Positions 1 to 64,000 of a stretch of 64,000 bases of DNA are shown piece by piece. Source of the DNA: Phormidesmis sp. GTDB taxonomy: Bacteria; Cyanobacteriota; Cyanobacteriia; Leptolyngbyales; Leptolyngbyaceae. The notes below the pieces were generated by a model, which was given only the letters and a program-made list of their open reading frames with translations, had not been told where the DNA came from and ran no database searches. Both the position numbers and the translations under genes were made by a program. The stretch spans positions 192,786 through 256,785 of the forward strand of contig CBDICO010000001.1 in assembly GCA_965277365.1 (NCBI GenBank). Direction: 5' to 3'. Within the stretch, counting starts at the first letter, position 1. Every line of letters starts with the position of its first letter.

Positions 1-1
1 G

Positions 2-199
2 AGCATTTTAGTCAAGGATGGTTGGTATGGGTTGAGTCGATCGCAGCAAGACAAACTCGGTGATGAACTATTGCAGCGATCGCAAGAACTCAATTTTAGC
101 CACTTAGAAATCACCGATGCTCAAGGAATGGTGTTGGCGCGCAGTCCGATTGTTGGTTCGACAATGGTGATTTTGAAGCGCAAGGCAGACGTGGCTTGA
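2..199 (+). CDS. 3' end of a conserved cyanobacterial hypothetical protein (partial)
   Basis: Open frame SILVKDGWYGLSRSQQDKLGDELLQRSQELNFSHLEITDAQGMVLARSPIVGSTMVIL... ending in TGA at 197-199. Confidence 0.6.
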   Translation, partial: SILVKDGWYGLSRSQQDKLGDELLQRSQELNFSHLEITDAQGMVLARSPIVGSTMVILKRKADVA

Positions 200-300
200 A
201 ATTTTGAGTGGGGCTAATTGATTCGCATCGCAGACTTAGAGAGCTTCTAGATCATTGACAGCTTCTCTTGTTTTTCGGTGCTATAATTTCACAGTGACGA

Positions 301-373
301 GGGCATGTAGCTCAGTGGATAGAGCATCAGGTTCCGGTCCTGAGGGTCGGGGGTTCGAGTCCCTCCATGCTCG
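301..373 (+). tRNA. tRNA-Arg(CCG)
   Basis: Acceptor GGGCATG/CATGCTC; anticodon stem TCAGG/CCTGA around loop TTCCGGT; T-loop GGTTCGAGTCC. Confidence 0.95.
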
Positions 374-380
374 TAAAAGT

Positions 381-417
381 AAAGCCTTTGAGGAACGTTG
401 ATTTCTCAAGGCTTTTT
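381..417 (+). terminator. Intrinsic terminator after tRNA-Arg
   Basis: AAAGCCTTTGAG...CTCAAGGCTTT hairpin followed by a T-run. Confidence 0.6.
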
Positions 418-848
418 CTGTTTGGTGAAACAAGTTTTATCGGTTGATTAGGCTGTTTTGCAATGAATTCTAAAATGCTGGATGGTGGCACAACGCCGAT
501 CGAGCCATCTTCGCAAAGCCGATCGTTAATTCTCGCATCAGAATTTTACAAAATAATCCCGTACTTGATTTCGCATAAGCGAATTTTTATTGCTGAAGCA
601 GCCGCATCGGTGAGGATGTTGAGACGGTAAAACCCGGTTCATATGGGTCATGATGCCTCATATTCAACGAAGCTCAATCCTCACAGTTCTTTCAAAGTTA
701 ACTATAGAACTAGCGGCGGGTAACCCAGTTTTTTACCTTACTCAAAAGTTCACCGTTTTAGTGTGGCAACCTCTTCAACAAGTTAGATGCCCACAACGGT
801 TTTATTAAGCTGCAATAGAGTGTGAGTTAAAAAGAACTAACAAAAATA

Positions 849-1505
849 ATGACCATTGCATTGAGCATTTTGGCACTGTTTGCGATTGTGACCGCGATCG
901 GAGCCGCCTCTCGTGTGCAGAGACAAATAGCACAGCTTCAACCTAGCCGTCCGTCTGTGAAAGAGCCTAGCCTGTCAGCGACTTCTAAAACTCAATTAGA
1001 GTCTGACCGAGACTTAGATCAAGCAGTTGATGTTTCTCCTCCATCTCAGCCATCTCCTGTTGAGCAATGGAGCGATTTTGAGCGTTTGCAGGCTGACATT
1101 CCGCTTGCCGGATCGCTCTCTGTCTCAGAAGTAATGCAGCCCAGTGAAGTCGAGCCGTCAATCTTTCTGAAGAATGAACCCCTTGAATCGACGATCGCAG
1201 GGCTAAGTTCTCACGATCAAACCATGCATTCTAATAGTCTGCTTGAAGAAGTGGCTGAGTTAGCACCTGGCGGACACAACTCTCAAATTTCTCATCTTGC
1301 CCACTATCTAAATCATGCTGACCCAGTGATGCGATCTGCCGCAGCCTTTGCCCTTGGCGACCTTGCCCCACACTGTCACGGAGAGGATCTCGAAAAAATC
1401 TTTTCTGCTCTCAACCAATTTAGTCAAGATGCAAATCCACAGGTGAGACTGCAAGCAGTCACCGCACTAGGAAATTTGAAATCCTCTGACTTATTCTCTA
1501 AATAA
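849..1505 (+). CDS. HEAT-repeat (PBS-lyase-like) protein with an N-terminal membrane anchor
   Basis: Hydrophobic N-terminus; C-terminal HADPVMRSAAAFALG and DANPQVRLQAVTALG repeats. Confidence 0.7.
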   Translation: MTIALSILALFAIVTAIGAASRVQRQIAQLQPSRPSVKEPSLSATSKTQLESDRDLDQAVDVSPPSQPSPVEQWSDFERLQADIPLAGSLSVSEVMQPSEVEPSIFLKNEPLESTIAGLSSHDQTMHSNSLLEEVAELAPGGHNSQISHLAHYLNHADPVMRSAAAFALGDLAPHCHGEDLEKIFSALNQFSQDANPQVRLQAVTALGNLKSSDLFSK

Positions 1506-1543
1506 CTGCACCCCAAAAAGACCATTGAATTATGAGTTGAGAA

Positions 1544-3496
1544 TTGCTATACGATCGGGCTATCGCATATTTACAGGAGTTAACGATGTCGCAACGTTCA
1601 CTTCAGCAACAGCAAGGTCATTATCGCTACGACCCGACTCAACTCAGTCAGGCTGCCCCAGCGCGAATCTTCCCTCACGCTGGAGAAGATGGTGTGCTGC
1701 AATATATCTTGACTGAGCTACGTCACAATTTGGTAGAGCGTGGGCAACTGTCTCCGCCGCTTACTTGGGCATTAGAGCAGATTGAGTCAAGCGACTATCA
1801 GTTGAACGAAACCTGGCTAAACTTGACGACGCTGTTGGTCAATTTTGAGATTTTTCAGTCTGATTTGTTTAACTTTTATCTGCCGCCCAATGAGCAGTTT
1901 AACGTAGAGTTTGTGCAGTTGCGGCGACAAATGGGGGAAGCGTTAAACGCCGCAGACAAAGCAGCAAAGAAGCTGAATCTTAGGGAAGCTGCCCAAGTTC
2001 AACGCCTTCAGTTTTATCAGACTCTAGAAGAACATGGACGATCGCGTCCTAAGATTATTAAAATTCACGAGCGAGATGGCGGACTGAGCGATCGGGAGTT
2101 TGCCCGTCAGCGTCTCTCAGGACCGAACCCGACTTCGATCAAAAGAGTTTGCGATCAAGAAAATTTATCAAATTGGCAAGGCGATCGAGTGTGTTCGCTT
2201 TCAAATGGCGAGGCGATTAGTTTAGACACTGCTGCCGATCAAAATCGCCTGTTTTTGTTAGAGTATCCCCTCTTAAAATTCTCACCTGCTGAGTTGCAGA
2301 TCGGGCGTTATGTAGGCAGTCCGAAAACGCTATTTTATCGAAGCGAACAGGGATTAGAACCGCTTTTGACTCAATTAGAATCGGGTGGAAAAATCTACGC
2401 GCCGACCAGCGATGCCGATGATTGGATGAGATCGAAGCTTTTTGTTCAAGTCGCAGATATTACCCAACATGAGTTATTGACGCACTTGTGTTACACCCAC
2501 TTGTCAATGGAAGCATTTGCGATCGCCACTCCGCGCAGGTTACCTGCCAACCATCCAGTTTATCGATTACTCAAACCACATTTTAGATTTTTGCTTGCCA
2601 TTAACACCCGCGGCAATGCCATTTTGCTCGGAAAAGGAGCCGCGATCGATACCCTCATGGCTCCCACTCGTGACGCGTCGATCGCGGTGATGAATCAGGC
2701 ATATCGCGATCGCTCATTTGAGTCTTATGCGTTGCCCACCGATCTCAAACATCGAGGCGTAGAAGCTGAATTTTTATCAGATTATCCCTATCGAGACGAT
2801 GCTCAATTTCTGTGGGATGCGATTAATCGCTACGTTACTGCTTATTTGCAGCGCTATTATCCTGATGATATTGCCATTCAGCAAGATGCTCATTTGCAAG
2901 CTTGGGTGGCAGAACTCGGCGCACCCTTAAACACCCGATCGCGCACTGAATTTGCCCAGGCTCCTGACTGGATTTCTCCTGAAATTGCTGCTGAGGTAGG
3001 GTTAGCAATTACAGACCTGCCGGATTATCCGCGTGTTCCAGGGTTTCCTTCTCATCAAAATCCGGGAACGATCGCGACTCTTCAACCGTTAATCAACGCC
3101 GCAACTCAGATTATTTTTACGTGCAGTGCTCAACATGCGGCGGTGAATTTTAGCCAATTTGACTATTTTGGCTACCCTCCCAATGCGCCCATTGCTGCCT
3201 ACACACAGCCTGATGTCTCTGCACCGCTTTCTGAAATGATGCCAAACCCCGCCCAAGATCTCGCCCAAATTGAGCTAACCTTCGCTCTGAGCGGCGTTCT
3301 CTGGAGTCGTTTAGGAAGTGACGACATCATCCAATTCGTAGATCAAGGCGATCGAGCCATTCTGCATCAATTTCAAGCCGATCTTCGCATGATTGAAACT
3401 GAGATTCAAACTCGCAATCGGATACGCGATCGCGATTCCGGTATCGATTATCCCTACCTTTTGCCCTCTCGAATTCCTAATAGCATCAACATTTAG
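1544..3496 (+). CDS. Lipoxygenase
   Basis: HELLTHLCYTHL, QHAAVNF and C-terminal SINI iron-ligand motifs; FARQRLSGPNP. Confidence 0.92.
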   Translation: MLYDRAIAYLQELTMSQRSLQQQQGHYRYDPTQLSQAAPARIFPHAGEDGVLQYILTELRHNLVERGQLSPPLTWALEQIESSDYQLNETWLNLTTLLVNFEIFQSDLFNFYLPPNEQFNVEFVQLRRQMGEALNAADKAAKKLNLREAAQVQRLQFYQTLEEHGRSRPKIIKIHERDGGLSDREFARQRLSGPNPTSIKRVCDQENLSNWQGDRVCSLSNGEAISLDTAADQNRLFLLEYPLLKFSPAELQIGRYVGSPKTLFYRSEQGLEPLLTQLESGGKIYAPTSDADDWMRSKLFVQVADITQHELLTHLCYTHLSMEAFAIATPRRLPANHPVYRLLKPHFRFLLAINTRGNAILLGKGAAIDTLMAPTRDASIAVMNQAYRDRSFESYALPTDLKHRGVEAEFLSDYPYRDDAQFLWDAINRYVTAYLQRYYPDDIAIQQDAHLQAWVAELGAPLNTRSRTEFAQAPDWISPEIAAEVGLAITDLPDYPRVPGFPSHQNPGTIATLQPLINAATQIIFTCSAQHAAVNFSQFDYFGYPPNAPIAAYTQPDVSAPLSEMMPNPAQDLAQIELTFALSGVLWSRLGSDDIIQFVDQGDRAILHQFQADLRMIETEIQTRNRIRDRDSGIDYPYLLPSRIPNSINI

Positions 3497-3513
3497 CGAT
3501 GGATAGTTTTATT

Positions 3514-3529
3514 TGTAATCAATACTACA
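3514..3529. promoter_or_regulatory. NtcA box upstream of cynS
   Basis: TGTA-ATCAATAC-TACA fits GTA-N8-TAC, about 55 nt upstream of the cynS start. Confidence 0.55.
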
Positions 3530-3584
3530 AACACAAACCCATCAGTCTTGTTACGAGTAATGGCAAACGTATCGAAACTATCTC

Positions 3585-4022
3585 ATGATCTCAGACATTA
3601 CCGAGAAGCTTTTGGCAGCTAAATCAGGAAAAGGGCTAAGTTTTGCTGATTTAGAAACGACGATCGGACGCGATGAAGTTTGGATCGCCGCTTTGTTTTA
3701 TCAGCAAGCCAGCGCCTCTGACGACGAAGCCACCAAATTACTCAACGCTTTAGGACTCAGCCTCGATCTCGTCGCTACTTTAACGGCATTTCCCGTGAAA
3801 GGATTAGGTCCGATCGTGCCCACCGATCCCTTAATTTATCGCTTCTACGAGATCATGCAGGTCTACGGAATGCCGATGAAAGAAATCATTCATGAAAAAT
3901 TTGGCGATGGCATTATGAGCGCGATCGATTTCACTTTAGATATCGACAAGATAGAAGATCCCAAAGGCGATCGCGTCAAAGTCACAATGAATGGAAAATT
4001 CTTAGCCTATAAAAAGTGGTAA
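3585..4022 (+). CDS. cynS: Cyanate hydratase (cyanase)
   Basis: [25 protein letters not shown] and GKFLAYKKW motifs. Confidence 0.96.
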
Positions 4023-4084
4023 TGCTGGGCGCGATCGAGGCAGTCAAACGGGAAACTAAATGAGGGTATCCTAAGTCGAGTAGG

Positions 4085-4834
4085 ATGGGTAGAGCCACCG
4101 CAAAACCCATCAAAACCCACATTCGATCGAGCGACCCACTGACCCGATTTTCTCAATTCATCATGCACCCAACCCACTGCAATTGCCATGACATCGATTC
4201 TAAAACCAAGCAAAAGCAGTTACTGATTGCGCTCCTATTAGTCGGCGGCTTCGCGATCGTAGAATTAACTGTAGGGTTAAGCATTCACAGCTTGGCACTG
4301 CTAGCAGAATCAGGACATCTCGTATCTGACTGTTTAGCGTTGCTGTTAGCATTGCTTGCAACTCGCATTTCTCAATCGCCGCCAGCGTGGGGCTGGCTAG
4401 GAGCGAACCAGGTGACGATCAAAGAAAATCACTCGATCGAGACTTGGGCAGCTTTGATCAACGGATTGGGATTAGTCGCTGTCGCTCTCGTGATTGGTTG
4501 GGAAGCCGTGAGCCGATTTCAAATCGATCCGGTGGAGATTGCTAGCAAACCGATGTTGATCACCGCGATCGTCGGCTTAGTCGTGAATGGCATTAATATT
4601 TCTCTGCTGCATCAGGGCAGTGATCATGACCTCAATTTGAGAGGCGCTTTTTTGCATGTAGTGGCAGATGCTTTGGGCGCGATCGGGGTGATTGTAGCAG
4701 CAATTGCGATCGCGATTTGGCACTGGTCTTGGGCAGATGGTGCCATCAGTCTAGTCATTTCAGCCCTGATTATTGTGGCAGCGATTCCGTTAATCCATCA
4801 AAGCTGGAAAACCTTACAGGCGATCACGGTGTAA
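4085..4834 (+). CDS. Cation diffusion facilitator (CzcD/ZitB-like); likely start at ATG 4163
   Basis: SLALLAESGHLVSD and NLRGAFLHVVADALG motifs; six TM segments; lacks the cytoplasmic C-terminal domain. Confidence 0.88.
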   Translation: MGRATAKPIKTHIRSSDPLTRFSQFIMHPTHCNCHDIDSKTKQKQLLIALLLVGGFAIVELTVGLSIHSLALLAESGHLVSDCLALLLALLATRISQSPPAWGWLGANQVTIKENHSIETWAALINGLGLVAVALVIGWEAVSRFQIDPVEIASKPMLITAIVGLVVNGINISLLHQGSDHDLNLRGAFLHVVADALGAIGVIVAAIAIAIWHWSWADGAISLVISALIIVAAIPLIHQSWKTLQAITV

Positions 4835-4836
4835 CA

Positions 4837-5478
4837 TCAAGCTCCAGCATTTTGAATCTGCTGTTGAGCCAATCGCACACGGGCACGAATCGTTAAACTT
4901 TCATCGGTTTCAGCCAACTCATCGAGCCTAGTCTGAGTCTGAGCCAGCCAATCGGGTCGAGATTTTGACACCGCGATCGCGAGAGACTGCAAACTCAAAA
5001 CAGCTGCATAGCGCACAATCCACTCGTGATCTTGAGAGACGTGCAGCAAAGCTTCGAGCGCTTGAAGTTGAGCCGATTGAATGCGATCGTCCGCTAATTT
5101 ATTCCAGTGAATACTGCCTAATCCTTTGGTTGCTGCCCGCCGGACGCTCATCGCAAAATCGTTTTGCGCCGCATGAAGCAAAATAGTCAGACCACGCGGA
5201 TCACCGATGGCAGCCAACGCTCGAACTGCCCAAGCTCTCGCCCCATAATTATAGCCATCTAACTGTTCTAAAAGCGGCAGCACCGACAGCTCTCCCAATC
5301 GAATCAGCCCATCGACGGCAGCAACGGCGGCTCCCGGATTATTGTAGCCCAGAGCAGCAATTAAACTAGGAATCGCGGCTTGAGTATGGGCGATCGCCAG
5401 AGCTTGCACCGCTTCTAAGAGATGAGTTGAAGAGTCTGCTTCATCAACTGCACGAATCAGAATTTGAATATCAGTCAC
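4837..5478 (-). CDS. cpcF: Phycocyanobilin lyase beta subunit
   Basis: LGYNNPGAAVAAVDGL, YNYGARAWA and DFAMSVRRAA motifs; downstream of cpcE. Confidence 0.9.
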   Translation of the reverse strand: MTDIQILIRAVDEADSSTHLLEAVQALAIAHTQAAIPSLIAALGYNNPGAAVAAVDGLIRLGELSVLPLLEQLDGYNYGARAWAVRALAAIGDPRGLTILLHAAQNDFAMSVRRAATKGLGSIHWNKLADDRIQSAQLQALEALLHVSQDHEWIVRYAAVLSLQSLAIAVSKSRPDWLAQTQTRLDELAETDESLTIRARVRLAQQQIQNAGA

Positions 5479-5558
5479 AGGATTTTGAGAGAAGAGTTAA
5501 CGGGCTTCGATTCCCATTCTAAAGCCGATCGAGCCACCCATCTCCCTGGATAGAACTT

Positions 5559-6374
5559 TCAAAGCAGGGAGTCCATTAGATTCATAACCTTGATGGCTCC
5601 GTCAGGGAGATGAGGAAGAGGAGTGTCAGAAAATTGGTGTTCTAGTAACCCTTTGAGCGCAATTAACTTCAGACTATTCTCAGCTAGCGTTTGCGCGATC
5701 GCGTCCGCAGCCGGAAGGTAGCCGATCGCGCCCAAATCAGCCATCGCCGACCGCCTCAGTTGCAAATCTGCCCCCTGCAAGGCTTTGATCAGTCGATCGC
5801 CATATTGACCGTCCGCAGTCAGTTGATAAAGTGCACGGGCTGCCGAATATTGCACCCGTTTAACTGGATGGTCGAGAAAGGACTTTGCTAAGAGAATGGC
5901 TTCAACGGCTTTAAGCGTTCCTAGCGCTTCTAAAATCGCGTCGTAGGGTTGAGGAAAATCGAGTCTCACGGGTGATGGCTCTGTTTCAGGAATCTCATTC
6001 TTAAGTAGCTGCATTAAGACAGGAATGCAGGTGCGATCGTCCAACATTTCTAGCGATTGTGCTGCCGCTTCTCGGACATAGAAATCTGAACATGAGAGAC
6101 TCTCGATCAGAGCCGGAACAGCACGACGATCGCCCAGTTTACCCAACGCTCTCGCCGCATTTCGCCGCAGTGGATAGCCCCCCGCTTCAGTGCGATCGGC
6201 TTCATCTTTAAGGGCATTAATCAACCGTTCGACGACTCCAGGCTGATTGACACGAAACTTTCCCAGCCACCAGGCAGCATAGACACGCAGCCCTAAATCG
6301 GGCGATTGCAGGTTCTCGATCGCTTGCGATGGAGTCAGTTGTTCACCGTTAAAACTGTCAGAGACATCAGACAT
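5559..6374 (-). CDS. cpcE: Phycocyanobilin lyase alpha subunit
   Basis: RVYAAWWLGK, GGYPLRRNAARALGK and ENSLKLIALKG motifs. Confidence 0.93.
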   Translation of the reverse strand: MSDVSDSFNGEQLTPSQAIENLQSPDLGLRVYAAWWLGKFRVNQPGVVERLINALKDEADRTEAGGYPLRRNAARALGKLGDRRAVPALIESLSCSDFYVREAAAQSLEMLDDRTCIPVLMQLLKNEIPETEPSPVRLDFPQPYDAILEALGTLKAVEAILLAKSFLDHPVKRVQYSAARALYQLTADGQYGDRLIKALQGADLQLRRSAMADLGAIGYLPAADAIAQTLAENSLKLIALKGLLEHQFSDTPLPHLPDGAIKVMNLMDSLL

Positions 6375-6631
6375 GAGACTCGTGAGAAAAGAGAATTTGA
6401 TGTTTAGTCTAGCGCCCGATCGTCACCCTCACATCAGCAAAAAACCATAATATTTGTTCATATATATTAATAAGTTATGTTAAGATTATTAATATAAATT
6501 CACAATCTCCTCTGTGGCAGGCATCCATTCTGTCGATTACTGCGTTCTTAACCAAGATTCTCAAACCCAGCATTAGCTCTGGCTTTTGGACTCAGACCAC
6601 TTGGGCTATTTTACGAACCATCGCTGGCATC

Positions 6632-7075
6632 ATGATGATCCATAACGGGTTGGATAAGCTCGGCGACATTGAAAGCTTCTCTCACGCTTATGTTGAGGTG
6701 ATTGGTTTACCCTTTCCGATCGTGTTCAGCTATCTGGCAGCGTTTACCGAGCTACTGGGTGCCCCCCTGCTGGCGGTTGGGCTATTGACCCGTCCGGCAG
6801 CGCTGGGGCTATTTGCCACCATGTGCGTTGCAATTTACCATCACCTTCTCGTCGCCGGACTCAATCTTCCTTATTTGGAACTGTCTGCGGTTTATGCAGC
6901 TTGCTTCCTGCTCTTTGCAGTCAACGGGGCAGGTTTGTTTTCGACCGATGCCTTGATCGTTAACTGGCTTGATGCGAGTGCCCTATCTCTGCAAGCCAAG
7001 CAAGTGATGGGTCTAGAAAAGGCTTATCAAGCCTCAAATTCTCAAAAGAAATCTGTTGATTCTCCGGCTAAGTAG
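6632..7075 (+). CDS. DoxX family membrane protein; the frame is open further upstream, to about 6530
   Basis: MIHNGLDKL, AFTELLGAPLLAVGLLTRPAA and GAGLFSTD motifs. Confidence 0.85.
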   Translation: MMIHNGLDKLGDIESFSHAYVEVIGLPFPIVFSYLAAFTELLGAPLLAVGLLTRPAALGLFATMCVAIYHHLLVAGLNLPYLELSAVYAACFLLFAVNGAGLFSTDALIVNWLDASALSLQAKQVMGLEKAYQASNSQKKSVDSPAK

Positions 7076-7130
7076 TCTCCGTGACCCTCAGTGATTGAAT
7101 CGCAGACTCTAGAAATTAGTGAATCGCGTA

Positions 7131-7163
7131 AAAAAGCCCTGGAAAAAACTCCGGGGCTTTTTT
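7131..7163 (+). terminator. Intrinsic terminator, possibly bidirectional
   Basis: AAAAAGCCCTGGA...TCCGGGGCTTTTT hairpin. Confidence 0.7.
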
Positions 7164-7681
7164 TAAGCACAAAGTTTAACTTAGATGAATACTGAATCTG
7201 TCTCTCGAGTGTGGCATTCCTACAGAATTTCTACTAAATTTCCACTCTATATTCGTAGAACGCTCTCGTGTTGTTGACGCAATTCCTATCCAATTACTAC
7301 GCAAGCACTTAGATCACGAATTATGTTGATTTGGTGGGAATGGATGAGGGCAAACCCATTGAGTGAGTTTCAAAGCGCAATTATGGAGAAGCTAGGCTAA
7401 ATTAGCCAGCATTAGCTCTAACCCACCCTGGATAGGGCAATACGGATGAATGACAATCAGTCAGTTTTCAGGGGAAGAGCAGGGTGCTTGAAGAGAACCT
7501 ATGTGTTTTTTTAGTGAAGCCCCTGTAGAAGTACTGGCTTTGACTATTGCAATGAAAATCAGAAAATGCTAGCTAACCTGGGAGGTACTACAAAAGTAAC
7601 GGCGATTTTGAGTCGCGATCGTAACAAGGAGGAATCAACGCGCTAGATTTCTCCTTTGATGTCTCAATAATCAGGGGTTCC

Positions 7682-8866
7682 ATGTACGATTTTGCGATTG
7701 TTGGCGGCGGCATCGTTGGGTTATCGACCGCAATGGCACTGGGAAACCGCCGCCCAGATGCCAAAATTCTGCTGTTAGAGAAAGAGAGCCGATGGGCATA
7801 CCACCAGACAGGCAACAACAGTGGAGTGATTCACTCTGGCATCTACTATCAGCCAGGAAGCTTTAAAGCAAAGTTTTGCCACGCCGGAAGTCAATTGATG
7901 GTGCGGTTTTGTCAAGAACACGCGATCGCTCATGAAGTATGTGGCAAAGTCATTGTCGCAACCGAGCCAGACGAATTACCGCAATTAGAAAATCTTTATC
8001 AACGGGGGCTGCAAAACGGGCTCAAAGTTGAACGAATTACGGCAGAACAAGTGCAGGAAATTGAGCCTCACGTCCGTTCTCTAGCAGGAGTTCGCGTCTA
8101 TTCGACGGGCATTGTCAGCTACAAGCAAGTCTGTCAAAAATATGCAGAACTCGCGGCTTTTCAAGGAGCCGATTTGCGCCTCAACACACGAGTCGAAATC
8201 CTAGCCAAAACCAGCAATGGCTATGATATCGCGACCACAAACGGCACGTTTAGCACCCGATTTGTGATTAACTGTGCGGGGCTGCACTGCGATCGGCTAG
8301 CTCAACTGGCTCACACAAAGCCTCCTGCTAAAATCGTTCCCTTCCGAGGCGAATATTACGAGCTAACCCCAGAAAAACGTTATCTGGTCAAGCATTTGAT
8401 TTATCCAGTCCCCAATCCCGATTTCCCTTTCTTGGGCGTTCATTTCACGCGGATGATCGATGGCACGGTTCATGCCGGTCCCAACGCGGTGTTGAGCTTT
8501 AAGCGAGAAGGCTATAAAAAAACAGATTTTGACCTGCAGGACTTTGCCGAAGTCATGACTTATCCCGGTTTTTGGAAGCTAATGTCGAGGCACGCCAATC
8601 AGGGGATTCAAGAGATGATGCGATCGTGGAGCAAGGCATTATTTGTGCAAAGTCTGCAACGACTGATTCCAGAAGTGCAAGCCAAAGATTTAGTACCGAC
8701 TCACGCAGGAGTGAGAGCGCAAGCCCTGCTGCCCAATGGCAAACTCGTCGATGATTTTTTAATGGTGAAAGAAGGGGACGCGCTACACGTTTATAACGCT
8801 CCTTCTCCGGCGGCAACGGCATCGATCGAGATTGGTCAAGCGATCGCAGATCAGGTTCCCTCATAA
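7682..8866 (+). CDS. lhgO: L-2-hydroxyglutarate oxidase family FAD oxidoreductase
   Basis: GGGIVG Rossmann motif; HQTGNNSGVIHSGIYY, PFLGVHFT and NAPSPAATAS. Confidence 0.92.
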   Translation: MYDFAIVGGGIVGLSTAMALGNRRPDAKILLLEKESRWAYHQTGNNSGVIHSGIYYQPGSFKAKFCHAGSQLMVRFCQEHAIAHEVCGKVIVATEPDELPQLENLYQRGLQNGLKVERITAEQVQEIEPHVRSLAGVRVYSTGIVSYKQVCQKYAELAAFQGADLRLNTRVEILAKTSNGYDIATTNGTFSTRFVINCAGLHCDRLAQLAHTKPPAKIVPFRGEYYELTPEKRYLVKHLIYPVPNPDFPFLGVHFTRMIDGTVHAGPNAVLSFKREGYKKTDFDLQDFAEVMTYPGFWKLMSRHANQGIQEMMRSWSKALFVQSLQRLIPEVQAKDLVPTHAGVRAQALLPNGKLVDDFLMVKEGDALHVYNAPSPAATASIEIGQAIADQVPS

Positions 8867-8919
8867 CTTCATCTCGCGTTGCGTTGTTCTCTAGGTGATG
8901 TTCACCGCTCTGATTATTT

Positions 8920-9338
8920 TTAACCTGCAACAAGCAGCTACATTTAGAAACTGCGATACTGAGTTTCCGCTTCTCTTAAGCAACGAACGCACGGGCAACC
9001 CTGGGCAGGAACGATCTCAAACGTTGAAATTTCCGATCGGGCGCGTTCGCTTCAGAAATGGCTGACATCTTTCAGCATCAGAGCTTTGTCCCGCAAGAGT
9101 CTCTGGTGGCTGCTTATCGCCTCAAAGGGCAGGGAAGCTACTCCGATCAAACGGGTCACTTGCCCGATCTTGTCTAGGTAGGAAAGTCGTCAAAACCATC
9201 TGAAGGAGCGGTGTTGACATCAAAGCATTGGTTGTCTATCCAGCAGCCTGCAAGGGTGTTAACCGAGAAGCTAAAGGAGAGTTCTGAATTTACGTTGAGC
9301 ACGATCGTTGCTACGTCTAAGCCTACCCAATCCGGACC
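8920..9338 (+). pseudogene. Degraded fragment of a cyanobacterial VanZ-type/lectin-domain protein, truncated by IS6
   Basis: Frameshifted pieces DTEFPLLLSNERTGN / PWAGTISNVEISDRA / LVAAYRLKGQGSYSDQTGHLPDLV* / LKESSEFTLSTIVAT resemble that family (recalled, not aligned). Confidence 0.5.
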
Positions 9339-10168
9339 GGTTGTGTCGCAAAAATGGTAGGGTTGGAGGGTTTAATATTCTCTGGCTTCAATCTAAATGA
9401 CATCCCAATCGCTGTTTAAGTGGCGGCATTTCTTGCCAGAGATCATCCTGCTGAATGTGCGGTGGTATCGTCGTTATCCCCTGAGCTACCGGAACCTGGA
9501 AGAAATGATGGCAGAACGAGGAGTGGAGGTGGATCATTCGACGATTAACCGCTAGGTGTTGAAGTTTGCCCCAGAACTCGACCAACGGCTTCGACCCCAT
9601 TTGAGCTTGACCCATGATCCGTGATTCGTGGCGGGTGGATGAGACCGATATCGAGGTCAAAGGGAAGTGGAAATATCTTTATCGAGCGGTGGACTCAAGG
9701 GGCAACCCGCCGGACTTCATGCTGAGTGCAAAGCGAGACGGGAAGGCAGCCGCAAGGTTTTTCCGCAAAGTGCTGAAGGCTCAACACACCCAACCACCCC
9801 GAGTGATTACGGTGGATAAACACGCTGCCTACCCAGTGGCAATGGAACCGTTGAAAGCCGATGAAACGATTGCAGAAGCAACGGAATTACGCCAGATCAA
9901 GTATCTCAACAACATCATTGAGCCGAACCACCGAACCATCAAGCGAATCGTGAAACCGATGATGGGCTTCAAGTCGTTCAACCCGGCAAGAAGGACATTG
10001 AGGGGCATTGAAGCGATGAATATGATTCGCACAGGACAAGTGAATGGAATTGCTCAAGGGGACAGTGTATCTAAAGTGAAATTCATCGAAGAACTCTTCG
10101 GGGTGATTGCTTAAGGAAACGAGATTGAGATAGTTCCTTTATCACTAAAAAGAATTTGCGCCACAACC
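9339..10168 (+). mobile_element. IS6-family element, inactivated copy
   Basis: IRs GGTTGTGTCGCAAAA / TTTGCGCCACAACC; ATG at 9397, in-frame TAG at 9553, frameshift near 9610; WRVDET and VITVDK motifs; no TSD. Confidence 0.92.
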
Positions 10169-10238
10169 ACTTTCTTTGACTTCAACCGAGGTGATGCCAG
10201 CCATCGCGAGAACCTGTAACGACGCTTCTCAGCTTAAG

Positions 10239-10877
10239 TCATTTGCCCCCTTCCCTGTTTAAATTGGTATGAAAACTGCCAAACAGCGCACCTAGCCACA
10301 CCTCCACCCACGGCATCCCCAAGCCATCGCTTAGTTCGGTAATCGAGACTGGAAGGGTCGGCGCTGTTTGCAACCATTGGGCGATCGCCTCCGTCCATCG
10401 GGTCACATTTTCCGAGTAGGCGATCGCTAGTACAGCCTGTTTTTGCGTTTCCTCATGGGCTGCTTCCATTTGATCTACCATTGCTAACACTGCCGCTTTG
10501 TCCACCGGAGCCGCGATCGACCCTTCTGGCGTGCTGGTTGATTTTGTCCGCCGTTTTCGGACTGGTGCTGGCTCCAGCAAATCACTCAAATCCACCGCCA
10601 TCGTCTGGCGCACCACATCCGCAAAAAAGCCTGGTTCGACGATCGGATCACGGGATGCCTCTTCCCACTCGCTGAACAACACCCCGGCTCGCACCGCACA
10701 CAGTTCTGCCATCTGAAGCAAAGCATCCCCCGCAAACTGGAGCCGTTGCGCTTCTGGCAGTTGTGCCGCTGCCACCTCTACGGCATCCAGCAGTTGGGAC
10801 ACATCGACCGCCTCAGGCATCAGCTGCGCCCGTTGCAACTGCTCCCACAGATCCAATTCCAGTTGCGTCACTCTCAT
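10239..10877 (-). CDS. Hypothetical protein of a type seen on cyanobacterial plasmids
   Basis: 212-aa ORF between two IS6 elements; QLELDLWEQL start. Confidence 0.65.
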   Translation of the reverse strand: MRVTQLELDLWEQLQRAQLMPEAVDVSQLLDAVEVAAAQLPEAQRLQFAGDALLQMAELCAVRAGVLFSEWEEASRDPIVEPGFFADVVRQTMAVDLSDLLEPAPVRKRRTKSTSTPEGSIAAPVDKAAVLAMVDQMEAAHEETQKQAVLAIAYSENVTRWTEAIAQWLQTAPTLPVSITELSDGLGMPWVEVWLGALFGSFHTNLNREGGK

Positions 10878-10918
10878 CCACGCCCTCCCATCTCAATGAA
10901 CTGAAGATGCTCCGCGTG

Positions 10919-11421
10919 GGTATTGTCAACTTAACCGGGTCTGTTCAAAATTAAGCCCAATCATTCCTGATTCGTCAGGTGCGCTCAGACTACGCGGCAG
11001 AATTCAGCCCAGCGACTTCTCGCCAATCTTGAACGCGTTGGCTCATCTGTTGGCGATAGCGTTTGGCTGTGAGTTGATGTTGTTTCGGGTGGAAATGGTC
11101 TCGAATTGGTCCAAAGGCTGAAAGAAAGCGTTGGGCTTGTCCTGGCGATTTGAATCGCCGCATTCGGCGCTCTCTCACTCGTGGCGGCTGATGGGAATTC
11201 TCGGCTCGATTGTTCCCGAATCGTCTCATACGTCACCTCGATTCCCCGATACCGCATCATTTTCTCGATGTCCCGGTAGCTCAAGGGGAAGGGGTAATAA
11301 AGCCAAACGCAGTAACTGATGATTTCGCCGGGGAATCGGTGACGAGAGTACATGGGCAAACAGTCGCGAATGGAGTGGAATCAGTACGATTATTCTACTT
11401 TTCGGTTAAGTTGACAATACC
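10919..11421 (-). mobile_element. Internally deleted IS6-family element (same family as 21064-21895)
   Basis: Perfect IRs GGTATTGTCAACTTAAC / GTTAAGTTGACAATACC; transposase jumps from YETIRE to the NNRAENSHQP region; 503 bp vs 832 bp. Confidence 0.92.
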
Positions 11422-11423
11422 GC

Positions 11424-11537
11424 GTAGTCACAGTTAATCTGATCAATCAACTCGTGATTTTGACGTATTTTTTAGGCGTGTCTCCCGATCACATCACCCA
11501 CTGGTATCGCAGCGGCATGAAACGCATCCGAAAATGA
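11424..11537 (+). pseudogene. C-terminal stump of a GT2 glycosyltransferase (TIGR04283-like)
   Basis: VVTVNLINQLVILTYFLGVSPDHITHWYRSGMKRIRK* begins right at the IS end. Confidence 0.5.
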
Positions 11538-11607
11538 TGGAGATTGAAGCATCGATTTGCAGAATTCATTACACTGAAACAAACCGCAATCATTTGATTC
11601 AACGCTT

Positions 11608-12477
11608 ATGGCAGTTCGTAAAGACACGATTTTTGAACAATATTTGGCACCGATCGCGCGTCTCTTGATCGACGAACCCGCACTGCGACGATTTTATGAA
11701 AGCATCAACTGGCAAACCGAAAGCGATCGCTTCCGAGATCCTCAACTCACCTATCCCGATTACTACAGCCGTCAAAACTTCCACAGCATCGAAAACGGCT
11801 ATCTCAATATCAGTGCTGCGGTGTCTTACGATCCGATCACGCAATATGCGCTGCCGCCTAACGAGTCTTGGGTGCGTCAGAGCTTAATCGACGCGATTCA
11901 AGTCAAACCTCGTCGCATTCTCGACTTAGGCTGCGGCACAGGCTCCACCACGCTTTTGCTCAAACAAGCCTTTCCCGACGCTGAAGTCATCGGCATCGAC
12001 TTGTCTCCCTATATGCTCGTTGTTGCCGACCACAAAACAAAACAATTAGGACTCAAGATTGAATGGCAGCAAGGCAACGCCGAACAGACCCGCTTCCCAA
12101 ATGCCTCTTTTGATTTAGTCACCGCATCGCTGTTGTTCCACGAAACACCACCCGCGATCGCCGCGATCATTCTCCAAGAAAGCTATCGCCTCCTCACCCC
12201 TGGCGGTGAAGTCTTGATTTTGGATGGCAACCAAAAAACCCTCAGACAAACCGAGTGGCTAACCCAAATTTTTGAAGAACCCTACATTCAAGCCTATGCA
12301 ACGGGCAGCATCGATGCCTGGATGGGCACGGCGGGCTTTGGCGCAATTCAAACCGAGGATTTTTGGTGGATTCATCAAGTCACCCGTGGCGTAAAGCCTG
12401 TATCGAATCAGCGATCGCAGCCCGTCAAGTTTTCAGATGTAGAAACCCTAAATGACGGGCAGTGGGCAATGGGCTAG
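11608..12477 (+). CDS. Class I SAM-dependent methyltransferase
   Basis: RILDLGCGTG, GIDLSPYML and LLFHETP motifs. Confidence 0.9.
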   Translation: MAVRKDTIFEQYLAPIARLLIDEPALRRFYESINWQTESDRFRDPQLTYPDYYSRQNFHSIENGYLNISAAVSYDPITQYALPPNESWVRQSLIDAIQVKPRRILDLGCGTGSTTLLLKQAFPDAEVIGIDLSPYMLVVADHKTKQLGLKIEWQQGNAEQTRFPNASFDLVTASLLFHETPPAIAAIILQESYRLLTPGGEVLILDGNQKTLRQTEWLTQIFEEPYIQAYATGSIDAWMGTAGFGAIQTEDFWWIHQVTRGVKPVSNQRSQPVKFSDVETLNDGQWAMG

Positions 12478-12541
12478 AAAAAAGGGAATACAAAAACTTG
12501 TAAAATAGAAATCTGTCCCTTCCTTGGTTCCGATTTCTTAG

Positions 12542-13261
12542 ATGCTGAAGGCTGTTCTATTTGATTTCAACGGGGTCATTATCAATGACGAACCGCTTCA
12601 CGAAAAGTTGATCGAGCAGCTTCTCGTCGAAGAAAATCTTCGCCCCAAGCCAGGAGAATTTCGGGAAATGTGTCTAGGGCGCAGCGATCGAGCCTGTCTC
12701 TCTGATTTGCTAAAAAGTCGCGACAGAATGGTCAGCGATCGCTATCTCGATGACCTGATTAGTCGTAAAGCCAAAGCCTATGTACAGCAACTTTCAGGCT
12801 TAGAAACATTACCGACTTACCTGGGGCTAGACGATTTTATCTTTAATCTTCGGGCGACTCCCTGCAAGTTAGCGATCGTCAGTGGTGCCAGCCTGAGTGA
12901 GATCGAGCTTGTATTAGAACGATGCCAATTGCGACAATATTTCACGGTAATCATATCGAGCAATGACATCACTATGAGCAAGCCCGAACCCAATGGCTAT
13001 CTTCTGGCAGTCGAACGGTTAAATCAAGCGTTTCCTGATCTCGATTTACATCCTGCCGAGTGTTTAGCGATCGAAGACACCTTCGCGGGCATTGCCGCCG
13101 CAAGACGGGCAGGCATTCCTGTGGTTGGGGTTGCCAACACTTATCCATTCCACATGTTGCAGCGCTGCGCCAACTGGACGGTAGACTATCTCTCAGATCT
13201 AGAACTCGATCGAATTCAACACGTTTTCTCTAAAGAAAATATTGATTCTAGAGCAAGCTAA
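12542..13261 (+). CDS. HAD-family phosphatase
   Basis: LFDFNGV, SKPEP and AIEDTFAGI motifs. Confidence 0.9.
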   Translation: MLKAVLFDFNGVIINDEPLHEKLIEQLLVEENLRPKPGEFREMCLGRSDRACLSDLLKSRDRMVSDRYLDDLISRKAKAYVQQLSGLETLPTYLGLDDFIFNLRATPCKLAIVSGASLSEIELVLERCQLRQYFTVIISSNDITMSKPEPNGYLLAVERLNQAFPDLDLHPAECLAIEDTFAGIAAARRAGIPVVGVANTYPFHMLQRCANWTVDYLSDLELDRIQHVFSKENIDSRAS

Positions 13262-13288
13262 TTTCAAGATGATAAACTACTAAAGCTA

Positions 13289-13361
13289 GGGGAGTTAGCT
13301 CAGTTGGTAGAGCGCTGCGATCGCACCGCAGAGGTCAGGGGTTCGATTCCCCTATTCTCCA
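13289..13361 (+). tRNA. tRNA-Ala(CGC)
   Basis: Acceptor GGGGAGT/ATTCTCC; anticodon stem CTGCG/CGCAG around loop ATCGCAC; T-loop GGTTCGATTCC. Confidence 0.93.
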
Positions 13362-13372
13362 TTTATATTTTC

Positions 13373-13517
13373 TGTCCATTAAAGAATTAATCAGCAGTTT
13401 TAAAGCATTAATTTCCGAAAACTGCTGAAATGCTGATTCTTTCGTCTTGCAACACAATTTTTATGTAGAATACCTCGTCTTTATTCCCAAATAGCCAGTT
13501 TTAAAGCATTAATTTCC
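13373..13517. mobile_element. Putative transposon end of a type V-K CAST (tRNA-proximal)
   Basis: TGT at 13373, 63 nt after the GTA PAM (13307-13309); perfect 22-bp direct repeat CAGTTTTAAAGCATTAATTTCC at 13395 and 13496, plus a related TTAAAGAATTAAT next to the TGT. Confidence 0.7.
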
Positions 13518-13584
13518 AAAATTTGGCTGGAAAGTTATACCGAGCTGAATTGGGAGCCTAACCCAGTAAGACTTTTAGACTTTT

Positions 13585-13619
13585 TGCAGTGCGATCACAG
13601 CGCTCCTTCCAACCTACCC
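13585..13619 (-). CRISPR. Delocalized homing crRNA unit (truncated repeat plus tRNA-Ala-matching spacer)
   Basis: Minus strand GGGTAGGTTGGAAG followed by GAGCGCTGTGATCGCACTGCA, matching tRNA-Ala 13310-13330 at 19/21 (16/17 over the first 17 nt) with GTA 5' of the target. Confidence 0.88.
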
Positions 13620-13676
13620 TTGATCTGTTCAGATTATCTAAGTTGCCGAGCGCAGAGCAAAGCAACTGATTAAAAG

Positions 13677-13859
13677 CTTTCAATTTACTTGCTGCTAAAA
13701 AGGCGATCGCAACGATGCCCTGAGGATGGCGAACCACACGAGAGTCTTTCTTTCAACCTACCTGCTGCTAAAAAGGCGATCGCAACAAATCAGCTGCAGT
13801 CGATCTCAACGTTGCCACGGTTCTTTCAACCTACCTGCTGCTAAAACGGCGATCGCAAC
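13677..13859 (-). CRISPR. Type V-K-like CRISPR array: 3 repeats, 2 spacers of 36 nt
   Basis: 37-nt repeat GTTGCGATCGCCTTTTTAGCAGCAGGTAGGTTGAAAG at 13750-13786, with variants at 13823-13859 (1 mismatch) and 13677-13713 (3 mismatches); the 3' GGTTGAAAG end is typical of Cas12k repeats. Confidence 0.9.
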
Positions 13860-14065
13860 TGATGCCGCTCAACTGCTGATGTGGTCTTGCTCCAATTTGT
13901 AAAACTGACCAACCTCAAATATCGTTGGTTGCTGTCCCTGAAATAGGTGGCAAATTTACAAAACGGAAATGCTCTCACATCATAAGAACCGGCGACAGCA
14001 ACGCTACTGGGCATTTTGGCAAACGTCCCAGGAATTTTGCTCCCGCTTCGGTTTGCCAGGTCGAT
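13860..14065 (-). promoter_or_regulatory. Probable CRISPR leader
   Basis: Lies 5' of the first repeat; minus-strand CCGAAGCGGGAGCAAAATTCCTGGGACGTTTGCCAAAATGCC resembles recalled cyanobacterial leader motifs. Confidence 0.5.
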
Positions 14066-14070
14066 GGTTT

Positions 14071-14144
14071 GGGTAGGCTCAACCCTTGCTTGGGGCGATT
14101 TGGTAGCTGCCATGACAAGTAAACCCTGTATCCTTAATAATGAG
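14071..14144 (-). ncRNA. 3' remnant of a V-K tracrRNA, cut by IS6
   Basis: Minus strand TAAGG...GCTACCAAATCGCCCCAAGCAAGGGTTGAGCC shares block order with the recalled ShCAST tracrRNA 3' end (UAAGG...GCUACUGAAUCACCCCCGAUCAAGGGGGAACCC); expected position. Confidence 0.55.
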
Positions 14145-14967
14145 GGTTGTGTCACAAAAATGGTAGGGTGGGGAGTCTAAATTTTCTCTGACCTTAACCT
14201 AAATGGCATCCCAATCCCTGTTTAAGTGACGGCATTTCTTGCCCGAAATCATTGTGTTGAATGTGCGATGGTACTGTCGCTACGCTCTGAGCTACCGGGA
14301 TTTAGAGGAGATGATGGCGGAGCGAGGGGTGGAGGTGGATCATTCCACGATTCACCGATGGGTGTTGAGCTACGCGCCAGAACTGGACAAACGAGTTCGA
14401 CCCCACCTGAATCCGACGAACGATTCGTGGCGGGTGGATGAGACGTATATCCAAATCAAAGGAGTGTGGAAATACCTGTACCGAGCGGTGGATTCGCTCG
14501 GCAACACGTTGGACTTCATGCTGAGTGCAAAGCGGGATGGCAAGGCAGCCGCCCGGTTTTTCCGCAAAGTGCTGAAAGCGACTCATACTCAAACTCCACG
14601 GGTAATCACGGTCGATAAGAACGCTGCCTACCCAGTGGCAATTGAAGCGTTGAACGCAGATGAAACGCTGGCAACAGAGACCGAATTACGGCAGAGCAAG
14701 TACCTGAATAACATCATCGAGCAGGATCATCGCAACATCAAGCGATTAACAAAGCCAATGATGGGATTTGGGTCGTTTAACAGTGCAAGACGTACCTTGA
14801 GAGGAATTGAAGCGATGAGTATGATTCGCAAAGGACAAGTAAAGGGAATCAGCCAAGGGGAGAGTGTTTCTCAAGCGAAGTTTATTGAACGAATCTTCGG
14901 AATTAGCGCTTAACGGAATGCGAACGAGATACTTCGTTTGTCACTAAAAAGTATTTGCGACACAACC
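14145..14967 (+). mobile_element. IS6-family element (same family as 9339-10168), premature stop
   Basis: IRs GGTTGTGTCACAAAA / TTTGCGACACAACC; ATG at 14203 with TGA at 14227 (codon 9); DDE motifs intact downstream; no TSD. Confidence 0.93.
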
Positions 14968-15261
14968 GTCGCGGGAGCCGTGAATGACTTTCAGTACTTC
15001 AATGCCTGCTTCAATCGGACGATAGAAAATCAGATAATCCTCAAAGCCTTTCAGTTTCCACATCCGCATTCCCGTGAGCAGGGGAAGATCGAAATCTCGA
15101 ACGACCCCTAACTTGGGTTGAGTCAGAAGTAACGCAAAGGCGCGATCGCAAGCCTCGTAGAATCGCAATCCTGCATCCATGCCTGAATAGCTTGCAATCT
15201 GGAGCGCTTCTCGATCGATATCTTGATCCGCGATCGGACGAATGACAACGCGACGCTTCAC
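14944..15261 (-). CDS. RelE/ParE-family toxin; its last residues are replaced by IS-derived codons
   Basis: VVIRPIADQDI, YLIFYR and IEVLKVIHGSRD, then GCVANTF encoded by the IS6 IR. Confidence 0.88.
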   Translation of the reverse strand: MKRRVVIRPIADQDIDREALQIASYSGMDAGLRFYEACDRAFALLLTQPKLGVVRDFDLPLLTGMRMWKLKGFEDYLIFYRPIEAGIEVLKVIHGSRDGCVANTF

Positions 15262-15521
15262 GCTTCACGGTGTCCCAATCGCTGCATTAAGCTCTGGCGC
15301 TTCTTCAGCCAGTATTCGGGAGTGACCTCGATCGACTCGCCCGATTGCAGGCTTTCTAACAGCAAGGCTTCGAGTTTTTGATCCTCTCGGCGCTTTTGGT
15401 CTTCGCGAATCAGTGCCCGAAGGTACTCACTGGGAGTGCTGTACTGGTCTTCCACCACCCGTGTTTCAATGAATTCCTTCATCGGCTTTGGCAGAGAGAT
15501 GTTCAGCGAAGTCATGTCCAT
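15258..15521 (-). CDS. ParD-family (CC2985-like) RHH antitoxin
   Basis: MTSLNISLPKPMKEFIE...YSTPSEYLRALIREDQ; 4-nt overlap with the toxin. Confidence 0.9.
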   Translation of the reverse strand: MDMTSLNISLPKPMKEFIETRVVEDQYSTPSEYLRALIREDQKRREDQKLEALLLESLQSGESIEVTPEYWLKKRQSLMQRLGHREA

Positions 15522-15531
15522 AACGTTCTCG

Positions 15532-15560
15532 ACTGTCAGTTACTGTCATTAACTGACAGT
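15532..15560. promoter_or_regulatory. Operator-like palindrome upstream of parD
   Basis: Perfect 11-bp arms ACTGTCAGTTA-N7-TAACTGACAGT. Confidence 0.6.
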
Positions 15561-15686
15561 ATCGCAAAAATAGCGCAGATTGGGGAGAAAAATGCCCGAC
15601 TTGCATCGTGAGTCTGAAGAATTGGCTTGCTCACCTGCGCACGTCCGCAGAAGTCCAGGGCGAAACCCTGATTCTGCCGTGAAGAG

Positions 15687-15804
15687 TGTGCCAGTTGAGT
15701 GACGGTAGACTGCGGGTTTCGGTTCGTCTCAAAACCGTCTCATTTTGAGATTTAGTCCAAAAGCGGTCCAGAGGCGTTTTTTAGGGTCGATTGTGCCAGT
15801 TGAG
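15687..15804. repeat. Recombination-site-like array downstream of the integrase
   Basis: TCTCAAAA-N8-TTTTGAGA (15727-15750) bracketed by the 13-bp direct repeat TGTGCCAGTTGAG (15687 and 15792). Confidence 0.45.
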
Positions 15805-16020
15805 CTAGGCACCTGGAAGGACGATCGTTCGAGGACGGCTCCTCTGAGGCTTGAAAGCGGGTTGGGTGTCCACGATCTTAGGGCATCGCTCGGTGGTCGG
15901 AGACTGACTTATCGACCGATCTCGCGATTGCAAGACGATTTCCGCTCTCTCTCTTGCAACTGGGTGTAGCGTTGAGGTTCCATACGGCTGAGTTTTGAGA
16001 ATCTGCTTATTGGTGGTCAC
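15805..16020 (-). CDS. Small hypothetical protein overlapping the integrase 3' end
   Basis: 71-aa ORF with a GTG start, co-oriented with the integrase. Confidence 0.35.
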   Translation of the reverse strand: MTTNKQILKTQPYGTSTLHPVARERAEIVLQSRDRSISQSPTTERCPKIVDTQPAFKPQRSRPRTIVLPGA

Positions 16021-17008
16021 CCTCGCTCTCGCCGATCGCCTTCAAATACGCCTCCCCTGCTGCCTGCTTAAACACGCCTTTGGTGTAGCGTTCAAACACC
16101 TGATCGCTCTTAATCCCCATCAACTCCTTGCCAAACAGCGGGTCTACCCCTCGGCGAGTCACCTCCGTCCCAAACGTGTGCCGGAACCGATGCGGATGCA
16201 TATTCTCTACCCCCGAGCTCGCCCCCAGCTTCTTCACCATCTTATGCAGTCCCTTGTAGCCCAACCGTTTTCCCACACTCTTTGGGTCTTGTGCCAAAAA
16301 CATTGGACTTTCTGGCATCGGCTCGAACACCCCACTCTGCTGCCGTCGCCACTCTAGATAGGCTTCCAAATGCGATCGCGCCTCCCGACTCAGCGGCACC
16401 TCACTCACGTTTTGCCCCTTGGATCGATGCACCGTCAAAATCTTGCCATTCCAACTTCCGACATCCAGCGCGGATGCCTCCGATGCCCGTAGCCCATGAC
16501 TGAGTACCGCCACGATCGCCCGATCGCGCACCCGCGTCCGCTCGTCCAACTCCAGCACCGCCCAAATTTCACTCAAGTCTTCCGCCTCAATGTGCGCGGC
16601 TTGCGGTTCCGGTTGCCGCTCCAAGTCGATCGCATCGGTCGGCAAGGGCTGATTCATCGGGTAGCCATTGCTGCGTCTGAGCCAGCTATAGAATGATCGC
16701 AGCGTATTGAGGGCATGATTCACCGAAGTTGGTTTCAATCCCTTCAGCTTCAGATCCCGTCGATATTTGCCGATATGGCTGGGAGTCACATCGAGCCAAG
16801 ACTGACCCGACCAAGCCGCAAAGCGTTGGAGTTGCCCGCGATAGGTGCGCTGCGTATTCTCTGCCTTCCCTGTCTGGCGTAAAAATTCCTCAATCTGCCA
16901 GTGCCTCAGATCGGGGGGTTCTTCCCAGTGGGGTGTTTCCACCTTTCCCCCCTTTATGGAGACAATCACGATCGGCAAAACGGGTTCAGCGGGTGCAGGA
17001 TTCATCAC
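16007..17008 (-). CDS. Tyrosine recombinase (XerC/D-like, with an N-terminal SAM-like domain)
   Basis: RDRAIVAVLSHGLRASE, RSKG, HPHRFRHTF and ERY motifs. Confidence 0.93.
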   Translation of the reverse strand: MMNPAPAEPVLPIVIVSIKGGKVETPHWEEPPDLRHWQIEEFLRQTGKAENTQRTYRGQLQRFAAWSGQSWLDVTPSHIGKYRRDLKLKGLKPTSVNHALNTLRSFYSWLRRSNGYPMNQPLPTDAIDLERQPEPQAAHIEAEDLSEIWAVLELDERTRVRDRAIVAVLSHGLRASEASALDVGSWNGKILTVHRSKGQNVSEVPLSREARSHLEAYLEWRRQQSGVFEPMPESPMFLAQDPKSVGKRLGYKGLHKMVKKLGASSGVENMHPHRFRHTFGTEVTRRGVDPLFGKELMGIKSDQVFERYTKGVFKQAAGEAYLKAIGESEGDHQ

Positions 17009-17033
17009 AAAATCAGAGGTTGGGTGATTTTCA

Positions 17034-17061
17034 GGTGCAGATAATTTCTCTTATCTCTATC
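17034..17061. other. dif-like 28-bp recombination site upstream of the recombinase
   Basis: GGTGCAGATAA-TTTCTC-TTATCTCTATC (11-6-11); the left arm matches the E. coli dif XerC arm GGTGCGCATAA at 9/11. Confidence 0.55.
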
Positions 17062-17129
17062 AGAGTATTCTCAGAATAATAGCAAGTATTAGATAAAAGC
17101 CTTTGCTTACCAGCGATAATCAGGGAAGT

Positions 17130-17501
17130 TGTACAGTGCCAAATTAAGGCTCTTCCGAGCTTTTGGTGATCCAGAATTTTGAGCAACCGAAACTCAGCAG
17201 GTGCGTTGGATGAATCTGAAATTACGCCACCTCAGCTACGAGTTCGCTCAATTTTGAGGATGTTGTAGAACATAGATCACCAAAAGCTTGGAAGAGCCCA
17301 AATTAAATGACATCGAGACAAATTCGTGTCGCTGAGCAAACCCCTCTCCGTTGCAGGGTTGCAGAGAGAGTTCGCTCAGCAGCTTAGCATCAGGTCAGCA
17401 GGATGGACAAGCTGGCTTTAGGCGGAAAAGCAAGCCAGATCTAGCCTTGCTCCTTTAATGACACTAATGTGTCTTCACGACCAATAAAAAGTCACTGTAC
17501 A
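17130..17501. mobile_element. Gene-less mini-element with V-K CAST/Tn7-like ends
   Basis: TGTACAGTG...CACTGTACA termini with internal GAC-N-GTC TnsB-type sites at both ends; flanks GAAGT/CCTGG do not form a TSD. Confidence 0.75.
17148..17298. mobile_element. 151-bp MITE inserted in the mini-element end
   Basis: 24-bp IRs GGCTCTTCC(G/A)AGCTTTTGGTGATC (1 mismatch); 8-bp TSD CAAATTAA at 17140-17147 and 17299-17306. Confidence 0.9.
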
Positions 17502-17560
17502 CCTGGTTTGAACCTGCGATGATTGCACGTTTGACGATTTAGGATTGCAGGTCGCTACCG

Positions 17561-18001
17561 CTACTGGCACCCAAAAACGGAAACTTGATACGCAGTATTT
17601 CGGTCGCCTGTAATCCGAGTATTAATCTGATAAGGTTGCCGATTCGTCGGCGTTCGAAAAGACTGGTCGTAGCGGTAGAAACGTTTTGCCTCGATTGATC
17701 GCGACACCGCCTTCGCGGATGAACCATCATTGTATTTGAGATTCACTTCGATCCCGTAGTGAGAATTGTTTTCAGGAATTGCTTGAGCGATATAACTATT
17801 AAAATGGGTGCCAGTGGGCACGGCAAAATCTGTGTTTGCGTTGGTGTTGTTTAGAGTAATGACCTTCCGAATCAAGCGCTGATGGGTGGAAACTTCCCTG
17901 AAGTAAGTGCAGCTTCGGGGTTGCGCCTGCGCGGGTTGATACAGCATCACGGCTGCTATAACCATAGAAAGTCCGGCTGGAATGCTTAAAAACTTTTTCA
18001 T
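17561..18001 (-). CDS. Secreted hypothetical protein
   Basis: Signal peptide ending PAQA-QP; beta-rich ~120-aa mature part. Confidence 0.75.
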   Translation of the reverse strand: MKKFLSIPAGLSMVIAAVMLYQPAQAQPRSCTYFREVSTHQRLIRKVITLNNTNANTDFAVPTGTHFNSYIAQAIPENNSHYGIEVNLKYNDGSSAKAVSRSIEAKRFYRYDQSFRTPTNRQPYQINTRITGDRNTAYQVSVFGCQ

Positions 18002-18250
18002 AGCTCTGCGAAACCTCGCTTGTAGGGTGGCTAAAGGCTGAAAGCAGCCTTCTCACAGAGATTAATAGCACAACGCCTGTAGATTTACATCTCCTGTTTT
18101 GAAGGAGGTTCGTTGTCGGTTGATTCCTCAAAGCTTTCTCCAGCTACCCTAATCTGTTTGAGGGGCGCGACTATCCAGTACAACAGGCACTTGTCTCAGT
18201 TCGTTCAAAGGCAAGAAATCGAGTCCCCACTAACTTTTTCAAATCGATCA

Positions 18251-18419
18251 GGGGTGTAATCAGGGTGCGTGAAATTTCGTGCCCTGAGAGCCTGAAACAC
18301 TTAATTCCGCGTATCATGCTTGAAGCATTCTCCTGCAAAGTGATTAATCGTGGAAAGCTCACTCCGTCAAAGGTTCAGCAGTTGGTGGCCCTTTAAAGTA
18401 GTTATCCTGATCACACCCC
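18251..18419. mobile_element. 169-bp MITE-like element with GGGG (Tn3-like) termini
   Basis: GGGGTGTAATCAGG ... CCTGATCACACCCC (13/14 IR); no exact TSD (GATCA/GAATA). Confidence 0.6.
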
Positions 18420-18571
18420 GAATAGGCAACTCGGACATGAAGAAATAATGCGCCAACAGTGTCAGCGGTGCGATGAGATTGAAGCAATTGAGACGGGTGC
18501 AAGGGGAATTAGATGATTGAGGTAGTAGAGATCGGTCTGTTTAGGTTCTCTAATGGGTAAGAACATTACTC

Positions 18572-18600
18572 AAACCTCCCAAGGCTTTGAGAGGTTTTTT
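18572..18600 (+). terminator. Hairpin with T-run
   Basis: AAACCTC...GAGGTTT followed by a T-run. Confidence 0.45.
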
Positions 18601-18875
18601 ATTGTCTATTGGGGGTTGAGTTAAACTCAACCACAAGAAGTAATCGAAACCGATTGAACAATGGTGACATAGCCTTGTCCTCTTGAAAGAGTGATGTGAG
18701 TGCTACAACACTTCACGATCAAGGTCACTTTGGTATGAACGAAAAGCATTCAATGAATTTTTCAAGGCTTTGAATCTTTGCCGCAGAAATTCAAATTCAC
18801 GACCGCTAACTTCCCAGCAAAAAAAGCCACAATCGCTCTCGGTTGTGGCTTTTCATCTCCCATATTTTCCAAAAA

Positions 18876-19091
18876 TCACGCCGCTGGCCTTACAAAATTC
18901 ATCCCTCTAAGTGGCTTGCATCCTTCAAAGCTCATCGCGTCCTCCTCGAGAAACCCTGCAATCATCATCTCAATCACCAGTTCAATCGGATACTCAATCT
19001 GGGCAGCGTAGGCGCGAAGTTCTAGCTGGATTTTTTCAGGCAGTGTATTGAGGATGATCTGGGCGGATTCGGGCGAAAGATGCTCTGTCAT
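18876..19091 (-). CDS. Small RHH/CopG-like protein, paralog 2
   Basis: 71 aa; 28/60 ungapped identity to 19088-19300; 4-nt overlap with it. Confidence 0.75.
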   Translation of the reverse strand: MTEHLSPESAQIILNTLPEKIQLELRAYAAQIEYPIELVIEMMIAGFLEEDAMSFEGCKPLRGMNFVRPAA

Positions 19092-19300
19092 GCTTTTCGT
19101 CCCGGTCTACAGTCAGCAAACCCGATCGCGTTAGGGTCAAGGTATCCCGTGATCGCCATTTCCAAGATCGCTTCAACGGGATAATCTATCTCAGCAGCAC
19201 GAGCGATGATCGCTGCTCTGATTCGCTCTGGTAGCTGTTCCAAGATGACTTGCCCTGCTACTGGAGATAGCTGCTCATACTGGTTGGAGGTTGTTTGCAT
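19088..19300 (-). CDS. Small RHH/CopG-like protein, paralog 1
   Basis: LPERIRAAIIARAAEIDYPVEAILEMAITGYL helix-turn-helix pattern; starts 3 nt after the nuclease stop. Confidence 0.75.
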   Translation of the reverse strand: MQTTSNQYEQLSPVAGQVILEQLPERIRAAIIARAAEIDYPVEAILEMAITGYLDPNAIGFADCRPGRKA

Positions 19301-19303
19301 GGC

Positions 19304-19654
19304 TTACTCCATTGGAATTTGAGCGTTATAGGGCGGTTCTGTGGCTCTCAGAATCATCCCCTCTAGCTCTGATAATAACGCTGGGTTTCCCCACCGACCT
19401 AGAACTTGAAAAATAATTCGCACATCAGCAGGGTTATAAAGATCGAGCCACGCCCAAAGAAAGGCTTTATGACCTCCGTTGAAACGGATGGCGAGATTAT
19501 TCGTTTTCCCGATATACAAAACCCCGTAGGAGCGATGACGAACCGCATAGATGCCGGGGCGACTAGGCAGAGCGTCAAACTCACGGGTAATTTCAATTGC
19601 CTCATCAAAGTCTGAGAAAGCAAGGCAGTTCAATATTTCTGTAGCGTTATTCAT
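19304..19654 (-). CDS. GIY-YIG nuclease
   Basis: PGIYAV...LYIGKTNNLAIRF...ELE...PPYN. Confidence 0.88.
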   Translation of the reverse strand: MNNATEILNCLAFSDFDEAIEITREFDALPSRPGIYAVRHRSYGVLYIGKTNNLAIRFNGGHKAFLWAWLDLYNPADVRIIFQVLGRWGNPALLSELEGMILRATEPPYNAQIPME

Positions 19655-19708
19655 CAGGCTTGGTCTTCTTGCTCAATTCGACTTCCTCCCGTCCTACTGC
19701 CTCAGTTA

Positions 19709-19777
19709 GGGGTGTAATCAGGATAACTGCTTTAAAGGGCGATCAACAGCTGAACCTTTGACTGGGTGCGCTTTTCA
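19709..19777. repeat. Second copy of the GGGG-element end, inverted relative to 18351-18419
   Basis: 60/69 identity to the reverse complement of 18351-18419. Confidence 0.8.
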
Positions 19778-19796
19778 GTTGCGAAGAAACCACATT

Positions 19797-20594
19797 TCAG
19801 GCAGGGTATCGGGCAGTGAACACTTGAAGGACTTCCTGAAATGGTATGGGAAGCAAGGCGAGAACTGGGTGCGAAATCGCCTCTGGCACCCCGCCATAAA
19901 AAGCCTGAGCAATGCCTCCAGCGATGCAAGCGATCGTATCACTATCGCCACCCAGGGAGATGGCGTTGCGAATCGCATCCTCAAAATCCGTGGATTCGAG
20001 AAAGGACACGATCGCCTGGGGCACGGAACCCTGACAAGATACATCAAAGCGATAGCTCGGTCGAAGGTCTGCCAGCGTTCGACTGAGGTCATAGCCAAAG
20101 GTGGTTTCTACATAGGCTTTGATTGCTTGTTTGTCGTGCCCGGTTCGAGCTAGAAAGATTGCTGATGCCGTCGCTTGAGCACCTTTGATGCCTTCAAGAT
20201 GGTTGTGCGTCACTGCCGCACTCTGCTTTGCTGCTGTCAGCACCTGCTCTAAATCGTTGAAGGCAAAGCCGATCGGACTGACTCGCATCGCTGAACCATT
20301 TCCCCAACTATTGTAGGCAGGGGCGAGATCAGAGGCTGCCCAGTTTGCAAAACTGCTGCCGTAGCCTGCGGTCGGGTAACGGCGGTAGTAGTCTCTAAAG
20401 GTTCTGGCGTAGTCGTGGTTGCTTGGTAGGTTCCCCCCGGAGTCATGGTTGAGTAGGACATCTGCACAGGCGATCGTCAGAACGGTATCATCCGTGAACC
20501 GAGAGCCAGGACTCAGAAGGGGAAAGTCTTTGGTTTTGAGGTTGTGCCGTTCGTAAATAGAACCCACTACGTCACCGATAACTGCGCCCAGCAT
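19797..20594 (-). CDS. ADP-ribosylglycohydrolase (DraG/ARH family)
   Basis: GDVVGS, FTDDT, SWGNGSAMRVSP and GGDSDT motifs. Confidence 0.93.
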   Translation of the reverse strand: MLGAVIGDVVGSIYERHNLKTKDFPLLSPGSRFTDDTVLTIACADVLLNHDSGGNLPSNHDYARTFRDYYRRYPTAGYGSSFANWAASDLAPAYNSWGNGSAMRVSPIGFAFNDLEQVLTAAKQSAAVTHNHLEGIKGAQATASAIFLARTGHDKQAIKAYVETTFGYDLSRTLADLRPSYRFDVSCQGSVPQAIVSFLESTDFEDAIRNAISLGGDSDTIACIAGGIAQAFYGGVPEAISHPVLALLPIPFQEVLQVFTARYPA

Positions 20595-20636
20595 AAAAGC
20601 CTCCTCAAACGGGTGAAGGGGATGAACTCTTTGAGT

Positions 20637-20993
20637 CTAATCTTCCGCTTGTTGAGCGGGGGACGCCTCACCCCATTGCTGCTCGATGCGGGCAATCCCC
20701 TTCTCGATGCGGTTCAAGCGGTGGTCCATCTGGTCTAACCGAGTGGAAAGGGCGGTGACCCGAGTGAGATACGCCACGAGCGCCAAGGAAACCTCCTCGC
20801 CGCCGGATTCCTCCCCTTCGGGTTCACCCAATTCTGAGGAGAGATCTGCAAACAGTTCTGGTTGAACAATCGGCTGAATGTGATCCAGCAAGGCTTGCAG
20901 CACCTCGGCGAGCGTGGCTTCTCCACTCTTTAAGTGCTGTTGCCACTCGTCAAGTTCAAACTCAAAGTCTGGCAAGAAAAAGCGGAACGTCAT
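20637..20993 (-). CDS. Acidic hypothetical protein with a C-terminal coiled coil
   Basis: 118-aa ORF ending 42 nt before the ARH start, same strand. Confidence 0.65.
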   Translation of the reverse strand: MTFRFFLPDFEFELDEWQQHLKSGEATLAEVLQALLDHIQPIVQPELFADLSSELGEPEGEESGGEEVSLALVAYLTRVTALSTRLDQMDHRLNRIEKGIARIEQQWGEASPAQQAED

Positions 20994-21063
20994 GATGTTC
21001 TCCGTTAAGAATGAACCGTTGGAGCGATCAAGTCAGACACCGTCAAGACGAAGTGGAAAAGAG

Positions 21064-21895
21064 GGTATTGTCAACTTAACTGGAACGTAGAATAATCGTA
21101 CTGATCCCATTTAGATCGCGACTCCTTGCTCATGTACTCCCGTCACCGCTTTCCTAACGAAATCATTAGCTATTGTGTCTGGCTTTATTACACGTTTCCC
21201 CTGAGCTACCGAGACATCGAGAAAATGATGCGGTATCGGGGGATTGAGGTGACTTACGAAACGATTCGGGAGTGGTGCCAGAAATTCGGGCAGCAGTATG
21301 CCAATCAGCTTCGGCGCAAACGTCCTTACATTACCGATAAATGGCACTTAGATGAAGTGGTCGTGACGATCAAAAAGGTGCAATATTATTTGTGGCGAGC
21401 AGTGGATTCTGAGGGGAACGTGCTGGACGTACTGCTGCAACGGCGGCGAGATACAGAAGCAGCCAAGCGATTCTTCCGCAAACTGTTGAAAAAACAAGGC
21501 TTCGTGCCACGGGTAATCGTCACCGACAAGCTGAAGAGTTACGAAGCGGCGAAGAAACAGGTGATGCCGAACGTAGAGCATCGAGCGCACAAGGGATTGA
21601 ACAATCGAGCGGAGAACTCGCATCAGCCCACACGAGTGCGGGAACGGCGAATGCGACGATTCAAATCCCCGGGGCAAGCGCAACGATTTCTCTCAGCTTT
21701 TGGACCGATTCGAGATCACTTCCACCCGAAACAACATCACCTCACCGCCAAACGCTATCGCGAACAACTGCGCCAACGCTTTCAAGATTGGCGAGAAGTG
21801 GTTTGTCTAAATTCTGCTGCATGAACTGAGTGCCCCTGCCGATTCGGGAATAATTGTGCTGAATTCTGAACAGACCCGGTTAAGTTGACAGTACC
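21064..21895 (+). mobile_element. IS6-family element, apparently intact (transposase 21126-21824)
   Basis: IRs GGTATTGTCAACTTAAC / GTTAAGTTGACAGTACC; WHLDEV, VIVTDKL and NNRAENSHQ motifs; no TSD. Confidence 0.94.
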
Positions 21896-21977
21896 GTTGT
21901 ATTCAAGCAAAGACTAAATTCTTTCAAAGGCTAGAATCCTTAATTGTCAATCATTTCAGCTACACAACGAGAGTTTA

Positions 21978-22109
21978 TCCAGATTTTTTCACCTAGTCTG
22001 CTTTATTTTCCAGATTTTTTCACTTAGTCTGCTTTTAAATTTCACTTAGTCCGCTATCATGAAGTCTGGAAGAGCCATGATTTCGTTCAAAAGTTTTCAC
22101 TTAGTCCGC
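21978..22109. repeat. Four direct copies of TTTCAC(T/C)TAGTC(C/T)GC
   Basis: 27-bp near-identical pair at 21978 and 22009 (31-nt period), plus cores at 22040 and 22095. Confidence 0.8.
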
Positions 22110-22298
22110 GAACTGGAAACATTGCCGTAAATAAACTGCAATCGTTCCTGTTCAAAACATGGCTCGAATTGAGTTCTCTGCTAGAAATAAAATGCGGCGG
22201 CAAACTCTACTCAAAATAGCGTAAAAACCGCTCTGAGAAGGACTTACAACGATTATTAAAAGAGCGATAATAAGAATATTAGAGTCAAGAGAAAACAA

Positions 22299-22655
22299 AT
22301 GAGAATTCAATCGGCAGTGCTAGTACATCTGGGATTTGGTAAGTATGTGCGCTCTGACCAAGTGACGGCTGTCGTTCCGATCGAAGAAGATCGCGGTCCC
22401 GGTCGTTGCACCTTTGTTCAATTAGAAGGACAGACCGATCCGATTATTGCGTCACGGGCAGAAGACTCGATCGTCCGAGATTTGGTGCAAGAGCCGCGTG
22501 AGGTGACTCAATCTCGTCAGCAGCAAGAGATTTTGCGCGACTTGTTTAATGATTTACAGCAAGTGAATAAATCTGTCCGTCGATTCTCTCGTGACGAGGG
22601 AGGACTGGATCTCGATCGCTTAGAGCGCCGCATCCGCGAAGTTATCGAAGAATAA
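22299..22655 (+). CDS. Hypothetical protein, N-terminus RemA/DUF370-like
   Basis: VLVHLGFGKYVRSDQVTAVVP. Confidence 0.6.
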   Translation: MRIQSAVLVHLGFGKYVRSDQVTAVVPIEEDRGPGRCTFVQLEGQTDPIIASRAEDSIVRDLVQEPREVTQSRQQQEILRDLFNDLQQVNKSVRRFSRDEGGLDLDRLERRIREVIEE

Positions 22656-22714
22656 AGTTTTACAGGTTCTAGCAGTGATGCCGGAGCCTGTTTTTCTAAT
22701 AGATTGAGAAAACA

Positions 22715-23275
22715 ATGACTTCTGCAAGCCTAGAAAGCAAATCTCAAACCACGCGAATTCTTGCCATTTCCGGGAGCCTTCGCCAGGTTTCATCCAACAC
22801 GGCTCTGCTTCAGGCGGCGATCGATCTGTCCCCGGCAAATGTTGAGATCAGACTATATGGCGGACTCGGCAACTTGCCACATTTTAATCCTGACCTTGAG
22901 CCAACAGAGCCGCCATCAGTAACTGATTTGCGAAATCAACTGCGCTGGTCAGATGGGTTAATCATCTCAAGTCCAGAATACGCTCACGGCATACCAGGTG
23001 TATTAAAGAATGCGCTGGATTGGTTAGTCAGTGGAGAAGAGTTTGTGGGCAAGCCGATCGCACTGTTCAACGCGTCACCACGAGCCATTCACGCCCAAGC
23101 CTCACTGATTGAGATTGTGACCACGATGGCAGGACGCATTGTTCCTGAAGCGTCAATCACTGTTTCTCTCTTGGGCAGAAATCTGGATGCAGCCGGAATT
23201 GTAGCTGATTTAGAGATATCGAAGGAGCTGCAAAGCGCGATCGCTGCCTTTACGATCGCTATTTCTCAAGCATGA
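22715..23275 (+). CDS. NADPH-dependent FMN reductase
   Basis: ISGSLRQVSSN and SSPEYAHGIPGVLKNALDW motifs. Confidence 0.92.
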   Translation: MTSASLESKSQTTRILAISGSLRQVSSNTALLQAAIDLSPANVEIRLYGGLGNLPHFNPDLEPTEPPSVTDLRNQLRWSDGLIISSPEYAHGIPGVLKNALDWLVSGEEFVGKPIALFNASPRAIHAQASLIEIVTTMAGRIVPEASITVSLLGRNLDAAGIVADLEISKELQSAIAAFTIAISQA

Positions 23276-23348
23276 ACTTTATGGACGCTCGGCAAGTGAT
23301 GTAACATTTAATTCTGCATCTGCCTTTAGAGAGCATTCAAATCAATGA

Positions 23349-24332
23349 ATGACTTCAGTATTTAATGACCAGGCTGCAACTCATTTGGTTGACAACGCTT
23401 CGATGCTTCTGGATCACAATAGAGCGATCGCTGAACAATCTGCTATGAACTGGACAAATTGGATGTATCTGGGGATAGGACTCGCCATCGGCAGATGGAT
23501 CTGGCACGAATCCAACAGCGATCGTGCTCCACGAGTTCCGGCTTCTCCAGCAGTCTCGTCTCGCAATCAGCAGCTTGAGTTGGCGTATCAAATGGCGATC
23601 GAGATGAGCCAGTTTAAGGGAGGCTTTTTGTCGCGCACCTCCCACGAGCTACGATCGCCTCTCAACAGCATTATCGGCGTTCATCAACTGATTTTGGCTG
23701 ACTTGTGCGACAACACGGCTGAGGAACGAGAATTCATTGCTCAGGCACATGAGTCTGCTCTCAAAATGGTGCAAATGTTAGATGAAGTCATCAGCGTTGC
23801 TAGAGTCGAGCAAGGAACCGAGTTACTAGACCTGCAACCTGTTCAACTTGCTGAGATGTTGTCGCAAGTCGAAACTCTGACTCATCTTAAAGCCGAAAAT
23901 CGTAACCTGTGGCTGACAATTCAGCTTCCTGACCCTGAGATTTATGTGTTGGCAGATCCGAGGTGGCTTCGGCAAGTGCTGCTCAACTTGGTGAATGGCG
24001 CGATCGACACGATGCAGCAAGGCAACATTACGCTCTCGGTGCTGTCGGTTGATTCAGCCCACGCTTACGTGTTGCTAGAAGATGAGCGTCCTGTAGAGTT
24101 TTGGCAAGAACCGATCGACTTGTTGAAAACGGGAGCGATCGTCGATGAATCGCTGAAACCAGATTCTTTTAAGCCCAAGGAGCGATCGTCGGAGTTTAAC
24201 CTTCTGTTGAGCCAAACTTTGATGGAAGTCATGAATGGGCGACTGGAGCGATTGACCATTCCTGAATCTGAAGGAACGCTGAGTCGTATTCAGTGCTCGA
24301 TTCCCCTAGTTGCTCTAGAGGTAGAACAATAA
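23349..24332 (+). CDS. Sensor histidine kinase-like protein with a degenerate ATPase domain
   Basis: H-box SHELRSPLNSIIG; G1/G2 boxes not canonical. Confidence 0.8.
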   Translation: MTSVFNDQAATHLVDNASMLLDHNRAIAEQSAMNWTNWMYLGIGLAIGRWIWHESNSDRAPRVPASPAVSSRNQQLELAYQMAIEMSQFKGGFLSRTSHELRSPLNSIIGVHQLILADLCDNTAEEREFIAQAHESALKMVQMLDEVISVARVEQGTELLDLQPVQLAEMLSQVETLTHLKAENRNLWLTIQLPDPEIYVLADPRWLRQVLLNLVNGAIDTMQQGNITLSVLSVDSAHAYVLLEDERPVEFWQEPIDLLKTGAIVDESLKPDSFKPKERSSEFNLLLSQTLMEVMNGRLERLTIPESEGTLSRIQCSIPLVALEVEQ

Positions 24333-24393
24333 GTTCGCAAGATCCGCTAGTCTGGAGGCGTTTTAGAATGGGTTAGCTGTCAATCGATAAAAC

Positions 24394-26121
24394 ATGGATG
24401 CGCTAGTCGGCAAAACGCTTCAGGGTGGTAAATACACCCTAAATGCAGAACTGGGACGCGGTGGCTTTGGCATCACCTTTAAGGCGACTCATCACTATCT
24501 CAATCAGGTGGTGGTGATCAAGACGCTAAATGAAGCGTTGCGGAACGATCGCAATTTCCCAGAGTTTCAGCGCAAGTTTCAAGATGAAGCGCGACGATTG
24601 GCGATGTGCGTCCATCCCAATATTGTGCGGGTCAGCGACTTTTTTTTAGAAGACGGCTTATCGTTCATGGTGATGGATTACATTCCTGGCGCGACGCTGG
24701 AGGAATGGGTCTTCCCCGATCGCCCTTTGCCCGAAGCCACTGCTATTCACTACATTCGGCAAATCGGCTCAGCCTTACAGGTGGTTCATCAAAATGGCTT
24801 GCTGCACCGCGATATTAAGCCTCAAAACATCATTCTGCGAGAAAGAACTCAGCAAGTCGTCTTGATCGATTTTGGGATTTCTCGCGAATTTACGCCCGGT
24901 TCGACCCAGACTCACACCAACATGATTTCGTCGGGATATGCCCCGATCGAGCAATATTTTGCCCAAGAAAAGCGTAGCCCCGCCACCGATGTGTATGGAT
25001 TGGCAGCGACTCTCTATGCACTGCTGACAGCTCAGATTCCGACAGCTTCGATTTTGCGCGAGCGTCAGCCGATGATTGATCCCCGATCGTTGCAGCCTCA
25101 CCTCAGCGCCTCAGTCAATCAAGCGACTATGCAGGGTATGGCGCTGAATGTACGTTATCGTCCCGCGACCGTGGAAGCTTGGCTAAAACTTCTGCCAACA
25201 TCTGAATCGAGGATTTTTGGGATTACATCCCTACCCAACGCAGCCACGGCTCCAGTCGAGCTAGATAGCACTCCTCAAATCCCGATGACTCCTTGGCAGA
25301 CACAAGAACCCACGATTTCCCTGTTGCCATATAAACCCGATCGTCATCCGCCGAGAGAACCTGCGACCAGAACTCAGGCAATCAGGGGTGTCAGCCCTGT
25401 TCGGATTGATCCCGCTCCGCGCAAATCTGGCTTGAAATTAATATTGGGAATGGTGGCTGCCTCTGGTGTGACGCTGACTGCGGTTGCGATCGGGTCATTG
25501 CTATCCAAGCCAAAACCACCAGAAACTCCGGTCGCGATCGTCACCCCTTCACCCTCGATCGTGCCTTCACCCGAATCATCGCCTACGCCCTCAGCGTCGC
25601 CATCTCCAGAAGTGAAAGTCTCGATCGAGCCAACTCCCCCAACCCCAGAGCCGATTCCCTCAAGTCAACCCACCCCGAAGCCCCAAAAAATTACTCAACC
25701 CTCTACTCAAAGTCCCTCTAGAATTCCCGGCTTTCCGACAGGCACTTCTGAGGCTGAAGTGAGAGCGACTCTGGGTGAACCTACCTCGACCATGACAGGC
25801 TATTGGGCAAATACTCGCAGTGCCCTATATGAAGTCATTCCCGACAGCGTAACGTTGGCTTATATCTACGATCGCACCTCTCACCAAGTTCGCCAAACCG
25901 AAGCCTCATTTGCTCCCTCAATGGATGAACTGCGGATGCGCGTCACCGTCAACGGCATGTTGAGAAGCCAAGCTCCAGCAGACGTAATGACAGGGCTGCA
26001 ACACGTCTATCAACGACAATCGAATCAGTACAGCTTTCAGCAAGGCAGCTTAAAAGGCATAATTGAGCGAAATAACCGTGATCGCATCTACGTTGCCGTT
26101 TGGGACGCAGATTTGCATTAG
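24394..26121 (+). CDS. Ser/Thr protein kinase with TM segment, Pro-rich linker and extracellular domain
   Basis: [15 protein letters not shown] and LIDFG motifs. Confidence 0.93.
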
Positions 26122-26139
26122 TCTTTTAAAAAAGGGAAA

Positions 26140-26160
26140 GGGCAGATAGGCTATCTGCCC
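26140..26160. terminator. Hairpin between convergent genes
   Basis: GGGCAGATA-GGC-TATCTGCCC. Confidence 0.55.
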
Positions 26161-26193
26161 AAAAACTTCAGCGATCGCAATCAGCACAGTGAT

Positions 26194-26502
26194 TTAGTAG
26201 CGACGAGCACCAGGCGCTTCAGTTGCACTGGGATCACGATAAGTGGTTGCTACATCGTCTTGCTTGCTGCGACGACCCAACAGACCAAACAGACCCAACA
26301 AGCCCATCAAACCCCAGTAGCCATTTCTGCCTTCGTCACCGTGGTCGTAATTTTGGGTAGTTGTCGTTGTCCCGGTTGTACCTGTGCTATCCGTACCGGT
26401 CCCTGTCGTACCCGTGCCTGTCTGAGCTAAAGCAGGCAAAACTGACAAAATTAGAGCTACTGTGCTAGCAGCTAAAACCTTAGCAATGGTGTTGTTTTTC
26501 AT
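26194..26502 (-). CDS. WGxxGxxG-family secreted/membrane protein
   Basis: Signal peptide, Thr/Gly linker, YWGLMGLLGLFGLLG. Confidence 0.85.
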   Translation of the reverse strand: MKNNTIAKVLAASTVALILSVLPALAQTGTGTTGTGTDSTGTTGTTTTTQNYDHGDEGRNGYWGLMGLLGLFGLLGRRSKQDDVATTYRDPSATEAPGARRY

Positions 26503-26738
26503 AATTCAGAACCTTTGTGATTAAGTTCTCTTTGAACACCTCAAGATTATGCAGTTCTCCCTTGATTCAAATCATTCTTAGGCTTGATATCCCTTTCTTC
26601 TTTAAGTAGCGGTTTGAGCAACCTCTCGATCGGGATCGTCTGTCTATTGAAAGACTCCTACTCTCGCAAAACATTTCAAAACCGTTACATTACAAGCTTT
26701 GTGAGCGAAAGCGAAGACTCACAGTGATAAGCTGACAA

Positions 26739-27836
26739 ATGGATTTGAAACACTTATCAGAAGAGGCGGAAATGACGGGGCAGCAGGTTCCTTACTTATT
26801 GCGGGCGGCACGCGGAGAAGTGCTCGATCGTCCTCCTGTGTGGATGATGCGACAAGCGGGTCGCTATATGAAAGCCTATCGAGATCTCCGGGATCGCTAC
26901 CCCTCATTTCGTGAGCGCTCAGAGATTCCAGACGTGGCGATCGAGATTTCGCTTCAACCCTGGAAAGCCTTTCAGCCAGACGGCGTAATTCTCTTCTCAG
27001 ATATCGTCACGCCTCTACCGGGGATCGGCGTTGAGATGGATATTGCCGAAGGCAAAGGTCCGATTATTGACTCACCGATTCGCACTCAGGCGCAAGTCGA
27101 TCAACTGCGTCCGCTAGAGCCAGAAGAATCTTTACCCTTCATCAAAGAAATTCTCACAGCACTGCGTCAAGAAGTGGGCAACCAGTCCACCGTTCTCGGC
27201 TTTGTCGGCGCACCCTGGACACTGGCAGCTTATATGGTTGAGGGCAAAGGCTCTAAAACCTATTCGGTGATCAAGAACATGGCATTCTCAGATCCCACCA
27301 TTTTGCATCAACTGCTGGGCAAATTGGCGGACTCGATCGCAACCTACATCCGTTACCAAATCGACTGTGGCGCTCAAGTTGTGCAGATGTTTGACTCGTG
27401 GGCGGGTCAACTGAGTCCGCAAGATTACGACACGTTTGCCCTGCCCTATCAGCAGCGCGTCTTTAAGCAAGTCAAACAGACTCATCCCGATACTCCACTA
27501 ATCTTACTGGTGAGCGGCAGCGCAGGGGTATTAGAGAGAATGGCACAGTCGGGAGCTGATATCATCACCGTCGATTGGTCTGTTGATATGGCAGATGCCC
27601 GTACCCGCTTAGGCAAAGAGGTTAAAGTGCAGGGAAATATTGACCCCGGCGTTTTGTTTGGGTCGAGAGAGTTTATTCGCGATCGCATTCTCGACACCAT
27701 CCGCAAAGCAGGTAATCGAGGACACATTCTCAACCTGGGACATGGTATTCTTCCCCTTACACCTGAAGAAAATGCGGCGTTCTTCTTTGAAACTGCCAAA
27801 CAGGTTGATAAGCTACTAGCTACATCAACTTATTAA
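26739..27836 (+). CDS. hemE: Uroporphyrinogen decarboxylase
   Basis: [11 protein letters not shown] and ILNLGHGI motifs. Confidence 0.97.
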
Positions 27837-27869
27837 GGGTGAAACATCCGACACCCTACCCGCGCTCAA

Positions 27870-28856
27870 ATGACCACAAAGCGAATCTTGGTGACTGGTG
27901 CGAGTGGCTGCATCGGTCACTACATTGCCGAAGCGTTAATTCAAGAAACCGAGCATGAATTGTTTTTGCTGGTCAGAAACCCTGACAAGCTCAAGTTAAA
28001 CGTTCATGCTCGTCCTGGTGTCACGGTGATTCGCGGTGACATGCGAGACATTGAGCAGCACAGCAGCCTTTTAAAAACCATCAACTGTGCAGTGTTGACG
28101 GCAGCAGCGTGGGGCGGCGACGAGGTGCATGACATCAATGTGGTGAAAACCCTGGAGCTGATGAGCCTGCTCGATCCCGATGTCTGCGATCGAGTCATCT
28201 ATTTCTGCACGGCAAGCGTGTTGGGTCGTGATAATCAGCCCCTTAAAGAAGCAGGAGAGATCGGCAGCGATTACATTCGCTCTAAATATGTTTGCTATTC
28301 GCGATTGGGTGAGTTGGCGATCGCGCCCAAAATCACCACGGTGTTCCCCACTTTAGTATTGGGGGGAGGCGATGGCTATCCGCTTTCACACATTTCATCG
28401 GGAATCGCAGATGTCGTGAAGTGGATCAAGTTAATTCGCTTTTTAGATGCTGAGGGCAGTTTTCACTTTGTTCACGGTCGAGATATCGCTCAAGTAGTGC
28501 GCCATTTGGTCGAGCATTCTGCTACTGAAGACGAGTCGCGTGACATGGTGTTAGGCAACGAGAAAATCACGGTCAATCAAGCGATCGAAGAAACCTGTGA
28601 CTATCTCAATCAAAAAATCTATTTCCGCATTCCGCTTTCGCTCTGGCTGGCAGATTTGTTTATTTTTCTGTTTCGCATTCAAATGGGCGACTGGGAGCGG
28701 TTCTCCCTCCACTATTTGCACTTCACCTACCAAAATGCCGTCAGTCCCGCCACGTTTGGGCTACCGACCTACTGTGCGACGCTTTACGACGTTTTAAAGA
28801 TCAGTGGAATTCCCCGGCGGCAACCGCGACGACCAAAAGTCAGGGAACCTGAATGA
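27870..28856 (+). CDS. NAD-dependent epimerase/dehydratase family
   Basis: ILVTGASGCIG and YIRSK motifs. Confidence 0.9.
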   Translation: MTTKRILVTGASGCIGHYIAEALIQETEHELFLLVRNPDKLKLNVHARPGVTVIRGDMRDIEQHSSLLKTINCAVLTAAAWGGDEVHDINVVKTLELMSLLDPDVCDRVIYFCTASVLGRDNQPLKEAGEIGSDYIRSKYVCYSRLGELAIAPKITTVFPTLVLGGGDGYPLSHISSGIADVVKWIKLIRFLDAEGSFHFVHGRDIAQVVRHLVEHSATEDESRDMVLGNEKITVNQAIEETCDYLNQKIYFRIPLSLWLADLFIFLFRIQMGDWERFSLHYLHFTYQNAVSPATFGLPTYCATLYDVLKISGIPRRQPRRPKVREPE

Positions 28857-28958
28857 ATTCTGAAATCTCTTGCCAGAAATGCTAGAAATTTGAGAGCAAG
28901 ACGATATTCTCAAAAAGTCTGTGATGGGTCACGTTTTTTGTGTGAGGCTTTGTAAATT

Positions 28959-30545
28959 ATGCGCGTTTTGCTCATTTACCCTCAGTTTCCCAGAACCTTT
29001 TGGTCCTATGAGAAATTACTAGAATTAATCGATCGTAAAGTTCTTTTGCCGCCGTTGAGTTTGGTGACGGTTGCCGCGATTTTGCCTCAAACCTGGGAGT
29101 TTAAGCTAGTCGATCGCAATGTCCGCTCAGTCTCTGACGCAGAATGGAACTGGGCAGAATTAGTCATCGTGTCTGCCATGATTGTGCAGAAAGAAGACAT
29201 GCTCGACCAAATTCGAGAAGCCAAACGCCGCCATAAATCGGTGGCAGTCGGCGGACCTTATCCGACCTCGATTCCTCATGAGCCTGCTGAGGCGGGGGCA
29301 GACTATTTGATTCTGGATGAGGGCGAAATCACCTTGCCGCTGTTTGTCGCTGCGTTAGAGCAGGGTGAGACTCACGGAACGTTTCGATCGGGCGGTGAGA
29401 AGCCTGATATCACGGGCACACCGATTCCCCGATTTGACCTGCTAGATTTGACTGCCTACGATGCGATGTCGGTGCAGTTTTCGCGGGGGTGCCCCTTTCA
29501 ATGCGAGTTCTGCGACATCATCGTGCTCTACGGTCGCAAACCCCGCACCAAAACCCCTGAGCAACTGTTGGCAGAACTGGATTATCTCTATGATCTCGGC
29601 TGGCGGCGACCCGTATTTATGGTTGATGACAACTTCATCGGCAATAAGCGCAACGTCAAACTGTTTCTTAAAGAACTCAAAGTTTGGCAAGAAACCCATC
29701 AGTTCCCGTTTCGGTTTAGCACCGAGGCTTCGATCGATTTGGGGCAAGATGCCGAGTTGCTGGAATTAATGAGTCAGTGTAATTTCAACGCGGTCTTTCT
29801 GGGCATTGAAACGCCCGACGAAGAAAGTCTAGCGATGACCAAGAAATTTCAGAATACTCGCAATTCTCTCTCAGACTCCGTAGAGGCAATCACGCGATCG
29901 GGCTTACGCATCATGGCAGGGTTTATCATCGGCTTTGATGGTGAAAAAACGGGTGCGGGCGATCGCATTGTCCAATTTGCCGAAGCAACCAACATTCCCA
30001 CGACCACGTTTGGAATGCTGCAAGCGTTGCCCAACACGGCACTTTGGCATCGCCTTGAAAAAGAAGGCAGAATGCTTGGACAAAGCAATCTCAATCAAAC
30101 AACGCTGATGAATTTCGTCCCGACTCGCCCTTTAGAAGAGATTGCGCGAGAATATATTGAGGCATTTTGTGAGCTATACGATCCGGAGCGATTTCTCGAT
30201 CGGACCTATCGTCACTTCTTAATCATGGGTGCCCCCAAGTGCAAACTCCCGTCAAAACCAATTAGCTGGATCGATCTGCGGGCGCTTTTGATCATCATTT
30301 GGCGACAGGGCATCAAGCGCAACACTCGCTGGAAGTTTTGGCATCACCTATTCAGCATGATGAAGCGCAACCCTGCGGTCTGGAAACACTATCTCTCAAC
30401 CTGTGCCCATGAAGAGCACTTTCTAGAATATCGTCAGATTGTGCGCGATCAGATTGAAGCTCAGGTGCAAGACTACTTGACCGAAGCAGAGCGGCTTAAA
30501 GGTCAGGACGTGGCGATCTCACCCAGCAGTCTCGCGAGTCGTTAA
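28959..30545 (+). CDS. B12-binding radical SAM protein (DUF4070 C-terminus)
   Basis: SRGCPFQCEFCD and VAVGGPY motifs. Confidence 0.92.
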   Translation: MRVLLIYPQFPRTFWSYEKLLELIDRKVLLPPLSLVTVAAILPQTWEFKLVDRNVRSVSDAEWNWAELVIVSAMIVQKEDMLDQIREAKRRHKSVAVGGPYPTSIPHEPAEAGADYLILDEGEITLPLFVAALEQGETHGTFRSGGEKPDITGTPIPRFDLLDLTAYDAMSVQFSRGCPFQCEFCDIIVLYGRKPRTKTPEQLLAELDYLYDLGWRRPVFMVDDNFIGNKRNVKLFLKELKVWQETHQFPFRFSTEASIDLGQDAELLELMSQCNFNAVFLGIETPDEESLAMTKKFQNTRNSLSDSVEAITRSGLRIMAGFIIGFDGEKTGAGDRIVQFAEATNIPTTTFGMLQALPNTALWHRLEKEGRMLGQSNLNQTTLMNFVPTRPLEEIAREYIEAFCELYDPERFLDRTYRHFLIMGAPKCKLPSKPISWIDLRALLIIIWRQGIKRNTRWKFWHHLFSMMKRNPAVWKHYLSTCAHEEHFLEYRQIVRDQIEAQVQDYLTEAERLKGQDVAISPSSLASR

Positions 30546-30599
30546 TGGCTAGAGCCGTCTGGCGATCGTGGAGTTTCTCCTATGATTGCCAGACAGCTT

Positions 30600-30896
30600 C
30601 TAGGGCATCACAAGAGGGTGCCAAAATGGATCTTTCATCTCTTCTAATCGTGCCATATCGCCCTCATAAAGCGCATTCACCGTTGTGGCTTTATGTTTTA
30701 AGCGAGGCGGCACATAACACGGATCGACGGGCAAGCCGTGTCCTAACAAAAATTCTGCTAACTGGTGAGGGTGAATATAAATTCCTTCTCGATGAAGCCG
30801 CAAGATCAATTCAGAAAAGGTGTGCCAGCGAGTCACGTCTTTGAAGACAGCCGCTTCTAAACCATCTTCAGAGTCGCTGAACGAATCATGTTTCAT
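30600..30896 (-). CDS. Small conserved hypothetical protein (likely start ATG 30896)
   Basis: LHREGIYIHPHQLAEFL...GLPVD. Confidence 0.6.
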   Translation of the reverse strand: MKHDSFSDSEDGLEAAVFKDVTRWHTFSELILRLHREGIYIHPHQLAEFLLGHGLPVDPCYVPPRLKHKATTVNALYEGDMARLEEMKDPFWHPLVMP

Positions 30897-31046
30897 CGCA
30901 GGTGAACAAAATGCAGGGTAGTCTCTCTTCAAACAGTCGCCTGACTTCAATCAGACGGCTATGTTTTATGGTATCGCTCCTTACACTGCGCCTTGACTGA
31001 AGTTGTGAAAGTTTACGGCTGGGTGAGTGCTTACTCTTAGAGCAGT

Positions 31047-31679
31047 TTAGGAGTTTGAATGACGATAAGCGCCCAATTTCCATATAAAAGCAGCAACTAG
31101 ATTAGTGAGGATGTGAGCGACGATCGGCACCAGTAAGTTGCCTGTCCAGATCGCGCTATAGCCTAACAGTGCGCCAATGCAGGTTGCCCAAACGACATAC
31201 GCCCATTGTTTAAAGTTGCTAAGATGAAGCACCCCAAAACAAACGCTAGAAATCAAAACTCCTTCTAAGGTGAGACCAAACTCAGGCAACATAACTCCAC
31301 GAAACAGCAATTCTTCGCTTAACCCAGGCAGCAACCCCAGCCAGACCAAATCGGGAATGAGTAGCGGTTTGAGCACAAGTTCGAGATAGTAATCGGCGCT
31401 GATGCGATAAGCTGCCCAAAATCGATAGACGATCGAGCTAGCGATCGTGATCGAGAATCCTAACCCGACCCCTTGCAAGATGGCTTCTGCGCTCACGGTC
31501 ACGGGCAACAAGTTGACTGAGCCAAGCTGCATCCAGAATTTGGATACGAGCAGCAACACAACGGCGGTTACGCCCATTGCAATCAGGACTTGAGTGCGGG
31601 TTAACGGCTCCATTTCTGGAGTTTCAGGGATTTGTGCCACTGGAATTCCGGGGGTGAGGTTTACAAGAGCAGGTATCAC
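31047..31679 (-). CDS. CPBP/Abi family intramembrane metalloprotease
   Basis: EELLFRG, FGVLH and AHIL motifs. Confidence 0.9.
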   Translation of the reverse strand: MIPALVNLTPGIPVAQIPETPEMEPLTRTQVLIAMGVTAVVLLLVSKFWMQLGSVNLLPVTVSAEAILQGVGLGFSITIASSIVYRFWAAYRISADYYLELVLKPLLIPDLVWLGLLPGLSEELLFRGVMLPEFGLTLEGVLISSVCFGVLHLSNFKQWAYVVWATCIGALLGYSAIWTGNLLVPIVAHILTNLVAAFIWKLGAYRHSNS

Positions 31680-31695
31680 ACTATAGCTCAGGCTA

Positions 31696-32787
31696 TCAAA
31701 TTACAGATTCGATGATCGCGTCAGTTTCTAGACAGCCCAGAGGAGCGATCGCCGGATTGAGTGACTTGTGATCGATCCCAGCTCGATCGCACACCAACAC
31801 GCCTAACGCTTCTAGATAAGAATTTACTGAGATGGCACTGATTCCCAGAGAGTCTGGAGGGACTTGCATTTTTGTATCGTTTTCTCTAACGGCAATGATT
31901 TTAGCGGAAGATTGGCTGAGACTCATCACGGCACTTCCGCCACAAGCGGCTTCTGGAATGACGATCGCATCGATTTGATCTGCCCACACATCGCTAGAGT
32001 GAACGCTAGAAAGAATGTTCCGAGTCATGAATTGAGGAGCGCGACTCAACCCCACCAAAACACAGGGAAGAAACGTAAATCCTAATTCTTCGGCTGCCGA
32101 TCGGGGTGACAGTTCAGCCTCTAAGGGCAATGGCAACAAAGCAGGCGCATGGGCACAAGGAATCTGAAAGGTTCGTACAATCAGATGACTAATCACGGCT
32201 TCGGCACCCGCCAACGGATCAACGCCTTGACCGTGACGATAATCGTGCAGAGCCTCGCTACCACAATCATCTGGAAAACGAGCAACAACGGCGATCGCGG
32301 TGGCTCCTGCATTGTGAATCAGTTTATCTGCGGCTCTCAATAAGCTATCAGGGTGCTCGATCGTGCCCCAAGTTGCGCCAGACTTTGCAGTTTTTAACTG
32401 GACATTTAACGGTTGATCGGTGATCACATACTCGGTGAGGTTTAGTCCGAGGGTGGCTCTTGTTGCATCTGCCGCTTGTAAATGTCGCAGTCGCAAATCG
32501 GATTCGATGGCACGATCGAGAATCAATCCAATCCGATTTTGATGAACAGGACGCAATCCCCAATTACCAGCCGCCACCTGATCAAGTCCGTAACCCTCAA
32601 CGTACAGTGCATTGGGCAGATTCCAATAAAGCTGGGCACCGTTGAGAACGTTGGGATGAGTGATCAGGCGATCGCACACCTGCGCCATCATTCGCGCCAC
32701 CGGAAGCGCATCGCCTGCATAGCCTCCGATCGCGGCTCCGATCCCGGTTGGCACAATCAGAACGACAGTATACGGGCGGTTAATCAT
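31696..32787 (-). CDS. DUF3326 (Ycf-type) protein
   Basis: VPTGIGAAIGGYAGDA and THPNVLNGA motifs. Confidence 0.85.
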   Translation of the reverse strand: MINRPYTVVLIVPTGIGAAIGGYAGDALPVARMMAQVCDRLITHPNVLNGAQLYWNLPNALYVEGYGLDQVAAGNWGLRPVHQNRIGLILDRAIESDLRLRHLQAADATRATLGLNLTEYVITDQPLNVQLKTAKSGATWGTIEHPDSLLRAADKLIHNAGATAIAVVARFPDDCGSEALHDYRHGQGVDPLAGAEAVISHLIVRTFQIPCAHAPALLPLPLEAELSPRSAAEELGFTFLPCVLVGLSRAPQFMTRNILSSVHSSDVWADQIDAIVIPEAACGGSAVMSLSQSSAKIIAVRENDTKMQVPPDSLGISAISVNSYLEALGVLVCDRAGIDHKSLNPAIAPLGCLETDAIIESVI

Positions 32788-32969
32788 GGAGAAGTCGTCA
32801 CGATCGCTTCGATTTGGGCTGTTTTGTTCTCAGTGTTCACGCTAGTGACCGCCCAACGGAGAGGTTCGCCGTGGGTTCGCAATGTGGACTCGATCGCTCT
32901 TTGCATTTCGGCTGGTGTTGCTTGCAAGTTAACGTCGGTGGTGACAAAGTGTATATTCATGATTATCAA
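32784..32969 (-). CDS. Small conserved hypothetical protein
   Basis: GEPLRWAVT motif; overlaps the DUF3326 start by 4 nt. Confidence 0.65.
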   Translation of the reverse strand: MIIMNIHFVTTDVNLQATPAEMQRAIESTLRTHGEPLRWAVTSVNTENKTAQIEAIVTTSP

Positions 32970-33005
32970 AATGATTCACAAATAATTAATTATAGCGTCA
33001 CTAAA

Positions 33006-33329
33006 CTATTTATTTTGGTGCTGTCCAAATTGCAAGTGATAGACGGTTTCTTCTTTCTCAGTGGCAATCTTAAGGTCAGATCGAGGAAATGTGACACAGA
33101 GCAAAGCATATCCCTGATCCTGCAATTCTTGACTCACGCCCATGCCATCGGTTTGATCGATGGTTCCTTCTAAGATTTGAGCAGCGCAGGTGGTACAAAC
33201 TCCAGCCGTACAAGAACTGGGCAAATCTAACCCTAATTTATTTGCAACTTCAAGAACGGTGCGATCGTCAGGGACTGCGATCGTGTGAGTTTGTCCCCGA
33301 TGCAGAATTTCAACATTGTAGGTTGCCAT
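33006..33329 (-). CDS. 2Fe-2S ferredoxin
   Basis: SSCTAGVCTTCAA...LLC. Confidence 0.93.
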   Translation of the reverse strand: MATYNVEILHRGQTHTIAVPDDRTVLEVANKLGLDLPSSCTAGVCTTCAAQILEGTIDQTDGMGVSQELQDQGYALLCVTFPRSDLKIATEKEETVYHLQFGQHQNK

Positions 33330-33518
33330 TTTAACGATGATTATGCGTGTGTTCCCATCCTCATCTTAGAAGAATCGCTGCATCAAGGCGAATAATCTGC
33401 TCAAACGCCAAAAGATACTTTGCTTGCAGGAAACTGCCCTGCCCATCAAAATCCAAAACTCAAAACTCAAAATGGGATTAGGCTAGTGATAGTCTGCTTG
33501 ATTTTCTAATTCTGCCCG

Positions 33519-34340
33519 ATGCTAATTCCTCTCAGTCGCAAAAAGTTAGAACAGTTAATTCCCGCCGTGGGGACAGGTGCCCAATATGCTTACTGTTGGG
33601 GTAAGTTTCCCGATTTTCTGCTGCGGGTGCTGATTTCAATCTCGGCTTTAGCAGTGATTTTGTTGGTGAGTTGGATATTGCCGATCGACGAGTTGCGCGG
33701 ACTTCGCTTCTTTTTAGGATTATTTGCCCTCGTCTATTGGCTGTGGCGACCTGTTTTGCAGGCGGGGCTAAAGAATATTGAGTATCGCCGCTATAAATAT
33801 GCCGGTTTTTTGCGCGGCGAAGTCACAGATATCTATATCTCAGACGAAGTGGTTGGAACCCAAGAAACTGTCAACGATCGTGGCGAATTAGTCGTCGTCG
33901 AAAACCGAGAGCGCAAGTTAAATCTCGTGGTCGATGATGAGTCTGGGTTTATGACCGAGCTACAGGTGCCCCTCAAGCGAGAATATCAAGCGATCGCGCC
34001 GGGTGACAGTGCTGAAATGGTCGTGCTTTCAAATCGCCCCGATCTCAGCCGAATCGCAAAAGTCACCGATATTTTTATTCCCCGGTGTGGCGTGTGGGTG
34101 AGTGACTATCCCTATTTGCGGCGAGATGAGTTTGAGTCGGTGAGCCGTCGATTAGACGCAGGAGACGAGGTGGACGATCGTGACTATGATGAGTCGCCGC
34201 GCCGACGGGTTGAATCGGATCAGCCGACTTCCAGCCGTCGAAAGTCTAACCGCAATGTTCGCAGTAGTGCGTCTAGAAATCGTCGTCCTCGTAAGAATTC
34301 TGGGCGGCGATCGAGTAGCCGCAGAAGTTCTGACTATTAA
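33519..34340 (+). CDS. Conserved cyanobacterial membrane protein
   Basis: Two TM helices; SDYPYLRR motif; Arg/Ser-rich tail. Confidence 0.75.
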   Translation: MLIPLSRKKLEQLIPAVGTGAQYAYCWGKFPDFLLRVLISISALAVILLVSWILPIDELRGLRFFLGLFALVYWLWRPVLQAGLKNIEYRRYKYAGFLRGEVTDIYISDEVVGTQETVNDRGELVVVENRERKLNLVVDDESGFMTELQVPLKREYQAIAPGDSAEMVVLSNRPDLSRIAKVTDIFIPRCGVWVSDYPYLRRDEFESVSRRLDAGDEVDDRDYDESPRRRVESDQPTSSRRKSNRNVRSSASRNRRPRKNSGRRSSSRRSSDY

Positions 34341-34385
34341 GGGATTGATTAGAAAATAAGATCCTATGCTGCCGTTGCCCGTAGG

Positions 34386-34439
34386 TTTCGGCTCTGCTTA
34401 ACCCACTAGCCAGTTGAGGGCTGAGCGAAGCCGAAGCCC
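34386..34439. repeat. REP-like short dispersed repeat (TTCGGCTCCGCTCAACC / GCTGAGCGAAGTCGAAGC family)
   Basis: Related copies at 37312-37369, 43877-43898 and 63554-63607, all just after stop codons. Confidence 0.65.
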
Positions 34440-34505
34440 GATCCAGTGGAACTTTATTTTGATGCGAGTCTCTAAACGCGAATTCTAAGACTTCCAACCC
34501 ACGTC

Positions 34506-35093
34506 CTACACTCCACCCGAAATTTCGTGAATCGAAAGATGGGCACCATTGAGGGCAGAATCGTTGCGCGTCTGCCATTTGAGAAACTGTCCTTTAGTGA
34601 GATTGTCGGCAAAGACTCCAACTCTCAGGCTAATTCTTGTTCCAACGGGCAGCATGAGAGTCGTGCAGCCCGAAAAGCTAAACCCCGAATCTTGAAGATT
34701 TCCGGCAGGGGAGAGGGCTACTACGGTTTGTCCTAGCCGCAGTTCGTGAGTTGCAATGCCAGGGTTGACAGACGGGTTGGGAGGAATGCGAATCACGATC
34801 GCGCCCATCACGTCAATCGTGGCATTGGCATCACTCGCTTGAATGCCTCCCTGAACGTAGGTTGAGCCACACACAATAAACCGTCCAGTTCGCCCGATCG
34901 TCACCTCTCCAGTGTTGGAGTCTAGCAGCAAAACTTTTGAACCAACGCTATTGCTGATCACGGTCGTTAACCCAATGATGTTGAGCCGAGTGACTTTGCC
35001 TGCGATCGGGTTAAACCACTGCGGCGACTGGAGAATAGCATATTCTCCCCAAGCGGGAATCGTGGTTTCGTCTGGGTTTCCAACGTCTGTCAA
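34506..35093 (-). CDS. Hypothetical beta-rich protein, possibly C1q/TNF-like
   Basis: 195-aa ORF with a TTG start; GEVTIGRTGRFIV and TTLMLPVGTRISLRV patterns. Confidence 0.55.
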   Translation of the reverse strand: MTDVGNPDETTIPAWGEYAILQSPQWFNPIAGKVTRLNIIGLTTVISNSVGSKVLLLDSNTGEVTIGRTGRFIVCGSTYVQGGIQASDANATIDVMGAIVIRIPPNPSVNPGIATHELRLGQTVVALSPAGNLQDSGFSFSGCTTLMLPVGTRISLRVGVFADNLTKGQFLKWQTRNDSALNGAHLSIHEISGGV

Positions 35094-35202
35094 GGGTAAT
35101 CTCTCGTTTTTGGCGATACAGCGCCATTCAGTTTAGCGGGTCGCTCCAGAAACGGTTTAGTTTTACAAAAAATTTGTCGTGCGGCAGGTAAGGCACTGCT
35201 CT

Positions 35203-36105
35203 TCATCGCTGTAGTCGGACAGTCAACGTGCGAGTTTGCTGTTCTTTAGGTTTCAGTTGCGCCGCCGTCCCGTTTTGGCACGCCACATCTAGATCGTAGG
35301 GAATTGTCGTGCAAGGCTCCATCACTAGCACATAATGATCACGCCAACCCCCATAGCTTTGAAACACCCAAACATAGGGAAAATCAGCCGTATCGAACGT
35401 CATAACTAGTGCAGCCCCCGATCGAGCATCGCGAATCCCGCACTCGCCTTTAGCCAGATCGGAACTGTAGAAAAACTCCTGGGATTTCGACGAGCGGGGC
35501 AGAATGTGCTGCAAGTCAATTTCTTGCCCATCGGCTGCAAAGGCTTTGGGGAAAGGAGTTTTTTGAGCGCGTCCGATCAGGGTGCTAAACTCTAGCGCAA
35601 CTGGCTCAATTAGACAATCGGGCAGCAGAATCTCGTCTCCGGCGGCGATGACGATCGCGGCGTGTTGCTTAAACAAAAACGGAATTGTCTCATCCGATTT
35701 GTTGTGAAACTGAAACTCAATATGAGCCTGCGTGTCGTCCAATCGGATCGTCTTCTCAACACTCACAGGCACCGTTTCGCAAAATCGTGTCATCTTGATG
35801 CTAGAACGCGTCGTCTCTATCACGTTCCACGCCTGTGACCAAAGTTCGCCGTGATCGACCAGATGCCGATTTTGAGACAATCCTTCCACATCATTGGGAA
35901 ACATCTCATCCCATCCGCCTGACCAATGCTCATCAAACGAGGCACCAACCGGGAGCGATCGCGTCTGATTTGGATCATAACCCGGTGGATGCCAGAGCCA
36001 CTCACGCCCCGTTTTTTGATCTACCAATTGATCAATCCGTCCGCCTAAGTCTGGGCGAATCGTCAATTTGAGTTCAGAGTTTTCCAATATGGTAGTCATC
36101 GTCAT
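35203..36105 (-). CDS. Galactose mutarotase/aldose 1-epimerase-like protein
   Basis: GGWDEMFP, DHGELW and LVMEPCT motifs. Confidence 0.8.
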   Translation of the reverse strand: MTMTTILENSELKLTIRPDLGGRIDQLVDQKTGREWLWHPPGYDPNQTRSLPVGASFDEHWSGGWDEMFPNDVEGLSQNRHLVDHGELWSQAWNVIETTRSSIKMTRFCETVPVSVEKTIRLDDTQAHIEFQFHNKSDETIPFLFKQHAAIVIAAGDEILLPDCLIEPVALEFSTLIGRAQKTPFPKAFAADGQEIDLQHILPRSSKSQEFFYSSDLAKGECGIRDARSGAALVMTFDTADFPYVWVFQSYGGWRDHYVLVMEPCTTIPYDLDVACQNGTAAQLKPKEQQTRTLTVRLQR

Positions 36106-36349
36106 TCCTGCGTCCAGAAATTGTGTACAAACCCCTGTCTATGCTCTTCATCTTTAACGCTATCGGTGACCCTGCAATCGCGATATGTATCGCTAGGGGG
36201 AAATCTCAACGCTGCCTTGCCCTTCTCCCCCAAAATGAGAGGAATCACTGGGTAAGTGCCGTCTTTTTGAAGGTTGCTGGAAGCATTTAGTTTTCTGGAT
36301 TCATTGCTGTTATGATTGGCTGCGATCGATTCTCTCAAACAAATTCGGT

Positions 36350-37279
36350 ATGCCACAGCGCTACTCTGGACTTCGCTACACAAATCCGGTTTTTCTAAAA
36401 TCTCTCAGCTATGTCCTATCAGGCGGATTGCTCGTTTCAGGTTTTGTGAGGGTGCCTCATGTTCAAGCAAATCCTGTGCTGATGGCGCAAAGCAACGGGC
36501 AAGCCGCAGCAGCGAAAGTTAGTCAAGGATTACAGTTCATTCAGCAGGGCAGACTCAACGACGCGATCGAGTCTTTTAGAACGGCAGCACGGCTCGATCC
36601 CCATATGGCTGCCGCTCACTATAATTTAGGGTTGGCGCTTCGACAGCAGGGACAACTTCAAGCGTCAGCAACGGCGTTTCATCAAGCCACTCAAGCCGAT
36701 CCCAATTTTGCGTTGGCGTATGCAAATTTAGGAGCTGCTCTACTTGAGGGCAATAACTTAAATCAGGCGCGCGATTATCTACAGCGATCGCTCGAACTCG
36801 ACCCTAAACTCGGACTCGCCCATTATAATCTCGGACTTGTGCTAGAGCTTCAAGGCGATTTGCAGGGGGCGATCGCGGAATTTCGAGAAGCAGCTCAATT
36901 TACGCCCAGCGCTCCAGAGCCGCTTTATCATCTGGGATTGGTCTACCAAAAACAGCAGAAAAGTAAGGACGCGATCGCGGCGTTTCAGCAAGCTGTGCAG
37001 CGCAATCCCAACTATGCAGAGGCTCATTACAGCTTAGGTTCAGTCTTATTTAATCAAGGAGATCTAGGCGGAGCGTTGACAGCGTTTCGCAAGTCTAGTC
37101 AGGTCAATCCTAACTATGCCAATGCCTACTATGGGGCAGGATTAGTGTTTGTGCGTCAGCAAAAGCTCACCGATGCTCAACAAGTTTTGACGTATGCTAA
37201 GAATCTTTTTACGGCACAAAAAAATCTGCCTTGGGCAGAGAAAGCAGATCAGCAGCTTAGAAAACTTGGAACTCAGTAG
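36350..37279 (+). CDS. TPR-repeat protein with signal peptide
   Basis: Multiple AHYNLG TPR units. Confidence 0.9.
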   Translation: MPQRYSGLRYTNPVFLKSLSYVLSGGLLVSGFVRVPHVQANPVLMAQSNGQAAAAKVSQGLQFIQQGRLNDAIESFRTAARLDPHMAAAHYNLGLALRQQGQLQASATAFHQATQADPNFALAYANLGAALLEGNNLNQARDYLQRSLELDPKLGLAHYNLGLVLELQGDLQGAIAEFREAAQFTPSAPEPLYHLGLVYQKQQKSKDAIAAFQQAVQRNPNYAEAHYSLGSVLFNQGDLGGALTAFRKSSQVNPNYANAYYGAGLVFVRQQKLTDAQQVLTYAKNLFTAQKNLPWAEKADQQLRKLGTQ

Positions 37280-37394
37280 ACAGGTGCAATTAAAGTCAGC
37301 GTGTGGGGGTAGATTTCAGCTCCGCTCAACCCGCTAGACGTTCTGGCATTGAGCGGAGTCGAAACGCGTCTTACCGTTAATTCTGTCTACCTAT

Positions 37395-37766
37395 TTAGCC
37401 GAATGAATCTAAATCTAATGCCTGAGAGCCGCCTTCATCAAGCTGCGCCAAAATTTTGCCTAATTGCCACCAGACTAACCAACTAATTGCGATCGTCAAG
37501 GGCACGGCGATTCCATAGGCTAGAAACGAAGGCAGTCCAAAAATCTCCATGCCGGACGACAGAAAGAAACAGCAGCCACCTGCAATTCCTAGAAATGGGA
37601 CGAGCAGTTGCGTTCCTCGCAGATTCGCGAGTGTGTGGGTCGATCGATTTTTTGACCACTCGCGCACCGATTGCTTGAGAACTGCATCAAAGGCGGTGCC
37701 CGACGCAAGGCTTGCCAGCAGTCCGACGACGAGCAGAAGATAAGGAGGTTCAGGAAAACTGTACAC
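37395..37766 (-). CDS. Conserved cyanobacterial membrane protein
   Basis: PEPPYLLL...LDLDSFG; three TM segments. Confidence 0.75.
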   Translation of the reverse strand: MYSFPEPPYLLLVVGLLASLASGTAFDAVLKQSVREWSKNRSTHTLANLRGTQLLVPFLGIAGGCCFFLSSGMEIFGLPSFLAYGIAVPLTIAISWLVWWQLGKILAQLDEGGSQALDLDSFG

Positions 37767-37828
37767 GGTTGGTTAAGAAAATAAAGGATCGGTCTTAGGC
37801 GCTGAGGGATGGCAGAATTCGGCGATTC

Positions 37829-39583
37829 TTAAAACTTCTTCATCGTACCGTTACTCGGATTGTGAGTCAAAGCCGCAACGGAGGGGATGATGGCGGCAGT
37901 CTGAGCAGCAGAAAACTCGGCGATCGCGCCCACTGCCGCACTAAGCAGACGATCAGGCTTGAGGTCATCTTTGATCAGATTCCACAGACGTTGAACTTCT
38001 TCAGTGTGGAAGCGATCGTCCTCGGTGAGTGCTAAAAGTAGCTGCTGCCGTAGGAATTTACCCTCTCCAGAGAGAATGTATTGCAGCCCCAATTGAGCAG
38101 TAGGCAGTAGATCAAAGCCGTCGTCAGATTGAGCGATCGCGATCAAGTTCTCTAAGCGCTGCCACTGGAACTTACCCTCTTTAAACAACACTTCGATCAG
38201 TCTGCGTCGCAGTTGAGCCGATTCGCCCGTCAGCAAACGACGAGCCACGTAGGGATATGCCACCTCAACGATTCTAAAATTGGGGTTGAGGGTGAGTGCC
38301 AATCCTTCTTGAGTGACGAGCGATCGGATAATCAGCGCAAACTTAGCCGGAATCCGAAATGGATAGTCATACATCAACGTTGAGAACTGATCGGTGATCG
38401 TCTTAAAATTAAAGTCTCGGACACTTTCGCCAACAATGTTACCGAGAACGGATTCTAACGCAGGGACGATCGGCAGGATATCCACATCGGGTGTTAAGAA
38501 ACCCAGTTTGACAAAATCTTTGGCAAGTTCGATATAGTCTTTGTTGATCAGATGCACAATAGCATCCACCAGATTTTCTTTGCCGCTTTCGTCAAGCTGA
38601 TCCATCATGCCGAAGTCAACGTAAGCCATTTGCGCCGTCACCGGATGGGTTCCATTCATAGACGGTGCCGCAACCGCAAACAAATTACCAGGGTGGGGGT
38701 CAGCGTGAAAGAAGCCATGTTCGAGCAGTTGCCGCAGACCTGACGTGACTCCGATCCGAATCAGGGCATCGGTGTCGAGCCCGACTTGTTTAATGCGATC
38801 GAGGTCAGTCAGCTTGAAGCCATTAATCCACTCTAAAACGAGGACCGTGTTGGTCGTGTAGCGCCAGACGATCGACGGCACTTTGACGGTCGGATCATTG
38901 CGGAAGTTGTTCGCAAATTTCTCAGCGTTGCGACCTTCGTTGATGTAATCGATTTCTTCAAACAGCTTAGTGCCAAACTCATCGACAATCAGCGTCAAGT
39001 CGTGCCCTAAGTTAAGCGGAAGCCAGGGTGATAGCCAACTCGCTGCCCAGCGCATCAGATAGAGGTCGAGCGTCAAAATAGGGTGAAGATTGGGGCGCTG
39101 CACCTTGACCGCAACCTCTTCTCCACTAAAGAGACGAGCGCGATAAACCTGTCCCAAACTGGCAGCCGCAACAGGGTCGGGAGAAATTTCGCTAAAAATG
39201 GCGGTGATCGGATCGTCGAGTTGCGTCTCAATAATGTGAAAAGCTAGCTCGTTTGGAAACGGAGGCAACTGATCCTGGAGCTTCACCAGCTCATCGAGAA
39301 AATCTTGTCGAACTAAATCGGGGCGCGTAGACAGTGCCTGACCGACCTTAATAAACGTCGGACCCAAATCAGTAAGAATCTGCCGTAGCTGAGACGCGCG
39401 ACGATAGTTGTTGCGTTCTACCCGATCCTGCCAGTCGTCCCACTTGAGACCCAGAATAAATCCTAAAAACAATCCGGTAATTCTGAGGGCACGCCAGATA
39501 GCCCTCCACGGACGGTAGCGATAATATCGGGCGATCGTGCCCGCGTCATAGCGTCTAAGTTGACTTAGGGGACTTCGACCCAC
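37829..39583 (-). CDS. ABC1/UbiB-family atypical kinase
   Basis: LGPTFIKVGQ, AAASLGQVY and FFHADPHPGN motifs. Confidence 0.94.
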   Translation of the reverse strand: MGRSPLSQLRRYDAGTIARYYRYRPWRAIWRALRITGLFLGFILGLKWDDWQDRVERNNYRRASQLRQILTDLGPTFIKVGQALSTRPDLVRQDFLDELVKLQDQLPPFPNELAFHIIETQLDDPITAIFSEISPDPVAAASLGQVYRARLFSGEEVAVKVQRPNLHPILTLDLYLMRWAASWLSPWLPLNLGHDLTLIVDEFGTKLFEEIDYINEGRNAEKFANNFRNDPTVKVPSIVWRYTTNTVLVLEWINGFKLTDLDRIKQVGLDTDALIRIGVTSGLRQLLEHGFFHADPHPGNLFAVAAPSMNGTHPVTAQMAYVDFGMMDQLDESGKENLVDAIVHLINKDYIELAKDFVKLGFLTPDVDILPIVPALESVLGNIVGESVRDFNFKTITDQFSTLMYDYPFRIPAKFALIIRSLVTQEGLALTLNPNFRIVEVAYPYVARRLLTGESAQLRRRLIEVLFKEGKFQWQRLENLIAIAQSDDGFDLLPTAQLGLQYILSGEGKFLRQQLLLALTEDDRFHTEEVQRLWNLIKDDLKPDRLLSAAVGAIAEFSAAQTAAIIPSVAALTHNPSNGTMKKF

Positions 39584-39775
39584 GTTCTACAGTGCCTCTC
39601 AAGACTAAATGTTAAGCACCAATAGCAGTCGATCAGATTAAATAGAGAACGGCTTGCGTCCACCAAACTGATTAGTAAAAACTTCGGAAAAATCCCGGAT
39701 ATATAACTGCTATTAATGATTACTAATTGTTACCTTTTGTTTAATTCTAGTATGGAAAACTACAAATTTTCTGCT

Positions 39776-40912
39776 TCACAACAAGCAGTCTTTCAAACTG
39801 TAAACCACTTGATCTTGCTGCTCGATCGAGAGTTCAGGAAACATCGGTAAAGACAACACTTCATGAGATGCCTGATCGGATCTCGGCAACTGCCCCAGAT
39901 GATAACCCAATGACCGATAAATCGGTTGCAGGTGTAATGGCAACGGGTAATAAACCATTGAGTTGACTCCTTTCGACTGGAGTTGAGTCCGAACTCGATC
40001 ACGGAGCACTTCCCCGCCTTGTTGACTAAAATCGTCTACGATCCGGATAGTATATTGGTTCCATACACTGTGCCCGTTGGGAACCTCTTGCGGCATCACC
40101 ACGTTTGGAATCGGTTGAAGCAGTTGGTGATAGCGATCGGCAATGCCCCGACGCTGATCATTCCAGCCGTCGAGATAGCGTAGTTTGATCTGCAAAATCG
40201 CGGCTTGAATCGCGTCGAGTCGGCTATTGACTCCAAATTCTTCGTGATAGTAGCCACTTCGTCGCCCGTGGTCGCGCAGCATTCGCAAAGTCGCCGCAAT
40301 TTCCAGATCGTTTGTCGTGATTGCGCCCCCATCACCACACGCACCCAAGTTTTTAGTGGGATAAAAGCTAAAACAGCCAATCTGCCCAATGCTGCCCACT
40401 TTTTGACCCGCCCATTCTGCACCCGTTGCCTGAGCGCAATCTTCGACAACCATCAGATGATGAGCATGAGCGATCGCCATCAATCGCGTCATATCAACAG
40501 GTTGACCAAATAAGTGAACGGGGACAATCGCCTTTGTTCGGGGGGTGATTGCCGCTTCAATCTGCTTCAAATCTAAGTTAAACGTCTGCGGATCGATATC
40601 GACGAAAATTGGTGTGGCTCCGACTGCGCTCACCGTCTCACCTGTGGCGACAAAGGTGAAGGGCGTTGTGATCACTTCATCTCCGGCTCCAATCTTTAGC
40701 GCGCGCAGGGCAAGATAAAGGGCATCGGTGCCAGAATTGCAGGCAACACACTCAGAAACCCCCACATAGTCTGCAAGCTGTTGCTCAAATGTCTCGACGA
40801 GCGCGCCCCCAATATATCGACCAGAGGCAAGCACACCTAAAACCGCCTGATTAATCTCCTCGCCGATAAGTTTGTATTGGTCTGATAGGTCAAAAGGGGG
40901 AATGGTATTCAC
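39776..40912 (-). CDS. DegT/DnrJ/EryC1/StrS aminotransferase (likely start GTG 40912)
   Basis: PVHLFGQ, VEDCAQA and SFYPTKNLG motifs. Confidence 0.93.
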   Translation of the reverse strand: MNTIPPFDLSDQYKLIGEEINQAVLGVLASGRYIGGALVETFEQQLADYVGVSECVACNSGTDALYLALRALKIGAGDEVITTPFTFVATGETVSAVGATPIFVDIDPQTFNLDLKQIEAAITPRTKAIVPVHLFGQPVDMTRLMAIAHAHHLMVVEDCAQATGAEWAGQKVGSIGQIGCFSFYPTKNLGACGDGGAITTNDLEIAATLRMLRDHGRRSGYYHEEFGVNSRLDAIQAAILQIKLRYLDGWNDQRRGIADRYHQLLQPIPNVVMPQEVPNGHSVWNQYTIRIVDDFSQQGGEVLRDRVRTQLQSKGVNSMVYYPLPLHLQPIYRSLGYHLGQLPRSDQASHEVLSLPMFPELSIEQQDQVVYSLKDCLL

Positions 40913-41049
40913 TGTGCACCACAAGCCGTAATTGCTAACGCCGCGTTCAGAAACGGTTTTCTGAAGCGTTAGACTATGAAACTTCTTAATTGTTTCAACA
41001 AATCCTCTATCTGGCAAGATCGGGAGGTTGAGACGTTGAGAGAAGCGAG

Positions 41050-41814
41050 ATGGATTTACTGATTCGACTCCCGTGGGCATTGGGGCTAATCGTGGCAGCG
41101 ATCGCGCTTTCATCGTGGCAGAAACTTGGCTTAGCGGGTAATTTAGCACTCGCGACCGGACGAACGATCGCGCAACTCACCGTCGTGGGCTACTTTTTGG
41201 GAGCCGTATTTGCCTTTAAAAGCCCTTGGGCGGTGTTAGCCGTTTTAGGAGGAATGCTCATAATCGCGGCGATCGTGGCACGGAATCGCATCAGCCAAAA
41301 GATTCCTCGTTTGCTGCCATTGATCGCGGGGTCGATTTTAGTCAGTACGGCTCTGACGTTGACCTACACCACTCTGCTGATCGTGCAGCCGCAGCCCTGG
41401 TATGACCCCCAAACCATCATTCCCTTAGCAGGAATTGTCTTGGGCAACGCGATGAATGGGGCGGCGATCGCGGGCGATCGGCTGGTCAGCACGCTCAACT
41501 CTAGTCAACTCGAAATCGAGACTCATCTCAGTTTGGGGGCAACTCCTCAGCAAGCGGTGGCTGCCTATCGCAGAGATGCTATCAAAGCGGGGCTGATTCC
41601 GACGATTAATTCGATGATGGTAGTGGGGCTGGTGACGCTTCCGGGCATCATTACCGGGCAACTGCTGGGCGGGGCAAATCCGATTCAGGCGGCAGCGTTT
41701 CAGATGTTGATTTTGTTTATGTTGGCGTTTGCCACATTGCTGACTACAATACTCGTGACTCAAGGGTTGCTGCAACAGTTTTTTAATCAGGCAGCTCAGT
41801 TGATTCTTTGGTAG
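41050..41814 (+). CDS. UPF0014/FetB(YbbM)-like ABC permease
   Basis: PLAGIVLGNAMN and GLVTLPGIITGQLLGG motifs. Confidence 0.88.
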   Translation: MDLLIRLPWALGLIVAAIALSSWQKLGLAGNLALATGRTIAQLTVVGYFLGAVFAFKSPWAVLAVLGGMLIIAAIVARNRISQKIPRLLPLIAGSILVSTALTLTYTTLLIVQPQPWYDPQTIIPLAGIVLGNAMNGAAIAGDRLVSTLNSSQLEIETHLSLGATPQQAVAAYRRDAIKAGLIPTINSMMVVGLVTLPGIITGQLLGGANPIQAAAFQMLILFMLAFATLLTTILVTQGLLQQFFNQAAQLILW

Positions 41815-41890
41815 TCAGATGCACGAGAATGGTTTCGTGGGGTCGTCTTCGATCGCTTCAACTTAATATCGTTATTCGTGCTGGTAGCCC

Positions 41891-42655
41891 TTGAATCCTT
41901 ATCTCCGGCATTCCGTTCCTTCAGTTTTTAAAGGCATCGCTCTGTTTACGCCCGGTGGAGATTTGGTCTATTGCATTGATCCCGGCAAACAGGGGCGATG
42001 GCATTTAAACCTGTGTGCGACGTTGCAGGAAATTTTAGAGTTATCTGAACCGCCGCATTTTTTACTGCCTTGCTATACGGCAACGCTCGATCGCTGGCTG
42101 GATTCTGCCACGCGTCAGGTGAGAACATTTGCAGAAGCTTATCCGCTCGTCTTTCGCTATCGGGCATTGTTAGATGCCGTGTTTGAAACTCAGCACATCA
42201 ACTGGCAAATGGCACCCTTGCCCGAAGGAGTGTGTGATCCAGCCCTGTTAGCGACCTATCGCCAGCAGTTTCCTCAACTTTGGGAGAGTCATGATCTGGT
42301 GATTCGAGTCGAGAGCAGCCCGATCGAGCGTCCCGAATCCACAACAAATCTGCCTGGATCGGTTGCCCAAACCTATACGCAGGGCTATGTGCTGCGGCTG
42401 TTTGTGTCGGGATACAGTGCAGCGACTCAGCGAATTTTAGAAAACTTGCACCAACTGTTAGAAGAGTCGCTCGGCTACCCTTATACACTGAAAGTAATCG
42501 ATATTTTTAAACACCCAGAGCAGGCAGAAATGGATCAGGTTTCGGCAACTCCAACGCTGGTCAAGGTTTATCCTCGTCCAGTGCGGCGTATTGTGGGAGA
42601 CCTGAACGATGTCGATCGAGTGTTGCAGATGCTAGGAGCGCCGGGAGACGTATGA
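41891..42655 (+). CDS. KaiB-domain protein
   Basis: C-terminal YVLRLFVSG...[20 protein letters not shown]. Confidence 0.88.
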
Positions 42656-43869
42656 CCATGAATAGTCAGGTTGAAGAGATTCTAGAACGGGCGATCGCGG
42701 GAGAAGATTTATCGCTAGAAGCGGGAGTAGTGCTCCTTAAACAGGCTGACGAAACCGCGATCGAGCAGATTCGCGACACAGCGGATAAGCTTCGACAACG
42801 GCAAGCCGGAGACACCGTAACATATGTCATTAATCGAAATATCAATTTCACCAACATTTGCGAACAGCACTGTAGCTTTTGTGCATTTCGGAGAGACAGC
42901 GGAGATGAGGGGGCTTATTGGCTCGATCGGGCACAGATTTTAGAAAAAGCCACCGATGCCGTCAATCGCGGGGCAACCGAGATTTGTATGCAGGGAGGCT
43001 TGAATCCAGACGCTCAAATCAACGGAGCATCTCTTCCTTATTACTTAAAGGTGATTGATGTAATCAAATCTGAGTTTCCTCACCTGCATTTACACGCCTT
43101 TTCTCCGCAAGAAGTCGAGTTTATTGCGAGAGAAGATGGCTTGACGTTTGCAGACGTGGTGGCGGCTTTGCGAGAAGGCGGAGTCGATTCGATGCCTGGG
43201 ACAGCAGCAGAAGTCCTAGACGACGAGGTGAGACGAATTCTCTGTCCTGAGAAAATCAACTCAGAAACCTGGTTAGAAATCGTCCGAACAACTCACCAGC
43301 AAGGAGTCCCCACAACCAGCACGATGCTCTCAGGACACATCGAAACCCCCGAACAACAGATGCGACACCTGGAATTGATTCGATCGCTGCAACAGTCTGC
43401 TAAAGCCCACGGCTACAGGGGCATCACGGAATTTATTCTGCTGCCATTTGTAGGGCAAGAAGCGCCCAAGCCTCTGCGTCGTCGAGTCGGACGGGATCAG
43501 CCCGTTCTCGCAGATGCTCTGTTGCTGATGGCAGTCGCCCGCATCTTTCTCGGCAACTGGATTCCCAACCACCAGCCAAGCTGGGTCAAGCTGGGGTTAG
43601 CAGGAGCTGTAGATGCCCTGAAATGGGGCTGCAATGACATCGGCGGCACCTTGATGGAAGAACACATTACGACGATGGCAGGTGCCCAGGGTGGGACGTG
43701 CATGGAAGTGGAAACCCTGCAAGGCGCGATCGCTGCGATCGGTCGTCCCTATCAGCAACGAGACACTCTTTATAGAAAGGTCTTCACTCCCGGGCAGTTA
43801 GGGACTTGCGCGAAAATAAAACCCCTCACTGCGTTGTCCATAAATTTCGACTCTGCTCAACTCAATTGA
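42652..43869 (+). CDS. cofH: FO synthase subunit CofH (radical SAM)
   Basis: [26 protein letters not shown] and [10 protein letters not shown] motifs. Confidence 0.92.
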
Positions 43870-44080
43870 AAGTTTGGGGCTGAGCGAAGTCGAAGCCCGG
43901 TCGGCTGGGATTCTGTTAAACCGAAATTGCTTTGATGTATCGGCTGAAAAGCTATCACTTCCGCGAAACAGTTCAGCGTTGCATCCCCTTAATAATCCCT
44001 CACCACCTCTAGCAGGATCTGCGAAGAACGTGCATACTTTCTAGAGGAATCACGGCATTGCTAATATTTTTCTGCTTTTA

Positions 44081-45871
44081 ATGAACGTCAAAACCAAATC
44101 CCGATCGAAAAAGCTGCCTCTGTTTTTGACACTCGGAGCCTCTGCCCTTCTGATTGGGGGCGGCGCAGTGACTTATTGGCTGGTCTCTCGACAAGGGCGT
44201 TTAAGCGTCATGCCCGTTGGCGCAAATGTGGTGCCTCAAGATGCGCTGATGGTGGTATCAGTCTCAACTGAACCTGATCAGTGGGAGCGACTGCGATCGT
44301 TTGGCACCCCTCGCAGCCAAGCCGCATTTGATCAAAACCTGGCACAGGTTCGCGATCGCTTTCTGACGCGCAGAGGGCTAGAGTTTCAGCGAGACGTGCA
44401 GCCCTGGGTCGGCAAAGAAGTCACTCTAGCGGTGTTGTCGCCTCAGTTGGGCGTGACGATTCCGGCTCCGGCTCAGCCGGCGCTGCCTGCCAATTCTGAA
44501 CCGATGGTTATCGTGCTGCCGATCGCTGATCCCATTAAAGCAAAAGCGGTTTTAGAGCAGTCTCCAGCTACGAAAACAGGTCAATGGACGACGCGCAACT
44601 ATAAAGGTATAGACATCCGTGAGACGGTGGGTAGCCCAGGTCAGAGTGCGTCGATCGCGGTGTTAGATGCCCAATTGGTTTTGGTGGCAAACACTCCCAA
44701 GGCGATCGAGCGGGCGATCGACACTGACAAAGGCGGAAAAGCGCTGTCTGGCACGCCCGGTTATGGGGATGCGTTGGGGCAGATTAATGCCGAGCAGTCT
44801 TTGGCGAGAATATACGTGAATATTCCCGCGTTGGTTAACTCGTCGGCAACGAATTCTAATCGCCCTGTGCCGTCGCAAGGGTTAATGAATCAGCTTCAGC
44901 AAAATCAAGGGCTAGCCGCCACAGCAACTTTAGAACCGGATGGAATTCAATTCAAAACCGTTTGGTGGCTTACACCTGACAGCCAGCAGCGATTTGAGGG
45001 GAAAAACAACGCCAAAATCATGCCAAGCCGTCTCCCAGCAGAGACCTTGAGAATGGCATCGGGCAGCGACTTAAAACAATTTTGGCAAGAGTTTACTCAA
45101 GGGGCTTCCTCAAGTCTGGTGCGCTATATCTTTCCACAAGGGCTGTTGAGCAACCCAGAAAAGCTCCGCCAAGGAATCAAGTCAGCCGTGAACTTAGATT
45201 TAGAGGACGATTTGCTCAACTGGATGCAGGGAGAATTTTCGTTGGCACTGATTCCGTCTGCTCAAAAATCGGCAACCAATTCGCCGACCAGTTTAGTGTT
45301 TATGGTGCAGAGCAACGATCGCCGCACCGCCGAGAAAACGCTGAAGCAGCTTGATGACGTGATGGCAAGCAAATACACCTTTAAAGTTGAGGAGGCAAGA
45401 ATTGAGGGTCAGTCTGTCGTTAACTGGTCGTTGCCGACTGGGGATGTGAGCGTGACTCACGGCTGGCTAGATGGAGATATGGTATTTCTCAGTCTCAATC
45501 TCGGTACGCCTGCGACTCCTAGTTTTCTGCCCAAGCCTGCCAATCCGCTCTCTGAAAGTGAAGCCTTCAAAAAAGCCACGAAAACGACCCTAGAGTCAGC
45601 GAATGGGCATTTCTTTATGGATGTCGATCGCGCCCTCAGTCTGAATAATTTCTTTCCTCTGCTGCAATTGCCCCCGATGAATCGCATGGTGCTAGAAGCG
45701 ACCCAATCGATCGGAGTTACGTCGGCGGTCACGAGCGATCGCACGACTCGTTACGATATTTTTGTGACGCTCCAAAAAGGCAACAAACCAGGAGTGTTGC
45801 CCAGTCCGAATGCGTCTGCGATCGAGGGCACTCATCCGTCACCGCTTCCTTCCGCGTCGCCAGCGCCATAA
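44081..45871 (+). CDS. DUF3352 protein
   Basis: TM anchor; VQPWVGKEVT and DLLNWMQGEF motifs. Confidence 0.8.
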   Translation: MNVKTKSRSKKLPLFLTLGASALLIGGGAVTYWLVSRQGRLSVMPVGANVVPQDALMVVSVSTEPDQWERLRSFGTPRSQAAFDQNLAQVRDRFLTRRGLEFQRDVQPWVGKEVTLAVLSPQLGVTIPAPAQPALPANSEPMVIVLPIADPIKAKAVLEQSPATKTGQWTTRNYKGIDIRETVGSPGQSASIAVLDAQLVLVANTPKAIERAIDTDKGGKALSGTPGYGDALGQINAEQSLARIYVNIPALVNSSATNSNRPVPSQGLMNQLQQNQGLAATATLEPDGIQFKTVWWLTPDSQQRFEGKNNAKIMPSRLPAETLRMASGSDLKQFWQEFTQGASSSLVRYIFPQGLLSNPEKLRQGIKSAVNLDLEDDLLNWMQGEFSLALIPSAQKSATNSPTSLVFMVQSNDRRTAEKTLKQLDDVMASKYTFKVEEARIEGQSVVNWSLPTGDVSVTHGWLDGDMVFLSLNLGTPATPSFLPKPANPLSESEAFKKATKTTLESANGHFFMDVDRALSLNNFFPLLQLPPMNRMVLEATQSIGVTSAVTSDRTTRYDIFVTLQKGNKPGVLPSPNASAIEGTHPSPLPSASPAP

Positions 45872-45932
45872 CCCAAACCAGCTATGGACTTGCGACTTAG
45901 ATTATGGTACTGAGGGAATATACTTTCGGTGA

Positions 45933-46565
45933 GTGTTATTGATGGATACGAGAAACAATCGCCTCTTGGTTAACGTTTTAGCAGGCATGACGATTACAAC
46001 GATCGCGCTAGAGTTACCCGCTCTGGCGGTTCCCCAACCTGCGCCGATACTGATGGCTCAAGTTGCCTGTGTTGTGACCACGAGAACTGCGGTGTTTGTA
46101 ACGGCAAATCCTAGCGATCCAGCCGTGCTGCCGGGTCTTCCTCTCACAGCCGGGACTGCGGTTGCTCTAGTAAAACCGTTGCCCATTGATCCGCCAGCCC
46201 GTATTGAGATTACTAATCCAAGTGGGTTTGTCGATTTTGCTGCGCTTAATTGTGGGAGACCAACCGCAAAAACGACTGCGTGTCGCAAAGTTAGAGATAC
46301 TATCCCTTCAACGGATGTTCGTCGAGACTCTAGACGCGATGCACCTCTGATCGCAGCAGTCAGAGAAGGTCAGGCAGTTTTTGTAACACAAACTAACGCG
46401 GTCACGACTGCTCGACAAGTTGCAAACGGTGAATCGTGGGTAGAAGTTGATCTGCAACGGACGTTTGGCAGAAACTTTGGGATTTCACCGAGTGTTGGTT
46501 GGCTTTCTAACACTCAACCCAACGTTCCGGCAAGCTCTCTGGTGACTGCCACGCCATGCCCTTAG
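45933..46565 (+). CDS. Secreted hypothetical protein with SH3-like modules
   Basis: Signal peptide; SWVEV and GWLS motifs. Confidence 0.6.
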   Translation: MLLMDTRNNRLLVNVLAGMTITTIALELPALAVPQPAPILMAQVACVVTTRTAVFVTANPSDPAVLPGLPLTAGTAVALVKPLPIDPPARIEITNPSGFVDFAALNCGRPTAKTTACRKVRDTIPSTDVRRDSRRDAPLIAAVREGQAVFVTQTNAVTTARQVANGESWVEVDLQRTFGRNFGISPSVGWLSNTQPNVPASSLVTATPCP

Positions 46566-46569
46566 ACGA

Positions 46570-47289
46570 TTAAGATCGAGCTTGTCCAAACGGGCAGAGG
46601 TCCAGCACTTGGCATCTCTGACAGGCAGGATTTTGATAATAACAGCAGCGCTGACCATGCAGCATCAAAACTTCATGGTTGTCGTAAACCTGTTGAGCCG
46701 TCCAGTCGATCGGCAATTGCGCTTCTAACAGCGCATGAGCCGGAGCCACCGCGATCGTCTCTGCAATTAAGCCCAGCCGAATCGCAACTCGGTGATGGTG
46801 ACTATCCACAGGCAGAGCGCGACGACGCAGCACGCTAAATGACAGCACCGCAGCACTCGTTTTAGGTCCGACCCCAGACAGCGATTCGAGCCATGCTCTT
46901 GCATCTGAAACCGATAGGTTTTCGAGAAAGTCTAGCGAGAGATCGCCCTCTCGACGATCGCCAATCAGTCTCAAAACCTGCTGGATTCGGGGCGCTTTTT
47001 GCTCTGCCCAAGTGCAGCGAGCGATCGCCTGTTCAACCTCACCAACAGGTGCATCTCGCACAGCTTGCCAATCAGGAAATCGCCGCCGCAACTCATGAAA
47101 GGCGTTTGCCGAATCAGCATTGCGAGTGCGATGAGACAGCAAAGCTGAAACCAGTTCGCTCAACGGGTCTAACTCGTGAAAGTAAGGAATCGGACACCCA
47201 TATGCCTGACAGAGTCGATCGTGCACCTCAATCAACTGTTGCTGAAGCTCTGGAGTCACGACGATCTCATGTGACTTTTTAGAACGCAT
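46570..47289 (-). CDS. Endonuclease III-related HhH-GPD protein
   Basis: LSGVGPKTS, PVDSH and Cys cluster CCYYQNPACQRC...C. Confidence 0.88.
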   Translation of the reverse strand: MRSKKSHEIVVTPELQQQLIEVHDRLCQAYGCPIPYFHELDPLSELVSALLSHRTRNADSANAFHELRRRFPDWQAVRDAPVGEVEQAIARCTWAEQKAPRIQQVLRLIGDRREGDLSLDFLENLSVSDARAWLESLSGVGPKTSAAVLSFSVLRRRALPVDSHHHRVAIRLGLIAETIAVAPAHALLEAQLPIDWTAQQVYDNHEVLMLHGQRCCYYQNPACQRCQVLDLCPFGQARS

Positions 47290-47687
47290 GACGACTGCAC
47301 AAATCCTACTCGTTCAGGTTCTCGCAGATGAGGGTGCGGGGCATCGGTTAACAGACAGAGTTACTCAACCATGAGATTAAACGGTTCTTGAAGGTCGCCC
47401 CCAGCGCGATCGTCCCTTCTTGAAACCTATGCAGACTTAAGAATTCCTAGAAGCCAAAAGACTTGAGCCGAAATCAAGGTTCTCAAAATGCCTTAGAAAC
47501 ATCTAAAGCCCGAAATTTCTTTGTCACATGAATTAATCACAATAGTGAATGTGAGGGCTGAGCTTGAGGTAAGTACGGATCTTTGGAAGATGAATCCTCA
47601 AGGGTGTATTCAGCTTAGTGATCCTGTGGGTGAGGATCAGAAATCGCTTCAATGGTCAATCCATCCTTTTTTCTGGGTAATTCTGAA

Positions 47688-48814
47688 ATGGCTTCTAATC
47701 ATTTTCTAAAAAAGTCGATCGCGTCTCTCTCTCTGATCTCAGTCGGTGCGCTGTCTGCATTAATTGGTACGCAACTCAACCCAACAAACGCGCTGCAAAC
47801 ACAGCCGTTAATTGCTCAGGCACCTGCTGCGTCGAAGCAGCGGGTGCTAACGAAAACTTTATTTCAGCAGCCGTTGATAAAACGGGTTCTTCGGTGGTGA
47901 GAATTAACTCTTCACGCACCGTGACCAGCCGATCGTCTGAGTCAGGGCAAGCAATTGCACGCGGCACCGGGTCGGGGTTTATTGTCAAATCAGATGGATT
48001 GGTGATGACTAATGCCCATGTGGTAGATGGAGCCGATCGAGTCACGGTCAAACTCAAAGATGGGCGCGAATTCACTGGGCAGGTGGTCGGAGAAGACAAG
48101 CTGACTGATGTAGCGGTGGTGAAAATTCAGGCAAGCAATCTACCGACGGTGACGATCGGAAACTCTGACCAACTCCGACCGGGAGAATGGGCGATCGCGA
48201 TTGGCAATCCGCTAGGGTTAGACAACACGGTCACGGCAGGCATTATCAGTGGCACTGGACGATCGAGCAGCGAAATTGGTGCGCCCGATCGCCGTACTAA
48301 CTACATTCAAACCGATGCGGCAATCAACCCTGGCAATTCGGGCGGACCGCTTTTAAATCAAAGGGGTCAAGTGATTGGCATCAACACCGCGATTATCGGC
48401 GGCGCTCAAGGGCTAGGATTTGCGATTCCGATCAATAAGGCGCAGCAAGTTGCCAATCAATTGATTAGCAAAGGCTCAGTGGATCATCCCTATTTAGGCG
48501 TTGAAATGACTGATTTATCGGCGGTGACGAGAGACCTGCTCAACCGCAATCGCAGCTTAGGCATCAATGTGCAGACCGATCTCGGGGCACTGATTACCAA
48601 CATCATTCGCAACTCACCCGCCGCACAAGCAGGGCTGCAAACAGGAGATGTCATTCAGGCGATCAATGGTCAATCGATTGCGTCAGCAAATGATGTGCAG
48701 CAAGCGGTAGAAGCCAGCACGATCGGGAGTAACTTATCACTTCAAGTCAATCGGAGGGGTCAGACCGTGACGCTCTCGATTCGACCAGGAGAGTTTCCGG
48801 CGAATGCAGGTTAA
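47688..48814 (+). pseudogene. HtrA/HhoA serine protease with a 1-nt frameshift after the signal peptide (or a sequencing error)
   Basis: Signal peptide in the 47652 frame; NFISAAVDKTGSSVVRI, TNAHVV, INPGNSGGP and PDZ in the -1 frame. Confidence 0.8.
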
Positions 48815-48839
48815 GGGATGGTATGGACGTGAGAATTTA

Positions 48840-49169
48840 GGTGTTGCTGAAGCCGGGATAGGAACCAAGGAATCTGCCCTTACCCGCAGGAGGGAACCAG
48901 ATTTCTAGCTCCCCTCTCTTGCAGGCTACCGTGACACACAAATCGTTGAGCACTTCGTTTCAGTCGGCTTCAGCCCCCTAAATCCCCCAAAATTAGGGGA
49001 CTTTGACCCTGAGCAATATCTTGAACTTTGACCCTTTTTCTGGCTCAAAGTACCCCAGAATGGGGGATTTAGGGGGCGAAGATCTCGGCGATGACGGGAT
49101 CAGGAAGACTTGTGTGTATACGGTAGCTCTTGCAGGAGAGGATCATTCATAGTTCTATTCAGCAACACC
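48840..49169. mobile_element. Three nested MITE-like elements
   Basis: Outer IR GGTGTTGCTGAA; middle 48926-49126 with IR CTACCGT..ACACACAA and 10-bp TSD CTCTTGCAGG; inner 48973-49077 with 16-bp IR GCCCCCTAAATCCCCC. Confidence 0.85.
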
Positions 49170-49403
49170 AGGATTTAGGACGTTGCAGCGGGTTAGGTAA
49201 ACAGCCTATCTTTAGAATTTCGCCACAAAAACGGTAAAGACGGTTCATAAAACATTCCTACCGTTTTTGTTTGTGTTGCCTTCTGTGGAGCCAACCCGAT
49301 CGCAGGCAATGATCCCTGTTCAGCCGCTCCCTATTCAGGATGATACGATCGAGCGAAATAAATGCTATTCCTCTAGCAATCAATAGGTTTGTGAGCTTTA
49401 CGT

Positions 49404-49868
49404 ATGGAATTAAATCATCAACCCCAATTAGAAGAGTTTGCTGTCTTTCCAAAACACGTAGGCGTTTGGCAAGGCGATTGGATCAGACTCGACAACAATG
49501 CCCAAGAGACCATGCGATTTACGGGTTTGCTAACGCAGCAGATTATCGATAATCAGTGGATTCAAACTAACCATCACGAATTTCCGGGTGGGAAGAAAGT
49601 CACCCAAAAGTTTATCGGTCGGGTGATTGGCGCAGGCAGAGTTACGATCGAAAGCGCCGATCCGCCTTTTTTCAATTATTTAATGACGGCTCAAGAGGTG
49701 GGAAACCTGCTAGTTTTTGACATTCGTGACAAAGCGACGGGCAATCTTCTAGCGACCGAAACCATTAATTTAGTTCAACCAAATCAGCGCATTCGCACCA
49801 CTCAATCTTTTTCGATCGACGGTGAGTTTCAAGGAGTGATGTTGATTGTTGAACATCGGATTGGATAA
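49404..49868 (+). CDS. Hypothetical lipocalin/calycin-like protein (DUF3598-like)
   Basis: HVGVWQGDW and RIRTTQSF motifs. Confidence 0.6.
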   Translation: MELNHQPQLEEFAVFPKHVGVWQGDWIRLDNNAQETMRFTGLLTQQIIDNQWIQTNHHEFPGGKKVTQKFIGRVIGAGRVTIESADPPFFNYLMTAQEVGNLLVFDIRDKATGNLLATETINLVQPNQRIRTTQSFSIDGEFQGVMLIVEHRIG

Positions 49869-49958
49869 GCACCCCATCTCTAAATTTCGCCAAAAAAATG
49901 GCAGAAACACTTTATAAAACGTCCCTACCATTTATCACTTCTAACGTCTAGAACCGGA

Positions 49959-50399
49959 TTAGTGGCTCATCGTAATTTGCTGACGCTCTGCTTCTAACAG
50001 ATCAAGCAACCTCTGGTCGCCCCGCTCTTGAGCAGCTTGTAGTCGGCGTTGCAGATTGCTCGCCACATTTGCCTGGTGCAATTGACTCAATTCTCTCTGA
50101 GACACTTTTGCAGCAGATCTCGATCGAGATGCGGCTGCCGATTGCGTCAAGCCAGTCAAATTTCCTTGAGCATCACGATCGACATGATAGGTCGCGCCTC
50201 GATACATCAAATCATAGGATCTGAGTTGAGACGATTGAGGTTGGGGAACGGTCGGATCGACGTGATAGGTTGCCCCACGATACATCAAGGTGTAGGGTGC
50301 TTGCAGACGGGGCGCGGGCTTAACAGGTTGTCCAGCGCTGTCGGATCTGGCTTGAGATGGGTCGTAGTCGTAGGTGTTGCCACGATAGATAAGTTTCAT
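49959..50399 (-). CDS. DUF4278-repeat protein with a PirA-like C-terminal helix
   Basis: MKLIYRG, LMYRGATY twice; LHQANVASNLQRRLQAAQERGDQRLLDLLEAE. Confidence 0.8.
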   Translation of the reverse strand: MKLIYRGNTYDYDPSQARSDSAGQPVKPAPRLQAPYTLMYRGATYHVDPTVPQPQSSQLRSYDLMYRGATYHVDRDAQGNLTGLTQSAAASRSRSAAKVSQRELSQLHQANVASNLQRRLQAAQERGDQRLLDLLEAERQQITMSH

Positions 50400-50439
50400 G
50401 AATCGCTTCTCCAAAATGCTTTTTGTGAGGTGAAGAGAA

Positions 50440-50502
50440 GCGCGTTCCTTCAGGAGTAGCCCTTACTTCCGTCCCATCTATTTTTTGAGAGGGGATGAAC
50501 GT
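50440..50502 (-). promoter_or_regulatory. Glutamine riboswitch (glnA motif, class I)
   Basis: Minus strand CGTTCATCCC...GGGACGGAAGTAAGGG...CCTGAAGGAACGCG upstream of a DUF4278 gene. Confidence 0.85.
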
Positions 50503-50511
50503 TTTTCCTTC

Positions 50512-50527
50512 TGTATCTAATCATACA
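50512..50527. promoter_or_regulatory. NtcA box overlapping the -10 element (repressive geometry)
   Basis: TGTA-TCTAATCA-TACA containing minus-strand TATGAT, about 10 nt upstream of the riboswitch. Confidence 0.7.
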
Positions 50528-50594
50528 GTTTTTTAAGAAAAAAGGGTAATCGTCCGTTTGGATGAAACCCGACTGAATTGGGGAATACCCGACC

Positions 50595-52109
50595 CTAGTT
50601 TTTCAGGTCGTAGCCAAATAGATTGGGATCGACTTCACCGAGTTCTAAATCTGCCAGCCCATATTGTGCCCACCGTCGATCGACCATTGCCGCTACATCG
50701 GGGTCAGACACCAACGGCGCAGCCCACGGACGATCGGTTTCTGGATACAGTTTCGTCGTTGCATCAATGCCCATCTTGCTGCCTAGACCCGGCTTTTCAG
50801 TCGCAAAATCGAGTGAGTCAAACGGGTTATCGGGCAAGATAAACACGTCTCTGGCAGGGTCAACTTTCGACGTGATTGCCCATACAACCGCTCTGGGGTC
50901 GCGAATGTTGATGTCTTTATCGACCACAATCACAAATTTTGTATAGCTAAACTGCGGCAGTGCGCTCCAAAATGCTAAAGCGGCTCGTCGAGCGTGACCG
51001 GGATACACTTTGTCGATCGAGATCACGGCTGCTTTATAACTCAAAGCCTCCATCGGCAAAAAGAAATCGACAATTTCGGGCACCTGCTGTCTAAGAATTG
51101 GAGTATAAACGCGGTTGAGTGCCAGCGCCATCATCGCGTCTTCTTTAGGCGGACGACCGCTAAACGTCGTCAGATAAATCGGATCTTTGCGGTGAGTCAT
51201 ACAGTGAAATCGAAACAGAGGCGCTGCCTCATTTACACCGCCGTAATAACCCATGTGATCGCCTGCGGGACCATCTACGCCAACTTCTCCGGGTGTGACA
51301 GTGCCTTCTAACACGAATTCGGAGGTGGCAGGCACTTCTAAATCAACGGTTTTGCACTTGGCTAAATGGATGCCCGATCCGCCGTAAAGCCCAGCAAATA
51401 GCCACTCAGACATATCGATCGGAACAGGAGTTGCCGCCGCCAAAATCACAAGCGGATCGACTCCAATGGCGATCGCGACTTCTAAATCTTGCCCCATCGC
51501 TGCCGCTTTTCTCAAATGCCGAGTCGGACCGCGCACCGAGAGCCACTGCACCGTCATCGTGTTTTTAGAGTGCAACTGCAATCGATATACGCCCACATTC
51601 GGGATTTTGGTTTCGGGATCTTTAGTAATCATCAATCCCAAGGTCATCACCTTGCCCGCATCACCGGGATAGACGCGCAGCATCGGCAGCGTGGTCAGAT
51701 CTACGTCGTCACCTTTTACGACGACTTGCTGACAGGGCGGAAACAGATCGCGATCGGGGTTTGCCCGCAAGACATCAAACAACACTTTGCCGAGGTCGAT
51801 CGCTTGAGACACTTTTTTAGGCGGTCTGGGTTGATAGAGCAACGCCAATTTTTTGCCCAACGTCTCTAACTCCTGCGGAGACTCCATGTTCATTGCCCAG
51901 CAGACTCGCTCGACGGTGCCCAAAAGATTAATTGCGACTGGATAGGGAGAGCCTTTGACATTCTCAAACAGCAGCCCCGGACCGCCGCGCTGCAACATCC
52001 GATTAGCGATCTCAGCGATCTCTAAATCTGAGTCAACGACTGCACGAATGCGGCGCAACTGCCCCCGCTGCTCAAGCTGTTTGATGAAACCCCGCAGATC
52101 TCTCGCCAT
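50595..52109 (-). CDS. ubiD: UbiD-family decarboxylase
   Basis: DGPAGDHMGYY, GRPPKED and KMGIDATTK motifs. Confidence 0.92.
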   Translation of the reverse strand: MARDLRGFIKQLEQRGQLRRIRAVVDSDLEIAEIANRMLQRGGPGLLFENVKGSPYPVAINLLGTVERVCWAMNMESPQELETLGKKLALLYQPRPPKKVSQAIDLGKVLFDVLRANPDRDLFPPCQQVVVKGDDVDLTTLPMLRVYPGDAGKVMTLGLMITKDPETKIPNVGVYRLQLHSKNTMTVQWLSVRGPTRHLRKAAAMGQDLEVAIAIGVDPLVILAAATPVPIDMSEWLFAGLYGGSGIHLAKCKTVDLEVPATSEFVLEGTVTPGEVGVDGPAGDHMGYYGGVNEAAPLFRFHCMTHRKDPIYLTTFSGRPPKEDAMMALALNRVYTPILRQQVPEIVDFFLPMEALSYKAAVISIDKVYPGHARRAALAFWSALPQFSYTKFVIVVDKDINIRDPRAVVWAITSKVDPARDVFILPDNPFDSLDFATEKPGLGSKMGIDATTKLYPETDRPWAAPLVSDPDVAAMVDRRWAQYGLADLELGEVDPNLFGYDLKN

Positions 52110-52215
52110 GATGAAGCAATGTAAATTCCTGTTCTCATTATGAGTCGAGAAGTCATCAAAACGCTGGTCTTAGATTCAATTTGGGAATTGTAGGCAAAGA
52201 TAGCGCGATTCACCT

Positions 52216-53016
52216 ATGTCTACTCAAAAAGTCCCTTTAGAAACTCTTCAGAAAATTAGGCAATATATTAAAAATGCTTTGGTGTTGCCTGAATCAGAAA
52301 ATCATCCCAAAGCCCGATCGCTTGAAGCAGCCGAAGTGCCCGAACCGAATTCTCTCGCAGGTTTAGGCGATTTATTTCACGTAGGCGATTTGCCAGAAAT
52401 GACTGTTCAAATGCCCAACGATCGAGGGCGATGGTTTATTAGTACCGCGAACCCCGGATGTGTATTAATGAAGCTACCGGGACTGAAGCTAAAGGCAGGA
52501 GTCCGGCTAGTGAGCTATCTCTATCGGTTAGAGAAAGATGGCTTGAGCGTCACCTGGGCGCTTCCAGAAGCACTGAGCACTACGGCTCTTTTAGAAGCCG
52601 CTTTAAAGACGTGCAGAGAGGAAGAAAATTCTCCAAAGCCAGAAGGCAGGCTTGCCGATTTGATGGACGCGATCGAAGGCGATCGCTCCCCTATGTCGTT
52701 TGTGATTGCCTCGATCGTGCGCCGAGAACTCAAAGAATTTGGGACCTTAGGGAAATCTCGCAATTGGTCAAATCATCAGCTCATTGACGCTCTCCCGGCT
52801 CAGGTGCAGTGGCAGTGGCGCACCCAAGCCTCAAAAGATCTGTCGCCAAAAGTTCGGCTGCTTCCAGAAGGCAAAGCGATGCTGGAGTTTTATACCTGCC
52901 GGACGACGGCACCCATTGCCATCTTTCAGCACGTTGACCAATATGCTGCCGGAAAGTATCAGGCGAAAGGAGTCGATCGGGCAGTGGCGATCGCTCAAAA
53001 AAACGTTCGCGCTTAA
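52216..53016 (+). CDS. Conserved hypothetical protein
   Basis: 266-aa ORF with typical codon and HIP1 content. Confidence 0.7.
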   Translation: MSTQKVPLETLQKIRQYIKNALVLPESENHPKARSLEAAEVPEPNSLAGLGDLFHVGDLPEMTVQMPNDRGRWFISTANPGCVLMKLPGLKLKAGVRLVSYLYRLEKDGLSVTWALPEALSTTALLEAALKTCREEENSPKPEGRLADLMDAIEGDRSPMSFVIASIVRRELKEFGTLGKSRNWSNHQLIDALPAQVQWQWRTQASKDLSPKVRLLPEGKAMLEFYTCRTTAPIAIFQHVDQYAAGKYQAKGVDRAVAIAQKNVRA

Positions 53017-53035
53017 TTGGGGAAATGACCTTTGC

Positions 53036-53896
53036 TTAGGGGGTTGGCGGAAATTTTACCTCTTCTACGACCTTGCCCGGTGCCCCTAAAGGTTTAGCTG
53101 CCCCGTTGTTATAAGACACCAAAACGCCCCCCGCATTCCCAGCGCTGATGCTGACTTGCTTTTGTCCTCCCCACGTTTGTTGGGTGCCCTTTTGCAGAGT
53201 GCCCTCAAATACAACTTTGCCATCCACAGTCACTTGTACCCAGCTTTTATCAATCACATTCAGGTTTACCGCAACGGGTTTAGCGCTGCCACTAAGACTC
53301 GATGACGCTGATGACGGGGTAGCCGCTTGTGACTTTGCCGCTTGAGAAGCTGTGCTGTTGGTTGTCAAAGGCTTAGAAGCTGGCGATTCATCCTTTTTAG
53401 GATGATTGACTAAGCTTGCAATAACCAGAATTACTGCTCCTAGCCCGATCGCGCCTCCAAGCGCATAGAGCCACAAAGGACGCTTAGACGGCTCAGCTAA
53501 GACTTCGACTGGCTCTAGCGGGAGCAGTTCTGCCTCGTATTGGGGCACTGGCGACTCGATCGCAAATTCTTTTGATAGAGCGGTTCCATCTAAGCCTAGT
53601 GTGTCAGCATAGCGACGAATAAATCCCTGGACGAAGACTGGCTCTGGCAGCAAATCCAATCGTCCGGCTTCGATCGCGGTGAGCAGTCGCAAAGGGATGT
53701 AGGTTTTGGTCGCAACTGCTGCTAAAGACACCGATCGGGCTTCGCGCTCATGGCTCAGTTTTGAACCGATGGTTTTGAGTTGCTCCGCCTGTGTTGATGA
53801 ATCCGAATACTCCACTGCTCCCCCCGTGGTTTTTGTCACGATATCAGATGTTTGCTCTTGATAGAACGATAGAGTGTCGCTGATTATGGCTGTCAA
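53036..53896 (-). CDS. RodZ-like HTH / DUF4115 protein
   Basis: LPEPVFVQGFIRRYA, a TM segment and SAGNAGGV. Confidence 0.88.
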   Translation of the reverse strand: MTAIISDTLSFYQEQTSDIVTKTTGGAVEYSDSSTQAEQLKTIGSKLSHEREARSVSLAAVATKTYIPLRLLTAIEAGRLDLLPEPVFVQGFIRRYADTLGLDGTALSKEFAIESPVPQYEAELLPLEPVEVLAEPSKRPLWLYALGGAIGLGAVILVIASLVNHPKKDESPASKPLTTNSTASQAAKSQAATPSSASSSLSGSAKPVAVNLNVIDKSWVQVTVDGKVVFEGTLQKGTQQTWGGQKQVSISAGNAGGVLVSYNNGAAKPLGAPGKVVEEVKFPPTP

Positions 53897-54134
53897 GAGT
53901 GAGTTTTTGATTTTAACAGACAGCCTGGTCAGTGGATGAATTCAGTTTAATAAAGAATGGCGATCGCAACTGCAAGGGGTGATGTCGCCTCCTTGGACTG
54001 ATCCAAGATGATAGGACACGATCGCCCCCTGTCACCGTGCATCAATCTAGATTCTTCCTTCAGAGCGACCCGAAAATTCGATAATCAAGGCAAAATCTAC
54101 GATCAGAGACGTTGGGCTAATTATTCAGGTTCTT

Positions 54135-55208
54135 ATGCAAATCGATCACATTCATTTTTATGTCAAAGATGCTCGTGAATCGCGAGATTGGTTTATTCAA
54201 AAGCTTGGTTTCTACTCAGTTCCCCAAGATTGCATCGCTCCCGCTTCGGATCACACCCATACAGAAGTCGTTGCAAATGGTTCTATTTACTTTGTCTTCT
54301 CATCGGCTCTTGACGATTTCAGCCCCGTCAGTGATTTTTTAAGCGCTCATCCTCCAGGGGTGGTAGATGTGGCGTTTGGCGTGGAGAATATTGAGACTGT
54401 GATGAATCGGGCGATCGCTCAGGGAGCCACAGTGCTCCAACCCCTGCAAACTGAAGGATCGTTAAAGTGGGCACAAATTTCTGCGTGGGGAACGTTGACC
54501 CACACGTTGATTGAGCGTTCTACCGCTTTGTTGCCTATAGGCAAAGACTCGGAGCAGTCTCCGAATATCACGTTTAGCCGCATCGATCACGTCGTTCTCA
54601 ATGTCGCACTCGGAGATTTAGACCGAGCCGTTGACTGGTATGAAACCGTTCTCGGCTTTGAGCCTCAGCAGATGTTCGCGATTAAAACTGATCGCTCTGG
54701 TCTGTGCAGTCGGGTGATGCGCTATCCAAACGGTCGGGTGCAAGTGCCAATCAATGAGCCAACCTCAGACAATTCCCAAATTCAAGAATTTTTGGATTTG
54801 AATCGGGGGGCGGGGGTGCAGCATATTGCGATTCATACCGAGAATATTGTGGACGCAATCGCTCACCTCCGAGACGCGGGGCTGTCTTTTTTGAAGGTGC
54901 CCGCCAGCTATTACACTCAGGTGCGCCAGCGAGATGATTGCGTTCTATCTGAGTCTCAGCTTACTGATATTGAAGCTCAACAGATTTTAGTCGATTGGCA
55001 ATCAAAGATGCCCGAAGCCGTTTTGCTGCAAACGTTTACTCTGCCTATCTTTGAGCAGCCGACTTTCTTTTTTGAACTGATCGAGCGACACACCTATCAA
55101 GTTGACGATCGCCTCCATCAAGCTCAAGGGTTTGGTGAGGGAAACTTTAGAGCGTTGTTTGAAGCGATCGAGCGAGAACAGTTAAAGCGAGGCAGTCTGA
55201 AAGCCTAA
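54135..55208 (+). CDS. hppD: 4-hydroxyphenylpyruvate dioxygenase
   Basis: IDHVVLNV, GVQHIA, LLQTFT and GFGEGNFRALFEAIE motifs. Confidence 0.95.
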   Translation: MQIDHIHFYVKDARESRDWFIQKLGFYSVPQDCIAPASDHTHTEVVANGSIYFVFSSALDDFSPVSDFLSAHPPGVVDVAFGVENIETVMNRAIAQGATVLQPLQTEGSLKWAQISAWGTLTHTLIERSTALLPIGKDSEQSPNITFSRIDHVVLNVALGDLDRAVDWYETVLGFEPQQMFAIKTDRSGLCSRVMRYPNGRVQVPINEPTSDNSQIQEFLDLNRGAGVQHIAIHTENIVDAIAHLRDAGLSFLKVPASYYTQVRQRDDCVLSESQLTDIEAQQILVDWQSKMPEAVLLQTFTLPIFEQPTFFFELIERHTYQVDDRLHQAQGFGEGNFRALFEAIEREQLKRGSLKA

Positions 55209-55482
55209 CGTCGATCGCGTTCCAGGTCATAAATTGCTTTTTCCCAATACCAATCTTCTGGCATACTAGGATTTTTGAGTTTTAGCTGCTCAACGAGATC
55301 GCTGGCAATTCTGCGATCGCGCCCACAAAGTCATTGAGCTGAAATCGGGCAAGTCCTTGCTGATAGTAGGCTTCGGTGAAATTGGGTTGAGCGGCGATCG
55401 CCTGAGCAAAGAATTGGATCGCTCTCTGATAGTGGTGGGCATCTGCTTGAGCGATGCCTTGCTGATAAAATGACTCATCCAT
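55205..55482 (-). pseudogene. TPR gene with an internal out-of-frame deletion joined at a HIP1 site
   Basis: 54 N-terminal TPR codons run into GCGATCGC (55313-55320); another frame from the same octamer reads DRRIASDLVEQLKLKNPSMPEDWYWEKAIYDLERDRR*. Confidence 0.75.
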
Positions 55483-55485
55483 CGT

Positions 55486-56277
55486 CTAACGTTCCTTGGA
55501 TGTTGCCTGAAGTTTCGCCGCCGTTCTAAGAATTTGTCCGGCTAAAATTGCGGCTCCAAACCCATTATCAATGTTGACGACTCCGATCCCCGCCGCACAA
55601 GAATTGAGCATCGTTAACAAGGGTGCGAGTCCGTTAAAACTAGCCCCATATCCCACACTCGTAGGCACGGCAACGATCGGGCAATCTGCCAAGCCCCCTA
55701 CGACACTGGGCAATGCCCCTTCCATGCCTGCCACAACGATTAACACATCGGCATCCTTCAAGACGTGCAGGTTATTCAACAATCGATGAATTCCGGCGAC
55801 TCCGACATCCCAAAGTCGCTGCACTTTAAAGCCACAAAGTTCGGCAGTGACAGCGGCTTCTTCGGCAACGGGGAGATCGGCAGTTCCGGCTGAGAGGATG
55901 CCGATCGTTCCGAGGATTTGGGAGTTGGGAGTTTGGGGTGAGGTGAGGGCACAGATTCGGGCAGTCGCGTAGTAACAAACATCGGGCACGATCGCTTTGA
56001 TTGCGTCATAAACGTCCGGCTCAATGCGAGTTGCCATGATTGTTGAGGTGCGATCGCGCATCGCTTCCATAATTTTGGCGATCTGCTGAGGTGTCTTTCC
56101 CAATCCCCAAATCACTTCAGGAAAGCCTGTCCGTAGGGCGCGATGGTGATCGATGTGAGCAAAATCTCCGACCCGTTCATAAGAAAGATTTTTGAGTTTA
56201 CCGATCGCCTCTTCTGGGCTAATGGCTCCCAGAGCAACGGAGTCGAGCAGAGTTTTGAGAGCTTCGGGTTGAGTCAT
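55486..56277 (-). CDS. larB: LarB/CpmA (AIR-carboxylase-like) protein; likely start ATG 56277
   Basis: SAGTAD, DVGVAGIHRL, AGMEGALPSV and NIDNGFGAA motifs. Confidence 0.92.
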   Translation of the reverse strand: MTQPEALKTLLDSVALGAISPEEAIGKLKNLSYERVGDFAHIDHHRALRTGFPEVIWGLGKTPQQIAKIMEAMRDRTSTIMATRIEPDVYDAIKAIVPDVCYYATARICALTSPQTPNSQILGTIGILSAGTADLPVAEEAAVTAELCGFKVQRLWDVGVAGIHRLLNNLHVLKDADVLIVVAGMEGALPSVVGGLADCPIVAVPTSVGYGASFNGLAPLLTMLNSCAAGIGVVNIDNGFGAAILAGQILRTAAKLQATSKER

Positions 56278-56424
56278 TTTGAACGAGAAAGAGGGCGTTT
56301 CAGATTTTCTTAGGAGCGTGGATTTATTGAAGGTGCAACTTCTCGTACTCAACTAGAGTGTATATCAGTTCGTTGATGGCTCCGTTTGAGTCCGCTTGCG
56401 CCCCCAAATCTCCCATTCTGGGGA

Positions 56425-56650
56425 AGGGCTAGTTTATTGAGAACAGTCAAATAGGTGATGGAGGTCATGCGCGACTGCCCGGATTCCTTGTGCAACCGAG
56501 TCAAAGCCGTTTAATCGCAGCAGATTGACGGCGATCGTCCACAGGATAGAAAAAACGGCATTCGCTCAAATGCCAAGTCCTGATCAGCCAGTCCACTGGG
56601 GCGGTGATCTGTCTGTCTTTCGGCAATGGAAGTCCGCATGATCTCAAGCT
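56425..56650 (-). mobile_element. Degraded 3' remnant of an ISAs1-like transposase
   Basis: ANAVFSILWTIAVNLLRLNGFDSVAQGIRAVAHDLHHLF...* (56434-56565) followed by CTAGCCCT. Confidence 0.5.
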
Positions 56651-56728
56651 CTTTCAAGCATCAGTCGGACATCTCCATCCTGACACATAAGGCTTTAAGA
56701 ACTTATGGGCAGCGGCTTGGTTCGGTGA

Positions 56729-57556
56729 TTATTGTCTCTGCTGATGGGCGGCTTGTTTGATCGGCTCCAGCAAGTCTAACGATAAATGCAAGCTGTTGAG
56801 AGACGAATAATCATCGTGCTTAGTTTCGGGGTTGGGACCGTGATAGTCGCTGCCGCCCGTCACTAGCAATTGATACTCCTCACAGAGCACTGCGAGGCGA
56901 GCGACTTGCCTAAGCGTGTGGCTAGGGTGAAATACCTCAATGCCCATCAATCCCGCCTCGACGAGTTGAGGCAAAATCGCTTCGACATAGCCACCTCGAA
57001 AAAGACACGGATGTGCCCAGACCGGAACCGCTTTACACGATCGCAGCAACGCTATGCCGTCCTCGCTGTCGAATTTTTCATAATGCACATAGGCAGGTTT
57101 ATCATCTCCAAGGAAGCGATCGAACGCCTCTCGCGATGAGCCGACATATCCAGCGCGCACCATTGCCGACGCAATATGAGGACGACCGGGAGCCATGCCT
57201 TCTCCTAGGTCTGGCAACTCGACGGGATAGCCGAGATCGACAAGTTTTTCGATGATTGCTTGCGATCGCCGTTTGCGTCCTTCCAGTCGTTCATTTAACG
57301 GCGCAGATAGGAGATCTCGATCGGGGTAGAAGCCCAAAATGTGCAGAGAGCGATCGTTGCAAACGGTGCTGAGTTCGAGTCCGGGGACGATTTCGAGACG
57401 GTCGAGCGCGGCAGCAAAGGCTTCATCCCACCCGCTCATGGTGTCGTGGTCAGTGATCGCTAATGCCTGGACTTGTTTGGCGATCGCGGCGTTGACTAAC
57501 TCTGTAGGGGTGAGAGTGCCGTCAGAATAGGTTGTGTGACAGTGAAGTTCTAACAT
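56729..57556 (-). CDS. PHP-domain phosphoesterase (likely start ATG 57556)
   Basis: LHCHTTYSDG, AITDHDT and GGSDYHG motifs. Confidence 0.92.
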   Translation of the reverse strand: MLELHCHTTYSDGTLTPTELVNAAIAKQVQALAITDHDTMSGWDEAFAAALDRLEIVPGLELSTVCNDRSLHILGFYPDRDLLSAPLNERLEGRKRRSQAIIEKLVDLGYPVELPDLGEGMAPGRPHIASAMVRAGYVGSSREAFDRFLGDDKPAYVHYEKFDSEDGIALLRSCKAVPVWAHPCLFRGGYVEAILPQLVEAGLMGIEVFHPSHTLRQVARLAVLCEEYQLLVTGGSDYHGPNPETKHDDYSSLNSLHLSLDLLEPIKQAAHQQRQ

Positions 57557-57592
57557 ACTTCTATTACAACACTGATTAATTGGGTCGTTGAG

Positions 57593-58414
57593 ATGCCTGA
57601 AGGTCCAGAAATTAGACAAGCGGCTGATGAGGTGGCAAAGGCATTGGTCGATCGACCTGTGGCTGAGATTTTTTTTGCGTTCGATCGGCTCAAATCATTT
57701 GAGGAAATGCTGACCGGGGAAACCATCACGGCGGTTAGAACCCGCGGAAAAGCGATGGTGATTTGCTTTTCTATTCCGCTTTATATCTATAGCCACAATC
57801 AGCTTTATGGTCGCTGGTATGTGCGAAATTTGCAGTCCTATCCCACGACGAATCGGCAGTTGCGATTGGCGATTCACAATTCAAAAAAATCAGCTTTGCT
57901 CTACAGTGCATCTGACATTCAAGTGCTGGATGAGTATGGGTTAGCAACTCATTCGTTTTTGAGTCGAGTCGAATTGGACGTGTTGGATCAAGCCGTCACC
58001 GTTAAGGAAGTGGTCGCTCGCTATCTCGATAAGCGATTTCAGCGTCGTCAGTTGACATCACTGCTGTTAGATCAACATTTCTTAGGCGGATTGGGAAACT
58101 ATCTTCGCAGTGAGATTTTGTTTGTCGCCCAAGTACATCCGTCGTTGCGTCCCATAGACTGCGATACTGAACAGATTCAAGCGCTGGCACAAGCTGTGTT
58201 AGCGGTGACCCACCAGTCTTATCTGACCAAGGGCATCACCAACGATTTACAGATTGTTGCTCACCTTAAAGAACAAAACTACAAACGCAGTGACTATCGG
58301 CATTATGTCTTCGGTCGTCAAGGCAAACCTTGTTTTTTGTGCGGAACAGCGATCGTCAAAGACCTCTATGCAGGACGGCGGCTCTATTTTTGTCCTCAAT
58401 GTCAGGCTCTCTAA
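57593..58414 (+). CDS. nei: Endonuclease VIII
   Basis: MPEGPEI, HNQLYG, GLGNYLRSE and a C4 zinc finger. Confidence 0.93.
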   Translation: MPEGPEIRQAADEVAKALVDRPVAEIFFAFDRLKSFEEMLTGETITAVRTRGKAMVICFSIPLYIYSHNQLYGRWYVRNLQSYPTTNRQLRLAIHNSKKSALLYSASDIQVLDEYGLATHSFLSRVELDVLDQAVTVKEVVARYLDKRFQRRQLTSLLLDQHFLGGLGNYLRSEILFVAQVHPSLRPIDCDTEQIQALAQAVLAVTHQSYLTKGITNDLQIVAHLKEQNYKRSDYRHYVFGRQGKPCFLCGTAIVKDLYAGRRLYFCPQCQAL

Positions 58415-58424
58415 ATCGAACTCT

Positions 58425-58703
58425 ATGGAACTGATTCGTGTGATGCAAACGCTGTTCGATCGTCCTCCAATTCCCTTTGATCCCAATCGGCAGTCGCTCA
58501 AGAGTTGGGCGAAGTTTTGCCTGCAAGATCGAGGGTTTAAGGTGGTCTATGCTCAAAACGCCGACTTTGCAATCGAAACCAACGCAGGCGAAAAAGTCTA
58601 TTTCAAAGTCAATACCAGGGCTGAAAACTTAGACCTCAAAACGGGATGGATTGTCGTTAACGAGTCGGGTCGAACCGCAACGGTGATTGCTCCTCAACCT
58701 TAA
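58425..58703 (+). CDS. Small conserved hypothetical protein
   Basis: SWAKFCLQDRGFKVVYAQNADFAIE. Confidence 0.65.
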   Translation: MELIRVMQTLFDRPPIPFDPNRQSLKSWAKFCLQDRGFKVVYAQNADFAIETNAGEKVYFKVNTRAENLDLKTGWIVVNESGRTATVIAPQP

Positions 58704-59326
58704 CTGACTCTAGCTTTACGAGATGCTCTGACAATTGCCATATCTGAACTGCGACGCAATTGCTCGGGAGTGGTGCGTCGCTCTGCCCGATCAGGACGCG
58801 ATTCAACAATGCCGCTCTGGTTGAGAATCAACATTCCTCTGACTTCTCGCCAAAAGGGACGATCGGACTTGTGTAAATCGAGCAATAGCAGCGTCACACT
58901 CAGCAGCAAAATTCCGACTCCGACGACGAAGAGGGATAGAGCCGTTGTAATTAACCACGATGCATCCCAAACCGTTCTCAGTGCCAGAGCGAAGGTGCTG
59001 GCAACAAAAACCATAAATGCGTAGTGAATGGCAATCGTGCTGTTTTGCGCCAATTTGACCTGCTGTTGCAGGTGACGAAGCTGCTTTTTGAGCAGCAGGA
59101 GACGATCGCCCTGAGAGCCATAGGCAAGATGTAACACCTGATAATATTCTAAGCTGGTGGTTTGCAGACGCTGTTCTAGAGCACTTCGTCTGAGCAACAA
59201 GCCTGCCAAAATAAAGGCACAGGCGACAATCATCAGCACTGAGTTGAGAATTAGTTGAATGAGTTGGGTAGTCTGCTCAACACTCATAGAATTGCCTCCG
59301 CCAGGGTTGAGATGAGGATAGCACAA
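58700..59326 (-). CDS. DUF2721-like membrane protein
   Basis: EQTTQLIQLILNSVLM start; three TM segments. Confidence 0.7.
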   Translation of the reverse strand: MCYPHLNPGGGNSMSVEQTTQLIQLILNSVLMIVACAFILAGLLLRRSALEQRLQTTSLEYYQVLHLAYGSQGDRLLLLKKQLRHLQQQVKLAQNSTIAIHYAFMVFVASTFALALRTVWDASWLITTALSLFVVGVGILLLSVTLLLLDLHKSDRPFWREVRGMLILNQSGIVESRPDRAERRTTPEQLRRSSDMAIVRASRKARVS

Positions 59327-59442
59327 TTTAGTATATTTGTACTAACTACTTCTATTGGACTGACCAGCAATATTGCCGCTCCCACTGCTGAAGCAGGTGA
59401 AATTCTTGGCTTAACGGAGCCACTTAAACTCACGCTAATGAA

Positions 59443-60009
59443 CTAACTGATTTTCAAATATCCTTGCTCAGTGCAGACCCCTTGCAGAGGCTGATCCCAA
59501 GGATCGATCGCTAATTCAGGAACTACCGCAAACTGAAAAACGATCCCGATCGTGGGTTTTTTCTTCCACTCTGGCGCACTGAGCAAGCGATCATAAAAGC
59601 CCCCTCCATAGCCCAATCGATAGCCTCTCAGATCACAGGCAACGCAGGGCACGAGAATTAAATCGACTCGATCAGGTTCCACAATCTGACTCTCAGCAGA
59701 GGGTTCGAGAATCCCGTAAGCTCCCGGTTTTAGGGGGAAATCTGGTGAAAGAATATGCCACGATAGCGATTTCTCGACACAACGCGGAAAGCCCCAGGTT
59801 TTAGGTAGCGAAAAGAGCAACCTGAGATCGGGTTCCTGTCTAAAACTGAAGTAAGCCAGAATGGTTTGAGACTGCTGAACCAGAGGCAACGCCGTTAAAT
59901 GTTCACAAATTTGCTGACTCATTGGCTGCCATTCTTCTAGTGGTTGCGATCGCCGTTTTGCTAACAGCGATTGCCGCAATGCTGTCTTCTCCAATGCTGT
60001 CTTCTCCAT
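59443..60009 (-). CDS. 5-formyltetrahydrofolate cyclo-ligase (likely start ATG 60009)
   Basis: DLILVPCVACD...GYRLGYGGGFYDRLL. Confidence 0.93.
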   Translation of the reverse strand: MEKTALEKTALRQSLLAKRRSQPLEEWQPMSQQICEHLTALPLVQQSQTILAYFSFRQEPDLRLLFSLPKTWGFPRCVEKSLSWHILSPDFPLKPGAYGILEPSAESQIVEPDRVDLILVPCVACDLRGYRLGYGGGFYDRLLSAPEWKKKPTIGIVFQFAVVPELAIDPWDQPLQGVCTEQGYLKIS

Positions 60010-60104
60010 TTCTGCCTTCAAACTTTCTGCCTTCCGCACGTATTGCGAATCACAACTCAATCTGTATGATCACTTGTATCCCATTTATGCGGGAGAGAGT
60101 CGTC

Positions 60105-61685
60105 ATGGACACGCTCAATCTAGAAGCCCCGATCGCCAAATTTCAGCACCTTCAAGACCAACTGCGCGATCGCTGGCGCAACTCAGACCAGTTTGACATC
60201 AGCGATGCCGATATTGTGGTCATTCCCTCGATCAGCATCGACCAGCGAGAACTCTTAAAAATTGAGGGTTTTTCACACTATGAAGAGCGGCTGCTGTTTT
60301 CTCTGATTCAGCTGAGAAACCCTCGAACTCGGCTGATCTACCTCACGTCACAGCCGCTCCACCCCAGCGTGATCGATTACTATCTGCAACTCTTGCCCGG
60401 AATTCCCTTTTCTCACGCCCGCGATCGGCTGCTGCTGCTCTCGACTTATGACAGCGCGACTAAGCCGTTGAGCCAGAAGATTCTTGAGCGTCCTCGGCTC
60501 ATTGAGCGAATTCGTCAGGCGGTCGATCGCGACCGTGCCTATATGATCTGCTATAACTCCACTACACTAGAGCGAGATTTATCGGTCGAGCTAGACATCC
60601 CCTTATTCGCGCTCGACCCCGATTTGCTAGAGTGGGGCACTAAAAGTGGGAGTCGCCAAATTTTTGCTGAAAGTGGAGTGCCTCATCCCGATGGCAGTCT
60701 GTTGGTGCACGATGCCCAGGAATTAGCGATCGTCACCGCCGATCTTTGGGAGCGACAACCCGATCTCAAACGCGTCGTCATCAAACTCAACGAAGGATTT
60801 TCGGGAGAAGGCAACGCGCTACTCGATCTGCGTCCTCTCAAAGAGATGGCTCCCGGATCGGCAACTCATGCCCAGCGAGTCACCACAATTCTCAACAAAT
60901 TTCATGCCCTACACTTCGAGTCAAAAGCCGAAACCTGGGAAAATTATGGCAGTCGCATCCCCGAATTGGGCGCGATCGCCGAGGCGTTTATCGAAGGAGA
61001 CGAAAAGCGATCGCCCAGCGTTCAGGGCCGCGTCAATCCCGTTGGGGAAGTCGAAATTCTCTCCACCCATGACCAAATTCTCGGCGGACCCAATAGTCAA
61101 ATCTATCTTGGTTGCTGCTTTCCAGCCGATGAGGCATATCGGCTGCGACTGCAAGACTTAGGCTTACGAGTCGGCAAAACCTTGGCAAAAAAAGGCGTAT
61201 TAGAACGATTTGGGTTAGATTTTGTTGCGGTTCGGCACCCCAGCACAGGCGAATGGGAGTTTGAAGCGATCGAGATCAACCTCCGCAAAGGCGGCACGAC
61301 TCACCCCTTCATGACGTTGAAGTTTCTCACAAACGGACGTTATGATCTCGCGAGCGGTCTATTCTACAGCCAGCAAGGGCGCGCCAAATATTACAAAGCC
61401 ACCGACAATCTGCAACGAGACCACTATCGAGGCTTATTGCCCAACGACTTGATGGATATTATTGCTTATCATCAGCTTCACTTTGACACTAGCACCGAGA
61501 CAGGCACCGTCTTTCACTTAATGGGGTGTCTCTCAGAATTTGGTAAGCTAGGTTTGACCAGCATTGGTAACTCTCCTCAGCAAGCCGAAGAGATTTATCG
61601 GCGAGTGGTCAAAGCGATCGACGACGAGACTAAACCCGCTAACTCGGTTCATACCTTGTCGATGCACTGGAATAGTGGTTATTAG
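60105..61685 (+). CDS. PGM1-related ATP-grasp peptide ligase (likely start ATG 60105)
   Basis: HYEERLLF, KLNEGFSGEGNA and EINLRKGGTTHP motifs. Confidence 0.85.
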   Translation: MDTLNLEAPIAKFQHLQDQLRDRWRNSDQFDISDADIVVIPSISIDQRELLKIEGFSHYEERLLFSLIQLRNPRTRLIYLTSQPLHPSVIDYYLQLLPGIPFSHARDRLLLLSTYDSATKPLSQKILERPRLIERIRQAVDRDRAYMICYNSTTLERDLSVELDIPLFALDPDLLEWGTKSGSRQIFAESGVPHPDGSLLVHDAQELAIVTADLWERQPDLKRVVIKLNEGFSGEGNALLDLRPLKEMAPGSATHAQRVTTILNKFHALHFESKAETWENYGSRIPELGAIAEAFIEGDEKRSPSVQGRVNPVGEVEILSTHDQILGGPNSQIYLGCCFPADEAYRLRLQDLGLRVGKTLAKKGVLERFGLDFVAVRHPSTGEWEFEAIEINLRKGGTTHPFMTLKFLTNGRYDLASGLFYSQQGRAKYYKATDNLQRDHYRGLLPNDLMDIIAYHQLHFDTSTETGTVFHLMGCLSEFGKLGLTSIGNSPQQAEEIYRRVVKAIDDETKPANSVHTLSMHWNSGY

Positions 61686-61847
61686 AAATTTGCTCCTTCT
61701 GTTGCAAATCCCAACTGATTCTTAAGGTAGGCTCTGTACGCAGAAAGAGAATGATAAAATTCGCAGCAGAGATCGCATCACCAGCCCCTCTTCGCTCATT
61801 CTTTTTGACTAATCTATTTTCAAGAACTCTCGTGCCCCTCGTCACTT

Positions 61848-62255
61848 GTGCAATCCCAAAAAACTCACAAGATTGAATTAAATAGCGATTATCCCTGTCC
61901 GTGTCGCCGTCGCGGGCGCTTGACTCCGATTACCCTGACCGAAGCGTTTGGCTGTAGTCGCTGTCAGCAAATTTTTGTCGTCGAAGAAGAAGGCTACGTT
62001 ATTGAGCAACTGTCTACGACTTACCCTTATAAGCGATCGTGGCGCTGGACAGGGCACCAGTGGAATGTCGTACATCCCGGTTTAGGCGACAGCTATTTGC
62101 CCCTCGCACTCGGCATTCTCCTGGTTTTGTTGAGCATTTGGCTCCCAGTGGCGCTCAACTCTGGCACAGGCGGCAGCATCATTCTTTGGGCGATCGTGGC
62201 GCTGCTGTTAGCGGTTTTGCCTGCGCTCATGGTTTGGTTAGCCTATCGCCGTTAG
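61848..62255 (+). CDS. Conserved hypothetical membrane protein with Cys pairs
   Basis: CPCRRRG and FGCSRCQQIF, plus two TM segments. Confidence 0.7.
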   Translation: MQSQKTHKIELNSDYPCPCRRRGRLTPITLTEAFGCSRCQQIFVVEEEGYVIEQLSTTYPYKRSWRWTGHQWNVVHPGLGDSYLPLALGILLVLLSIWLPVALNSGTGGSIILWAIVALLLAVLPALMVWLAYRR

Positions 62256-62259
62256 CTCC

Positions 62260-63525
62260 ATGACCCCCGAACTTTTTGAAACTCCTCTCGATCCTGCCAG
62301 TGTCGTTCGCAACGCCTATCATGCCTCCTTGAAGCTTTCAGCCGCCAAGGGCACCGTTCGCAGTCGCGCAGTTCAGGCGATGGCAAAGGCGCTAAAAAGC
62401 CAGCAAAACGACATCTTAGAAGCAAACACCTTAGATCTGGAAACGAGCCGGGAAATGGCAGTTCCCGATCTGCTGCTCGACTGGCTAAAGCTGACTCCAG
62501 AGCGAATTCAGAACACCATTCAGATTTTGCAGCACCTGAGTGAGTTGCCAGACCCGATCGGGCGCGTGATGACCGCAAACTTTCAGGTAGACCAGTGCCA
62601 AACCTATTCTCAGTTGATGCCTCTCGGTGTGATCGCGTTAGTGTATGAGGCATTTCCCGATCTGGGCGCGATCGCCGCCGGGTTGTGCATCAAGACGGGC
62701 AATGGCTTAATTCTCAAAGGCGGCAGTGAGGCAAGTCACTCTAACGCCGCGATCGCTCAAGTGCTCCAGTTTGCGGTTGAAGATGCCGACTTGCCGCCCG
62801 ACTGTTTGCAGTCACTTCCAGCAGATCAAGGGGCATCGATTCGAGATTTGGTGATTCAAGACCGCTATTTGAATCTAGTAATTCCTTACGGGCGACCGAG
62901 TTTAGTCCAGCAAGTGGTGCGTCAGTCTACTGCGCCTGTGTTGAAGTCGGCGATCGGCAACTGCTATCTCTATTGGTCGCCCTCTGGCAGCTTAGACGTG
63001 ACTCGCTGGATGATTCAAGACAGTCACCTGAGTGAGCCTGACCCTGTGAACGCGATCGAGAAAGTCTTGATCCATCCACACCAAAATCCCTCCTCACTGG
63101 TGATGCTGTGGCGCAGTTTGAGAGAGAAGGGATTTGAGATTCGAGGCGATGCTCGGCTGGTGACTGAGTTTCCAGAGCTGCTCTTAGCTGAAGATTCTGA
63201 ATGGAATCAGGCGTATCTCGATCGCATCGTCGCTTTTAAAGTGGTCGATGATTTGAGAGCCGCGATTGATTGGATCAATCACTACAGTAGCGGTCATGCC
63301 GATTGTCTCGCCACAGAGTCTTATCAAGAAAGTCGAGAATTTGCGCTAGGAGTCAACAGCGCCTCAACCTATATCAATGCGTCGCCCCGCTTTCATCGCA
63401 ACCCCAAGCGAGGCGACGCAATCTTTTTAGGAATGTCTAACCAAAAAGGGCACCGTCGAGGGCTAATTAGCATGGAAACCTTAACTACAACCAAACACAT
63501 TGTTCAAGGCACCGGACAGTTCTAA
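62260..63525 (+). CDS. proA: Gamma-glutamyl phosphate reductase-like paralog (ProA2 type)
   Basis: PLGVIALVYEAFP, LKGGSEA and HYSSGH motifs; catalytic CNA appears as VNA. Confidence 0.85.
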   Translation: MTPELFETPLDPASVVRNAYHASLKLSAAKGTVRSRAVQAMAKALKSQQNDILEANTLDLETSREMAVPDLLLDWLKLTPERIQNTIQILQHLSELPDPIGRVMTANFQVDQCQTYSQLMPLGVIALVYEAFPDLGAIAAGLCIKTGNGLILKGGSEASHSNAAIAQVLQFAVEDADLPPDCLQSLPADQGASIRDLVIQDRYLNLVIPYGRPSLVQQVVRQSTAPVLKSAIGNCYLYWSPSGSLDVTRWMIQDSHLSEPDPVNAIEKVLIHPHQNPSSLVMLWRSLREKGFEIRGDARLVTEFPELLLAEDSEWNQAYLDRIVAFKVVDDLRAAIDWINHYSSGHADCLATESYQESREFALGVNSASTYINASPRFHRNPKRGDAIFLGMSNQKGHRRGLISMETLTTTKHIVQGTGQF

Positions 63526-63627
63526 GTAGAGAGGCTCAATCAAAGTCAACCCGGATTTCGGCTCCGCTCAACCCGAATTTGAGCAGGGGCAGAGCCAAAA
63601 CGCGTCTAACCATTCAAAGCCTGTGAA

Positions 63628-63999
63628 TTATTCCTCTTCGGCTAACTTCACTTTTGTGGCTAACCCTAGCGATCGTAAGAGTCGAATCGTCATCCAAGTC
63701 ATATCGATTTCCCACCATTTCATGCCATGACGGGCAGAGTGTTGATAAGCGTGGTGGTTGTTGTGCCAGCCTTCGCCGTAGGTTAAAACCGCCACCCACC
63801 AGCAATTCTTGGAGTGATCGTTTGACTCATAAGACTGATAGCCAAACTTATGAGTTGCGCTATTAACAAACCAGGTGCAGTGAAAAACTGCCACCAATCT
63901 CACAAACACACCCCAAACCACAAAAGACCAGCCCCCCATTAAATAAAGGAGAATGCCTAATGCGACTTGGATGCCGAAGAAATTCTTTTGAAGAAACTG
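63628..63999 (-). CDS. desC: Delta-9 acyl-lipid desaturase, 3' part (partial)
   Basis: WFVNSATHKFGY, GEGWHNNHH and HGMKWWEID motifs. Confidence 0.92.
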   Translation of the reverse strand, partial: QFLQKNFFGIQVALGILLYLMGGWSFVVWGVFVRLVAVFHCTWFVNSATHKFGYQSYESNDHSKNCWWVAVLTYGEGWHNNHHAYQHSARHGMKWWEIDMTWMTIRLLRSLGLATKVKLAEEE

Positions 64000-64000
64000 A

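Follow-up and report, generated by a model that had tools for sequence, protein, structure and literature searches.

A probable IS-truncated remnant of a type V-K CAST beside a tRNA-Ala(CGC) gene in a Phormidesmis sp. genome

Cyanobacterial type V-K CASTs, ShCAST and AnCAST among them, have reportedly been described by Strecker (2019), Saito (2021), and Hsieh and Peters (2021). In AnCAST, the tracrRNA is co-transcribed with the array, which lacks a promoter of its own; the single transcription start site (TSS) lies 35 nt past cas12k, with 413 nt between it and the first repeat (PMC9938897). That the CRISPR-side end of these elements faces the tRNA was described by Ziemann et al. (PMC9938897). 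A 3’ consensus of wkrGGyGGGTTGAAAG has been given for the 37-nt repeats of V-K systems, and anti-repeat 1 of the tracrRNA precedes anti-repeat 2 by ~120 nt (PMC12416283). V-K and type I-D repeats have conserved ends in common, and a leader feature (about -44 bp) has been proposed to be common to the arrays of both types (bioRxiv 10.1101/2021.02.06.429022). In the V-K_V2 element of Anabaena sp. PCC 7120, the tracrRNA is interrupted by an IS5-family element (PMC12416283), and ShCAST transposition was found by Hu et al. (2024) to be supported with co-resident orphan CRISPR arrays (PMC11300857).

The locus compared here with these systems lies within the window, meaning the whole stretch of Phormidesmis sp. 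DNA that was analysed (64,000 nt; G000:C1:192786-256785). As in ShCAST and AnCAST, there is a tRNA attachment site, a GTN PAM, insertion 60-66 bp downstream and a CRISPR-side end facing the tRNA (PMC9938897), together with a truncated repeat (R*) carrying a 17-nt anchor, a short array of 37-nt repeats ending GGTTGAAAG, and a tracrRNA 3’ anti-repeat complementary to the repeat. Unlike those elements, the locus has no cas12k, tnsB, tnsC, tniQ or second end, retains 74 nt of the tracrRNA, and has an R* ending GGAAG; its array repeat reads GGTAGG where the consensus has GGyGGG. Positions 13373-14144 (772 bp) were interpreted as a dead-end, IS-truncated remnant of a type V-K CAST, the CRISPR-side stump, and we put the probability of this reading at roughly 85%. 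The stump belongs to an already known kind, the decaying CAST remnant. Like PCC 7120 V-K_V2 it would be a natural V-K CAST disabled by an IS in the tracrRNA gene, but that element is described as interrupted only, whereas everything beyond the IS is gone from the stump, and the IS here is of the IS6 family. Like the orphan arrays of Hu et al., it is an array without cas genes beside a complete V-K CAST in one genome (PMC11300857); unlike them, this orphan is CAST debris with a homing guide and a transposon end, and its array repeat is predicted to pair more weakly. The features of the locus are as follows.

13289..13361, + strand: tRNA-Ala(CGC), intact attachment-site gene (ARAGORN; Rfam tRNA model, 66.1 bits)
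13307..13309, + strand: GTA PAM (GTN), read from the sequence
13310..13326, + strand: 17-nt protospacer GAGCGCTGCGATCGCAC in the anticodon arm of tRNA-Ala(CGC), with a weaker match extending to 13330
13368..13372, no strand: TTTTC, presumed 5-bp target-site copy on the tRNA side, assigned by position only, the other end being missing
13373..13521, + strand: tRNA-proximal (CRISPR-side) transposon end, with terminal TGTCCATTAAAGAATTAAT and two 26-nt TnsB-site-like repeats
13589..13605, - strand: homing (anchor) spacer, 17 nt, GAGCGCTGTGATCGCAC, matching the tRNA at 16/17 with a mismatch at position 9
13606..13620, - strand: truncated repeat R*, AGGGTAGGTTGGAAG, ending GGAAG rather than GAAAG and followed directly by GAGCGCTGTGATCGCAC
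13677..13859, - strand: mini CRISPR array, three 37-nt repeats at 73-nt spacing (repeat finder)
13677-13713, - strand: array repeat R3, degenerate (87%)
13714-13749, - strand: array spacer S2
13750-13786, - strand: array repeat R2
13787-13822, - strand: array spacer S1
13823-13859, - strand: array repeat R1
13860..14070, - strand: array leader, with a conserved motif at 14015-14058
14071..14144, - strand: 3’ stub of the tracrRNA gene, 74 nt, comprising the last hairpin and anti-repeat 2 (AGCCTACCC)
14071-14079: anti-repeat 2, reading GGGTAGGCT on the + strand
14145..14967, + strand: IS6-family IS, 823 bp, truncating the CAST (transposase gene 14239-14913)

The PAM, the protospacer, a TGT 63 nt from the PAM, repeated end motifs, the truncated repeat with its tRNA-matching spacer and the three-repeat array had all been reported in the original prediction, and each was recovered in place by reading of the sequence, ARAGORN, Rfam and the repeat finder. 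The TGT terminus is at 13373, 11 nt past the end of the tRNA (13361). The 26-nt motif of the transposon end was found twice (13395-13420 and 13496-13521; 96%; repeat finder, family D4), and the repeat finder also returned an inverted match between 13310-13330 and 13585-13605 (19/21) that contains the canonical 17-nt anchor (16/17). Among the intact V-K loci compared, GTA or GTT served as the PAM for most homing targets.

Reference elements for this layout were available in the same genome and in relatives. A whole-genome search with NF038191 (E<=1) returned a single cas12k, on contig C12, in agreement with tblastn; its 828-aa product scored 649 bits over profile positions 2-627 of 629. It belongs to a complete related V-K CAST of 38.9 kb (C12:337803-376691) at tRNA-Val(CAC) (337721-337792). 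This CAST has terminus TGTCCATTAAAGAATTAAT at 337803, 62 nt after a GTA PAM, with internal sites 103 nt apart, followed by an R* (GGTGGGTTGAAAG) with a tRNA-matching spacer, a two-repeat array and a tracrRNA region; its cargo includes a 1782-aa ORF, after which come tniQ (169 aa), tnsC (316 aa), tnsB (628 aa) and an inverted terminus at 376691, and the 5-bp sequence TCATA is present on both sides of the element. This anatomy fixes the natural orientation, with the CRISPR-side end toward the tRNA. The terminal 19 nt at 13373 are identical to those of the C12 CRISPR-side end, so that the window end is homologous to a proven V-K CAST end, and these 19 nt and the two-site layout (101-103 nt spacing) are common to the C12 end, its orthologues in G001 and G003, and the ends in G354 and G356; the window end matched those of the four relatives at 74-93%. 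The stump and the C12 CAST also have the same order of R*, array, leader and tracrRNA, with an alignable tracrRNA 3’ part. They differ in tRNA target and repeat body and in anti-repeat 2 (UCCCCCC in the C12 CAST, CCUACCC in the stump), and over their first 120 nt the DNA is no more than about 76% identical.

The same tRNA gene provided a further comparison. In G018, an intact V-K CAST belonging to a different lineage comes after an orthologous methyltransferase-HAD-tRNA-Ala(CGC) flank, with an end 65 nt from the PAM, an R* (GGAGGGCTGAAAG) whose spacer matches the same tRNA-Ala protospacer at 17/17, and cas12k ~0.9 kb away. The tRNA geometry and the comparison with intact elements together show an original CAST insertion at tRNA-Ala(CGC), and the claim that a V-K CAST had homed here and lost its protein genes is borne out by the agreement with the C12 (62 nt) and G018 (65 nt) elements. 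One proposed refutation, that relatives lacking a CAST carry the sequence after 13373, failed: in five same-genus relatives the tRNA was identical and the sequence became unrelated within a few bases 3’ of it. In G003, another Tn7-like terminus (TGTACATTCGCAC...) begins 60 nt from the PAM, and the tRNA-Ala site is, judging from these flanks, a recurrent target.

The homing unit departs from those of intact loci. R* ends TTGGAAG, and the longest spacer-tRNA run is 8 nt. Among the 17 clear homing units of intact loci, a GGAAG ending was found in none (0/17) and TGAAAG in 15, while two read TTGAAA, the following G being assigned to the spacer; spacer runs were 14-18 nt in all 17. The mismatch at guide position 9 was considered as proof of decay and dropped, because in G354 the homing match of an element that appears intact is likewise broken once internally, at position 10. 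The GGAAG handle could pair through a G-U wobble with the presumed CUUUC of the tracrRNA, which we take to be anti-repeat 1. Guide decay is mild, and suggestive rather than proven.

The array repeat has the V-K form GTTGCGATCGCC(G/T)TTTTAGCAGCAGGTAGGTTGAAAG. R1 and R2 differ by 1 nt, and R3 carries three G-to-A changes within the part that pairs with the anti-repeat. Repeats at 24 cas12k-linked loci followed the pattern GTYKC...GGnGGGTTGAAAG, a few with CTGAAAG, and the window repeat is one G-to-A change away from it. Accordingly, GCAGGTAGGTTGAAAG fits the V-K 3’ consensus with this one departure, which is compensated in anti-repeat 2 (PMC12416283); the other proposed refutation, grouping of the repeat with a non-V-K type, failed on this fit. 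Since type I-D repeats have the same ends, the repeat alone does not discriminate V-K. The window repeat was found nowhere else in the genome, and S1 and S2 had no significant match in the genome when self-targets were sought.

Upstream of the array, leader-like and tracr-like sequence had been proposed. The leader stood (13860-14070), its motif being present at many V-K loci; the motif also lies 3’ of cas1-cas2 in host arrays of relatives without a nearby cas12k. The tracr-like part was reduced to a 74-nt 3’ stub. The tracrRNA was aligned over the cas12k-to-array region of the C12 element, G001:C97, G278, two public contigs and the window, the five loci other than the window being V-K loci of the large-Cas12k group. 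In this alignment the window sequence begins at CTCATTATTAAGGATACAG, ~two thirds into the tracrRNA, so that all that survives of this RNA, which in complete elements lies between cas12k and the array, is its 3’ 74 nt, including the last hairpin CCCCAAGCAAGGG and anti-repeat 2 AGCCUACCC. Anti-repeat 2 is complementary to the stump’s own repeat (GGUAGGUU), the G-to-A change of the repeat pairing with U, and the duplex of the two is predicted at -14.1 kcal/mol. Anti-repeat 2 is separated from the first repeat’s end by 257 nt in the window vs 242-246 nt in the intact loci compared. The C12 tracrRNA is ~220 nt long from its likely start, placed by similarity rather than mapped, to anti-repeat 2. 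Anti-repeat 1 is gone from the stump, because it would lie ~120 nt upstream of anti-repeat 2, beyond the IS6 junction. Only 285 nt ahead of the first repeat are retained in the window, promoter prediction gave no sigma-70-like site for the minus strand, and native transcription of the stump has probably been lost. A tracrRNA on the + strand, where a motif resembled a segment of the ShCAST sgRNA, was also considered; it was excluded in favour of the minus strand by G018, the five large-Cas12k loci and PMC12416283.

The stump ends at the IS6-family element, whose boundaries were set from ~20 diverged copies in the genome. Its transposase scored 274 bits against NF033587 (cut-off 125) and 1e-45 against PF13610, and its inverted repeats (GGTTGTGTC(A/G)CAAA) match at 14/16 positions. 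The flanking 8-mers, ATAATGAG and GTCGCGGG, differ, and this lack of an 8-bp target duplication fits IS-mediated deletion or rearrangement, not simple insertion. All other copies of this IS6 in the genome were <=83% identical. To the right of the IS lies a ParE-type toxin-antitoxin pair that is 97% identical to a segment of contig C8, the homology beginning exactly at the IS boundary; farther right are a tyrosine recombinase, a small multi-copy element, a GIY-YIG gene and an ADP-ribosylglycohydrolase. A second, different IS6 is located at about 21064-21894, and a small element at 17130-17501 has paired Tn7-like termini (TGTACAGTG) unlike the stump terminus. Sequence conserved in same-genus relatives picks up again near 22.2 kb. 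The original downstream flank was not located by synteny with G002, the genomes being too rearranged.

Profile searches for tnsB, tnsC and tniQ (PF09299, PF05621 and PF06527) gave no match in C1:192786-256785, and tblastn of the C12 CAST proteins against the window gave none for cas12k, tnsB, tnsC or tniQ, in keeping with the earlier statement that these genes are absent from the window. A search of the rest of the genome for the four genes and the repeat, as had been suggested, gave the one complete V-K CAST on C12, with no cas12k remnant elsewhere in the genome. Three further CAST end fragments were present in the genome, at C2:35594, C12:8251 and C13:900062. The fragment at C2:35594 consists of terminus TGTCCATTAAAGAGCTATTTGTC and two internal sites, 14 nt after tRNA-Pro(CGG), with an apparent transposase ORF (candidate IS66-like by eye) ~260 nt in; C12:8251 is a tnsB-side end with a truncated tnsB, and C13:900062 is a near-copy of the C12:8251 end. 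A DNA search of all 90 family genomes for an intact ancestor of the stump returned end or leader pieces only, and an exact-pattern scan of metagenome and genome collections with the 3’ half of the repeat returned only single chance matches, in non-cyanobacteria. Homologues of Cas12k in public assemblies were also considered as ancestors; these, and two of the contigs carrying them, proved to be relatives of the C12 element instead.

Public contigs from two runs, X1 and X2, were aligned over 11600-19600. X1 contained 97% of sampled words and is the likely source culture, whereas X2 (organism B) is a 99.6%-identical strain with 9 differences in 2,178 nt of flank. An X1 contig of 6,087 nt matches the window from 13848 to 14144 and continues into unlike sequence, at a word depth of 4.2 vs 16-18 nearby, and X1 also covers the IS6 stretch. 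In X2, a 2,566-nt contig matches 13831-14144 and likewise continues into unlike sequence, and depth was 0-1.06 across 14003-15070 and zero across 15071-16939. An IS6-free allele thus exists, known from the end of the match at 14144 and the unlike sequence beyond, and the contigs place it both in X2, a nearly identical strain, and, as a minority form, in X1. Persistence of this allele at about 20% in a polyploid culture, with the loss caught in progress, is a more speculative possibility.

The following history is proposed for the stump. A complete CAST once inserted 63 bp downstream of the GTA PAM, guided by its own homing crRNA. An IS6-family element would later have landed in the tracrRNA gene and everything beyond it vanished, the simplest route being an IS6-mediated adjacent deletion. 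We infer this step because the target duplication is missing, there is a single IS copy and the rest of the element is absent from the genome; the outcome would look no different after inversion or recombination between IS copies and subsequent loss. Presumably lost were ~145 nt of the tracrRNA with anti-repeat 1, the upstream TSS region, cas12k, the cargo, tniQ, tnsC, tnsB and the tnsB-side end, and what remains is one transposon end, the homing crRNA unit, the three-repeat array, the leader and the 74-nt tracrRNA stub. With one end and no transposase the stump is immobile, and with no Cas12k and no complete tracrRNA it makes no guide complex of its own. It is most likely inert and drifting; the only role remaining to it in principle is that the tRNA-Val CAST on C12 binds its crRNAs or recognises its end.

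The original prediction had gone further and had the RNA guide hardware still pointing at the tRNA. As stated this was not supported, the hardware being incomplete: some two thirds of the tracrRNA is missing together with anti-repeat 1 and the region upstream, apparently removed with the arrival of the IS6, R* ends GGAAG, and the array repeat is predicted to pair more weakly with the resident tracrRNA. Use of the stump in trans is nonetheless possible in principle given the orphan-array result of Hu et al. (PMC11300857), in which ShCAST used crRNAs with co-resident orphan-array and type I-D repeats in E. coli assays. The stump crRNAs, for example from read-through, would load the C12 tracrRNA and Cas12k and so specify a second homing address, or the near-identical TnsB sites of its end would flag the site as occupied (target immunity). 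The resident CAST is complete, encodes an intact Cas12k and shares the terminal 19 nt, which speaks for this, as do the near identity of R1 and R2 and the predicted duplex of the stump homing repeat with the resident anti-repeat 2, at -7.7 vs -8.7 kcal/mol for the cognate pair. Against it, the corresponding duplex of the stump array repeat is predicted to be weak (-4.6 vs -11.9 kcal/mol for the cognate pair), the region of the native transcription start (PMC9938897) is deleted with no minus-strand promoter predicted in its place, R* differs from all comparators in its GGAAG, and the guide is mismatched at position 9. We consider trans use unlikely. Of similarly low probability is the fuller proposal that the stump acts as a protein-less satellite, its read-through homing crRNA loading the resident tracrRNA and Cas12k and its TnsB-binding end marking tRNA-Ala as occupied; if true, a dead CAST would give a living CAST a second address, or would shield its old site.

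The remaining alternatives concern what the stump is, rather than what it does. If the assembly had taken a minor or chimeric path, the IS6 junction would not be the organism’s own and the real genome would hold an intact CAST, as might be read from the 6,087-nt X1 contig that leaves the window sequence at 14144 and from X2, which has that form only. The IS6-free contig is, however, the one at low depth in X1 (4.2 vs 16-18), the IS6 stretch is covered, and the assembly is in 13 contigs, 100% complete and without a second cas12k; from these depths and the single cas12k we take the IS6 form to be the majority, and an artefactual junction to be very improbable. An ordinary orphan host array (type I-D/III-like) lying by chance near a tRNA and not derived from a CAST finds support in the likeness of V-K and type I-D repeat ends (bioRxiv 10.1101/2021.02.06.429022) and in the leader motif of cas1-cas2-linked arrays, but is contradicted by the truncated repeat with a 17-nt anchor to the adjacent tRNA and a GTN PAM at the right distance, the tracrRNA fragment with a matching anti-repeat, and the Tn7-like end homologous to that of a complete V-K CAST; we give it next to no weight. 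Equally hard to credit is a non-autonomous mini-CAST that would be complete in its two ends and its guides, encode no proteins and be mobilisable in trans. The one good end with TnsB-like sites would suit it, as would the presence nearby of a separate small element (17130-17501) with paired Tn7-like termini, yet those termini are different (TGTACAGTG), only the one Tn7-like end at 13373 is present, and a search of the window and of the contig for an inverted partner of that terminus turned up nothing beyond the C12 element’s own two ends.

Read as the CRISPR-side remnant of a V-K CAST, the locus is a clean natural example of how such an element dies, with an IS6 in the tracrRNA gene, the protein machinery lost, and an end and guides left behind. 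The presence of a complete related CAST and three end fragments in the same genome makes it a convenient natural test setting, suited to two questions: whether a CAST uses the leftover guides of another CAST, and whether a leftover end gives target immunity to an attachment site. For annotation, it means that an active CAST should not be deduced from a V-K-type array whose anchor matches a tRNA.

A complete type V-K CAST of 38.9 kb was located outside the window in the same genome (contig C12, 337803-376691; loci L020 and L021), where it is inserted at tRNA-Val(CAC) and flanked by a 5-bp duplication, TCATA. Its Cas12k is unusually long at 828 aa, and its cargo includes large genes of 1172, 752, 614, 523 and 1782 aa together with an IS. 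The tRNA-Val in two relatives, G001 and G003, is occupied by orthologues of this element. Three further CAST end fragments in the source genome (G000), with TGTCCATTAAAGAGCTATTTGTC ends, belong to a sister lineage:

C2:35594, minus strand, CAST end fragment at tRNA-Pro(CGG)
C12:8251, minus strand, tnsB-side CAST end fragment with a truncated tnsB
C13:900062, minus strand, CAST end fragment, a near-copy of the C12:8251 end

In the tRNA-Pro fragment, a putative IS66-like transposase ORF, read by eye, begins ~260 nt inside. More CAST-type termini accumulate at tRNA sites in relatives (L036, G003:C23; L072, G356:C273). G003 has a TGTACATTCGCAC end 60 nt beyond the same tRNA-Ala PAM, followed by an apparent ISL3-type transposase (a putative assignment, also made by eye); at the tRNA-Cys of G356, one CAST end is nested within another.

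The leader of the array in the window carries a motif that is conserved across the leaders of many V-K arrays:

14015-14058, minus strand, leader motif of ~44 nt, TGGCAAACCGAAGCGGGAGCAAAATTCCTGGGACGTTTGCCAA; also at loci L086-L089, L092 and L093

In relatives without a nearby cas12k, this motif is positioned 3' of cas6-cas4-cas1-cas2 (genes read from ORF translations) and before host CRISPR arrays, with a TATAAT box ~15 nt before it. Rfam contained no match for the motif. At two intact V-K loci, L090 (G002:C42) and L061 (G001:C25), a solitary repeat-like sequence, ...CAGGTTGAAAG, was observed between the tracrRNA and the array, and is followed by AGAGGTTTGCCAAAAG, a repetition of the 3' half of the leader motif.

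Other elements were also noted in the window. A small element at 17130-17501, bounded by the inverted termini TGTACAGTG...CACTGTACA and containing internal motifs of Tn7-like type, had been flagged separately as a mini-CAST in the original prediction; its termini are unlike the CAST end at 13373, and parts of it are multi-copy in G000, G001 and G003. Immediately right of the second IS6-family element (~21064-21894), four direct copies of TTTCAC(C/T)TAGTC(T/C)GC (21960-22115) resemble an array of binding sites at the end of another transposon. The segment at 14944-15521, which holds a gene for a ParE-type toxin and the partner upstream of it, is 97% identical to C8:718385-719010. The final codons of the ParE reading frame extend into the inverted repeat of the first IS6-family element (14145-14967), and its C-terminus has therefore been changed by the IS insertion.

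Follow-up and report, generated by a model that had tools for sequence, protein, structure and literature searches.

Type V-K CASTs, RNA-guided relatives of Tn7, have neither TnsA nor a resolvase, and in E. coli they give rise to cointegrates (PMC11406308); how native hosts handle these cointegrates has been stated in a review to be an open question (PMC11406308). In ShCAST, the left end carries three TnsB sites and the right end five, of which the terminal pair on either side takes part in the strand-transfer complex (PMC9527255). Two kinds of smaller element invite comparison. Laboratory mini-CAST and mini-Tn7 donors consist of two ends around a passive filler and are moved only in trans, the minimal ends reported for ShCAST being roughly 110-155 bp. 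Bacterial MITEs of DDE transposons, such as the minis of the Tn3 family, are short, non-coding and dispersed, carry the terminal repeats of their autonomous partner and take their transposase in trans. We found no description of natural non-autonomous derivatives of V-K CASTs in the literature, papers on cyanobacterial Tn7-like elements and CASTs included, of which our coverage is incomplete.

We analysed a 64-kb window of the genome of Phormidesmis sp. ("the window" always meaning this whole stretch of 64,000 nucleotides, and "own genome" the genome that contains it), in which a first-pass annotation had singled out positions 17130-17501 as a gene-less mini-CAST, both of whose ends are fused, and as a candidate CAST-mobilised MITE. 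The dispersed homologs and the V-K-type ends described below argue for that reading, and neither of the outcomes that the annotation had named as fatal to it, a unit confined to this one site or ends unlike TnsB sites, was observed. We consider it probable that 17130-17501 is one old copy, no longer active, of a 213-bp non-autonomous element that resembles a MITE and derives from a V-K CAST of the TGTACAGTG type; a copy-in route of transposition may be the reason for its missing target duplications (TSDs).

With natural V-K CASTs this unit, which we call a mini, has in common the terminal TGTACAGTG(A/C)C(A/T)AATTA and the adjacent pair of ~19-bp TnsB-type sites. A 5-bp target duplication like theirs can be read at locus L122 and, split over two copies, at a GMC oxidoreductase gene of the relative G009. 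It differs from them in having no genes, guide RNA or array, in not lying at a tRNA attachment site, and in that a TSD around the same copy is almost always absent. The two TnsB-type sites at each of its ends correspond to the terminal pair of ShCAST, but they are fewer than the three and five found there (PMC9527255), so that its competence as a donor is putative. Like the laboratory donors it would be moved only in trans, but it occurs in nature, in many copies, and evolves as a family, and its ends of ~45 bp are much shorter than theirs. The minis are thus a candidate natural minimal donor (~45 bp per end, 213 bp in total) that could be useful for shrinking the donor ends of CASTs. From the bacterial MITEs they are set apart by their likely derivation from an RNA-guided, TnsA-less relative of Tn7 and by their flanks, since classic MITEs are flanked by TSDs and the minis are not.

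Anatomy of the window copy

The termini of the window copy are perfect 9-bp inverted repeats 372 bp apart (TGTACAGTG at 17130-17138 on the + strand and its reverse complement CACTGTACA at 17493-17501), present as the first-pass annotation had claimed (Table 1). The 9-mer TGTACAGTG occurs only twice in the window, both times at these termini (0.17 copies expected from shuffles), and six times in the 5.37 Mb of the own genome, these two included. When the nested MITE is taken out together with one CAAATTAA, exactly 213 bp are left, and both end sequences that the annotation had quoted are reproduced. Each end of the reconstructed unit consists of the terminal 9-mer followed by two repeats of ~19 bp. 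The flanks, GAAGT and CCTGG, show no 5-bp duplication, which had also been seen at first pass, and the unit is present as a single copy in the own genome. It contains no ORF and no array, and is therefore not an autonomous V-K CAST, to which TnsB, TnsC, TniQ, Cas12k, a tracrRNA and an array belong. Having no genes, it would be mobile only with a cognate TnsB in trans (with TnsC, and with TniQ/Cas12k or by an untargeted route).

Table 1. Features of the 17130-17501 locus and its surroundings (window coordinates; a dot marks a feature without strand)
Feature	Position	Strand	Description
IS6-truncated stump, different V-K CAST lineage	13373..14150	-	TGTCCATTAAAG end, short guide, array, part of tracrRNA
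Tyrosine-recombinase gene	16007-17008	-	
Left junction	17009..17129	.	Upstream region of tyrosine-recombinase gene
Left end, outer part	17130..17147	+	Terminal TGTACAGTG and first half of TnsB-type site L1
CAAATTAA copy 1	17140-17147		Target duplication of nested MITE
Nested unrelated 151-bp MITE	17148..17298	.	24-nt terminal inverted repeats GGCTCTTCCGAGCTTTTGGTGATC; splits site L1
Left end, inner part	17299..17332	+	CAAATTAA copy 2 (17299-17306), remainder of L1, site L2
Site L2 GAGACAAATTCGTGTCGC	17315-17332	+	
Non-coding interior of the mini	17333..17457	.	Holds conserved hairpin
Right end	17458..17501	-	Site R2 (17458-17476); site R1 and terminal CACTGTACA (17477-17501)
Right flank	17502..18001	-	3' region and gene of 146-aa secreted-looking protein

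The inner part of the left end holds the most conserved columns of the 213-bp family. In the alignment of that family, the interior hairpin GCTGAGC...GCTCAGC (columns 25-31 paired with 68-74; ~17331-17337 and ~17374-17380 in the window) shows compensatory changes among the copies, a pair that is GC in 10 copies being CG in 4, and another that is CG in 10 being UA in 3. The hairpin could be a structure of the DNA or of the RNA, or what remains of an older palindromic insert. In the interior, GCAGGGTTGCAGAG resembles the end of a V-K repeat, by eye only, as a guide-like reading would have it.

The nested MITE is flanked on both sides by the 8-bp CAAATTAA and has two further copies in the own genome (96% and 91% identity), and is thus unrelated to the mini. 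The relative G001 has a shorter MITE of this family inserted at the same CAAATTAA site (G001:C87; L073:1508-1632). More generally, MITEs with GGCTCTTCC... inverted ends interrupt ends of the V-K CAST type at three or more sites that look independent: besides the window and the G001 site just given, they occur in G020:C63 (L090 ~3780-3800, upstream of tnsB) and in G009:C11 (L215:1343 onward). Every one of these insertions falls within the AT-rich core of the TnsB-type site that is outermost (CAAATTAA, CAATTTAT, AAATAAAAG). The GGCTCTTCC-type MITE family may prefer CAST ends, and hence inactivate them.

A dispersed family with ends of the V-K type

The motif TGTACAGTG(A/C)C(A/T)AATTA was found almost exclusively in cyanobacteria. 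Six genomes have tnsB, tnsC and a small tniQ 300-360 bp beyond it, and these genes show 35-50% identity to their V-K counterparts in the own genome. In Scytonema sp. HK-05 and Nostoc flagelliforme, the motif closes an element after a Cas12k gene (881 and 973 bits on the NCBIfam model NF038191) and a V-K array, the repeats of which finish in GGTTGAAAG. In G009:C85, an end of the same type comes after the 3' part of cas12k, a tracrRNA-like stretch and an array of seven repeats. These natural ends consist of a terminal 9-mer, a first site, a gap of 2-3 nt and then a second site with the pattern GACAAATTnnTGTC; when the two mini ends are stacked with them from the terminus, with no formal alignment, their outermost 45 nt show the same arrangement. 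As they follow the pattern of natural tnsB- and cas12k-linked ends, with 5'-TGT...ACA-3' inverted termini and repeats of ~19-20 bp matching those of TnsB- and Cas12k-linked elements, the mini ends are, on their sequence, of the V-K CAST type. The first-pass annotation had likened them to the ends of ShCAST with their tandem TnsB sites; our comparators were natural Cas12k-linked ends, those of ShCAST being known to us by published description only, and against elements with tnsB-tnsC-tniQ or with cas12k and a V-K array the match is site for site.

A search of 40 related genomes with the part right of the nested MITE gave full-length matches in G001, G003, G004, G009 and G019. From end to end (positions 1-213), the reconstructed 213-mer could be aligned with at least 15 copies, which lie on different contigs and are 74-95% identical to it (five in G001, five in G003, three in G009 and one each in G004 and G019). 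The flanks of these copies all differ, and the similarity ends exactly at TGT...ACA. More copies of the family are present in four other cyanobacterial assemblies.

This distribution bears directly on the alternative that the first-pass annotation had left standing, namely that a full TGTACAGTG-type CAST lost its interior in place and that its two ends were fused by the deletion. Such a scar would agree with the single copy in the own genome, the missing TSD, and the surroundings of the copy, an island of degraded mobile DNA beside a tRNA gene. However, a 213-bp unit with an identical internal junction is found in five relatives, at no fewer than 15 loci unrelated to one another, and also in assemblies further afield, so that independent deletions cannot be its source; an in-place deletion would, moreover, have retained the TSD. 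Full-length homologs at unrelated loci thus lead us to reject the deletion remnant, which we regard as highly improbable.

The minis are short and non-coding, have ends of a type identical to those of an autonomous element, and, in the relatives, are dispersed over unrelated sites (the own genome having its single copy), all of which is in line with MITEs; a TSD around the copy was found in 1 of 32. It is very likely that the minis are a non-autonomous family derived from V-K CASTs. A scan for the end motif with one genome per species, from which 118 loci were taken, yielded 15 gene-less units of 199-326 bp with both ends, coming from Nostoc, Coleofasciculus, FACHB strains and Leptolyngbyaceae. 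The units of Nostoc, Coleofasciculus and the FACHB strains do not have the interior of the 213-bp family. In G001, a 199-bp subfamily has its ends in common with the 213-bp family and a completely different interior, and within the 213-bp family itself the outer 45 bp are more conserved (0.94) than the interior (0.82-0.89). Orthologous sites in two species carry copies with 76-92% identity to the window 213-mer. Some copies of the family are therefore old and vertically inherited, and much of the spread may be ancient.

The 213-bp and 199-bp subfamilies of G001 adjoin the same repeated flank, in the same orientation and 6 bp apart (L031:1463-1620, L050:320-480 and L072:1683-1840). This common flank hints at a preferred or guided landing site.

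Target duplications and junctions

The first-pass annotation had anticipated dispersed copies of the 213-mer with 5-bp TSDs. The dispersed copies were there, but the TSDs, with two exceptions, were not: a same-copy duplication was found in only 1 of 32 minis (GCTTT, L122), and one more is split over two copies. Across the 32 minis, the left and right 5-mers agree on average at 1.38 of 5 positions, against 1.48 of 5 in shuffled pairs, and since there is no excess of partial matches, eroded TSDs are not the answer. The full-length CAST of the own genome, taken as a control, has kept its TSD (TCATA), unlike the minis. Among the mini copies of G001 and of G003, no left 5-mer equals the right 5-mer of another copy.

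The second duplication is in G009, where two 100% identical mini copies on different scaffolds each adjoin one half of a GMC oxidoreductase gene. The frame at one copy matches GMC_oxred_N up to the junction and the frame at the other matches GMC_oxred_C. Both junctions carry GTGGT, and the two halves, each unique in G009, together with one GTGGT give a frame of 573 codons that aligns in a single HSP with its own-genome homolog. We read this site as a true insertion with a 5-bp duplication. As assembled, the GTGGT duplication is split over two copies, which fits a cointegrate or a replicative inversion; the case rests on two scaffolds of a metagenome-assembled draft genome, and if the scaffolds had been mis-joined via the identical 213-bp repeat, or if a crossover had taken place later, the site would look no different. 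In the inverted identical pair of G001:C140, the 5-mer pattern expected of a replicative inversion was not seen.

One might argue that the minis are ordinary simple insertions, the 5-bp TSDs of which were later lost by mutation, by recombination between copies or through assembly errors. The TSD at L122 is indeed perfect, many of the assemblies are fragmented MAGs, and the G009 pair is possible as a simple insertion followed by a mis-join or a later crossover. Nevertheless, the level of 5-mer similarity with no excess of partial matches, the lack of any cross-copy match between left and right 5-mers within G001 and G003, and the TSD kept by the full-length CAST of the own genome all speak against this explanation, which we consider unlikely.

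The upstream region of the tyrosine-recombinase gene continues, in the corresponding units of G003 and G001, past a point (...GGGAAATT then TTTGCAGCC...) at which in the window it is cut exactly at the left terminus of the mini; it runs at least 90 bp further in G003:C125, G001:C44 and G001:C79, and stops at 17129 in the window. In G003:C125, a truncated mini lies 730 bp beyond the matching point. A degenerate left tip considered for that copy was rejected, its first 10-11 nt being flanking gene sequence, so that the copy is truncated. On the other side of the window copy, the 146-aa protein of the right flank has no Pfam match, and the ortholog of its gene in G001:C87 (93%) is inverted and lies 760 bp from the orthologous left-end fragment. 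With the same left tip and a member of the MITE family at the same CAAATTAA site, G001:C87 seems to hold the ortholog of the copy in the window. In G002 and G004, a similarity beginning at the right boundary is due to a local repeated motif of the 3' region and was discarded as uninformative. Two copies of G001, C138 and C140a, have 481 bp of right flank in common (98%) and unrelated left flanks, and the two flanks of the copy in G003:C170 map 102 kb apart in the own genome. These are the patterns expected if the ends of the element attack nearby DNA, with an old flank kept, a new one gained, and loss or inversion at the tip; none of them is proof alone, and the genomes compared are diverged and mostly drafts.

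The tyrosine-recombinase gene and its conserved upstream region form a multi-copy unit in the genus, at 77-88% identity (window 16007-17129; own genome C1:561000-562500; G001:C44, C58, C33 and C79; G003:C125). The unit is probably part of another mobile element.

A copy-in mechanism might account for the missing TSDs. V-K systems have no TnsA and hence transpose by the copy-in, or replicative, route. The 213-bp unit would keep only the cis-acting parts of the transposon, that is the terminal 9 bp and two ~19-bp TnsB-type sites per end, around ~125 bp of filler. A cognate TnsB, loaded by TnsC, would pair the two site pairs of the mini and join its 3' ends to the target 5 bp apart, and replication would then copy the element. 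In the case of a CAST of 10-40 kb, recombination between the long copies would resolve the product to a simple insertion with a TSD; with a 200-bp mini, such resolution would be rare, and fusions (cointegrates), adjacent deletions and inversions would persist. Of the two flanks of a new mini copy, one would thereby be old and the other new, with no same-copy 5-bp TSD. The replicative products of IS26, Tn3 and Mu likewise have one old and one new flank, a target duplication split over two copies, and losses at the tip; unlike them, the minis would owe their products to a Tn7-family TnsB, and have no resolvase or res site. In our view the chances that the replicative route explains the missing TSDs are about even. 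A broader proposition, which we advance only tentatively, is that gene-less V-K minis are widespread in cyanobacteria, that their lack of TSDs is a natural record of unresolved replicative transposition, and that two TnsB sites per end are a natural minimal end set.

The TSD-less junctions of the minis would then offer a genomic read-out of copy-in transposition, and of the rearrangements that come with it, in native hosts. If this is true, unresolved minis mark deletions, inversions and replicon fusions, which bears on the handling of cointegrates by TnsA-less V-K CASTs. In the annotation of cyanobacterial genomes, the minis may account for orphan TGTACAGTG ends and for some of the breakpoints of rearrangements. 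Taken alone, the window copy is an ordinary fossil, and the interest lies in the mini family and its junctions.

Transposase supply and resident CASTs

The own genome has one Cas12k (C12:338662-340983) and one intact tnsB-tnsC-tniQ set (C12:373029-376468). Both belong to a full-length V-K CAST of 38.9 kb at C12:337803-376691; it has TGTCCATTAAA ends, a perfect 5-bp TCATA duplication, and its array-side end beside the 3' end of a tRNA. Two further tnsB fragments (C8 and C12) carry TGTCGCGTTCC and TGTCCATTAAAG ends. In the window, the stump at 13373 adjoins tRNA-Ala (13289-13361), and its end is of the same type as that of the intact CAST. The claim made at first pass that the mini ends differ from the end at 13373, and so represent a second CAST lineage, therefore holds, the resident CAST and the stump both having ends of the TGTCCATTAAA type. 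No TnsB matching TGTACAGTG ends was found in the own genome, all tnsB genes and fragments of which go with other end types. As the own genome encodes no TnsB for this type of end, and as the MITE splits the outermost TnsB site, the window copy is dead, an orphan and a fossil.

The situation is similar in the relatives. An intact TGTACAGTG-type CAST was not found in G001, G003, G009, G010 and G020, which have stumps or tnsB-less ends only; the stumps of the TGTACAGTG lineage include a tnsB-less left end in G001:C56 and the cas12k-array end of G009:C85. With only stumps in the mini-bearing G001, G003 and G009, no driver was found for a recent mobilisation. A candidate element of G010 (2690532-2705027) was rejected, its 9-mers being chance occurrences with no TnsB sites.

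The lack of a cognate tnsB in the genomes richest in copies raises the question of whether TnsB was involved in the spread at all. A mini CAST of single origin could have been carried passively on duplicated segments and on mobile elements, or by homologous recombination, and the long flanks common to some copies, the existence of old orthologous copies, and the multi-copy integrase unit adjoining the window copy would be understandable on these terms. Passive carriage is nevertheless hard to reconcile with boundaries that are exact at TGT...ACA against many different flanks, with the 5-bp duplications at the G009 GMC gene and at L122, with ends conserved above the interior, and with independent subfamilies that keep the ends only; we judge it improbable, and infer that TnsB moved the mini.

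Concerning the choice of target, no tRNA gene was found within ~1.5 kb of 17 mini copies, and the window copy lies 3.8 kb from tRNA-Ala. The spacers of the G009:C85 array (the one array compared) do not match the flanks of the G009 minis. Among them only spacer 4 gave a hit, in DNA flanking its own CAST end: nucleotides 1-16 of this spacer (L092:1432-1447) match a stretch 49-64 bp outside the array-side end of the element, on the opposite strand (L084:1513-1528). Spacer 4 thus resembles a homing guide that has its place in the main array.

Ends of the TGTACAGTGAC type occur in close pairs in G010 and L123. In G010, two of them stand back to back with 2 bp between (G010:C1:5433404-5433427; L063:19404-19428), like tandem insertions, and one such end lies 7 bp after tRNA-Arg(CCG) (L062:1995). 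At L123:2604-2654, two inward-facing termini of this type enclose 51 bp. In the window, two transposase genes of the IS6/IS240 family (14239-14913 and 21126-21824) bracket ParE/ParD-like genes, the recombinase, the mini and a GIY-YIG cassette. This bracket may be a composite arrangement or a source of local deletions.

Follow-up and report, generated by a model that had tools for sequence, protein, structure and literature searches.

The window analysed here is a stretch of 64,000 nucleotides from Phormidesmis sp. (contig CBDICO010000001.1 of assembly GCA_965277365.1), and the locus of interest within it consists of three tightly coupled genes on the minus strand. The leading gene (19304-19654) encodes a stand-alone minimal GIY-YIG nuclease of 116 aa, which matches Pfam PF01541 and represents the putative toxin. 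It is followed by a gene for a 70-aa protein with a pI of 4.65 (19088-19300; partner 1), the putative antitoxin or immunity protein, and by the gene of a second paralogue of 71 aa with a pI of 4.51 (18876-19091; partner 2). The nuclease and partner 1 genes are separated by 3 nt, the two partner genes overlap by 4 nt (ATGA), and a GGAG sequence is located 7 nt upstream of the ATG of partner 1. This layout, as described in the initial annotation, was borne out exactly in its coordinates. Approximately 23 nt past the last stop codon of the module, a hairpin with a T-run on the minus strand (18817-18853; arms 18822-18835 and 18840-18853, 93% complementary) fits the terminator of an operon closing with the third gene; the hairpin (18822-18853) was not listed by a simple terminator scan. 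At the other end, an upstream leader of approximately 50 nt (19655-19708, minus strand), delimited by DNA homology, accompanies the cassette: homology to relatives in other contexts ends at 19703-19708 on the leader side and at 18884-18894 on the opposite side.

The module is bracketed by a 72-nt imperfect inverted repeat without assigned strand (left arm 18351-18422, right arm 19706-19777; arms 86% complementary), and the inner edge of its right arm matches the end of the cassette homology. The two arms are the sole copies in the genome, and the repeat was absent from the 20 related genomes searched and from the other fetched cassette loci; both a multi-copy MITE and the cassette's own ends were thus rejected as explanations of it. 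The setting of the module in the window includes IS6-family transposases and a tyrosine integrase, and no methyltransferase gene was found beside it in the window. A role as cargo of a CAST element had been proposed for this region. A scan of 30 ORFs in the window, each 100 aa or longer, revealed no CAST gene (tnsB, tnsC, tniQ or cas12k), and this context is not established.

The 116-aa protein scored 29.7 bits against Pfam PF01541 (curated cut-off 22.6; E = 7.8e-7), with the match covering profile positions 2-78 of 78. The residues G34-I35-Y36 (GIY), Y47-I48-G49 (YIG), R57, E98 and N110 are invariant in 29 nuclease homologues, in agreement with the earlier description of a stand-alone domain with all five motif elements intact. 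Judged from its sequence, the protein should be a catalytically intact minimal GIY-YIG DNase. GIY-YIG is the sole domain found in it, no DNA-binding domain being detected, and its closest likeness among NCBIfam models is to UvrC/Cho-type GIY-YIG domains, far under the cut-offs of these models. Unlike many toxins, which are basic, it is acidic (pI 5.33). Conservation within the family is unusually high, with a mean column identity of 65%. The family comprises at least 759 clusters at 90% identity, of which all named clusters are cyanobacterial, and its stand-alone members are 116-125 aa long and have no trafficking domain.

The two small proteins are clearly related to each other. BLASTP reproduced the previously noted ungapped identity of 28/60 residues (47%) with an E-value of 4e-21, far beyond chance. 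Partner 1 is the orthologue of the single partner that occurs in most cassettes. Comparison with orthologues gave dN/dS values of 0.03-0.06 for partner 1 and 0.12-0.31 for partner 2; both small ORFs are real genes under purifying selection, and partner 2 evolves faster. No Pfam or NCBIfam model matches the partner family, and the RefSeq labels of the cassette are 'GIY-YIG nuclease family protein' and 'hypothetical protein'. A cassette may contain a single partner gene, a tandem pair of them or one gene in which two partner domains are fused. The tandem layout seen here was also found in close relatives (L047-L049 and L130/L131), and the fused double-domain family includes at least 180 clusters. 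These single, tandem and fused forms imply a two-domain or dimeric working unit. The earlier suggestion that the partner is duplicated or dimeric gains support from recurrent tandem copies and from a whole family of fused proteins.

The initial annotation also likened both small proteins to the ribbon-helix-helix (RHH) fold, a claim that is weakly supported. On the one side, the top fold matches by TM-score were Arc structures (TMt 0.50 and 0.61), with E-values that were not significant, and language-model neighbours of the partner were RHH families with scores of 0.82-0.88, below the 0.9 mark ('lead only'). The partner also resembles the Arc/MetJ/CopG superfamily and TraY in having a short hydrophobic segment followed by LP and then a helix-turn-helix pattern, and its family shares with TraY a seemingly dimeric working unit and fused tandem-repeat versions. 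On the other side, no RHH model of Pfam or NCBIfam matched either small protein or any of 28 family members at E <= 1, a PDB profile search with the small protein found no RHH protein, and the RHH_1 profile found nothing over the whole genome. Weak hits tallied over the 28 partner-family members were limited to chance-level FliG_M, MgtE_N and UBM. Moreover, AlphaFold2 modelled the partner monomer as helix-helix-helix, with a helix (pLDDT ~90) in place of the would-be ribbon strand, and in a natural fused dimer each repeat was predicted as a short helix plus two helices without strands; PDB fold searches with the two AlphaFold2 models gave no significant match. The partner further differs from the RHH superfamily in being acidic and in lacking a basic N-terminus. 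In the AlphaFold2 model of the partner, pLDDT drops in the conserved C-terminal tail of the partner (F-x-D-C-x-P).

The distribution of the cassette was examined on a broader scale. Among 401 sampled cyanobacterial genomes, the partner was present in 63 (approximately 16%), which represent 32 of 156 genera; a single genome gave as many as 7 matches, and many copies contained stop codons. The nuclease was present in 42 of the 401 genomes. A total of 424 loci were found in a collection of species-representative genomes. Half of the genera in the window's own family have the cassette, and genomes of the same genus contain only distant alleles with 66-72% DNA identity. The cassette is thus patchily spread, often in multiple copies and often decayed, and its patchy multi-copy spread is consistent with horizontal transfer. 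The gene-neighbourhood search that had been suggested for the nuclease and the small protein revealed a conserved, tightly coupled unit across cyanobacteria. In the clade with 125-aa nucleases, a conserved block of ~55 bp is located directly ahead of the start codon, and at the other end homology does not extend past the stop codon of the partner. No terminal repeats, target motif or conserved insertion target could be found at cassette boundaries. The cassette is an autonomous unit (a leader of ~55 bp plus two genes) that occupies many unrelated chromosomal sites, and in Leptolyngbya boryana it is carried on a megaplasmid (two near-identical records).

The neighbours of the cassette vary from site to site. 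In Synechocystis PCC 7509 a nuclease-partner pair is embedded in a type I restriction-modification operon, in Ca. Synechococcus calcipolaris it adjoins HigB/HTH genes, and in Leptolyngbyaceae JSC-1 the genes nearby include BrnT, Fic and PIN. At 32 other loci, most of the immediate neighbours serve ordinary functions in metabolism, transport and signalling. No neighbour was recurrent (among 64 flanking ORFs, no Pfam family was seen more than twice), and no conserved third gene, methylase or transposase travels with the cassette, methyltransferases being absent from the top families listed for these 64 ORFs.

The two genes differ strikingly in how they persist. For 75 intact nucleases, an intact partner was located directly downstream in 72 cases, the partner was frameshifted in 2 (L132 and L198, both metagenomic), and 1 lay at a contig end, so that 72 of 74 scorable nucleases keep an intact partner. 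In genome G366, a nuclease that appears intact has no partner next to it, but an intact orphan partner is located elsewhere in the genome. The reverse comparison covered 81 intact non-tandem partner genes. For 47 of these the nuclease was intact, and for 6 it contained a frameshift or stop codon; in another 13 cases a 3' remnant or other partial copy was left, and in the remaining 15 no nuclease could be detected. Approximately 40% of intact partners thus stand beside a broken, truncated or deleted nuclease. Fisher's exact test, comparing 72/74 intact nucleases with 47 of 79-81 intact partners, gave an odds ratio of 24.5 (p = 3e-9) for loci that are phylogenetically non-independent. The nuclease gene is approximately 1.8 times as long as the partner gene, and part of the asymmetry can therefore be ascribed to mutational target size, which is insufficient for a roughly 15-fold difference.

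Orphan partners are still under purifying selection, demonstrably so in at least one pair: two Nostoc orphans with the same nuclease remnant differ by 6 substitutions, all of which are synonymous (binomial p = 2e-4). The dN/dS of the partner was 0.116 between orphans and 0.103 between paired copies. No alternative toxin was found upstream of orphan small genes; these are solitary or accompanied by a 3' remnant of the nuclease. In addition, the nuclease and partner genes co-diverge, their distance matrices being correlated over 104 pairs (Mantel r = 0.88). Nearly every intact nuclease being accompanied by a partner, together with the survival of orphan partners, is the signature expected of a toxin and its antitoxin or immunity protein, and the toxin/antitoxin idea of the initial annotation has thereby acquired a comparative-genomic basis. 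One in-frame fusion of the nuclease with a partner-like domain was also found (G080:C28). Separately, a chimeric ORF joining an HNH domain to a partner was seen in a single short metagenomic case (P0376).

Taken from sequence comparison, the reading to which we give somewhat better than an even chance is that this locus represents one copy of an addiction-type cassette of two genes found in cyanobacteria, similar to type II toxin-antitoxin systems and with the toxin gene first; such a cassette would probably be a toxin-antitoxin variant of a kind not yet described. In this scheme, the GIY-YIG nuclease would be toxic through nicking or cleavage of DNA, and the small acidic protein encoded downstream would bind it directly and neutralise it. 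Contact would most likely be made by the conserved F-x-D-C-x-P tail, which is modelled with less confidence; the helical core that carries it would be dimeric, might be RHH-like, and might in addition act as a repressor of the cassette promoter. At this locus, the two tandem paralogues would probably work together as a heterodimer. The nuclease would then be freed when the cassette is lost or in response to a trigger such as infection. Complex predictions for the nuclease with partner 1 and with both partners had a median score of 0.00, which gives no support to an interaction and, according to the tool, is not evidence against it either; one run, at 0.27, placed the conserved tail of the partner on the active-site face, an outcome that did not recur.

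Many features of the cassette are shared with type II systems that have RHH-type antitoxins and a toxin-first or tightly coupled gene order (such as ParDE, CcdAB, TacAT, BrnTA and HigBA), including two small, coupled and co-directional genes, a short leader of their own, a patchy multi-copy spread with orphan 'antitoxins' and decayed 'toxins', and a small acidic partner for which a structured core, probably dimeric, and a conserved C-terminal tail of lower order are predicted here. It differs from them in that the putative toxin is a GIY-YIG DNase and in that the partner matches no antitoxin family model. According to a survey of 2012, classical toxin-antitoxin systems apparently lacked the GIY-YIG fold (PMC3482391), and no GIY-YIG example in such systems was found in later literature. 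In polymorphic toxin systems, on the other hand, GIY-YIG (URI) domains have already been described as toxins whose immunity genes lie next to them (PMC3482391). Tox-URI1/Tox-URI2 and their Imm proteins (Zhang et al. 2012, PMC3482391) resemble the cassette in having a small protective gene directly downstream and in the frequency of orphan immunity genes. Tox-URI toxins form the C-terminal ends of large proteins that are secreted (RHS or filamentous; T5SS, T6SS and similar export), whereas the nuclease described here is stand-alone, cytoplasmic and 116-125 aa long, and its partner has no match to a Pfam family in the Pfam comparison. A more specific proposal, which we hold tentatively and at somewhat less than an even chance, is that the cassette would found a family of classical cytoplasmic type II systems, with a minimal GIY-YIG DNase as toxin (reports of this fold having so far been confined to secreted polymorphic toxins and to restriction, homing and repair enzymes) and, as antitoxin, a new cyanobacteria-specific dimeric domain that may have evolved from a homodimer through a tandem heterodimer to a single-chain pseudo-dimer and whose F-x-D-C-x-P tail would plug the active site.

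Several of these observations could be read differently. The small protein might be the DNA-binding or activating subunit of a two-subunit endonuclease with a minimal GIY-YIG core, and the cassette either a selfish element akin to homing elements or a repair nuclease with an accessory function. Precedents for such a division of labour exist, since a small helical domain of Slx4 activates Slx1 and GIY-YIG homing endonucleases are targeted by a separate DNA-binding domain. The absence of a DNA-binding domain from the nuclease, its strict co-occurrence with the partner, the weak RHH-like (DNA-binding) leads for the latter and the location of the cassette at many unrelated sites are all in line with this proposal, and the in-frame fusion with a partner-like domain would also be yielded by a cooperating two-subunit enzyme. 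However, the fact that ~40% of intact partners have no intact nuclease, with at least one pair under purifying selection, is hard to reconcile with a mere targeting subunit; moreover, both partners are acidic overall, and neither a conserved insertion target nor a flanking motif is present, homology ending at the stop codon and ~55 bp upstream. The nuclease shares its catalytic fold and residues, and a selfish or accessory character, with homing endonucleases (I-TevI and Seg proteins) and restriction enzymes (Eco29kI and Hpy188I), but the cassette differs from these in lacking a DNA-binding domain, an intron or intein host, an association with phages and an adjacent methyltransferase. A two-subunit endonuclease is considered unlikely. 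We regard as very unlikely that the pair is non-toxic and merely accessory, consisting of a small DNA-repair or processing nuclease and a co-transcribed transcription factor that regulates it, with no role in addiction or conflict. The very well conserved nuclease sequence and its UvrC/Cho-type likeness (though far below cut-offs) would suit this proposal, as would the label 'predicted transcriptional regulator' given to a few partners by JGI; yet a patchy spread (16% of genomes; in the window's own family, half of the genera), multiple and frequently pseudogenised copies at unrelated loci, and the distant alleles (66-72% DNA identity) of same-genus genomes do not favour it, and the directional decay is unlike that of a housekeeping operon.

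Anti-phage abortive infection as the main role, in which a cue from the phage would either put the partner out of action or release the nuclease, and phage or host DNA would then be cut, is compatible with a toxin-antitoxin mechanism and is considered quite unlikely. Many toxin-antitoxin modules defend against phage, some copies of the cassette lie among restriction-modification and toxin-antitoxin genes (one of them inside the type I restriction-modification operon mentioned above), and the module is located in a part of the window rich in mobile elements. These points are countered by the results of the searches. All three proteins gave 0 families in PADLOC-DB 2.0 at E <= 1, on which ground a known defence system was rejected, and no recurrent defence family was found beside the 32 other loci. 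No homologue of the cassette occurred in 50,697 phage records, and IMG/VR contained only two marginal fragments of 23-25 residues; the absence of phage homologues gives no sign of an arms race with phages. The defence role proposed at the outset therefore found no backing in the heterogeneous immediate neighbours elsewhere or in phage genomes, whereas the accompanying statement that no named system has this layout agrees with PADLOC and the literature, neither of which provided a match.

Should the toxin-antitoxin reading be correct, with a toxic nuclease that the partner neutralises, GIY-YIG DNases would join the toxins of classical toxin-antitoxin systems and a new antitoxin domain would be defined. 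Leftover antitoxins would then account for hundreds of small orphan ORFs in the genomes of cyanobacteria, and the partners would offer a natural series of one gene, two tandem genes and one fused gene for studying the transition from a homodimer to a heterodimer or a single chain. The same toxin-antitoxin reading would make a small nuclease with a matched inhibitor a possible tool for counter-selection or plasmid maintenance in cyanobacteria. Among the minor observations, no RNA run was shown to contain the locus, the DNA of which was found mainly in glacier metagenomes, and the tRNA-Ala(CGC) at 13289-13361 in the window is real.

The three coupled minus-strand genes described in the initial annotation were recovered exactly: a 116-aa GIY-YIG nuclease (19304-19654), partner 1 (70 aa, 19088-19300) after a 3-nt gap, and partner 2 (71 aa, 18876-19091), which shares a 4-nt ATGA overlap with partner 1. 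The nuclease matches the Pfam GIY-YIG model above its curated cut-off, resembles the GIY-YIG domains of UvrC, Cho and DEDD-GIY proteins weakly and far below threshold in NCBIfam, and retains the catalytic residues reported as intact, since an alignment of 29 homologues shows no variation at Tyr36, Tyr47, Arg57, Glu98 or Asn110. Paralogy of the two small proteins was also confirmed (28/60 ungapped identities, E = 4e-21). Compared with orthologues in close relatives, both partners are under purifying selection, yet partner 2 (dN/dS = 0.12-0.31) evolves several-fold faster than partner 1 (dN/dS = 0.03-0.06). A hairpin with a T-run lies 3' of partner 2, the last gene of the three.

The partner family has no model in Pfam or NCBIfam, and its profile retrieved only 259 relatives from 1.8 billion representative proteins, all named members being cyanobacterial. 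The nuclease clade is cyanobacterial and very well conserved (at least 759 clusters, 60-65% identity across orders), and RefSeq labels the pair 'GIY-YIG nuclease family protein' and 'hypothetical protein'. Across 401 evenly sampled cyanobacterial genomes from 156 genera, the partner was detected in 63 genomes and 32 genera, with at most seven matches per genome and stop codons in many copies, and the nuclease in 42 genomes. Within the window's own family, a DNA match was obtained in 21 of 41 genomes; same-genus genomes carry distant alleles only (66-72% identity), and the alleles nearest to the window copy (90%) occur in Leptolyngbyales MAGs. Most occurrences of DNA nearly identical to positions 18700-19900 were in glacier metagenomes, and one data set came from an isolate or enrichment; no RNA run was shown to contain the locus.

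In all contexts examined, the nuclease is 115-125 aa long (241 aa in a single locus) and one 68-75-aa partner begins no more than a few bases downstream; the neighbours of this cassette differ each time. Synechocystis PCC 7509 has it within an operon for type I restriction-modification, Leptolyngbyaceae JSC-1 near genes for BrnT, Fic and PIN proteins, and Ca. Synechococcus calcipolaris beside HigB/HTH genes; it also adjoins FBPase and G6PD genes in one MAG and IS elements in the window's nearest relatives, and Leptolyngbya boryana carries it on a megaplasmid. The unit conserved between contexts consists of the genes and about 50-55 bp upstream of the nuclease start, and downstream homology ends at the partner stop codon. 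The 64 ORFs next to 32 intact cassettes contained no Pfam family more than twice, and the cassette was without a methylase, transposase or third component. Pairwise distances among nucleases track those among partners (Mantel r = 0.88, 104 pairs). In the 125-aa clade (loci L070-L126), a block of about 55 bp that precedes the nuclease start and is conserved across unrelated genera (consensus roughly ATTTGTGGGAACATAATTTCTG-TGCAATCA) is a candidate promoter or operator travelling with the cassette; the leader of the window's clade differs from it.

The two genes are lost unequally. Among 81 intact non-tandem partners, ascertained partner-first in the best 80 of 424 genomic loci, the upstream nuclease was intact in 47, frameshifted or stopped in 6, a 3' remnant or other partial form in 13 and undetectable in 15. 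A further check showed the same pattern. The initial annotation had staked its proposal on the co-occurrence of nuclease and partner homologues; among 75 intact nucleases, ascertained nuclease-first in the best 80 of 176 metagenomic loci, the partner directly downstream was intact in 72, frameshifted in two, off the contig end in one and lacking in none. This asymmetry has an odds ratio of 24.5 (Fisher's exact test, p = 3e-9), to be read with the reservations that the loci are not phylogenetically independent and that the nuclease gene, about 1.8 times longer than the partner, presents more target to mutation. In the only genomic exception (G366), an apparently intact nuclease has no adjacent partner, and an intact orphan partner is present elsewhere in that genome. 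Orphan partners are not decaying: pairwise dN/dS among them (0.116) matches the value for paired copies (0.103), and two Nostoc orphans left with the same nuclease remnant are separated by six substitutions, every one synonymous (p = 2e-4). No alternative 'toxin' was found upstream of orphan partners. A putatively harmful gene that is dispensable, beside a putatively protective one that is kept first and longest, is the pattern classically expected of a toxin-antitoxin or toxin-immunity pair.

The layout nuclease-partner 1-partner 2 is common to the window and its closest relatives (L047-L049, L130/L131); another locus (L055) retains both partners and no nuclease, and several other genomes carry degenerate tandem partner copies. 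A distinct subfamily (at least 180 clusters) has, downstream of a divergent nuclease, a single 135-aa protein in which two partner-like repeats are joined. The occurrence of single, tandem and fused forms argues that the partner would work as a dimer, which in the window's genome is probably a heterodimer. Since partner 2 is no nearer to partner 1 (44-47% identity) than to partners encoded singly in other clades (up to 55%), the duplication is old, or partner 2 was captured from another cassette. Relative to L047, L049 and L130, protein identity is 58-88% for partner 2 and 94-97% for partner 1, and synonymous divergence from close relatives is saturated in partner 2 where it is about 0.4-0.5 in partner 1, which suggests allelic replacement or diversifying turnover of partner 2. 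A third partner copy in the same genome, outside the window (L042, G000:C12:606651-606872), is an orphan pseudogene with two in-frame TGA stops and an undetectable upstream nuclease. The 127-aa metagenomic ORF P0376 (L209:1295-1678, L210:806-1189) combines an HNH-like N-terminus (PF01844, E = 4e-5) with a partner-like C-terminus; it may hint that a nuclease of another fold can pair with the partner domain, or the gene call itself may be chimeric.

The ribbon-helix-helix (RHH) fold initially proposed for the partners found no backing in sequence models: RHH models in Pfam and NCBIfam did not match them, a PDB profile search returned no RHH protein, and RHH_1 searched across the whole genome gave nothing. 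Weak Pfam matches across 28 family members were to FliG_M, MgtE_N and UBM. AlphaFold2 predicted three helices for the monomer (pLDDT 80) and, for the natural fused dimer, two repeats, each made up of one short and two further helices and no strand (pLDDT 82, pTM 0.76). Foldseek of these models returned nothing significant. Several weak leads nonetheless converge on RHH. The highest TM-scores are to Arc structures (TMt 0.50 to Arc, 0.61 to its single-chain version). In language-model space, the closest named families to the single and the fused form alike are of RHH type: TraY (a tandem RHH protein), Arc, RHH_1, RHH_3, RHH_5, ParG and TacA-like, at scores of 0.82-0.88 that the tool itself rates as 'lead only'. 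The partner also resembles RHH antitoxins in architecture, with a structured core followed by a conserved, lower-confidence C-terminal tail (F-x-D-C-x-P). Overall, the chances that the fold is RHH-derived are about even.

In the proposed mechanism, the unopposed nuclease would damage DNA, a partner dimer would bind it, plausibly by the conserved tail, and the partner might also act as a repressor at the conserved leader. Neither of two complex predictions was informative; in a single unreplicated run the tail lay against the active-site face. In locus L045:1531-2196 (G080:C28), a divergent GIY-YIG domain and a partner-like domain are joined in frame within one 219-aa ORF, with a second, frameshifted partner copy downstream; this is either a naturally occurring 'Rosetta stone' fusion or a locus in decay. 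This fusion supports a physical association of the two proteins; it is equally compatible with the main rival, in which they form a cooperating two-subunit enzyme instead of a toxin-antitoxin pair. A primary anti-phage role is possible but without specific support, as there was no PADLOC match, no recurrent defence neighbour and no phage carriage (0 homologues in 50,697 phage records, and two marginal fragments only in IMG/VR).

Secreted polymorphic toxin systems are known to use GIY-YIG/URI nucleases as toxins, with immunity genes next to them; the 2012 survey of those systems described the fold as apparently missing from classical toxin-antitoxin systems (PMC3482391). A literature search covering part of the journals returned neither a later GIY-YIG toxin-antitoxin pair nor this cyanobacterial family, in line with the initial claim that no named system has this layout. 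We infer that the cassette is a toxin-antitoxin-type module whose toxin fold is new for the class and whose partner family is new; many candidate families of this type exist. This one is large and the comparative evidence for it strong, and the function of the cassette is inferred from sequence comparison.

The initial annotation had related the genes to CAST cargo; none of 30 scanned window ORFs of at least 100 aa is a CAST gene. The window contains IS6-family transposases (9614-10114, 14239-14913, 21126-21824), a tyrosine integrase (16007-17008) and a tRNA-Ala(CGC) (13289-13361). On the minus strand, 142 nt upstream of the nuclease, lies an ADP-ribosylglycohydrolase (19797-20594; PF03747, E = 1e-40), preceded by a 118-aa acidic ORF without a family match (20637-20993, minus strand); these two may be another conflict-system pair or simply cargo. 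The nearest relatives (L001-L004) have an RHH_5-like 78-aa gene beside the cassette in place of the ADP-ribosylglycohydrolase. Partial or whole IS6-family (DDE_Tnp_IS240) copies lie at 10919-11421, 21064-21895, 9339-9922 and 14145-14721. An inverted IS6-family pair (84% complementary) flanks about 11.4-21.1 kb, an interval containing the tRNA-Ala, the integrase, the nuclease module and the ADP-ribosylglycohydrolase, so that the arrangement looks like a composite transposon. A 72-nt imperfect inverted repeat (18351-18422 and 19706-19777, 86% complementary) flanks the three-gene module and about 450 bp of unique sequence; its arms are the only two copies in the genome, and none was found in 20 related genomes. 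The inner edge of its right arm coincides with the end point of cassette homology to relatives, and the repeat could be the scar of a rearrangement, mark an invertible segment or stem from an insertion into some palindromic element.
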